A DNA stretch of 64,000 bases, taken from contig OX597820.1 in the NCBI GenBank assembly GCA_951406725.2, positions 9,548,001 through 9,612,000 on the forward strand, in the 5' to 3' direction. The notes under the pieces are model-generated. The model saw only the letters and a program-made list of their open reading frames with translations, was not told the DNA's origin and did not search any database. How positions within the stretch are numbered: the stretch's first letter is position 1; each line of letters begins with the position of its first letter. The position numbers were made by a program, and so were the translations under genes. Below are positions 1 to 64,000 of this stretch, one piece after another. The DNA is from Octopus vulgaris (Eukaryota).

Positions 1-512
1 TTACTGGCACTTGTGCCCCGTGCTAGCCTAACTGGCTTCTGTGCTGGTGGCATGTAAGAGGCACCATTCGAGCAGGATCGTTACCAGCATTGCCTTACTG
101 GTACTTGTGCCCCATGCTAGTAGGGTGCTAAGAGCACCATACGAACGTGATCGTTGCCAGAGCAGCTAACTGTCAAATGGTGCCGGTGGCATGTAGGAGG
201 CACCATTTGAGCGTGATCGTTACCAGCATCGCCTTACTGGCACCTGTGCCGTTGGCATGTGTAAAAGATTCGAGCGAGGTTATTGCCGGTACCGCCTGAC
301 TGGCCCCCATGCCAGTGGCACGTAAAAAGCACCCACTACACTCTCGGAGTGGTTGGTTGACGTTAGGAAGGGCATCCAGCTGTAGAAACACTGCCAGATC
401 AAGACTGGAGCCTGGTGCAACCATCTGGTTCACCAGCCCTCAGTCAAAACCGTCCAACCCATGCTAACATGGAAAGCGGATGTTAAACGATGATGATGAT
501 GATGATGATGAT
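1..512 (+). mobile_element. 3' UTR of RTE-type LINE with (GAT)n tail
   Basis: ~60-bp sub-repeats followed by the conserved end ...ccaacccatgctaacatggaaagcggatgttaaacGATGATGAT; same end as the RT-bearing copy at 48843-51130. Confidence 0.8.
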
Positions 513-678
513 GTATTATGTTGTATATTTCATGTGGTGGGCTTCCCCAAACAGTACAAACTTGTTATACTGCTGTAGTCTACATGTCTGTGTGTATAAT
601 ACAATTACACACACACACACACAATGTGTGGTATTATTCGAGGTGTAAATTACATTCGTTGAAGCTATTTCATTTCAT

Positions 679-907
679 TTAACCCTTTTGTTGCCAACCC
701 GGCTGAAACCGGCTCTGACTCTGTAGTACAAATGTTTTGTTTTCATAGGTTTTAAATTAAAATCATCCACCAAACCTTAGTCACAATTTATGTTCCTGAC
801 ACTAGCTTAATGGTAACCAGGTTATTTTACTAAATCTTTTGTTGTATTTAAAATAATTAAAAGAAACACAGAGCATCTTAAAATAAATACAGTAACGAAA
901 GGGTTAA
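679..907. mobile_element. TTAA-flanked (piggyBac-like) MITE
   Basis: ttaaCCCTTT...AAAGGGttaa termini; other copies at about 7035-7250, 15233-15944 (tandem) and 26500-26724. Confidence 0.75.
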
Positions 908-2102
908 ACCACTGAACCCAACAAATGAATCTCTACGTGGTCCATAAAGCTGCTAGAAATAGCAACAAGTCTTCGCAAGCAGAGTTTAGTGTTCACCCTG
1001 CCAAAAGAATGGGCCCTTTTAGCTACGGTACTGTATGTGTGTGTGTGTGTGTGTGTGTGTACATGAGAGGGAGAGAGAAATATAGACAGGCAGAAAGATT
1101 GTTTTATTCTATTTTATTTGTTTCAGTCATTTGACTGTGGCCATACTGGAGCACAGCCTTTAGTTGAGCAAATCGACCTCAGGACTTATTCTTTGTAAGC
1201 CTAGTACTTATTCTATCGGTCTCTCTTGCCGAACTGCTAGGTGACGTGGAGGCAAACACACCAGCATTGGTTGTCAAGCGACGTTGGGGGACAAACACAG
1301 ACACACAAACATATACATATATATATATACATACATACTTATTGTCTTCAGAAAAAATATCTCAAATTTTATTGGAATAATGTATTAGAAACATGATGTT
1401 TGAGGGGTGGGGCGGGGGTGGGGGTGGGAAGAAAATCATGAAATGTTAGAACTCTTATGATATCTATTCTGTCTGAGACGAACTGTGCCACCGAAGTGAA
1501 CTTGTAACCTAATAATTCAGCTGTTACAGCTTGAACTGGATACTTGACATACGAATGTTAAAAAATGCCTTCACATTCACAAAACTGTCAAAGTCCATGA
1601 GTCAAATCCGAAATAGGTCAAATTATTTTACAACCAGCTCAGCTTGAAGAAAGGAAAGGGAAATTCCAGTTCATAATCTGCCGCTTTGTTTGACGTTTGA
1701 CTACGTCAAACTTCAAATACCATTTTCTGAGTCACAATCTTCAGCATGGATCCTGGAGATGAGTCACAACCTTCAGCTGTGATTCTGACTCTTGTGGCGG
1801 TTGGGGGGAGCTGCCTTGATTAAAAGAAGAAGAAAAAAAAATCAAAATCAAACAAGGTGTAAGAAATATATCAAGAGAGAGAGAACATGTAGTATTTTAG
1901 GTCGATTCTCTGGATTCTAAACATGTCTGGAAAATTTGTCAACAGCATTTTTATCCCTTTTTGCAATAGGAAACCTTGCTGTTTTAAGAAATTTCACCAC
2001 AAGACAGATTCACCATATGGACAATGATAAAGTATATTTTACCAGCATTTAAAAAAAATCTATATTAATAAATGTGAAATTCTGTCTGTTTGTCTGGGAC
2101 CT

Positions 2103-2245
2103 CTATATTTCAGTGGAAACTGGGTTCTCAAGGTGATCGTTAAGCACTGCAGTAATTTTGGAAGCTGTACTTTTGTGATCCTTTCTAACAATTTGCATAA
2201 AACACCGACGGTCCCTATCTGAAAGTTTTGGTTTTCTTCCATGAA
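2103..2245 (-). mobile_element. Tc1-like transposase fragment (HTH region)
   Basis: GRKPKLSDRDRR..IVRKDHKSTASKITAVLN..NPVST resembles a Tc1 N-terminal DNA-binding segment. Confidence 0.65.
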
Positions 2246-2482
2246 GGGGAGAAAAAGGTAACAGCAAACAAAATGAGGACACATAATGTAAGTAATACAT
2301 ATAATATATGTATATATATTATATATTATATACTGGACCTCATCAAACCAGTATGATCTCAAGCTCAAATCAAGGCCTCGACATCAGACCGTGGACGGTG
2401 GAGAGAACATGCTGAGGCCTTTGTCCTGCAGTGGGACTGAACATGGGCAATCCAAACCAACCCAATATCCACAAAAATAACT

Positions 2483-3591
2483 TAATCCTTTTGTTACCAA
2501 ACCGCCCGAAAACAATTTTGGTTAATGTGACCAAACCACCCAAATTTACCTATTCATATTTAAATGAGAATATCAGAGCAAAACTCTTTAGTACATTCGT
2601 GAAAACACGTGATTATACTTCGTAAACAGTTTATCCACAGTTTTGTACAACGATTGACGTGTAATTTTAATTCCCTGAATTTTGGGAGATTTTTTTCCAC
2701 ATTTTTTCGGCATCGATTTTTCTTCAACTTTGAAAATGGATTGGAGTTTCATGTTATCAAGCATTGATTCCAAATTGGAAAATTTGTGAAGCAAATACTG
2801 GGTACTGTTGTGGATTTAGTTTTTATACAGGGAAACTAATGTTAGTCAGCATGGCTTAGGGTATGATGTGGTCTGGAAGTTATTGTTTGAAGCGATCAAT
2901 GCGGAAACAAACTTACGCAAAATGTAAACAAAAACAAAATGGGGGTTCAAATTTCGGAAAATTTGTGAATCAAATACTAGGTACTGCGTGGATTTAGTTT
3001 TTATACAGGGAAAATAATGTTAGTCAGCATGGCCTTAGGGAACGATGTGGTCTGGAATTTATCACTTCCATACCATAACCAGGGCCGTATATTATTTTTT
3101 GACCGATTTCTTTAGTTCAGTCAAACTTGCGATGGATTCCAGTTTTTCACTTTATTCCACCTTTATGGTACACCTGTTGTGCATTAAATTCAACTGATGA
3201 TATAGTGATGTGCACAATTCTTCTTTATCAAAATTTTGTTGCATAGGCGCAGGATTTGAATATTAGCTGACGATTCATTTTCTATGGTGATGTTTAAATA
3301 AAATTTTAATATTTTTACCTTTTGCTCAATTTAAAATTTTAATATTTTTACCTTTTGCTCAATTTACCTGGATTTACCTGTAATTAAAGTCACTTTGAGA
3401 CAAAAGTTATGCAATATAATTGATTAAGAACCCTTTTTTTAATTATGTTCCAAATATCACATTAATATGTTGATAAGTAAAAAAGTTACAGTTATTTAAT
3501 GAAACAAGCCTAGATTCATGATTACTTTAGAATTTAATTGAAACTCATGAGGGGTGTATTTTGGTCAGAAATATAGTAACGAAAGGGTTAA
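2483..3591. mobile_element. Longer TTAA-type non-autonomous element with an internal ~105-bp direct repeat (2777-2883 / 2956-3063)
   Basis: Termini ttaatccttttgttacc ... gtaacgaaagggttaa match the MITE termini at 679-907. Confidence 0.55.
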
Positions 3592-3759
3592 GCATGGAAG
3601 GTAAAAAGGAATATCACAAAAGCTAAACTTAATTAATGTTTGCCTTGCTGATTTTTGGCTTTCTTTAATTTGAGAAATAATGAGCAGTTGCCATTTCAGC
3701 TTCTAACATTCCATTTAGATAATAGATGTCGCTGCTTGTTTGTTTGTTTGCTTGTTGAG

Positions 3760-4118
3760 CGAAGTGGTCTTCGTCCCAGAGTGGGAGAAGTCCGAAATGT
3801 GGTCCTTTGCTATTCGTAAGACCCGCAGAAGAGAAAGCAGGTCAACCCCACCGACACCGAGAGCATCGACCGATGGATGAGTGTGCATCCAGGATCAGTG
3901 GTTGCGTAGGAAGTCGGGGACAAGAAACAGGAAGAAAGAGTGAGAGAAAGTTGGAGCGAAAGAGTACAACAGGGGTCGCCACCACCCCCTGCTGGAGCCT
4001 CATGGAGCTTTGGGTGTTTTCGCTCAATAAACACACACAACGCCCGGTCTGGAAATCGAAACCGCGATCCTCCGACCACGAGTCCGCTGCCCTAACCACT
4101 GGGACATTGCGCCTCCAT
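3760..4118 (-). mobile_element. tRNA-derived SINE, family C
   Basis: Head ggaggcgcaatg(g/t)cccagtggttagggcagcggactc..ggtttcgatt; near-identical copy at 32480-32840 (+) and the same head at 54637. Confidence 0.8.
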
Positions 4119-4826
4119 TAGATGTCGCTGCTGGAGACGATGGTGAGCAGTGATCTCTTAACTCTCACCACCACCACCACTACTATGGTGATGTTGGTAG
4201 TAGTACTCCAATAAAAGTGGCTTTAAGTAACAGAAATATAACCACCACCACTGCTAGTAGTAAGAACAGAGCGATTACTAGCACTACTATAACGGTTATA
4301 ATTATTACTAATTAGTTAATGTATTTGGTTGCACCGTTTAACATCAGGAAGATAGCAATTAATTTTTATTGTTTTGCTTTTTATCCACCATTTCTGTTTT
4401 ATTTTTATTTTTATTTCATCTCGTGGTAGTGGTCTCTATTTCTTGTCATTTTCTGAGTGGGTCGATGATGTTTAAATCTATTTCTTTATTTCCACCACAA
4501 TGCAAAAAAAAAAATCTAAAAATAAATTTGAACCCCCCCCACTTTCCTAATATAAGAATTACCATTTCACACTAACCAGCTATCTTTACCACACCCTTCT
4601 TTTCAAAATTGAGGTGCCTTAACTATAATTAATTCAGTAATTAAAAAACAATTAGTGTCCAATAGTTAGTTCACTAGTTAATCCCTCAACATCTAATCTG
4701 GCCAAATCCAGCCCCAAAATTCTGTTTTATTTTCAAACCAACTGGATCTGACCCCTCAGACCTACCCTACAATATCGTTCTAGAAATAAACAATCCCACC
4801 ATCAAAATCTCAAAGCTATGAGATTA

Positions 4827-5470
4827 TCCAGGATTAAATCACTCACCAAGTCCTTTGTGAGCCGCTCTCCGGCTATCTATCTGTGGCTTTACATAGCTAT
4901 GGTGCGACCTCACCTGGAATTTGCATCACCAGTCTGGAACCCTTATCTTGCTCAGAATATTAATCGTCTGGAAGAATACCCTGCATCAGGCATTTGCCAT
5001 ATTCTGAACGCCTTACTTCCCAGGGCATGGATACATTGAAACTCCGACGTCTGGCAGCTGACTTGGCAGACACCCATAAAATTATTAACCATCTTACAAA
5101 CAATAACTCTGAGCACCTTTTCAAACTCCACCTGTCTAACACCCGTGGACATGTTTACAAAGTCAGAAAACAGCACAGCTCCTTCCATGACTTTCGGAAA
5201 CATTTTTTCACGCTGAGAGTTGCTGAAGCATGGAACAAACTGCCGGCATCAGTTGTTAGTTGTCGGAGCACTGCATCCTTCAAAACTTCCATGCTTCCTG
5301 AGATTCGCCAACACTACACCTGATTTTCTCCCCTCCATACACACGCAAGCATGTATCTGACTCATACACTGTTCACTTTCCAGACATTTCTACATTACTG
5401 CATGTACTTTATACGCACTTTTGACAAGTTGTGGTGCACCTGAGCACTGTATACAATAATTTCATTATTA
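4827..5470 (+). mobile_element. CR1-like LINE 3' fragment (RT C-terminus and 3' UTR)
   Basis: VRPHLEFASPVWNPYL...TRGH..K...[17 protein letters not shown]; (ATT)n-like tail; same family at 14075-14460 and 25410-25870. Confidence 0.85.
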
Positions 5471-5799
5471 TATAAATCAAATAAATAAGCATTGCATCTG
5501 ATAATCTGAAAGCTCAAGGGATACAGAAGTGCTCCTTATCAAGTATTAGGGTTCCATCTAAACAAGCAGGGCTTGTCTTTAGCTCTATCACCATCACTTT
5601 CTTCATGTTGCCCTTTCAAGATTTTTCTTCATCTCTTCTCTTCATCGTTCCAATTATTCTTTAAATTTCTTTAACACCATTTCTCAGATATCTCAGATCC
5701 AGCTTTTAACCTCCAAACCATGTTCCACATCCGGTCTTTTGTGATTCTAATAAAATTCTTTGAATAAATATTTATAAAAGCTGTTAAAACAAAAACTAC

Positions 5800-6440
5800 T
5801 TCATCATCATCATCATTGCCGTTTAACATCCGCTTTCCATGCTGGTTGGATGGTTTAACTGAGAACTGGTGAGCCAGAGGGCTACACAAGGCTCTAATCT
5901 GATCTGGCAAAGGTTCTACAGCTGGATGCCCTTCCTTACGCCAACCACTCTGAGGGTGTAGTAGATGCTTTTACGTGCCACCAGCACAAGGGCCAGTCAG
6001 GTGGTACTGGCAACGGCCACGCTCAAATGGTGCTTTTTATGTGCCACCTGCACAGGAACCAGACTGGCAACGACCACACTCGAATGTTTTTCACATGCCA
6101 CCGGCACAGGTGCCAATAAGGTGACACTGGCAATGATCACGCTTGAATTGTGCTTTTTATGCACCACTGGCATGGGAGCCAGTCAGCAACCATGGCAACA
6201 ATCACGCTCGGATGGTACTTTTAACATTCCACTGGCATGAGTGCCAATCAGGTGGTACTGCCATCGGCCACGTCAGTGATTTTGATTTCACTTTGCCTCA
6301 ACAGGTCTTTGCAAGCAAAGTTTATTGTCCAATGAATGAATGAAGGGTACTCATAAGTGGGCTGGTTATACAGCACTGGCATAGGCCACGGGTTATGGTC
6401 TTACTTGGCTTGCTGGGTCTTCTCAAGCACAGCATATCTC
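5800..6440 (-). mobile_element. RTE LINE 3' end with UTR sub-repeats
   Basis: (CAT)n tail and ggtgcttttacgtgccacc-type units. Confidence 0.75.
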
Positions 6441-9138
6441 TATGAAATCAAAAGTTATGAAATTGTGTTTTTATTTTGCTTTTTGTCTCTTTCTTTTGGA
6501 AGTAGTTTTTTAATTATTTTTTTATAAGCAGTTGCAGATGTAACTGTGCAGTTAAGAAGCTTGATTCCCAACCATGGGGTCTTGTGCTCAATCCCACTTC
6601 CCCAGGTTCCATAGTCTGTTTTGGCATGGTTTCTATAGCTGGATGCCCTTCCTAATGCCAACCACTTTACAGAGCGTACTGGGTGCTTTTTATGTGGCAC
6701 CAGCACCTACAGGGTCACCAAGTAACTTGCAAATGCCAAACACCCCTTCAGCAGCTGGGAGGAGGGAGTGAGAGGGAGATGTGGCTTTGTGTCAGTTGAT
6801 GAGAGATTAGGAGGATAGGGGTAGGTGTCATGCTGTAGAATAGATACATGAATACTCCAGTTGAAAAGGAAAGGAGGATGTTTTTGCCAATTTGCGTGAC
6901 AGCGGCATCTGCCATAATTGTGATTTTGCTTGGCTTGATGTTGAGTGTTTTGCGACTAGAAACGCTCTTAGCTGAAGAAAAATCTGTGGCAACGACATTT
7001 GTCTAACACATGCAATCATGGAAAAAATGGATGTTAACTCTTGTTACCAAACCGGCTCTGGCTCTGTAGTACAAATGTCATGTTTTCATAACTTTTCAAT
7101 TAAAATCTTCCACCAAACTTTAGTCACAATTTATGTTCCTAACACTAGCTGAATGATAACTAAGTTATTTTACTAAATTCCTTGTTATATTTAAAATAAA
7201 TTGAAAGAAACACAGAGCATCTCAACAGAAATATGGTAACAAAAGGGTTAAAATAATGATGATGATGACAATGAAGATATTCATGTAGGCATGACTGTGA
7301 TTAAAAAGTTGATTTTGCAATATGATTCCAGACAAAACAAAAAAATTTTAAAGAAATATTTTCTGATTTATTTATTTATTAATCAAAAATATTTTTAGGT
7401 TAATTTTTTTCACCCAACTCTCACAGAAAAAAAAAAAATCACATTTAAAGAGGAAAATGTCAATTAAAAATGTTAGTATTAATCAGAAACATTAATAGGA
7501 AGTGATTTCAATTAACTTAAATTTCAAAATTAGATTGCTCACTTTATATTGATTACAATTAAGAAATATTGATTTTTGCCTAAATTAGCTTTAATTAGAT
7601 TTGCCATAGATCTGTATTTTACTAGACGCAGCCTCCAATTTAAGTCTTAGAATCATGTGTTGGAACTAAGCTTTAATATTTTCCAAAATATAGTAATTTC
7701 AGCTTCTGTAATTTCCTCCATGGCAGAGCCACATGGAGCCCTAACGACAAGAGAAAGGCTGTGCTACATGGAGACTAGAGAAAAGCTGTGCTAGGGGACA
7801 TGGAAAGGTAGAGATCTTGTTTAGTCTTCATCAGTTATGTTATTTCTTATTCTTCAGACACATGCATTATTATATTTATTTTATCTAATGATATTATCTG
7901 GGGTTTTTTCTAATGGCCTATTTTTTTTGTTTTTTACACTATGGCATTTATTTCTAGGCCCTTTAGCAATTTTTGACCTTAATCTAACCACTGTTGCCGT
8001 GTTAGTGATGTGTTTGACATCTATGATGGAGATTGGTGTTAGTCCGATGTTTAACCTTTTACCATTCAATCCGGCCATATCCGGCCTCAATATTTTACCT
8101 CTCTTATGTTCAAAACCAGTCAGATCCAGTCTCTCACACCTATCCTACAATATCATTCCCAGCGTAAAGAGTCACATCACAGAAATCTCACAGCTGTGAA
8201 AGGATGCACGATTAATTCAATACCAAGAGAAACAAATAAGTATCAGATTTGGTAGAATAATCTGAATGCTAAAGGATTCAACTGCAGTGATGGAGTTTGA
8301 TCTTTGTCCTTGATGTGGGCTTATTGCTTACTACCTCAGCTGCTGCCTTTCTGGTTTGTTGTACTTTCCTACAGCATCAAAACTATTGTAGGCCCCCAGG
8401 GGCAAAATGCACAAGCACAGGAGTAAAATCACTGTCGAGTTAAGAGCAAACTTTTAAGCAGAGACAAATGGAAAGTAATGTATTCATCATCATCGTTTAA
8501 CGTCTGTTTTCCGTGCTGGCATGGGTTGGATGGTTCGACTGGGGTCTGAGAAGCCATGAAGGCTGCACCAGGCTCCAGTCTGATCTGGTGGTGTTTCTAC
8601 AGCTGAATGTCCTTCCTAACGCCAACCACTTCAAGAAAGTAATAGCTGCTTTTTATGTGCCACCGGCACAGGTGCCAGAGGTTCAAGACTTTGATAATGT
8701 AATTGTTTATTTTTAAAATGGCACTATAGAGTAGGTGTGAGAAGCTGGATCCAGCCATTTTGAACATTAAACAGAAAATTCGGCCAGGTTTGGCTGTTTA
8801 AATGCTAAAGGGCAAGAGAAAAATGGTCGCAATAATTGCAAAATAATGTTTGAAAGACTCAGGAGTTATGAAGGCATTACAAGAGCATGAAATTCTTTCT
8901 ATCATAAAACTGTTTTAGTGTCATGGTTGCTTCAAAGTTACAGAGCATCACAGTGAGTGATGGGCATGGATAGAAGTGGAGGGAAGGATAAAAAGACTTT
9001 AGGGAATGTTTAGCTTTTAGAAATATTCAGATATGGCAACTCTTTCACAAACAAACAACATTCAGAGCATTTGAGAGATTAGAAGAATTAACCCAAATAT
9101 ATGTGTACTTGACAAAGATTCACAGATTCATTATTTCA

Positions 9139-9183
9139 TTAGAGTTTTCCAAGTTCATCAAGGTAGGCAGCAAATAGTTTGGT
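9139..9183 (-). CDS. CNDP2: CNDP2 last coding exon ([14 protein letters not shown])
   Basis: tacag acceptor; matches the C-terminal TKMLAAYLYEV of human CNDP2; TAA stop. Confidence 0.92.
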   Translation of the reverse strand, partial: TKLFAAYLDELGKL

Positions 9184-9653
9184 CTGTAAATAGAGAGAGA
9201 AAAAAAAAGAAAATATATTTTAACTGTCATGATTTATACATCCTATAGAATGGGTGCAAACATGGCTATGAGACTGAGAAGCTTGCTTCTCACTCATGTG
9301 GCCTTGGGTTCTGTTTCACTGTGGCAACTTAGGCAGGTGCCTTATGATAGATCCTTAGATCAATCAAAGCTTTGTGAGTGAATTTGGTACACAAAAACTC
9401 TCTCTCTCTCTCAATATATATTTTTGAAAATATATATATATATAATATTATATATATCAAATGGATGTGTTATAATATTCCACACATACAATAACAGCCA
9501 CATCAACAATCCAACATACCTCCATCATCTCAGCTGCCCCATATCAATAAATATATCAATAAATGAACATATATAAAAATAAATATGTAAATATAAATAA
9601 GTGAATTATAAGGAAAGGAAAAATTGCAGGTGTAGCCAAACTTTAATTCATAA

Positions 9654-9695
<42 letters not shown>

Positions 9696-12118
9696 CAGGT
9701 AAAATCCCCAAGATATAAATACATATAAATATTTATAAATACATATAAATATTTATATAGATATAAATACATATAAATATTTATATAGGAGCGGCTGTGT
9801 GGTAAGTAGCTTGCTTACCAACCACATGGTTGCGGGTTCAGTCTCACTGCGTGGCACCTTGGGCAAGTGTCTTCTATTATAGCCTCGGGCAGACCAAAGC
9901 CTTGTGAGTGGATTTGGTAGACAGAAACTGAAAGAAGCCCGTCGTATATATATATATGTATGTGTGTGGGTGTATGCGTATGTTAGTGTGTCTGTTTGTC
10001 CCCAGAACATCGCTTGATAACCGATGCTTGTGTGTTTACGTCCCCGTAACTTAGTGGTTCGGCAAAAGAGACCGATAGAATAAGTACTAGGCTTACAAAG
10101 AATACGTCCTGGGGTCGATTTGCTCGACTAAAAGCAGTGCTCCAGCATGGCCACAGTCAAATGACTGAGACAAGTAAAAGAGAGTGCTTTACACATGGTT
10201 TCTATGGCTGGATGCCCTTCCTAACACCAGCCACTTCACCGAGTGTACTGGGTGCTTTTTATGTGGCACCAGCACCAGTGCTTTTTGGGGTCTTAGGGAA
10301 TGAAATATGAATGGGGGAAGAAAGCTGACAGAGCATTGCCCCTCAAGGTCATGCATTACCACGGTGGTTTTAGGATATTAATTCTTTTGTGGTGGGTAGG
10401 CTTTCTCGAGTATCACAGGCTTCTTTCAGTTTCTGTCTAACAAATTCACTCACAAGGCTTTGATTCTACTGGGGCTATAGCTAAAAAAACAAAAAAAAAA
10501 AGAAACACTTGTTCAAAGTGCTATGGAGCAGGACTGAACCAGAAACCATAGGGTTGGGAAGCTAAATCCTTAATGCCTTCCTATACTAATATATCACCAA
10601 ATATCCTTCGCCATACTGTGGTTCACCTATTGTGGTTTATCCTTTAAGCTTACGTCAATTCCTTTGTGATGATGTTTTGCATTTATAATATAATATATTC
10701 TTTTATTCTTCTACTTGTTTCAGTCATTTGACTGCGGCCATGCTGGAGCACCGCCTTTAGTCGAACAAATCGACCCCAGGACTTATTCTTTGTAAGTGCA
10801 GTACTTATCTATTGGTCTCTTTTGCCGAACTGCTAAGTTACGAGGACGTAAACACACCAACATCGGTTGTCAAGTAATGGTGGAGGGACAAACACATCAT
10901 ACACACATACGACAGGCTTCTTTCAGTTTCTGTCTATCAAATCCACTCACAAGGCTTTGGTCAGCCTGAAGCTATAGTACAAGACGCTTGCCCAAGGTGC
11001 CATGCAGTGGGACTGAACCTGGAACTATGTGGTTAGTAAGCAAGGTACTTACCACATAGCCATGCCTGTACTTCTTATTTCTTTATTGCTCACAAGAGGC
11101 TAAACACAGAGGGGACAAACAAGAACAGACAAAGGGATTAAGTCGGTTACATCGACCCTAGTGCATAACTGGTACTTATTTAATAGCCCCCGAAAGGATG
11201 AAAGGCTAAGTCGGCTTTGGCGGAATTTGAACTCAGAATGTAGCAGCAGACGAAATACTGCTTAGCATTTTGCTCGGCGTGCTAACGTTTCTGCCAGCTC
11301 GCCGCCTTGGACGGAGCCCCGGGACGATGGGATCCCGGGGCCGCAATGTGCATTCGAGGTGTCGATGTTCACTGTGTCCTGCAATTCACATCAGTTCATG
11401 CGGATAGCTGCGCTCTTCATCAACGGACGAACCGAGTGATCCCCCGTCCTTGAAAATATGGAATGCTTCACAAATTTGTGTGTCATCCTTGCGCAGGGGC
11501 CATGCTAATCTTCTCTGTGTCATTCCAATATTAGAATATGTACTGCCGTAGCTAGTACATGCCTACACTTCTTGCCCCACAGCCACACCTGTGCATATAT
11601 ATATACAAATTATAAAAATAATTAAAAAAATATACAGTACTGTTTCTACTTTGTGGATTTTCACCTGTCATGGGGGGTTTTGGAATGTCATACCTGTGAC
11701 AGACGAGGGATTACTGTATATAGAAAATGCAGATTCTAATTAAACAACTCAGATAATTAGTAAGACACTAACCCCTTTGATGAAATTGCTGATGTTGATT
11801 TTCTCATTCTGGGAGTGGGCCCCATCATCACAAGCACCCATGGGAAGCAGCAAAACATTTTTGTTGGTTGCTTGTTCCAGAGTGAGGGTCACTGGAATGC
11901 TACCGCCTTCACGGGTCATGTCAGGTTCTACGTCATACACTGGAAAAAACAAAAGAGAAATTAAACTTTAGTCACTGGAAAAATGTAATTGGTAATGAAA
12001 CCGAAAAAACCTGGGAAAATACAAAAGCAGACTTGGAATATTTTGAGTAAATGAAACGAATATTTAAATGCTTAAAAGTCACTTTTGTGAATGTCATTAT
12101 TTTTAAATCATCATCATC

Positions 12119-12154
<36 letters not shown>

Positions 12155-14063
12155 GTAAAAAATAAATACAGACATGGACAAGAACATGAAACACCAAAGA
12201 GACGACACAAGAACCACAGGACAGGACATTCGAAGCCCTCAGTCATCAGTGAAGAACCAGATCATCTTCGCAATTTCGGCTGATTATATATATATATATA
12301 TATAAAAAGACCCCCCCCCCCCTTCGGTCATGAATGACCATGGGATTGCACCTAGAAAGTTACCCTCCTAGACACAAGTCCGGGCGAGGTTGTTTATGGA
12401 AGACCAGCAGTCGCCCATGCATACCAGCCTCCCCTCTCCACGTCATTAGTGTTATCCAAGGGAAAGACAAAGGTCGATACAACTTGGCACCAGTGACGTC
12501 GCAACTCATTTCTACAGCTGAGTAAACTGGAGCAACGTGAAATAAAGTGCTTTGCTCAAGAACACAACACGCAGCCCGGTCCGGGATTCGAGCTCACGAT
12601 CATAAGCTCGATGCTCTAACCACTGAGCCATATATATATATATATATCATCATCATCATTTAGCGTCCGCTTTCCATGCTAGCATGGGTTGGATGGTTCA
12701 ACTGGGGTCTGTGAAGGCAGAAGGCTGCATCAGGCCCAGTCAGATCTGGCAGTGTTTCTACGGCTGGATGCCCTTCCTAACGCCAACCACTCCGTGAGTG
12801 TAGTGGGTGCTTTTTACGTGCCACCCGCACAGGTGCCAGACAGAGCTGGCAAACGGCCACAAACGGATGGTGCTTTTACGTGTCACCAGCACAGGGGCCA
12901 GGTGAGGCTATATATATATATATCTGTCTCTCTCTGTACAGGGCCAGCCATCTCTACAATTAGTAAATGCTGTCAGATCTCAAAGGACTACAAAGTCCGG
13001 CTTTGGACAAGCAAAACCTTCTACAGATGTTACAAATATGTTCAGACTGCAAAGTATCTATGATTAAGATCAAGATTATGTTTATATTTACAAAGTGGTT
13101 ATTTCAAAATGAACAATTTAAAAATGTTTTTACAAAAATGTTTTTACAACCTTCTTGTCAAAGTAATTGATTTTCCGTTATCTGCTCCCAGGCTTCAACA
13201 CCCACAATAAGAGCCTTGATGTTGTTCTTGACAACACCCCTAAAATGTTTCTAAGGTTTGTGTCTCATGATTCCAGGGACAGAAATCATACACTTTCCAA
13301 CCCCCTAACCATGCAGCTGTTTCAGGACTGTCCTTTCTGCTTTTGCTCTCGTGGCTAAGTGGTTAGGGCATTCGGCTCACGATTGTAAGGTTGTGAGTTC
13401 AATTCCCAGTGACGCGTTGTGTCCTTGAGCAAAACACTTTATTTCACGTTGCTCCAGTCCACTCAGCCGGCAAAAATGAGTTGTACCTGTATTTCAAAGG
13501 GCCAGCCTTGTCACACTGAATCTTCCTGAGAACCACATTAAAGGTACACAGGTGTCTGTGGATTGCTCAGTCACTTGCACGTTTATTTCACGAGCAGGCT
13601 GTTTCGTTGATCGGATCAGCGGGGACCCTTGTCGCTGTAACCGGTTCACCATTACCATCTCTTGGATCACTGCTCTTTGTTCTTCTTTGGTGCACATTGC
13701 CAGTGGGGTGGCCATGCTTACACAGTGAAGCTAGAAAGGCTCAAACTATGATCACGTGACTACATTAGTACCAAATATAAGCATGTGTGTGCTGAAGGCA
13801 GTGTGACAATAATAAAGATATGTTATGGTGGAAGTGCGGATAATTTCTGACTTCCCCTTGTGTATCTGAAGTAAATGTATCCTTTATACTCCTATACAAA
13901 ATCTACAGAAACATCTACAAACACATAAATATAACTTAAAATGCCGAGAGTGTATTTGACGAGAGATAACCCCTCCCGCCTCTAAATCATAATCAACATA
14001 TTTCATTATCTCATCCAATCAGAATGAAGCCCAATACACTGGCAATGTACAAACTGCATGCAT

Positions 14064-14098
<35 letters not shown>

Positions 14099-17000
14099 TG
14101 AAATTATTGTATACAGTGCTCAGGTGCACCACAACTTGTCAAAAGTGCGTATAAAGCATATGCATTAATGCACAAATATCTGGAAAGCGAACAGTGTATG
14201 AGTCAGATACATGCTTGCATGTGCATGGAGGGGAGAAAATCAGGTGTAGTGTTGGCGAATCTCAGGAAGCATGGAAGTTTCGAAGGATGCAGTGCTCCGA
14301 CAACTAACAACTGATGCTGGCAGTTTGTTCCATGCTTCAGCAACTCTCAGCGTGAAAAAATGTTTCCGAAAGTCATGGGAGGAGCTGTGCTGTTTTCTGA
14401 CTTTGTAAATATGTCCACGGGTGTTAGACAGGTGGAGTTCGAAAAGGTGTGAAAAGGTGCCAGTGTACTGGGCTTCATTCTGATTGGATGAGATAATGAA
14501 ATATGTTGATTATGATTTAGAGGGGGGAGGGGTTATCTCTTATCAAATACATTCTTGGCATTTTAAGTTATATTTATGTGTGCGTATGTAGATGTTTCTG
14601 TAGATATTGATATGAACTCAAACAGGGAAATATACAAATAGTATATCTTTTTATACGGCTTTGTTGAGGATGTAGAAATAATAACACAAAGTTAGTTACA
14701 ACGAGAGAGGGGGGTATCTTTGACTATATAGTCTTTATGCCCTCACATATTCTTTGTTGACAGTTACAGGTATTATATCATACGTAAATATGCGCAGACA
14801 TGTATGCAGATATATCTACACACATGATGACGACGGCGTAGTAGTAGTAGTAATATATATCCATTTACCTTTCTGACAGGCTTTTTTAGCAGCATTGTAA
14901 TTCTCGTGATTAAAATCACTGAGCCAAGCAGGACCACCACTACCAGTGACACTGTAAAGTAAAAAGAAAAAAAAAGCATCATTACAGATGGGGCTTAAGA
15001 AACTTAAGGATGTCAACCTACCCCTTTGCCAACCCTGTATGTCACAGGAGATGCACAGGACGTATTTCCCTGTTGTCCACACATCACATATGTCACACAC
15101 TGTGAAGGTAAATGGCTTAATCGTCAGGGCATTTGGCTCACAATCTTCAGGTCATGAGTTCAATTCCCAGCTGTGCATTGTGTCCTTGAGCAAGACACTT
15201 TATTTCCTGTTGCTCCAGTCCATTCAGCTTGTTTAACCCTTTTGATACCAGCCCGGCTGAAACCGCCTCTGGCTCTGTAGTACAAATGTCATATTCCCAT
15301 AAGTTTTCAATTAAAAATCTTCCACCAAACCTTAGCTTAATGATAACTGAGTTATTTTACTAAATTCTTTGTTATATTTAAAATTAATTGAAAGAAACAC
15401 AGAGCATCTCAACAGAAATATGGTAACAAAAGGGTTAAAAGATATAATAGAGACACAATTCTTAACCATTTTGATACCAATCCGGCTGAAACCAGCTCTG
15501 GCTCTGTGGTAAAATGTCTTGTTTTCATAAGTTTTCAATTAAAATCTTCCACAAAACCTTATTCACAATTTTATGTTCCTATCACTAGCTTAATGATAAC
15601 TAAGTTATTTTACTAAATTCTTTGTTATATTTAAAATTAAGTGAAAGAAACACAGAGCATCTCAACAGAAATATGGTAACAAAAGGGTTAAAAGATATAA
15701 TAGAGACACAATTCTTAACCATTTTGATACCAATCCGGCTGAAACCAGCTCTGGCTCTGAGTACAAATGTCTTGTTTTCATTAGTTTTGAATGAAAATCT
15801 TCCACAAAACCTTAGTCACAATTTATGTTCCTAACACTAGCTTAATGATAACGAAGTTATTTTACTAAATTCTTTGGTACATTTAAAATAAATATGAAAG
15901 AAACACAGAGCTCTCAAAATAAATACAATAATGAAAGGGTTAAACTGGCCATGTCCAGCCAAAATATTCTACCTGCTTTATATTATAACTGACCATATTT
16001 GGCCCCTCACACCTACTCTACAATGTCATTCTAAAATAAACTATCACATCATCAAATTCTTGAAGCTATAAAATAATTCATAATTCAAGCAATCTGAACA
16101 AATAAGATTATATTTAAGAGAATAATTATTTCTACTCTAGGCACAAGGCCTTGAAAATTTCTTTTGGGGAAGTGGGGTAGTTGATTATATCGACCCCAGT
16201 GCATAACTGGTACTCATTTCATCGACCCCGGAAGGATGAAAAGCCAAGTCAACCTCAGAGGAATTTGAACTCAGAATGTAGTGGCAGATGAATTACTGCT
16301 AATCATTTCGCCCAGCATGTTAACGATTCTGCCAGAATAATCCGAATGCTAAAGGGTTAATTGAGCTTCTCACTTGGGGGTCACAATTCCACCCCACCCC
16401 ATGATTTCCCTGTTTCATTCTTGCATTTATTGGTACATTGGTGTATCAGATGACATATGCCTCTGGGAGTATTGAAGTGTGGGGAGATGTGAAACACATC
16501 TAACCCATGCCAGCATGAAAAAATGGACATGATACAATTGATACAATGATGATGATCAGGTTTTATGGGAAGTGGAAACATGGCGCTGCTCTTCAGTAAT
16601 TATTATAAGCCTGATATTGTTCAGACATGATGTTGTGAGCCGACAGAGAGCTATATTAATACTATAGCTCTCAAATCTTTCTTTAAACAAACACTGATTT
16701 ACATCAACAACACTTCTGAATATCCAATCATAATAAATTAAGACTACTGCATTCTGTTGATGCAGTAAAATGGTTGGCAAGAGATTGGGTGCCCAGCTGT
16801 AAAAACCATCGAAAGTAAAAACGAAAATATGAAGGAACAAAGGGAGATAATACAGGATAGAGGAGACTCTTTAGTCTAATGTGAACAACCTGAATAGTTA
16901 GTTAGTTAATTTTTGGCTCAAAAGCAAATAGCAAGGCCATGTAGGGGGACATGGAGTTAAGTACAGGGTGGTGTTCATGTAAAGAGTTCAGGCCACTTGA

Positions 17001-20000
17001 AGTCAAGGGAGACTTTGAACAAAGTGGTCGTCAGCATCTTCACCATCTCGTCTGGCAGCTTGTTCCACGGATGTTGGTATGATAAAATACAATGTTGAAA
17101 AGTGATAGGAAGAATATAAAGGTGTAAAAAATATGCCTGAAATGATGACATACACAGCAACCAAGATGGCTGTTCTTTCTTGTTTGTGTATGTCTTAGAT
17201 ACATTCGCCTCCTTATGAGAGCTCAAAATCTCTCGTGGAAGCGTCATCCAACCAAAGTACAAATATATGGGAAACTATCACCTGTGTCATCTCTTGTGAA
17301 AGGTAGGAGAGTCCAGTTTGCTGGACATTGTTGTAGAGCTGAAAAAGAGGTAATTTCTACTCTTCTCCTCTGGAAGCCATCTGCTCGCAATACCAGAGGG
17401 CGCACACTCTCCTACCCTGATGTAATCTCCAGGGATACAGGCATCCAGCAACAGGACCTCCGTAATGCTATGATGGACCGTGAAGTCTGGCGTAACATAG
17501 TAAGTTCCATTGTCTTGACCACGGTCGAACAATGATGATGATGTCTTAGAATATGAAAAAAACTAGGACATGAGGCAGCACTACATTCAACTGATACTGC
17601 TATGGAAAAACAGATGTAGGGTAAGGATAGCTTTCCCTCATCTAATCTAGATAATCCCAGAATAAATACACTCCAAAACAGCATTAATAGCTTTATTAAT
17701 TAAATAGCAATTCTGAGCCAACTTGTCGACTGCCTCTAAATAAATGAGGAGCAACAGAAAATGTTTGCACAACAAACGAGTCTGCTACCATCAGAACAGC
17801 TTGGACCTGTGATTCAAGCACCCAGTCCACCCTGTAAGGTGGTTAGCATTGGGAAGGGCATCCAGTTGTAGAAACCATGCCAAAAACAGTATGGAATCTG
17901 GTGTTGCTCCTGGCTGTGCCAGCTCCTGCCACACCATCATGGAAAATGGATGTAAAACAATGATGATGACGATTTTAATTCCTATTGCCTAGAACTCAAA
18001 CAAATGAAAAGTTTACTGAGACAGAGTTTGATCTACAAACTGACAAGTTATGTATCAATATCTTGTATTTTCACTTCAATTAGCCTCCAAATTAAAGACT
18101 CAAAGCACAAGATATTATAATGAACGGAGTCCTTCTATTGGAGAGTCAGAAAAATTTCGTTTTTTCCTATTTATTGTAATCCTTTCCAATGTTACTTGAA
18201 TTAACATGAAAAATATTTTTATGGTAGTGTTTTTGGGGGTTTTTTTTGTCACTCTATTCTACAACTTTTGTTTAATCATCATCATTTAACATCCGTGTTC
18301 TGTTCTAGCATGAGTGGGACAATACCACAAGAGCGGGCCAGGCCAAAGCCTGCACCAGACTTCTGTAACTGTTTTTGGCAGGACTTTTACAGCTGGATAC
18401 CCTTCCTTCCTAACACCAACCACTCAGCAGTGTTTTTGAAATTGAATAAATTTTACCTCTTTTCAAACAAATGGTAAAAGTGGAGTAAAGATTGTTTGCC
18501 AACATAACATGGCAGTCCTGGTTTAGGACGAATGTTGCTGTAATTTAACCCCAGGAGACATTGTCTTCAGCTGGCTATACGACACGATCTGTGTCCTTAT
18601 ATTTTCAAACAAGAGAATCTAGATTCCCTTGTTTGAAAATATATATATAATAAGGACACAGATCGTGTTGTAAAGCCAGCTGGAGACAATCTTTCCTCCA
18701 AAGTACTGTTGTTGAATATCTCTCATTATGAGATTTAAAAATAGTAATTTTCAAATGGTAAAAATGTCCAATAAAAAAATAAAAGACAAATGAAATTATC
18801 TTACAATCCTAAAACAACAAATGCTAACGCTTACTTGAGTTTGTTGGGTGAGCCTCTTGTCTTGTGGCAATTCTCCAAATAGGATTTTGCCAATTTTGTC
18901 ACTTCATCAGGAGTTTGGTTTGGCACTATACGAATGGAGAACTTTCCGGTCACTTTTCTGGGAATAACAGTCTTTGCACCTGGTTCACTGAAAGCCCCTT
19001 CAATACCTAAGGAAAAAACAAGAAACAAAATAAAATTTGGTATAACAAAGCACAATGACTGTGTTTCGTTGTATCAAAATTATCAAATGATTGAAATAAG
19101 CCATATTTGATCAGAGATGGGGATGAATAAAGCAGGATTTTTAGGATTACTATAACGACATGAACAAATATAGTGTAAGAAAGTGCTTACTAGCAGAACC
19201 AGATGTAAAACATTTCAAAGAGTTTAAAGAACAGGACAAAATATGGGAAATAGATGTGCAACAGGTGGTTTCCAAGAGGAGTTAGTTCCGAAGAACAGAT
19301 ATTGATCGTGATATATCTTGGTTAAGGGGTTTAAATAGTACCAGTAGCATGGTTTGAGATCATAATATCCAGTCCAGTCAATAGCTCAGTGGTGCCGTCC
19401 ACCCTACCAGGAAGGAGCATGCTGCTCCTTCCTGGTAAGAGATACCGTTTCTATACAGAACCCTCTACACTCAACCCCTAAAATTTCTCTCATGTGCTGG
19501 CTCCAAGTGCCACACCCTGGCACACTGCCTCAGCTGGGAAGCTGAAGCACAAGGAGTGGTGTTTCCACTGCACAACTAGGCAAGGGTGGAGCAATCTCAA
19601 GAAGATAGATCTTGGTTAAGGGCTCTAAATACCAGTAGCAGAGTTTGAGATAATACCTATTTCTTTATTACCCACAAGGGGCTAAACACAGAGGGGACAA
19701 ACAAGGACAGACAAACAGATTAAGTCGATTATATCGACCCTAGTGTGTAACTGGTACTTATTTAATCGACCCCGAAAGGATGAATGGCAAAGTCGACCTC
19801 GGCGGAATTTGAACTCAGAATGTAGCGACAGACAAAATACTCCTAAGCATCTCGCCCGCCGTGCTAACGATTCTGCCAGCTCGCCTCCTTATACTTTGAT
19901 ATAATACCTTTTAGACCAGTCAATAGTCCAAAACCTTTATTTTTCTGTCTTATGTGACAGAGTTAATTGCCTGACTTTCCGAAATGAGAAGTAGACCTTC

Positions 20001-23000
20001 AAGTTATAAATCCATCTTCACTTGAGAGGGATGAGAAATGATAGTTTTTTACTTTCATACCTTTTGCCAGAGAATTAGATGAATAAATTGTTACAAAGCT
20101 GACGAGTAAAACTTGGCTAATTAGGAGATTAATCTCTTATTATGTGGCTTCTACCACTAGCAAGTTATATTTTAATTAATGAAAAAAAAAAATAAAAGGA
20201 AAAAGTGAGTTGCTGATGGCTCAATCATTGGAGTTCTGGCTTTCTGACTAAACACCATAGTAATGAATCATGCAAAGACACTTGACTCTCAAATCCACTT
20301 GCAAGGGTTTGTTGGTCCAGGGCTACAGTAGAAGACCCATGTCCAAAGTGTCATGTAGGAGGACTGAACCTAAGCCCACACGGTTGGAAAGCAAGCTGCT
20401 TAACCACACAGCCACACCGAAATTAATATAAAGTTTATAAGTACATCAATAAATATCAAGAGTAAAAGGTTTACCATGAAGTGAGAGAGATGGGTGTCGC
20501 CACCTGTGCTTCAGAATTTCATCCTTTGATGAATGCATGAGTTTTTCACAGCCAATATCTTTACGGTAGTCCTCCTGTACAAAGATTAAATAAGAGAGAG
20601 AATCACAAATAAATGTCCACATACATATACAAAGTGGATGGCAGAAATAAGGGTTTGGTCAGCACATTAATCCCTTTTGTGATTACGTTTCTAATGAGTT
20701 ACTCTTTACTTGTTTCAGTCATTTGACTGCGGCCATGCTGGAGCACCGCCTTTAGTCAAGGAAATCGTTCCCCCAGGACTTATTCTTTGTAAGCCTAGTA
20801 CTTATTCTATCGGTCTCTTTTTCCGAACCGCTAAATTACGGGGACGTAAACAAACTAGCATCGGTTGTCAAGCAATGTTTGGGTGGGGGGACAAAAAAAA
20901 ACACACAAACATATATACACATATACATACATATATACGATGGGCTTCTTTCAGTTTCCGTCTACCAAATCCACTTACAAGGCTTTGGTTGGCCTGAGGC
21001 TATAGTAGAAGACACTTGCCCAAGGTTCCACGCAGTGGGACTGAACCCGGAACCATGTGGTTCGTAAGCAAGCTACTTACCACACAGCCACTCCTGCGCC
21101 TGTTGACTGTTTTTCAATTGATACTCAATATAATCAAGGTTTTAGAGGTAATTAGCAAAAAATCTCTAAGTCAGAAGCAACGACCGAGTCCTTTGGCATT
21201 ATGTTGTGCTTGAGAAGAAGACCCCCCCCTCATGCCAAGTAGACCCACAGTTGTGGCAGATACTGGGGGCATGTAAAAGCTCTCATTACACTCTTGGAGT
21301 GGTTGGTGTTAGGAAGGGCATCCAACTGTAGAAACTATGCCAAAAAAGACTGAAGTCTGGTGCTGCCTTCCAGCTCTGGTCAAACCGTCCAACCCATGCC
21401 AGGATGGACAACAGCTGTTAAATAATGATGATGATATATACATATAAAATATTCTATAATTATATGAAAAGGTTTTTTTAACGTACTGACTACTTGGTAA
21501 AATTATTAATTAATTAATTTAACTCTATATTATAATATGTATATATATATATATTATATACTGTTTATTTATTATTATGTATTTTTTGTGATCTAGATAA
21601 ATGTTTTATATATTTTATTTTTTTCTATATGATATGCTTTATGTCTATCATTGTTTGAATTACATAATAGTGGTTTTTCTCTAGCCCAGACTGGGCCTGG
21701 CGCAGCCTTCTGGCTTCCCAGACCCCCAGTTGAACCGTCCAACCCATGCTAGCATGGAAAATGGACGTTAAATGATGATGATATATATATATATATATAT
21801 ACACACATACACATAATTTTACTTAGGTAAGTATAAAGCGTAATATTAATCAATGAATGACAAAAGGACAGAAGTCACATAATTGCCTTCATTAGCTTAC
21901 ACTTGTTTCTATTATAAGTAGCAGTGCCCTGAAAGCCAAGTGCTGGTGCAACATTCTATAGCTTCCTGACTAACTGAAATCTCATGTTATCATGCATGTT
22001 ACTATAAGACTCTGATTAGTGGTCTCAGACAGGTTGTCTAATTGTTAATGATTCTGTCAATTCTTTCATTGCCACCCTTTGCCAACTCCTTCAATTGCCA
22101 TTTTTTGTCTTTAGGTAAGTCCAGAAACAACCCCCACCACCACAAAAAAAAAAAAAAATTCAAATTTTGTATGGAAGCACCTAGAGATAAATAATACCTG
22201 AAATAATTTCCTGTTTTCAATGCCAAAGTCATATTCAAAGGTGTAACTTTTGATAACAGATTCCATTCTAAACAGGTGTCATTAACGAGAGTTTCCTACC
22301 TGGAGCAATGCATTTGAGGGGCTGTTGAACTAGACTTCAGCCCAAAACCCTCACGGTCAGCACATCAAGACTTTTACTTTGTCGAGACAAAAAAGAAGAG
22401 TAAAAGACGTGAGGCTTACCAAATCAAAATCAATACTGCCATACAAGGAATTTTCTTCTGAAGTGATTGATTTCACAGAATCATAAATTCCTGGAATCTG
22501 GATACGACCATTCAAATCAACCAAAGAATTCATCAAAAAGATAAGGTCACTCATTGCTTCATGACTGAAAATAAATAAAGGGAAGGTGAAATATTTGAGG
22601 GGATGAGGGAACAGTGGATCTTGAAGCACATAAACTATAAATAATAGAAGGTAAATATTGTGTAAAAAACAAAAAGAAACTCCTTGGGTGGAAAAAATAA
22701 ATTTTAGGCTCAGGATTTTCAGGGTTTTAAGGAGGAATCATTTAGTTGCTATTGTTTCTCAGTTCTACTCTGATTCTAAGGTGTAGCACCTACAAGGGTC
22801 CCAGGCATGTAACCAGCTAAACCAGGGTATGCTGAACTCATGGGAGGCAAATGAATATTACCAAGACATTGGTGAATATCACTTGACGCTGAGTGGGACG
22901 AACAGACAAGAAACTGCCATCGGCCAAGATCAACCAGTTTAGGGAGCAACAGACCAATATAATTTATTGGTCTGGGTTGCCATATTCGGATGGTTGATTT

Positions 23001-23444
23001 TTATAAGTACAGAACTGATGGAATGTCACAGCAATCCATTAGCGTTGTGAAAAGAGAGAGCTGGCAGAGTCGTTAGCATGTTGGGCAAAATGCTTCATGG
23101 AATTTTGTTCATCTTTACGTTCCGAGTTCAAATCCCACCAAGGTCGACTTTGCCTTTCATCCTTTTGGGGGTCGACAAAAATAAGTACCAGTTGAGCACT
23201 GGGATCAATGTAATCATCTTTCCTGAAAATTGCTGGCCTTGTGCCTAAATTTGAAATAACCCATTAATAATTGTTACGAATACCCAAGGAGTGGCTGTGT
23301 GGTAAGAAGCTTGCTTGCCAACCACATGGTTCCAAGTTCACTCCCACTGAGTGGCACCTTGGGCAAGTGTCTTCTATTATAACCTCAGGTTGTCAAAAGC
23401 CATGTGAGTGGATTTGGTAGATGGAAACTAAAAAGAAGCCTGTC

Positions 23445-23480
<36 letters not shown>

Positions 23481-26400
23481 TCTTTTATTCGTTCCAGTCA
23501 TTTGACTGCGACCATGCTGCAGCACCCCTTTAGTCAAACAAATCAACACCAGGACTTATTCTTTGTAAGCCTAGTTCTTATTCTATCGGTCCCTTTTGCC
23601 AAACTGCTAAATCTATCATACAACAAGAGATGAAAGTAATGTAAAACTACAACTCAGATCGAGATGAAACAACAAAAAAAAAAAAGGGTTAAAGTCCCCT
23701 TCAAGTCATGAACAACCATGGGATTGCACCTAGAAAGTTTCCCTCTGAGGCACAAGCCCGGGCAAGGTTGTTTATGGAAGCCCAGCAGTCACCCATGCAT
23801 ACCAGCCTCCCCTCTCAAGGCCACCAGTGTTATCCAAGGGAAAGGCCAAGGGGCCAATACAGCTCGGCACCAGTGATGACACAACTCATTTCTACAGCTG
23901 AGTGAACTGGAGCAATTTGAAATAAAGTGTCTTGCTCAAGAACAAAACACACAGCCGGGTCTGGGAATTGAACTCATTACCTCATGATTGTGACCAGTGA
24001 GTCAATCACCTTTATCAAAATGGAACAGCAATAATAAATAGTAATATTAACAATGCATGAAATTCCTATGTTGTTATAGGTTATAAGGAAATTCATCGTA
24101 AGAAACGTCATTTCAAATGACCTCATCAGACATTTTCTTGATAATATTTGACATTTCCTATTTAGAACTTTTATGAAATCTCTTATCATTTTGCTTTCCC
24201 CACCGAAAAAGGAAAAGGAATAAACTTTGAGCAGCTGTATTACTTTCAGGTTGTATGTTTTGTTACAGACTGCTGCTTTGTTACACGGGAATGTGTCTTT
24301 ATATAAAACATGACCTACTACTTTATAAAAACATATGAACTACCTGCTATATATAACATTTGAACTTTTATATTATTTCCGATAATAATAATAACAATAA
24401 GAACCCAGCCACTTTGACTGGGCAGGTCTATATATATACATATATATAGTTCACTTTTCCTGTTAAGGTAATACCAACAAAAGAAATACTCTTTCAGGTG
24501 AGAGAAAGGTATTAATACACAAAGTTCATGGTTGTGAGCTATCAATAGTTTCATACACTGAAGTTTAATCTAGGCAGGGTTTTAAAACAAGCCTAGTGCC
24601 TTCAAGTAGTGTTCAGGCTCTGGGCACAGGGATTTGTAACTTGTATAAACCATGTGCGTAGAACCTGAAAGTTACATGAAGAAATTAGATGCATTTTAAA
24701 ACCTGCCGAGATAATCTTCAAATTTATGAAACATTTACTAGCTCATACCTATAAACTGTGTATATTAAACAATATATATAGATAGTGAGAATTCACAAAA
24801 ACACAAAAGCCGAAGACAGGTGGTGTAGACAACAAACAGATGCATTAGTTTAATGCTCGGGAAGTGAAAAAGTCTTTAACGTTTCAAGCCTATGCTCTTC
24901 CACAGAAAGAAACAAAAGAGAAAATAAAGAATGTATAGTGGCTAGTAATCTATCATGGCGATTGTCATTTAACGTCCGCTTTACATGCTGGCATGGGTTG
25001 GATGCATTTGACTGAGGAGTGGTGAGCCAGAAGGCTACACAGTCTCCAATCTGATCTGGATGCCCTTCCCAACGCCAACCACTCCGAGAGTGTAGTGGGT
25101 GCTTTTACATGCTGCGGGTACGAGGGCCAGTCAGGCAGTACTGACAATGGCCATGCTCAAAAGGTATTTTTTACGTGCCACCTGCATGGGAGCCAGTCCG
25201 GCGGCACTGGCAACGACCACATTCAAATGTTGTTTTTCACGTGCTAGTAAGGTGATACTGGCAATGATCATGCTCGAATGGTGCTTTTGATGTCCTGCAA
25301 AGGAATGGTGTCCTGTTCAGAAGGAGTGTCATCATCTCTGTTACTTATATGTCATGGAAAATTGGTAACTTGGCTCTTTGAGTACTGGGACTTGAGATAG
25401 TGATGATATAATAAATAATGAAATTATTGTATACAGTGCTCAGGTGCACCACAACTTGTCAGAAAGTGTGTATAGAGTATATGCAGTAATGTACAAATGT
25501 CTGGGAAGTGAACAGTGTATGAGTCAGATACATGCTTGCGTGTGTATGGAGGGGAGAGAAAGATCAGGTGTAGTATTGGCGAATCTCAGGAAGCATGGAA
25601 GTTTTGAAGGATGCAGTGCTCTGACAATTAACAACTGATGCCGGCAGTTTGTTCCATGCTTCAGCAACTCATAGCATGAAAAAATGTTTCCGAAAATCAT
25701 GGGAGCTGTGCTGTTTTCTGACTTTGTAAACATGTCCACGGGTGTTAGACAGGTGGAGTTTGAAAAGGTGCTCAGAGTTATTGTTTGTAAGATGGTTGAT
25801 AATTTTATGGGTGACTGCCAAGTCAGCTGCCAGACGTTGGAGTTTCAATGTATCCATGCCCAGGGAAGATGAAAGTTTTAAAAAATGCCATATTGCCTAT
25901 GTTGGTGAAGAGATGCCAAATGATAACAAAATAAACAGTTGAAACACAGAAGTACTTACACAGAACCACCAAACACACCGGAATGTAGATCTTTAGATGA
26001 GCATTCTACTTCAACAAAGAAGTAGCAGATTCCACTGAAAGAGAGAAGAAATATTGCCGTTTTAATTTATTGGCATCACTAATTCCCATGGTACAGATAA
26101 ATATCCTATTTTCTTTACTCTATAAACTAGATTATTTTGTCAATGTAAGAAAAATTTCTGAAATTTGATCTGATTGAACCAAAGACAACATTTTTATATT
26201 TTAACATCAGACATAACGCTCTGGTCTTTACATCAGTCTTCTGTGAAATTTTACCAAATCGGGTGCTAGTATATAGACAGTTATAGTTTAGTGACATAGA
26301 AATAACAATTTAATCGTGATGGAATCTGAAAATTCCATTACTCTGTGAAGAGTATTGCTAATCTTCCCAACAAGTTTGGGTGAATTGCAATTACCCGGTA

Positions 26401-28707
26401 TCTCTATCAGGATCAGTGTCATTACATGATTAATTACACAGAGCATCTCAACAGAAATACAGTAATGAGAGGTTAAAATATATAATAAAAAAACAATTCT
26501 TAACCCTTTCGATACCAACCTGGCTGAAGCCAGCTCTGGCTCTAGTACAAATGTCTTGTTTTCATAAGTTTTGAATTAAAATCTTCCACCAAACCTTAGT
26601 TATCATTAATCTACTGTTAGGAACATAAATTGTAACTAAGTTATTTTACTAAATTCTTTGTTATATTTAAAATAATTGAAAGAAACAGAGCATCTCAAAA
26701 TAAATGCAGTAACGAAAGGGTTAAATGATAATGATGGTAATGACAAAATTCTAATATTAGTTATTCATTAATTAAAAACACCCTGAATTTTACTGAATCT
26801 ATGGCCTAGATTAAAGCATCTCAACTCATCTATTTTGAACAATACCAATAACTAATAACTGATGAATCTATCACAAAGACATTCTACTGCATCAAAGGGT
26901 TATTGGAAATTTCGTCATAGACATAGAAATATTGCTGGAGTAAAGTTCACTGACAAATATTGCGATACAATCCATAACATAAGGTACATTATTTGTACAA
27001 CATTGCTTGGAATTTTCATAGATTTTAAATGACTTCACCATATTTTTGTAATGTTGGACATTGAATAAAGATTTGCTCATTTAATTCTTTTATGAACCTT
27101 TTTATCATTTTTTTTCAAAAATGCTGATAAAATATGCTGTTGTGTCTGGGGAGAGTCATTTTCTTTTTGTGCCTTATTATGTAACACACGCACTGGTAAA
27201 ATTTCCGCTTTGAGTGTGTTACATAGTAAGGCACAAAAAGAAAATGAGTCTCCCCAGACACAACAGAATATGCTTCAATACACAAACTCATATAAAGAAT
27301 CTTGCAAGCCAAATCCCAAAACGAAATCTGATAAGATATGCTTTATCATTGTCCCCATAGTGAATTTGTCAGGCTGTAAATTTTCTTACAGCAACTTTTC
27401 CCGAGGCAAAAATGTTTACAGAAAACTTTTTGCATCATATGAATCTAATTTAGTTAATCATAAGCAAGTAAATCTCATCTTACTAGTTAAAATTACATAA
27501 TTAATTAATATTTGAAAAAAATATTAAATATGGCTCATTAATTATCCTTACCGAAGTCCATAAGTCAAGCAGGGTTTATTCTTTCCAAGCCAGTAATTAT
27601 CAGAGATGCAGACGTAATCAATATCCTACAAATGGAAGAGAAACATGTTACCATGCAGGAAAAGACCGATATCAAAGACCTATCCGGTTCTTCTGGGTTG
27701 TTCTAAAAAAATCCCCATCAAAATGGAATAGCCCCAACTTATTTGGCTTTCCAGATCTGAAACTCAGCTTTTTCGACCCCCCAATTTTCCCCCAAAATTT
27801 CTTTATAATAGTAATCTATGTCATTTGAAAGGTATTTATATAAAATTTCATCAAAAGATATCCATTTTCCTGAAACTTATGACAGAAAAAATTCAGATTG
27901 TGTGAATTTTCTAAAACTCCCCTCCCTACCCCTTCGAAAAAATTCCTTCTCATAAATTCCTATATACTCTGAATCCACAGCATCTAAGTGGTATTCGTTA
28001 AAAAGTCTCTATTTTTCTGGAAGTTATGAGGCAACAAAGTCAGGAGTGAGGTACACAGCTGTAGGTTTGCCAACAAAACTCTACCGGGTGTTCACAGTAA
28101 AGGGCAATAACTCCAGTTGCGCTGCTTAAATTAGTGGAAACAAACCCCAAACAATCCCGTATCTCGGGAAGCCGCCGTCCAATTTACACAAAATTTGTTT
28201 TATGCCATTTGTATTCTCATTTACAAGGGTACTTTATACTTTCAGAGTATTTTCCCATTATACATCGGTTTGGCTGCATTAAATTATAGTCAAGCACAAA
28301 TGCAAGCAAGCAATCAAGCACACAGTTTTAGTGATAGATAAATAGATAGATACATAGACAGATAGATAGATAGAGAGAGAGAGGGATAGACATATAGATA
28401 GATAGACAAAGAGACAGAGAGATAGATTGATAGATAGATAGATAGATATACTGTCTGATCTGAGTTACATCACCTATTGTATACTCTTTTACTTGTTTCT
28501 GTCATTTGACTGTGGCCATGCTGGATCACCGCCTTTAGTCGAGAAAATCGATCCCAGGACTTATTCTTTGTAAGCCTAGTACTTATTCTATCGGTCTCTT
28601 TTGCCAAACCGCTAAGTTATGGGGACAAACACAGACACACAAACGTATACAAACCACACACACATACATATATATATATATGCTAGCATGGAAAGCGGAC
28701 GTTAAAC

Positions 28708-28742
<35 letters not shown>

Positions 28743-30709
28743 AGCTTCTTTCAGTTTCCATCAACCAAATCCACTCACAAGGCATTGGTCAGCCCAAGGC
28801 TATAGTAGAAGACTCTTGCCCAAGGTGCCACGCAGTGGGACTGAACCCGGAACCATGTGGTTCGTAAGCAAGCTACTTACCACACAACCACTCCTATGCC
28901 TATGTTATTTATTTACTTCTATACATTGGTCTGTGTCAAATGTACGAAATATAGGAACAACACAATCCATGCTGCTGCACTGGGATGTCGATTTATTTAC
29001 TGAAAAGACAACATTTCATTCAGCTGATACTCTTAGAGTCATATTTACCAAACTACTACATGCATAGCTCTTTTTACTCCTTTACTTGTTTCAGTGATTT
29101 GACTGCGGCCATGCTGGAGCACAGCCTTTAGTCGAGCAAATCGACCCCAGGACTTATTCTTTGTAAACCTAGTACTTATTCTATCGGTCCCTTTTGCCGA
29201 ACCGCTAAGTTACGAGGACGCAATCACCAGCATCGGTTGTCAAGCGATGTTGGAGGGGACAAACACAGACACACAAACACGCACACACACATATATATAT
29301 ATACGACGGGCTTCTTTCAGTTTCCGTCTACCAAATCCACTTACAAGGCTTTGGTTGGCCTGAGGCTATAGTAGAAGACACTTGTCCAAGGTGCCACGCA
29401 GTGGGACTGAACCCAGAACCATGTGGTTGGTAAGCAAGCTACTTACCACACAGCCACTCCTCTTCATTTGTCATTTCCAAATCAGCCAGAATCAAATCAA
29501 TTCTATAAATGTTTCCCCAGTGCAACATAAAATCAACCAAGCGTATCAGACTGTTTACTAATCTCTACATATCTGTTTAGTTTTTAACCAGTTCTTATCT
29601 ACTATTTAAGCTTAACTCTATGTGTGTGTGTGTGTGTCTGTGTTAGAGTCAGTAAAAATATTGCAGCAATAAAAAATATATAAAACTGCTAAAAATAACA
29701 AACAGGGATAAAAAAAATAGTCTGAGATAAACTTAAAAATTTGAAGGAAATTACTAGAAGCCAAGTTGGAAAATAGGGGCTGGGGGATATGGAATAGGAA
29801 AACCATTTCCTTACCTTCAAAAAAGAATCTTTCTTTGACATCAACAGGTCTGCAAGACCAACAGAATCAGATTCTTCCATGCCTTCAAACACAAACTGGA
29901 AACAAACAAACAAAAAAAGTAGTTATTAAGAACAGCAATACATATCAATGACAGAATAGAAGGAATAAAGGTGGATTAAAGTTTAATTAAGGTGTGAAGA
30001 AAAAAAAAAAAGAATCTAATGTCTTACTTTTAAATTGACAGGAATGTCAATTTTCTGATTTTGGAATGCTTCAATAGTATTCAACCAACCAAGAACTGGT
30101 CCCTGAAATTATAAAGAAATATATACATATTAACCCATTAGCATTTAAACCGGCCATATCCGGCCAAAAATATTCTATCTGTTTTATGTTCAAACTAGCC
30201 CTATCTGGTCTCTCACACCAACCCTACAATATTGTTTTAAAAATTAACAGCTATCTCATCAAAATCTCATAGCTACAAGATAATGAATGATTAGTTCAAA
30301 ACAATGTGGATGAAGAAGCATTAATTTTGGCAGAATAATGTGAACATTAAAGGGTTAAAGAATATACAATTCAAAAAGTAAAATGGTTCCGGGTTGGAGG
30401 AGGAATAATAATAATAATAATCACCACCACCACCACTATCATTTAATGTCTGGTTTCCATGCTGGCATGGGTTGGACAGTTTGATAGAAGCTGGCCAGGC
30501 AGGAGCCTGTATCAGACTTCTGTGTCTGTTTTGGTATGATTTTTACAGCTGGATGCCCTTCCTAACATCAACCATCCAGCAAGGAGAAAATATCATCTCC
30601 CATAGACTGTGGTTAACAAATGCTTTGTGAGTGGAAACTGGTCAATGGAGACCATTTAGAAGCTCATCATGTGTATGAATGTATGTTGCCATCTACATGC
30701 TGACAAATG

Positions 30710-30740
<31 letters not shown>

Positions 30741-33700
30741 TATGTTAGCAAGGCTGATAAATCAGTGGATTAAACAAAAATACCTTGTGGTATTTAGTCC
30801 GTTAAGTTAATGCACCCTGTGAAAGTGCATGGCTTAGTGGTCAAAGGCATTTGGCTCACAATCATAAGGCTGTGAGTTGATTTTCCTGGTGGCACATTGC
30901 TTCCTTGAGCAAGACACTTAATTTTCACATTGCTTCAGTCCATTCAGCTAGCAACAATGAGCTGTACCTGTAATCTAAAAGGAACCAGCCTTCTCACATC
31001 CTGTGTCACGCTGAATCTCCTTGACAACTACATTAAGGGTTCCATACAATATTTTTGTCTACCAAATCCACTCACAAGACATTGGTCGGTCCAGTTCTAT
31101 AGTAAAAAAAAACACTTGCCCAAGGTGCTCTGCAGTGAATTTGAACCTGATACCAGGTTGACAGTAAGCAAACTTCTCAACCAACTCAACCATGCCTGCA
31201 CCTGTTTTTCTTTTTTTTAATTTCCCACAAATTCACTCATCCAGAAATGAAGTACCCAGCTTACCTTATCATCAGTTGATCCTCTCCCATATAACTTGCC
31301 ATCAATTTCTGTTAAAACAAATGGCTCTGTATCCCAGCCATCGGACTAATAAAGAGAAAAAAAATCACAAATTTAGTAATTATTCAATTTCAAGCAATGA
31401 AGTCATAACATTATTAACACTTGACGGATATTTGTCCTCATCTTCCTTGTTGTTAACACAATGTTTCAGGTGTTATACCCTCCAGCCTTCATCAGGAGTC
31501 TTGGGGAAATTTCGAACCTGGGTTCTCATTCCTAAAGTATTTTTCGATGTTGTTGTTATTTATTATTATTATTATTATTCAGGTCACTGCCTAGAATCAA
31601 ACTATAGGCATGTGGTGTAGTATTTAAATGTATGAGCTACTAACCCCAAGATTCCGAGTTCGATTCTAGGCAGTGACCTGAATAATAACATCGAAAAATA
31701 CCTTAGGAATGTGAACCCAGGTTTGAAATTTCCCCGTGACACCTGATGAAGGCTGGAGGATATATCAGCCAAAACGTTGTGTTAACAACAAACAAGATGA
31801 GGAGAAATATCCGTCAAATGTAAATAATGTACATAATTCCTCATCTCTTAAATATAGAACTGAATGAAGTCATAAATTAAACAGAGAAAATCAGTAACAC
31901 AGCAGAACTCTGTTCATTCATCACCTTCATTGTTTAACATCCATTTTTCCATGCTTCCATTGATCAGACGGAATTTGCTGAGCAAGATTTTCTACAGCTG
32001 GATGCGCTTGAGAGGTAATAGTTTTGCATGACTAGATACGTTTCCACGGAAGATTTGAAACGAAAGACACTGCTTACGTAACAGTGACACTCGTTTACAA
32101 CTATCATGCAAGGGCACATTCACAGACACACACGAGAGGTTTCTTTCAGTTTCCATCTACCAAATCCACTCACAAGGCTTTGGTCAGCCAAGGGCTACAG
32201 AAGACACTGGTCCACGGTGCCTCGCAATGAAACAGAACCTGAAACCATGCTGTTAGGAAGCAAACTTCTTCACGCAGCCACGCCCGCACCTACACAAAAA
32301 CACGCAAATTTTCATTAACTGGCGTTAAGTCATGCGAATTGCTTGTGTTGATAAGACTAACTCTCTCCTTGTATAGAATATTTCCTTCCTGTTCTTTGTT
32401 CCCAGTAAGAAACAGGCTTCAAGCAGAAGCAACGAGCTTTCACTGAGTTTGTGATGAAGGCAGATAGCATAAACGACAGTGGAGGCGCAATGGCCCAGTG
32501 GTTAGGGCAGCGGACTCGCGGTCGGAGGATCGCGGTTTCGATTCCCAGACCGGGCGTTGTGTGTGTTTATTGAGCGAAAACACCTAAAAGCTCCACGAGG
32601 CTCCGGCAGGGGGTGGTGGCTACCCCTGTTGTACTCTTTCGCTCCAACTTTCTCTCACTCTCTCTTCTTGTTTCTTGTCCCCGACTTCCTACGCAACCGC
32701 TGAACCTGGATGCGCATTCATCCATCTGTCAATGCTCTCGGTGTCGGGGGTTGACATGCTTTCTCTTCTGCGGGTCTTACGAATAGCAAAGGACCACGTT
32801 TCGGACTTCTTCCACTACAGGGATGAAGACCGCTTCGCTCAACAACAAAAGCAATGTGCACAGATAGATGAAAGGACCCGCATTGAAGACATGCCACTGA
32901 AGGGGAGACAATCCATTGTGATCACATGAACCACCAGCGAATGAGTAAAATAATCTGAACGGAGAGAAAAGTCGCAATGCAGTACAGGAGATAGTGGAAG
33001 ACTCTGGAACTTGAAAAGCATATGCAGAGTGCGTACCTCAGCAACTGACACCCAACTTCAGCGAAAGAAGAGTGAAGAGCAATGTGCACAAATGGACAAA
33101 AATTTTCAAGTGAAAGAAACCCGCGTTGAAGAGAAGCCAGTTAAAGGGAGACAATCCACTGCGATCACTGACCTAAATCTCCAGCGAGGGGAAAAATTGA
33201 TTTGCACGGAGAGAACTGAACTGTGGTCACAATGCTTTACAGAAGATGTCAGAAGACTTTAGAAATCGAAGAGTGTATGATGCAAAGTGAGTACCATGCA
33301 GCTAAAACCAAATTTGAGGAAGAGAAGGGTGGGAGTCTGCTCTGATCTGTCTGGAAATGTTTCAAGTGAACAAAAACACTTTTTTTTTACCTGATCTGGT
33401 GACAGGGAATGAAACATGAGCAGATCTTTATCACCTGAACATAAAAGCTTTGTCCCTGGAATGGCATCACAGCTCTTCTCCAAGGTTTAAGAATTTCAAG
33501 AGCCAGCAATTGGCACAGAAAGTCATAGTGGCTGTCATTTTGGATGAAAAGGTGTCAGTTTCCTTGATTTTCAGGAACATGGCTTCATCGTGAACAAAGG
33601 ACAGTGTGTTGAGGCTTAGAGAAGCCATGAGGAAGAAGGGAACGAACAAGAACCAGAAAAACAATTGATGTTTACTATGACAATGTGCAACCACACGTCT

Positions 33701-36700
33701 TTGGTGAGAAATCAAGCAATCTGTGAATTGGGCTTGTCAGTGGTCTCTTTGTCCAGTGCCTTTCTGACTTTTGCTGCTCAATCAAACCAAAGACAGTCTC
33801 AGTCTTGGGGACAAAATGAAAGTAGCTTTGAAAAAGTGAACACAACTGTACATGTCTAAATCATTTGTGGCACGTAAAAGACACCATTCAAACGTGATCG
33901 TTATCAGCGTCGCCTTACTGGCACTTGTGCCGGTGGCACGTGAAAAACATTCGAGCGAAGTCATTGCCAGTGTCGCTGGGCTGGCATGTAAAAAACACCA
34001 CTTGAGCGTGGCTGTTGCCAGTACCGCCTGACTGGCCCTTGTGCCGGTGGCTTGTAAAAGCACCCACTACACTCTCAGAGTGGTTGACATTAGGAAGGGC
34101 GTCCAGATGTAGAAACTTTTCCAGATCAGATTGGAGCCTGGTGCAGCCATCTGGTTCGCCAGCCCTCAGTCAAATCGTCCAACCCATGCCAGCATGGAAA
34201 GCGGACATTATACGATGATGATGATGATGAAATTCAAGAGATAGGTTCACCACCACCACCACATATAATGTCAGTCTTTCATGCTGGCATGGATTGGACA
34301 GTTTATCGAGAGGTTTCCAGACTCCAATTCTCTGTTGTGGCATAGTTTCTATGGCTGGATGTCCTTCCTGACGCTAACCCCTTTACAGTGTGCTAGGTGG
34401 CATAAAATAAAGATTAACAGAAATAAACTAAAATAAAACACGTCACAGACCTTATTGGCTGGTTGTACATCAAGATGTCCATACACTACCAAAGTTTTCT
34501 TTTTAGGATCGTTACCAAGTTGTCCAAAAATCACAGGAGGAAGTTTCAGGACTTCTGAGGATGGGTGGACATGGTCTCCAAGTTCCAGTAATTCAGTTTG
34601 AATGTTGAGTTTTTCCATTTCCTTTCAAAGAAAATATAACACAACATCATTACATTAAAACACCTTTATGGTTGGAAAATACAGAGAAGTTCAATAGTTA
34701 GGTCTTGTACCGTATGTATATGATTGTGTGAAGGCAAAGTCACATTTTTCTAACAGGAGGAAAGTGAGAATATTTAACCATTTAGCATTCAGATTTCTGT
34801 CAAATATAATGTTTATTTAATTTATGTTTTGTTGTGTCTGGGGAGAGTCATTTTCTTTTTGTGCCTTATAATTTAACACACTGAGCAGTAAAATTTCCAC
34901 TTATTTTTTAATTTATGTTCTTTTATTCTTTTTTTTTTTGCTTCTGTCATTTGACTTTGGCCATGCTGGAGCACTGCCTTTAGTTGAGCATTTCAACATA
35001 CGACTGTTTTATTCACTACAGACAATTGCCTTAACAACAACAGCAATAATTCTCTCAAATTTCCCAGGACTTATTCTTTGTAAGCCTAATACTTATTCTA
35101 TTGGTCTCTATTGCTGAACTGCTAAATAGTGGGGATGTAAACACACCAGCATCGGTTGTCAAGCGATGGTGGGGGACAAACACAGACACACACATATATA
35201 TCTATGACGGGCTTCTTTCAGTCTTCGTCTACCAAATCCACTCACAAGGCTTTGGTTGGCCTGAAGCTTTAGTAGAAGACACTTGCCCAAGGTGCCACAC
35301 AGTGGCAGTGAACCTGGAAGCATGTGGTTGGGAAGCAAGCTACTTACCACACAGCCTTGTTTGTTTTGAATTATTCATTCTCTTTGTGGTTTCAAGGTTT
35401 CGATGATGTGGTTGTTTATTTTTCGAATGACATTGTAGGGTAGGTGTGAGAGGCCGGATCTGGCCAGTTTCGAATATAAAACAGGTAGAATATTTTGGTT
35501 GGGTACAGCTGGCTTAAACGCTAAAGGGCCAAGATGTGAATCCTGCATGAGAACCATTCGTTAATTTTTTTTTATCCTTACAGATACTCAGACAAATTAA
35601 TCTCTCTCTCTATAGATAAAGCTGAAGTTGCCTGTGTATGGCAGGTTTGGTAGCCTTCAACCAACACTATCTCCTCCGAGACCCTGCGGCGCAAGTTGAC
35701 CAAAATTGAGAGTATGATAGAAGGCTTGCTCTTCATTCCTTAGAAGAAAAAATTCAAATCGGACCATGTTAACACTGAAAATTATTTACATCAAAAACGT
35801 GCTTTTTTACTGTGAAAATCCCAATTTTTTACGATTTTTTGACTGCTGTGTCACCATTTTTCAGTGTATTTCAACCAGAAAAATTCTCACCTAAAGAGAA
35901 TAACAAGCTACATAATGCAAAATTTTTACTTTTCAAAAATTCCAATTCTAAAGGGTCGAAACAGAACCTGAGCAACGCCGGGTGATACTGCTAGTCAATG
36001 GTAAAGTAAAAATGAAATATTTTCTTCAGATTTGCAGAATTAAGAAATCAGTGTAATGTGCCAAACCTCATCAGCCACCACCCTGGTGTCCTCCCTGTGT
36101 CCAGGAGTCAGCTTACTAAGGATCTCCATTTCCCCCTCTGTTTCGCAAACTCATACAATTAGCCAAGTTCCTGTTTCTAGTCCATTCATTGATGTCATCT
36201 GTCCACAAACCTCTCTAACACCTTGCTCTCTTCCCCTTCACATTTCTCATTAGAATTGTCTTGGGAAACAACTCATTGCACAATGTACACCCAGAATATA
36301 ATAGTTTTACTGACTCGGGTGTCAGCATTGGGTGTATTTGGACTCAGTTTTTCTAGTCTCACAGCATTTGTCATTTTATCATCATCATCTTCGTTTAGCG
36401 TCCGTTTTCCATGCTAGCATGGGTTGGACGGTTCTACTGGGGTCTGTGAAGCCAGAAGGCTTCATCAGGCCCAGTCAAATCTGGGCCTGATATATTTATA
36501 TTTCTAGCTTATTTCTGCTCAATCTATGAAAGATCCTCATCCCAAAGGCATTAATTTTCTATTTGATGTTTAGCCTAAAGAAAACCATAAGAGCAGAAAA
36601 AAAAACAAAGCAAACATATAGATTCATTTAAAATGAATAATTATTAATCTAACTACCTCTATTTTCTTGAAAATATATATATAAACCCTGGTTTATCCAA

Positions 36701-37379
36701 TTACCTTACAGCTGAATATTAAATGTAATTTTCAGCAGGATTGAACCAAAAACCACATGGTTAGAAAGCAAGCTTTTCAACCACACAGCCATGACTGTTT
36801 AGCCTAAATAACACTAAAAATGATAAAAAAGTAATATAAATTTATTAAAAATAATTTCTCTTACGGCTTTAGTCCATTCAACCATTCTTCTAACTTCTGG
36901 CCTCAGTTTCACAGACCCAGACACACTTGGAATGGCCACAGCAGTGCCAAGCCGTTTGATAAAACGGTCAGCATTATCATCAATGTACCTGAATAAGAAA
37001 TTAAACAATGTATTAATGATTCTTTGAAGGTAAACAAACATACATATAAATTTTCATCCCAAGATTACATTTACTGTCAGGAAATGGTCATGGCCCTAAG
37101 CTTCTTACAGAAAAATGTGGACTGAATATATATATATATATAGATATATATAATATTTAATATTTTATATTCAACATTTCATCTATTCAATAAGACAATA
37201 CTTCATTTCATTTTACTATATATATATATTATTTATACTATATATTCTATATTCTTCATTAATATATTCTATATTCTTCATTAATATAATAAAGAATATA
37301 AATAAAACATAAAAAACAGAGTTGGAATTTCTTTGAATAATATATATCCCTCTACACACAATCATACAAACCCCTTATT

Positions 37380-37421
<42 letters not shown>

Positions 37422-38966
37422 GCAGCGGGCTGGCAGAATCGTTAGCACACCGGGTGCTTTGTGGTATTTTGTCTATACACACACACACACACTGACTAAC
37501 TCAATTTTATAAATATAGATATTGTCAGTGGATCACATGTCCAAAAGAGATGCTTGACAACTGATGCTGGTGTGTTTATATCCCCATAATTTAGTGGTTC
37601 AGCAATATGGACCAATAGAATAAGTACTAGGCTTACAAAGAATAGGTCTTGGGATCGATTTGTTTGACTAAAGGCAGTGCTCCAGCATGGCCAAAGTCAA
37701 ATGACAGAAGCAAAAAAAAAAGGCAGTAATGTATTTACCTGATATATGCCTCCAGCCACTGGAGTCTGTGAAATCATTGATAAAGCTAAGCGCTTTATGG
37801 ATGTGAAACCATTGGTCACTCTATGACCAGACATATTTAACTTCATGTAAAAATATATAAATATGTATTTATATTCATTTACTATTTTTCAGTCATTTGA
37901 CTGCGGCTGTGCCGGAGCATCACCTCGAAGGGGACCCAATGGACAACTAAGCATGCAGAAGTATGTGGGGGCAATGGAAGGCCTCTTCAGAACTCGTTTT
38001 AATAACCACAAGTCCTCCTTCAACATCCCAGAGAGATGTGATGCCACAGCTCTAGCCAAACACATCTGGACTTTGAAAGAAAGTACCACAGAGTACAGCA
38101 TAAAGTGGAAGATCTTAGAAAATTGCAAACTGTACTTCAATAGCAGCAGGAACTGCAGATTATGCCTGTCTGCGAAGAGAGCAATTTTAAAAGGTACCCA
38201 ATGCCAGGATGTCTACCTGAACAGCAGGAGTGAGGTGTTTAATCTGTATCCACATGAAAGGAAGTACATTCTCTTGTACCTGAACATCCCACGATGACTG
38301 CAACCACAGGTCACCTGCCTTGACCCTCTGCCAATGACCTTCCACCTAATGCCCTCGGGCCCGGCAAAAAGAGTTTGATAAAAGCACACACCAATGCACC
38401 CATGTACACACATATACACCCCTATAAGGTGGACACCCCACAATGTGTCTCCCACCAACCCCAACGCATACCCTTACACACGAATTGTACCCTCTCCCAC
38501 ACACACTAACATAAAAAATTCCTCATGACTGTATCCTTTACAGAAAGAAAACAGACCAATGAACACAGGTATATATACCTATACCCCCTGAAAAAATTAT
38601 GTATATGACATCACTACACACACCCCCCACAGAATCATCATATTAATAATACACACCTCCTCCACTTCAAGATAACTCTTACTGGCTTCACAGAATACCC
38701 AACCAAAGGACATAACTCCTAACCTACCCCACCCCACCAGGCCCATTTTTGCTTCACCACCTTTTTTTTCACAGCAGTCACTGACCAGTTGTGCTAATCC
38801 ACCTCCGATGATAGAAAGCAGTCACCATATTCTCTTCCATATCGGTTAACCCTGATGAGTGTAAAGTTTTATAATCAGATTGTTGCCTAACACTGCATTG
38901 TATTCTTTACACAAAACCAATTGGTAAGATCAGCCGTGATGAACATTTAATAAATATACATTTTGG

Positions 38967-39006
<40 letters not shown>

Positions 39007-42000
39007 CATACACACACACACACTCACAATGCACACACCCAAACAATAACAGATTACATATGCTGAAAAAGGATAATTGCAATTAGACATGTAATTTGGG
39101 GCCATGGTAATTAGACCACACCAATTTGAAACCATTTAACAATTTAATTAGACCACACCAATTTGAAAGCATTTAACGAACCTATCCTGAGCTATTCGTT
39201 CTGAGTATGTATCTTTATGTATCATAATGAAATTATTTTCCCTAATTACTGTAAATCCTCAAGTATAATCCGCATTTTCCTCCCAAAATTTAAAGGTCAA
39301 AATCCCTAGTGCATACTATATACGAGGTTAAAAATGAAAATTATTTTCTAAGCAATGTCCAAGTCTCTATTTGCTGTCCGGCAATGTTTATTCAGACACA
39401 TTTTGTGATGTCGGGTGCGAAAATACCTTAAGCTAAGCCTGAAAGCAATGAAGTCATAAAAGAATCATCCATAACTTGCAGTAAACAACATTTATTAAAC
39501 GTTATTACTGTTATTTCTTTATTTTCTGCAAACAAAAGGCACAAAAAGCTACACATTTGCATTATGCTATATATACAATAATAAAGGACGTTACCGTATA
39601 CGTTTTACAAATCAAGGACATTATATAGACCTCCTTGACTCATCATCATCATCATCGTCGTTTAGCGTCCGTTTTCCATGCTAGCATGGGTTGGACGGTT
39701 CTACTGGGGTCTGTGAGAGAAATTTTTCAGAGGTACAGCCCCCTAAAAATCCCCTGCGTATTATACTCAAGGGTGGACTATACTCGAGGATTTATGGTAC
39801 ACAGTGAATACTGAGGTAAGAGAATGCTTTTCAACCACATGCTTCTGGGTTCAATCCCACCGCATCACACCTTGAGCAAGTGTCTTCTACTATAAACTCA
39901 GGCTGACCGAAGCCTTGTGAGAGGATTTGATAGACGGAAATTGAAAGAAGCCCAATGTAAGTGTGTGTGTCTTTGTCTTGATATTGCGTGATTGTGGTAA
40001 ATGAATCTCATTTCTTTCCAATATTCTGCAAGAACACATCTGGCTGTGAGGACAAACACAAATAAAGACACACACACACACACATACTGCATCTTCCAGC
40101 TTGTCACTCCTTGCTCAGTCACATTTCAAACTTCCTACTTAACTAAGACTTTGGTTTTTGCTAGATTGACTCTAAGGCACTTCAATTTTAGACCTTGCTT
40201 CCACACCTGAAACTTCATCTCTAGTTCTGGTAGTGACTCAGCTATCAGAGCAAGGTCACCAGCATAGAGAAGCTCCCAGGAGCAGCTTGTCTTGAATTCT
40301 TCTGTTATTGCCTGGAGGACTATGATGAATAAGAAGGGGGCTGAGAACTGATCCTTGGTGAACCCCTACTTCTACCCAGAATTCTTCACTATAGTCGTTG
40401 TCAACCCTCACCTTACTGACAGCATCCCTGTACAGGGCTTGTACAGCTCTCACCAACCATTCATCTATCCCAAATTTCTGCATTGAGCACCAGATAAAGG
40501 ATCGGGAGACCCTGTCAAAGGCTTTCTCCATGTCAACGAAAGCCAAATACAGAAGTTTATCCTTGGCTAGGAATTTCTCCTGCAGCCGTCTTACCAGAAA
40601 TATAGCATCAGTGGTACTTATCCCTGACACAAACCCAAATTGCATCTCGTCTAAACTACCTCTCTCCCTAATTAGTTGGGATATGACCCTCTCCATGACT
40701 TTCATCATCTGATCCAACAATTTGATATCTCTCTTATTATTCCTATCTACCTTTGTAGCAGTTAACCATGGTGCTGCTACACCAGTCATTGAGTATGACT
40801 CCCTTATGGTCAACTATTCGGGTGACTAGACTATAGTCTACACTGCCAGATATTTTAAGCATCTCAGCAGTGATTCCAGATGGTCCAGGGGCTTTCCCTT
40901 ACTTCAAAGGAATTATGGAACTAAATATTTACTGGCGCAGACATAGCTGTGTGGGTAAGAAGTTTGCTTTGTAACATCTTGGTCATGGGTTCTGTCCTAC
41001 TGCATGACACCTTGGGCAAGTGTTTTCTACCACAACTGTAGTGCCAACCAGTGCCTTGTGAGTGAATTTGGTTGACAGAAACTGTGTGAAATCCTGACGT
41101 ATGTACGTATATGTGTGTGTTGACAACTGGTGCTGGTTTGTTTATATCCCTATAACTTAGCGGTTCGTCAAAAGTGACCGATGAAATATGTACCAGATTT
41201 AAAAATAAATAGTGGGGACCAATGTGTTCTACTAAAACCGTTCGCTGACAGAAACGAGTAAGAAATTAAAAGACAGAAGTAGGACAAAATAATGTTTGTT
41301 TTCTATTGTTTCAATAAAAAAAAAGGGGCGGTTTCTGATTTAGGAACAAGGTCAGTGATTTTGAGGGGAAGAAATTAATCGAGACCGACAGGTACTAATG
41401 GGATACTAACTAAAAAAAAAAATTAAAAATTACGAAACGCCTTAAACTTATTTAGCCTGTTGTTTATAATTATTTCTATCATATATCACAATATTTTGTA
41501 AAAAAAAAAAAAAAAAAACTAGATTAAAAACAACCAAGAATTCACAAAGGATATTGTCGAGCCCCTTGTATCGGTAAGTCAATATTTCGGGACCCCTAAG
41601 ACGGCAAGCTGGCAGAAACGTTAGCACACCGGGCAGTATTTCGTCTGTCTTTACGTTCTGAGTTCAAATTCCGTCGAGGCTGACTTTGCCTTTCATCGTT
41701 TCGGGGTCGATAAATTAAGTACCAGTTGCGTACTGCGTCACTCTAATCGACTGTCCACCCCCTCACCAAAAATTTCAGGCCTTGTGACTAGAGTAGAAAA
41801 GAACATTTCGGGACCCTTGTATCCCATTAGTACCGACCAATAACGTTCATAGGAATAAAAAGCAGAGTTGACCTTGGTGCGATTTGAACTCAGAACATAA
41901 AGAACTGGAAGAGATATTACAAAGCACTTTTCCGATACCACGCCGAGAAAGTACCGACCACAGTCAGTAAATGAACTTTAAAACTTTAGATCTCTTACAT

Positions 42001-51134: not shown

Positions 51135-52882
51135 ATCATCATCATCTTCATCATTGTTTAATGTCCGCTTTCCATGCTGGCATGGATTGAACGATTTGAC
51201 TGAGGACTGGCAAGCTGAGAGGCTGCACCAGGCTCCAATCTTGATCTGGCAGAGTTTCTACAGCTGGGTGCCCTTCCTAACGCCAACCACTTCAAGAGTG
51301 TAGTGGGTGCTTTTATGTGCCACCAGCATGAGGGGCACTCTGGCGGTACTGGCAATGGCCACATTCAAATGGTGTTTTTTACGTGCTACCTGCATTGGCA
51401 ACAACCTTGCTCGAATATTTTTTCACATGCCACGGGCACACATGCCTGTAAGGCGACACAGGTAATGAACATGCTCGAATGGTGCTTTTTACGTGTCACC
51501 GGTATGGGAGCCAGTCAGCTGCTCTGGCAACGATTATACTTGGATGGTGCTCTTAGTGCTCCACTAGTACAGTTGCCAGTCATTGAATTTGATTTCGATT
51601 TCACTTGCCTCAACAGGTCTTCGCAAGCAGAGTTTAGTGTCTAATGAAGGAAAGATACGTGTAAGTGGGCTGGTTACACCCCTAGCATAAGCCACGAGGT
51701 TATGGTCTCACTTGGCTTGCCGGGTCTTCTCAAGCACAGCATATTTCCAAAGGTCTCGGTCGTTAGTCCTTGCCTCGGCAAGGCCTAATGTTCGAAGGTC
51801 GTGCTTCACCACCTCATCCCAGATCTTCCTGGGTCTATCTCTTCCACAGGCTCCCTCAACTGCTAGAGTGTGGGACTTTTTTACACAGCTTTCCTCATCC
51901 ATTCTTGCCGCATGACACACACATACATGCATGCATACATATATGCATGCATGCATAGATGACAGGTTCCTTTTAGTTCCTGTCTATCAATTCCACTCGT
52001 AAAGCTTTGTTTGGCCTGGGGTTATAGTAGAAAACATTCGCCCAAGATGCCACGCAATGGGCCTGAACCTGTATCCATGTGGTTAGGAAGCAAACCTCTT
52101 CACCATGTACCCATGCCTGTCCCTCTTCATTTAAAAATTTCATATCTTCAAAAGGTTAACATGCAGTTCCAAATACTCCATTTGATAGAAAATGATTTAT
52201 TCCTTCGATTCTTGTCTAAAATATTCAGTTGTTATTGTCTTGACTGGGCGTACCTTTCTGTTAATGTGCACCTGCGTAACGAAATGATTAGTCACAGCTT
52301 ACGACTTACCTTTAGGATATATGTGACTGTGAGTCATGGCTTTGGTAGCATATGGATACCTATTGGGTCATTCATCCTTGTGGGTAATAAAAAAATCAAC
52401 ATTTTGGGTCATCCCATAAATAATGCTTTTTTTTTCAATTGCATAAACTAAAAATGGTGGTGGTGGTGGTGGTGGTGGTGGTGGGGGAAATAAACTACCT
52501 GCATCAACTTGCTATAAAAGCAGTCCAGTCGTCTCTCTTGCCCACCACATCTGATGCTTCTTAAGTCCAACTTTTCTCTCAAGGTACTTACACTCTGTCA
52601 AGTATGTACACTGACATTACACATCCATCAGAGTATAGTGGCTTCATTCCTTGCAAGCTTACATATGTCCTCAGCAGTCACGGCCCATGTTTCACTGCCA
52701 TGTAGCATGGCTGTTAATACTCATGCATCATACAGTCTACCTTTTACTCTGAGCGAGAAGCCCTTTGTCACCAGCAGAGATAAGAGCTCTCTGAACTTTG
52801 CCCAGGCTATTCTTATTCTAGCAGCTATACTTTCAGTGCACCCACCCCTGCTACTGACTTGGTCACCTAGGTAATGGAAGCT
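51135..52882 (-). mobile_element. RTE LINE copy split in two (51135-51916 and 52521-52882) by a 600-bp insertion
   Basis: 52521-52882 encodes YLGDQVSS..RLYDA..ERRL; 51916 resumes at HAARMDEESCVKK..RPRKIW, collinear with 49730-50300. Confidence 0.8.
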
Positions 52883-52883
52883 A

Positions 52884-52930
<47 letters not shown>

Positions 52931-53435
52931 GTGTGTGTCTGTGTTTGTCCCTGATCATTGCTTGACAACCGATGTTGCTGTGTTTACACCCCCGTACCTT
53001 AGCCATTTGACATAACAAACTGACAGAATAAGTACAAGTACTTGGCTTACAAAGAATAAATCCTGGGGTTGATTTCTTTGGTTAAAGGCGGTGCTCCAGC
53101 ATGGCTGCACTCACATGACTGAAACAAGTAAAACAATAAAAAACTGTGCCATTTTAATCCCGAGCAACACCGTTCATCTCTGCTGCCAGTCTATATAAGA
53201 GAGACTGTTTCCTTTCTCATGCTGTTTTGTGTTAGCAATGACCAACGAGAAACATTTCCCTCCGTCCTTCACTTTATATAAGAAGAAAAGCTTTCAGCTG
53301 AAATCGAGTAAGACGATGCCACCTTTCTCCTTTCTTCCTTTCTAGTCAGCTCTGTGCATTCTTTATTCTTTCTCTCTCTACTAGCAGACGGCAACTTCCA
53401 CACAAAAAAAAAATGAACGTAAAATATTTATATGC

Positions 53436-53436
53436 A

Positions 53437-53505
<69 letters not shown>

Positions 53506-53536
53506 CTATTTATATATGTGTATCTATGTACATATG

Positions 53537-53574
<38 letters not shown>

Positions 53575-53580
53575 ATTATA
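53436..53580. repeat. Long (TA)n microsatellite
   Basis: Directly visible; similar tracts at 9655-9690, 37385-37418, 38965-39000, 52882-52930, 62800-62845. Confidence 0.9.
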
Positions 53581-53665
53581 ATAATAATATTAGGGAGTAT
53601 ATCCAAACTTACAGGGAAAAATTAGATTTAGGATTAAATCGAATTTCACAGTATAAATATAAATT

Positions 53666-54062
53666 AAATTAGAGATAAAACCACTATTAGGCAAATCAAA
53701 CAGTGATAGACATAAACCAATACATAAATAACAAAAAATATAAAATTAATTAAAATAATATATAATATACATATAAAATATAAAATTTAAAATAAATTTT
53801 TTTACTAACCAAAAAGTATAAAAAAGTATAAAAAAGATAAATATAATATAAAAGTACTTTTATATTATATTTATCTTTTTTTATACTTTTTTAATACTTT
53901 TTGGTTAGTAAAAAAATTTTTTTAAATTTAAGAATATAAATTTTATATTTTATATGTATATTATATATTATTTTAATTATATTTATATTTTTTGTTATTT
54001 ATGTATTGGTTTATGTCTATCACTGTTTGAATTGCCTAATAGTGGTTTTATCTCTAATTTAT
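53666..54062. repeat. Spacer-less AT-rich palindrome, arms of about 195 bp
   Basis: Centre aaaagt|actttt at 53850-53861; arms match out to aaattagagataaaaccactattaggcaa / ttgcctaatagtggttttatctctaattt. Confidence 0.9.
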
Positions 54063-54080
54063 ATTTTATATATATATATA

Positions 54081-54623
54081 CGAGGGTGAGTCAAAAAATA
54101 ATACCATTTTGTTTAGGACAGGTATACCAACACAGGAACATGTATCATACATCAAAATGAAGCTGGTCCTCTTTGGATCACATCCCTACTTTTCAACATT
54201 TCTCTCAATAGCAATGTTCCACCTTCGAATTAGAGTGTGCATCCCTGCCCCATAAAATTCTGTTGACTGTTCTTTGAGCCACTTCTTCACTACCTCCACA
54301 ATCACCAGACTTAGCGCCTTCAGACTATCATCTCTTCGGCCCCATGAAAGAAGATTTAAGAAGCAAACATTATTCCAGTGATGAGGAAGTGAAAACTGTA
54401 GTGAAGAAGTGGCTCATAGAACAATCAATAGAATTTTACGGGGTAGGGATACATGCTCTCATTCAAAGGTGGAACATTGCTATTGAGAGAAATGTTGACT
54501 ATGTTGAGAAGTAGGGATGTGATCCACAGAGGACCAGCTTCATTTTGATGCATGATACACGTTCCTGTGTTGGTAATTATACCTGTCCTAAACAAAATGG
54601 CATTACTTTTTGACTCACCCTCA
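54081..54623. mobile_element. Mariner-derived MITE with ~210-bp inverted arms made from the transposase 3' end
   Basis: TA-cgagggtgagtcaaaaa ... tttttgactcaccctca-TA; internal + strand SPDLAPSDYHLFGPMKE..RW..DYVEK*. Confidence 0.85.
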
Positions 54624-57600
54624 TATATATACATATATGGAGGCGCAATGGCCCAGTGGTTAGGGCAGTGGACTCGCAGTCAAAGGATCGTGGTTTCGAT
54701 TCCCAGACCGGGCGTTGTGTGTGTTTATTGAGTGAAAACACCTAAAAGGCTCCAGCAGTGGGGTGGGTAGCGACCCCTGTTGTACTCCTTCGCCCCAACT
54801 TTCTCTCACTCTTTCTTCCTGTTTCGTGAGTAACGCTGCGATGGACTGGTGTCCAATCCAGCTGGAGGGGGGAACACATATTCCACAGAAACCGGGAAAC
54901 CGGGCCCATGAGCCTGGCTAGGCTTGAAAAGGGCATCGTTTATCATCGTTTTATATATATATATATATATATATGTCTAACCCATGCTAGCATGAAAAGC
55001 GGATGTTAAACGATGATGATGATGATGATGATGATATATATATATCAACTTCACAGCAGGAGATACAGATGAGGGCAACAGCATCAAACTCCCTCATGCA
55101 CCAAATGTCAATTTCTAAAAAGCATTAGTGAAGTAAAATTATGTAGCAACACCAAATGGCGGTGCCCCAGCATGGCCACAGCTCATGAGCTGAAACTAGA
55201 TCAGATCAAATCATAATATTCATTCCATTTTTTTTTCTTTTGATATTCTTCACTGGTTTCTCCGATGTGAGAACCTCAAGCATTAAAGTTACATACCACA
55301 AATGTAGCAGCTATCAATGTTATTCTTCACCACATCTACGTGTTACAATGTTGTCAATTAATTTGAACAGTTGTTATCATTGTTAACAATTCTTGTTATA
55401 ATTGGAGTCGTTACCTCTTCACATCAATAAGCATTACATAATTTCACCACACTGATAACACCTACTTGCTGATATATATCTGCCGCCGCATATACATACA
55501 TACATACATTAAGAATATATGAGCATGTTTAGACATGCAACTATATGGATAAACCAGAACATACAAATCCGCACATATGCATATGTAGTGGCAAAGGTGT
55601 AGCAAAAGAGGTCGTTAAGAGAGCAGATGAAGCAGACATGCAGACAACATCAAAGTAAAACAATGGGAAAGCATCGGATTGTGGTTTAAATAATTTATTT
55701 AATCGGCGCTTGCATTTACTTGTTGTATACACCAGAAAATTCACCACATGGCATTACCAACTTTGCTTTGAGTTGGTGAAGAAGAAAATAAACGAGAAAT
55801 ACTGTGTCAATATGATGAGGTGGAACCGGGCATGTTTTGTGTTTGTGTGTGCATTGGTCATTCTGTGGTGTCTGTTTATGTTCTGCCACTGCTACTACAT
55901 TGGGTCATTCATGCTGAATATGGGGTTCCCTGTTGGCTGCTTGACTGGCGCAAGTTAACTGTTGGCTGTCTGCTTGTCTCTTAACAGTTCACCTGGTGAT
56001 GGCTATCTGCATTCCCTTGACGGATTGCTGCTTAATGGCTATCTGACTGTATTTATATATTTCTTTATTGCCTACAAGGGGCTAAACATAGAGGGGACAA
56101 ACAAGGACAGACAAACGGATTAAGTCAATTACATTGACTCCAGTGCATAACTGGTACTTTATTTATCGACCCCGAAAGGATGAAAAGCAAAGTTGACCTC
56201 GGCGGGATTTGAACTCAGAACATAACGGCAGATGAAATATCGCTAAGACACACTAACGTTTCTACCAGCTCGCCGCCTTCTGACTGTATTTATAATGGTC
56301 ATGGCAGCTAGAAGGACAGACATACAACAGGAGTAATTTCTACTTATGTAGGTCACCTCCTGTTCACTTGAACCTTAAATGACGCAGCTTAGGTCGTAGG
56401 TCAAAGAGAAATCCATCCATCACTTTTTGATAGGACAAAGAAATTTCTTTTGCACCTGTTTAGCCAATGGTGGATCAGATGAGTGAGAATCCTTAGATTC
56501 AGTTTCGAATCTCAGCTCACAAAATGAAAGTGTTAGTTCTTACGCATAGATATATACAAAAGTATCCTTTTGATGCTGTTGAAATTCCAATGAAGGAACC
56601 TTGGATCTTGGTTAGAAACCGTTTCTTTCTCTATTGGCAAAAAATCTTGAAATAAAACTGATTAATGACATACATGTGTATTTATGGTGAATTAATTCCT
56701 GAACTTGTGAAGGTGCATGGCTCTGTGGTTAGAGCATCAAGCTTACAATCGTGAGGTTGTGAGTTTGAATCCTGGACCAGGCTGCGTGTTGTTTTCTTGA
56801 GCAAGACACTTTATTTCACGTTGCTCCAGTTCACTCAGCTGTAGAAATGAGTTTCGACATCACAGGTGCCAAGCAATATTGGCCCCTTTGCCTTTCCCTT
56901 GGATAACATCGGTGGTGTGGAGAGGGGAGGCCGGTATGCATGGGCGACTGTTAGTCTTCCATAAACAACCTTGCCTGGACTTGTGCCTGGGAGGGTAACT
57001 TTCTAGGGTAACAATCCCATGGTCATTCATGACCGAAGTGGGGTCTCAGCGGCAGCAATTCCTGAACTTACAGCTCTTGTACCCTGACTATGAATTCTCA
57101 TTTGTATCATCAAAGATGCATTAGTTTGTGTAGCAACAAATTTGCTTAATAACCTAGAAATACTCCATTTCACTAAGAAGAAGCAAAAGAAACTGACATA
57201 GATTCTCCAAACACAACCTATTAGTGGCACAGTGAAGATCTGTAAGACATGTGTGAATAGATACTCACACTTGGGTTTATGCATCAACAATTCAACCAAC
57301 TCAACAACATATTTGCAAATATTGGACATTTGTAGAAAGTCTTGTCGCTTTCCTAGCAACCAGCTTGATCTCTCAAGAATAACTTAAATAAAACTCAAGG
57401 AAAATCATACATACAGCGTGGAACCTTGGGCAAGTGTCTTCTACTATAGCCTCGGGCCGACCAATGCCATGTGAGTGGATTTGGTAGACGGAAACTGAAA
57501 GAAGCCCGTCGTATATATATATATATGTGTGTGAGTATGTTTGTGTATCTGTGTTTGTCCCCCTAGCATTGCTTGACAACCGATGCTGGTGTGTTTATGT

Positions 57601-58299
57601 CCCCAGCCACTTAGCGGTTCGGCAAAAGAGACCGATAGAATAAGTACTGAGCTTACAAAGAATAAGTCCCGGGGTCGAGTTGCTTGACTAAAGGCGGTGC
57701 TGCAGCATGGCTGCAGTCAAATGACTGAAACAAGTAAAAGAGTATACACATATGTACATACATAGATACATATGTACTTACATACGTACATAGTCGCCAT
57801 GATAGATCGTTAGCCACTACACACATTTTTTTCTCTCCTTGTTTTTTTCTGTGTCCCTTTCTGTAGAAGAGCATAGGCTCGAAATGTAAAAGACTTTTTC
57901 TATTCCCGAGCGTTATACTAATACATATGTTTGTTTTCTACACCACCTGTCTTCGTCTTTTGTTTTTTTCGTGAACTCTCCCCATACATATGTATATATA
58001 TATATGTACACACACGACACACACATACATGCATGCATACATATATACATGCATACATATATGCATGCATGCATGCATACACAACAGGGTTCTTTTAGTT
58101 TCTGTCTACCAAATCTACTCACAAAGCTTTGTTTGGCCTGGGGTTATAGTAGAAAACATTTGCCCAAGATGTCACGCAATGGGCCTGAACCTGTACCCAT
58201 GTGGTTAGGAAGCAAACCTCTTCACCATGTACCCATGCCTGTCCCTCTTCATTTAAAAATTTCATATCTTCAAAAGGTTAACATGCAGTTCCAAATACT

Positions 58300-58780
58300 C
58301 CATCATCATCATCATCGTTTAACATCTGCTTTCCATGCTAGCATGGGTTTGACGGTTTGACTGAGGACTGGCGAACCAGATGGCTACACCAAGCTTCAAT
58401 CTTGATCTGGCAGAGTTTCTACAGCTGGATATCCTTCCTAATGCCAACTACTCCCAGAGTGTAGTGGGTGCTTTTACGTCCCACCGGCACAGATGCCAGT
58501 AAAGCGATGCTGGTAACACTCAAATGGTGTCTTTTACATGCCGCCAGCACGGAGGCCAGATAGCTGCTCTGGCAACGATCATGCTCAGATGGTGCTCTTA
58601 ATACCCTACTAGCACGGGGCTCGAGTGCCAGTAAGGTGACGCTGGTAGCGATCACACTCAAATGGTGTCTTTTAAGTGCCAGTGGCACAGAAGCCGGTTA
58701 GCCACTCTGTCAATGATCACACTCGTATGGTGCTCTTTGCACCCTGCTAGCACGGATGCCAGTCATCGATTTTGATTTCG
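58300..58780 (-). mobile_element. RTE 3' UTR insertion (absent from the paralogous segment at about 52180)
   Basis: (CAT)n tail and UTR units; the paralog reads ccaaatactcca-tttgatagaaaat uninterrupted. Confidence 0.8.
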
Positions 58781-59017
58781 ATAGAAAATAATTTATTCCT
58801 TCAATTCTTGTCTAAATTTCTTTATATTGTTAAAATATTCAGTTGTTATTGTCTTGACTGGGCGTACCTTTCTGTTAATGTGCACCTGCGTAATAAAATG
58901 ATTAGTCACCGCTTACGACTTACCTTTAGGATATATGTGACTGTGAGTCATGGCTTTGGTAGTATATGGACACCTATTGGGTCATTCACCCTTGTGGGTA
59001 ATAAAAAAATCAAATGT

Positions 59018-59951
59018 TTCGGGTCATCCCATAAATAATACTTTTTTTTTCAATTGCATAAACTAAAATTGGTGGAGGGTGGGGAATAAACTACCTACAT
59101 TACTTTTCTATAAAAGCAGGTAGTAATTTTACTTTGTACTTATTCTTAGTGCAAGTTTTGAAGAGTGCAGTTCGATTTTAACAGTTATTTTTACAAAGCC
59201 ATAATGGAAGTGACAAAGGAGCACATTTGGCATATTTTGCTTTATGAGTTCAATAAAGGCAACAACACAGTGGAAAGTGAGAGGAATATTGAAGCAGTAT
59301 ATGGGGATCGGAGAATAAGCATAAGCCAGTGTCAACGGTGGTTTCACAAATTCTGAGCTGGAAACTACAGACTAGAAGATGAGCCTCGTCCTGGAAGGTC
59401 TTTAGAGCTTGACAAAAACATCCTGCAAACCCCAGTGGAACAAAATCCCATCGTAACTGTTGAGGAACTAGCAGAGAAGCTTGGATTTGGTTATTCAACC
59501 ATTCATTGACACCAGCACTAGAAGAAAAATGACTTGTCTTTGGTTTCAAGACAAAAGGTGTTCTTCCATCAGGATAATGCTTGGCCACATACAGTGAGGA
59601 TGACATTGCAAAGGCTGGAGCAGTTTGAATGGGAAACGATGTCCCATCCACTATATTCGCCGGATATTGTCCCATCTGATTATCATTTATTCTGTAGTTG
59701 TCAAAATCATTTCGATGGAACAAAATATGAATTCTGTAGATGAGGTCAGAACAGTACTGGAGGAATATTTTCATCACAGACAAGTGAATTTTGGAAAGAG
59801 GGGCCTTGCAAGTCTAGCTGATAAGATGGAAGAGCATTGTAGAATATGAAGGAGAGTATATTTGTAGATTAAAAAAGAACTTTGTTTATCTTAATTGTGA
59901 AAAGTAAAAGAAGTATTAATAAAAACCTGCATTATTTATGGGACAACCCAA
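59018..59951 (+). mobile_element. Internally deleted mariner element with both TIRs
   Basis: TIRs gggtcatcccataaataat / attatttatgggacaaccc; MEVTKEHIWHILLYEFNKG..QRWF.KF, LEDEPRPGR, FHQDNAWPH, HPLYSPDIVPSDYHLF with stops/frameshifts. Confidence 0.88.
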
Positions 59952-60431
59952 TACATACATACATGATCGTACATGTTTGTTTAATGTCTGTAATGTATAT
60001 GTATATATGTACACACACATACATCTATATGTATAAATATATGTACGTATAGGTATATATGTGTGTTTGTATATATATATATGTGTGTGTGTCTGTATTT
60101 GTAGATATGTAGTTATATATGTGCATATGTGTTATCATCATCATTTCATGTCCATACATGCACACTTTTGCTTGTTCAAAGGTTCAGTAATTGAAAGCTC
60201 TGAATTCATGATACTTGAGATTTCTCTTGCAGTTATAATAACCATGGACGTTTGTAGATAAATACAGGATTACCAGACGAGAATTATATTTATCAAATTG
60301 TAAATCATTTACAGCATTTTGTCGATTCAGTGTGGTTAGACCTGAAGAAAGTTAAGCTCCACTGTGTGTAAAAGTGACCTAGACACTGCATGTCACAACA
60401 GTGCACCCTGCAGTAGGGGTTAAGGGCTCTA

Positions 60432-61937
60432 GACCTTTTGATGTACTTGACTCAATAGGTCTCCTCAAGCACAGCAGGTCGCCCTACAATCCAAGGTAGT
60501 TTTGAATGGGCTGGGGCTGGTTATGTGAAACTGGTGTAGGATACAGCCTTGAACTCACTTTTTTTGCTGGGTTTTTGCAGTCACAGCATACCTCCAGAGG
60601 TCTTGGTCTTTCGTCATTGCCTCTGTGAGGCCCAACATTTGAAGGTCATGCTTGACCACCTCATCCCATGTCTTCCTGGGTCTACCTCTACTCTGAATTC
60701 CTTAAACTTTTTGGGAGTGGCACTTCTTCACACATCTCTCCTCATCCATCCATAGTACATGACCATACCAGCACAAATGTCTCTCTTGTGCATGCCACAT
60801 CCGATGCTTCTTATGTCCAACATTCCTCTCAGGGCGCTTACACTCTGTCGTGTGTGCACACTGACATTACACATCCAGCGTATCATGCTAGCTTAATTCC
60901 TTTCGAGCCTATGCATGTCCTCTGCAGTCACGGCCCATGTTTCACTGCTGTGAAGCATGGCAATTTGCACACATGCATTGTACAATCTACCTTTCACTCT
61001 GAACGAGAGGCCCTTTGTCACCAGTAGGGGTAGGAGCTTTCTGAACTTTGCCCAGGCAATTCTTATTCTAGTGGTTACACTATCTGAGCATCCACCCCCA
61101 CTACTAACTTGGTCACCTAGGTAGCAGAAGCTATCAACAACTTTTAGTTTCTCCCCATGGAGTGTAATGGAATCTGTTTTCTGAGCATCTTTCGTGTTTA
61201 TTGCCCCTGTGCATCTGCTGCACATGAACGCTATCTTCTCGGTTAATCTTCCTTTGATGTTGCTGCACCTCTTGTGTGTCCATAGCTTACACTGGGTACA
61301 TCTTATGGAGTTTCTACCTACACCTTTTCTACAGATCAAGCAGGGCCACATACCTGAAGGGGTGTTTGGTGTGTTTGCCTTCCTACTTACTAGAACTTTG
61401 GTCTTTGCTACATTGACTCTCTTTTGATTCTAAATCTTTTGATTCTAAATTTCTTTTCTAGTTTTGACAGTGATTCTGCTATGAGGGCCAGGTCATCAGC
61501 ATAGAGGAGCTCCCAGGGGCAACCCGTTTTGAATTCCTCTGTTATTTCCTGGAAGACTTTGATGAATAAAAGGGGGCTGAGGGCTGAACCGTGGTGGACC
61601 CCTACTTCTACCCGGAATTCTTCACTATACTCATTGCCAATCCTAATCTTGCTAACATCCTCTCTGTATAGGGCCTGTACAGCCCTTATTAACCATTCGT
61701 CAATCCCCAGTTTCTGCATCACCCACTAGATAAGGGATTGGGGGTCCCTGTCAAAGGCTTTCTCCAAGTCCACAAAAGCTAAGAATAGGAGTTTATCTTT
61801 AGCTAGGTATTTCTCCTGCAGTTGTCAAACCAGGAATATGGTATCAGTGGTGCTTCTACCCGGCACAAAACCGAACTGCAACTCATCTAAGCAGACTCTT
61901 TCCCTAATGAGATGGGCTATGACCCTCTCCATGACCT
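60432..61937 (-). mobile_element. Degraded RTE LINE (RT + PHD-type finger), 5'-truncated
   Basis: KVMERVI..QFGF, YADD, CLICRKGVGRNSIRCTQCKLWTHKRC, FCYLG; several frameshifts. Confidence 0.9.
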
Positions 61938-62798
61938 TATGTATATGTGGGTGTGTGTGTGTGTGTACACATATATATATATATATACATACATGTATAT
62001 ATATATACATATATATAGTTAATAAAACACGAAAAACACAACAACGCGAGGACATGGAACAAATATAGTATTATTGGACGCTCAGGGAAGAAGGAAGGTT
62101 TAACGTTTCGAGCGGAGCTCTTCGTCGGAAACATAGGAGAAGGAAAGATCCAGAGAAGGGAAGACAGAGGAAAAAAAAAATCGCCAACAGTACACACGAG
62201 GTCACACATATATGTACACACATATATATTTGTATATATATATATCATCATCCTCATCGTTTAACGTCCGTTCTCCATGCTGGCATGGGTTGGATGGTTC
62301 GACCGGGGATCTGGGAAGCCAGAAGGCTGCACCAGGCTCCAGTCTTATCTGGTAATGTTTCTACAGCTGGATACCCTTCCTAACGCCAACCACTCCATAT
62401 ATATGTATACATATATATATATATAAATTTGTTTGCTTGTTATCAGTCGTAAGACACGTGTTGTTTTCACCGTTAATGCTTCTGTATTTCATGTTTCTGT
62501 ATTCCATTATTGTTTTTTGTTTTTTTATATCTGTCCCTTTTGCTGTCCTGGTGTTCGTATGCATTCGATCCTTCTTCCAGGAAATCTACGCTTCCAGCTT
62601 AGTTTTTCTAATGCTCGTTGCTTAGTTTTTCTTGGAGGGCTGGCCGTGATCTAGTAATCTCAAGATTAATCAGCCGAAATTACTACGATGATCCGGTTCT
62701 TGACTGAAGACTGAGGGTTTCGAATGTCCTGTCCGTGTTTATTGTATCGTCTTCTAAGAGTTATACGTTCTTGTCCATGTTGTATTTTTCTACATACC

Positions 62799-62853
<55 letters not shown>

Positions 62854-63384
62854 ATATGTATCTATATATACATACATACATTACATACACAAATATATAT
62901 ATACACGCACACATATATATATAGTTTCTATCAACCAAATCCACTCACAAGACTTTGGTCAGCCCAGGGTTATTAGTTAAAGGCACTTGCTCAAGGTGCC
63001 AAGCTGTGGGATTGAACCCAAGACCTCATGGTTAGGAAATCAGCTTCTTAACCATACCCTGTTTCAGCATTAACATCCTGGAAGGGTGGTAAAGAATGGT
63101 GAATTTGTACAATCTTCACAGAAGAAGGAGACAAGTGGAAATGGTGTACAGCATGACCTGGAGCAATCCAGCCATGACACCCCTCCCCAATAATACGATA
63201 TGGCTAGAGGCTCCTATCAGGACACTTAGTGATGATTCACTTCGGCTACTTGGCAAACAGGTCTTCTACTAACCAAACATATCTAATTACATTTACCTGC
63301 CTTAACCAATCCTGTAAACACTAACACGCAAGGTAACAGCTGCACAAAAGGTAGGCAATGGCACAAGTCTTATTTATATATAAA

Positions 63385-63778
63385 CTAGCAGTATTGCCCA
63401 GCGTTGCTCGGGTTTGTAAGGGAAATAACTATATAAGCATTTTTAGAGATGTAAAGTATAATAGCCATCTCAATATGGCTAACCACAAAGGGGGGGTGTT
63501 ACTGTAGCTTTTTACGTTCTGAGATTTAATAATAAATTTTTAGAGTTACTTCCCTTATATATGCCAAAAATGCATTAAAAAATGGGAAAAATTGACGGTA
63601 AATTTTTTTAAAATCGTAGACTCATCGTAGACATGCTCTAATACCCAGAAGAGCTCGATATGAATCACGACTATAAGATACCCAGTTTTGGTTAAACTGC
63701 ACCGCAAAATGTGGGAGTAGTTACGAATCTAAATCGTAGGAGACAGACAGCACACAACCTTACTTTTATATATAAAGA
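63385..63778 (-). mobile_element. Non-autonomous Helitron-like element
   Basis: Minus strand A|TCtttatatataaaag ... cccgagcaacgctgggcaatactgCTAG|T; same 3' hairpin as 35601-35994. Confidence 0.7.
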
Positions 63779-64000
63779 TATGGAGATGAAAGAAAAACCG
63801 ACGCTTTTGTTTGTAAATGCACCCATAAATGCTTATACATTCATAACCACAAATAAACAGGCGCATATTTGAGTGCATTTACTCACCCACACTGCACATA
63901 TAAATGCATATCATTGAATACACTTGTGCACACACATACACACACAAGCATGTACACACACACAAACCTACATCCACATCTGTTTATATACACACTTTCA

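Follow-up and report, generated by a model that had tools for sequence, protein, structure and literature searches.

A three-part U6–5.8S–SINE retrocopy, likely from one insertion, and a large class of small-RNA/SINE fusions in Octopus vulgaris

Results

Locus and anatomy of the unit

The window is the whole stretch analysed, 64,000 nucleotides of Octopus vulgaris (assembly GCA_951406725.2, contig OX597820.1, positions 9,548,001 to 9,612,000), and unlabelled coordinates refer to it. On the minus strand, the exon at 11939-11773 matches the cytosolic non-specific dipeptidase CNDP2 (E 5.7e-22); a Pfam search with this exon gave zero matches. It is the penultimate exon, the candidate last exon begins at 9183, and the last intron (11772-9184) contains a chimeric unit at 11062-11573 in sense orientation, as a preliminary description of this DNA had stated. 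The unit is at most a passenger in CNDP2 pre-mRNA.

Read along the minus strand, the unit consists of U6 snRNA, 5.8S rRNA, and SINE B, an order seen in the letters and in the Rfam search (U6, 104.1 bits at 11558-11452; 5.8S, 82.3 bits). Both the order and the covariance-model check called for in the preliminary description were thereby borne out. The U6 copy (11453-11558) is full-length, as judged from Rfam and from comparison with the tandem U6 genes of C1. The 5.8S copy (11309-11449), identified by Rfam and by comparison with the C20 rDNA array, comprises positions 7-147, counted from the AACCCT aligned to the start of the Rfam model; it falls about 10 bases short of the usual 3' end and has no ITS1 or ITS2. 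A linker, CAA, sits between the two (11450-11452) where the rDNA carries CCT, which contradicts the linker-free join described earlier. The near-complete 5.8S previously placed at 11452-11309 keeps its 3' limit, but its start moves to 11449. The CAA does not derive from the 5.8S gene and may be untemplated or partly U6 trailer. SINE comparison showed that the third part (11077-11308) is a full-length SINE B running from the usual AA-GGCGG start to a short GAAATA tail; there is no poly(A), the hallmark of an L1-mobilised chimera.

A single direct repeat surrounds the whole unit. Its 5' copy (AAGAAGTGTAGGCAT, 11559-11573, minus strand) abuts U6 base 1, and its 3' copy (AAGAAGTACAGGCAT, 11062-11076, minus strand) begins where the SINE tail ends; the two are 13/15 identical, as claimed earlier, they lie exactly at the unit ends, and the duplicate is located upstream of U6 only. 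The score of this target-site duplication (TSD) is 9, which 3.2% of mismatched flank pairs attain; the pair has 2 mismatches, and its opening bases are similar to both the tail of SINE B and the head of SINE A. The TSD letters are the opening bases of an older SINE A (10697-11076, minus strand; its tail resembles a CR1-type LINE tail), whose first bases are split by the chimera. A partial SINE A head, recognised by eye against other SINE A heads, remains as part of the target on the far side (11574-11594, minus strand). The preliminary description had omitted this head; the insertion actually lies inside the older SINE A. The window also holds LINE reading-frame fragments at 49934-51157 (-), 40256-40813 (-), 60893-61429 (-), and 4964-5323 (+), which we take to be RTE-like and CR1-like.

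The U6 copy differs from the C1 gene cluster type at 7 of 106 positions (6.6%) and the 5.8S copy from the C20 rDNA array at 9 of 141 (6.4%), five differences in each being CpG-type. The SINE B copy shows 22 differences in 232 positions (9.5%) from a 31-copy consensus, which is mixed. No octamer was found upstream of the window U6, where the alignment score is 18, compared with about 500 between U6 genes. Because the U6 has no promoter upstream and the 5.8S has no ITS flanks, the unit originated from RNA. The promoterless snRNA in sense orientation 5' of a SINE, within a single TSD, corresponds to the snRNA-retroelement chimeric retrocopies of Doucet group IV, and the three distinct transcripts with direct repeats around the whole only correspond to the tripartite chimeric retrogenes of Gogvadze 2007. 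The unit is a dead, decayed retrocopy with neutral-looking decay and no hint of function. The divergence of U6 and 5.8S, near 6.5% and inflated by CpG decay, matches the O. vulgaris SINE/LINE burst reported at distance 0.065, 18 million years (PMC13282606).

The private decay of 6-9% in all three parts, set against near-identical U6 genes and rDNA, makes it extremely improbable that the unit is an assembly chimera. The TSD also closes the unit, and over a hundred loci have the same design. A run listing with shares of up to 0.63 of the sampled words was not counted in favour of the assembly, since the unique intron could largely account for such shares.

A genome-wide class of fusions

The preliminary description had treated the unit as a one-off oddity. 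The genome (2.8 Gb, 227 contigs) instead contains a large class of such fusions. A first look gave 679 U6 candidates, and a 32-base pattern had 210 exact matches, 100 of which were listed. The survey of what follows the U6 oligo-T, as proposed earlier, covered 108 distinct U6 loci; at 89 of them, another RNA or a retroelement comes within 25 bases downstream. We then applied a strict rule, by which an element start (SINE start or LINE tail) must lie within 25 bases of the small-RNA copy. The U6 set comprised 95 loci once 8 loci that are genes and 5 duplicates within arrays had been removed; 28 of 70 5.8S loci had ITS and were set aside, leaving 42 dispersed copies; and 19 of 39 fetched 5S loci were examined, 8 of them gene or array type, leaving 11. 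In these samples, which favour intact copies, the rule was passed by 67/95 U6, 29/42 5.8S, and 8/11 5S dispersed copies, compared with 11 of 3000 random sites. A later-fetched set gave 11/16 for U6 and 2/4 for 5.8S. By exact pattern, 22 5S-to-B junctions were found, and the genome has at least 37,035 exact matches to the SINE B head. Only 1 of the 40 best-scoring U2 copies, a sample biased to genes, is chimeric, the others having gene-like flanks.

The junctions are nearly all distinct (23/24, 17/18, and 21/21), which indicates independent events. In 42 of 49 joins of U6 to SINE A or B, the junction lies no more than 8 bases from the start of the SINE. T- or A-rich linkers, 0-20 bases long and absent from both genes, are common at the joins; some of their bases agree with gene trailers. 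The T-run at 90 U6 junctions ranges from 0 to 9 with a mode of 5; the U6 of the window is complete, as described before, but its four terminal T, to which attention had been drawn, are unremarkable (16/90 junctions). In two-part copies, the 5.8S starts cluster at +4 to +8 (25/42), and the window copy (+7) lies inside this cluster; 3' ends span 88 to 161. The 5S copies retain gene trailers. SINE B is the partner in 20 of 29 5.8S chimeras and in 19 of 67 U6 chimeras (Fisher p 2.8e-4).

Among family-B chimeras with a tail (n = 35; 8 without one were dropped), 17 reach a TSD score of at least 9 at the same two positions as in the window, against 3.2% of mismatched pairs. The other 18 fall below the threshold, and some of these are explained by tandem SINE units.

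Several other arrangements were observed among the examined loci. U6 chimeras 5'-truncated at U6 positions 58-69 form a cluster (12/67 in the strict set; L078, L080, L084, L089, L092, L093, L097, L105, L110, L124, L128, L139, and L144). At L115 an inverted SINE B piece is joined to U6, as expected from twin priming, and L062-L067 (C1, 132.42-132.53 Mb) are six copies of one U6-tail chimera in a tandem array of about 20 kb. At L100, L101, L109, and L116, inverted U6 pieces lie head to head between mirrored flanks; these are probably DNA-level palindromes. SINE B also often forms tandem multimers joined at one internal site (L020, L051, L054, L136, L145, L183), with the TSD outside the whole run.

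A second triple and the case for one insertion

Rfam searches of 80 U6 loci found no RNA besides U6, and searches of 40 5.8S loci found one additional RNA, the 5S of L175. This locus (L175:321-781; C5, about 35,959,220-35,959,680) is a second triple, in which a full 5S (100.9 bits) is followed by 5.8S positions about 11-96 and then, after an A-rich linker, by SINE B at full length, all within one repeat (TSD 15/16). A scan of all loci examined for adjacent small RNAs gave no further mixed pair beyond the unit and L175. As a rough hint at the rate, a 5S is present on 1 of 20 other 5.8S-B copies, compared with about 1 in 1000 SINE B heads, a single case counted with patterns of different stringency. 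At L082 (C2, 23.37 Mb), a U6 with an upstream octamer runs straight into another U6, behind which lies a CR1-type tail. This could be a chimera inserted at the end of a U6 gene or another triple; the locus was not counted as a triple, given the octamer of its first U6.

Nested independent insertions, with SINE B arriving first and 5.8S and U6 (or a later-trimmed chimera) added separately, would fit a genome in which SINEs are dense and insert into one another's heads (L019, L022, L059, L096). The greater divergence of SINE B (9.5% against 6.6% for U6 and 6.4% for 5.8S) also counts against one event, though the consensus is mixed. However, no TSD flanks SINE B alone or 5.8S-B, neither U6 nor 5.8S has its own tail, the rate of chance adjacency is 0.37% per site, and the second triple shows the same layout. 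We therefore consider nesting very unlikely for the window unit. At L019 and L096, where SINE B pieces precede U6-B inside one repeat, it could serve as an explanation too. The TSD position, the equal decay of U6 and 5.8S, the two-part siblings, and the second triple all support one insertion of three RNAs via the SINE tail, in keeping with the preliminary description. The unit is a three-part member of a class with over a hundred two-part fusions.

SINE and LINE partners

Many U6 copies are followed by a 45-base tail, T1. It forms the 3' terminus of a LINE that has a long reverse transcriptase (RT) frame (a 536-aa open frame in L277), the C-terminus of which is presumably CR1-type. Dong/R4 had been considered as the partner for the short tails and was dropped when the tail was traced to this LINE. 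The tails of SINEs A and C are related to T1, and T1-T4 share a predicted fold of two hairpins whose stems have changed yet remain paired. L125 contains a U6 fused to another CR1-type LINE. In addition, the joins of U6, 5S, 5.8S, and U2 to a CR1-type LINE fall no more than about 5 bases from the foot of its terminal hairpins, the same point at which SINE C joins that tail (U6-T1 loci L004, L016, L090, L111, and L131; window 55154-55200).

The SINE B tail was found only behind B bodies (66/67) or 5.8S (1/67). None of the 30 top RVT_1 loci, searched for a LINE partner, ends in the B tail, and the region downstream of L024 contained no useful ORF. For the head of SINE B, ARAGORN reported 0 tRNA genes and Rfam no tRNA match; box-like motifs are visible by eye. 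Rfam shows no ribozyme at the start of the SINE or of the tail, a possibility that was also considered. SINE B may resemble MetaSINEs. The Meta motif gave nothing in the supplement files of PMC4824008 that were searched, and bivalve Meta SINEs are reported to use Nimb or CR1-Zenon (PMC11481361).

Copy number of the unit

The preliminary description had suggested that the unit, if multi-copy, would be a new composite SINE family. A genome-wide pattern of U6 end, up to 25 bases, and 5.8S start had one exact match, the unit itself. In a junction search, as proposed earlier, a 116-base query found no spanning match other than the unit in the best 40 of 612 candidates. Among 124 U6 loci examined, one has 5.8S next. 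Multiple copies with the same junctions, as in families of the SINEU or SINE3 type, were not found. Neither an octamer nor gene-like upstream sequence precedes the unit, so a promoter for the whole, as a family would require, appears to be missing.

Some points could be read in favour of a family. SINEs with snRNA heads exist, as in SINEU (PMC4494074), and the 5S-SINE B pairs L338 + L344 and L336 + L341 occupy different sites with the same junction within each pair, so that some 5S-headed fusions may re-retropose; a shared trailer of one 5S gene could equally produce such pairs. With the U6/5.8S junction single-copy and the upstream U6 promoter absent, the composite-family reading is largely refuted, and there is next to no chance that the unit belongs to such a family or founded one.

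Discussion

Serial template jumping and ligation

Of the two mechanisms put forward in the preliminary description, RtcB-type ligation and template switching, the evidence favours the second and disfavours the first. The unit is a single-copy retrocopy, and we consider it likely that it was made in one insertion by a LINE RT that copied the SINE and then jumped to 5.8S and U6. Target-primed reverse transcription would have begun at the SINE tail, with the nick in the older SINE A head, and the RT would have run off at the first base of SINE B. A first jump would lead from the SINE start to the 3' end of 5.8S RNA, again with run-off, and a second from 5.8S to the U6 3' end, with completion at U6 base 1; the order of copying would thus be SINE, 5.8S, U6. 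Such jumps would proceed end to end, aided by a few untemplated bases or by RNA tails that would now appear as linkers. The chimera would hardly be able to spread as a unit, since U6 was captured without the promoter upstream of its gene and that of the SINE would start downstream of the captured RNAs.

SINE RNAs made by Pol III begin with a 5' triphosphate, and primary transcripts end in a 3'-OH. RtcB needed a cyclic phosphate as well as a 5'-OH, and when the partner carried a 5' triphosphate, 0 of 26 products were full-length (PMC6789731). In a ligation scenario, one joint or both would arise by linking U6 or a cut 5.8S with a 2',3'-cyclic phosphate to a 5'-OH RNA, and the fused RNA would then be retroposed via the SINE tail. 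The mechanism has been shown for human U6/L1 (PMC6789731), and human chimeras arise by prior ligation according to PMC8857657, which counts against jumping. The four terminal T of the window U6 also suit ligation, as do the spread of 5.8S 3' ends from 88 to 161, some of which may be cleavage products, and the narrow site of the CR1-type tail joins, as cleavage would yield; the 5.8S of the window, stopping at 147, could itself be a nuclease product fit for ligation. However, ligation gave variably truncated partners, none full-length with a 5' triphosphate, whereas here 42/49 U6 joins lie at the SINE start. The 5S copies with gene trailers look like primary transcripts, additional linker bases are the rule, and the T-run length varies. 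The window likewise departs from the direct join to a truncated partner seen in the RtcB-ligated U6 chimeras of Moldovan 2019, given its CAA and the SINE-start joins of the class. The joins at the first bases of the SINE and the variable linkers favour jumping, and ligation at either joint appears unlikely.

Jumping by the R2 enzyme depends on untemplated additions (PMC8857657), and in vivo it reaches U12 and tRNA (PMC3414825). In our case, the AA that precedes the SINE does not prove untemplated addition, since it also stands on 19 of 20 stand-alone B copies.

Relation to known chimeras

Chimeras of U6 and SINEs have precedents. In platypus (U6-Mon1/U6-L2) and Anolis (U6-AnolisSINE2), U6 is fused to the 5' side of a SINE or of a short LINE tail with flanking TSDs, as in octopus; these genomes have stringent non-L1 LINEs, and the chimeras were attributed to template switching (Doucet et al. 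2015, PMC4476161). The octopus unit differs in the 5.8S placed between the two and in its invertebrate host, and the octopus class in capturing 5S and 5.8S and in its often full-length U6. The TSDs of octopus B chimeras measure 7-24 bases, compared with 1-9 in platypus and Anolis (PMC4476161), and the words '5.8S' and 'invertebrate' do not occur in that paper.

Three-part chimeras are also known. WEIRD-MgSINE-MGL in Magnaporthe and B2-U6-L1 in mouse are tripartite retrogenes with three RNA copies within one TSD, explained there by double template jumps (Gogvadze et al. 2007, PMC2104539). Those triples have two retroelement parts with a LINE as the 3' part, whereas the octopus triples combine two housekeeping RNAs made by different polymerases (5.8S with either U6 or 5S) and a full SINE at the 3' side.

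Human U6/L1 chimeras formed via RtcB ligation (Moldovan et al. 2019, PMC6789731) and primate 5S/L1 and 28S/L1 chimeras (PMC11838501) share with octopus the U6 oligo-U end at the joint and rRNA pieces as partners. Their L1 is variably truncated, while the octopus joins lie at the first SINE bases and carry extra linker bases. The terms '5.8S' and 'tripartite' are absent from PMC11838501. The Drosophila R2 jumps to U12 snRNA and tRNA, a few single-jump cases confined to rDNA (PMC3414825), resemble the octopus events in that an invertebrate non-LTR enzyme passes from a template 5' end to small stable RNAs. Unlike them, the octopus events are dispersed, number over a hundred, use SINE templates, and include double jumps. 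Structural-RNA heads on retroposon bodies are found in SINEU (PMC4494074) and in 5S- or 28S-derived SINEs (PMC10946416), which amplified with common junctions; the octopus unit is single-copy and the junctions of its siblings differ.

The preliminary description knew of no U6-5.8S-SINE chimera in invertebrates. In the literature covered, mostly open-access, we likewise found no 5.8S-SINE, U6-5.8S-SINE, or cephalopod small-RNA-SINE chimera, though repeat libraries and supplements could contain such cases. The available portions of PMC10946416, PMC5322556, PMC2718515, PMC4824008, and PMC4758252 contain no 5.8S chimeras. The use of 5.8S as a partner and the occurrence of such a class in a mollusc are thus apparently undescribed, U6-SINE and three-part chimeras being known already. 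An O. vulgaris repeat paper has SINE rows named '5S', 'U', and 'U-L1', listed without description (PMC13282606), and part of the class may already be annotated there by name.

Meaning of the class

The origin of small-RNA chimeras is disputed, with ligation shown for human U6/L1 and jumping mostly in vitro for R2. The natural junctions in octopus (SINE-start joins, 5S and 5.8S partners, double joins) are poorly explained by ligation, and these features make the question of ligation or jumping testable outside mammals. The value of the unit is that of the most elaborate witness of a large class. Retrocopies also preserve a record of captured RNA ends, and those of 5.8S may mark the mature 5.8S ends and oligo-U tails in octopus. 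For annotation, caution is advised, as SINE-capped pseudogenes make up most annotated U6, 5S, and 5.8S loci outside gene arrays in genomes of this kind. In the giant squid, the copy numbers of 5S and U2 have been reported as extreme (PMC6962438).

Some further features were seen in the sampled loci. In the 5.8S loci L049-L060 and L151-L190, the copy mostly begins between +4 and +8 and stops between 153 and 158, with T-rich bases next. U2 genes with conserved flanks are spread over many chromosomes (L221-L250, L261-L269), and L260 is the sole U2-LINE tail chimera among the U2 copies examined. At L044:1640-1950 (C33), an rDNA fragment breaks in ITS2 and continues, as read by eye, into an RT-gene-like piece.
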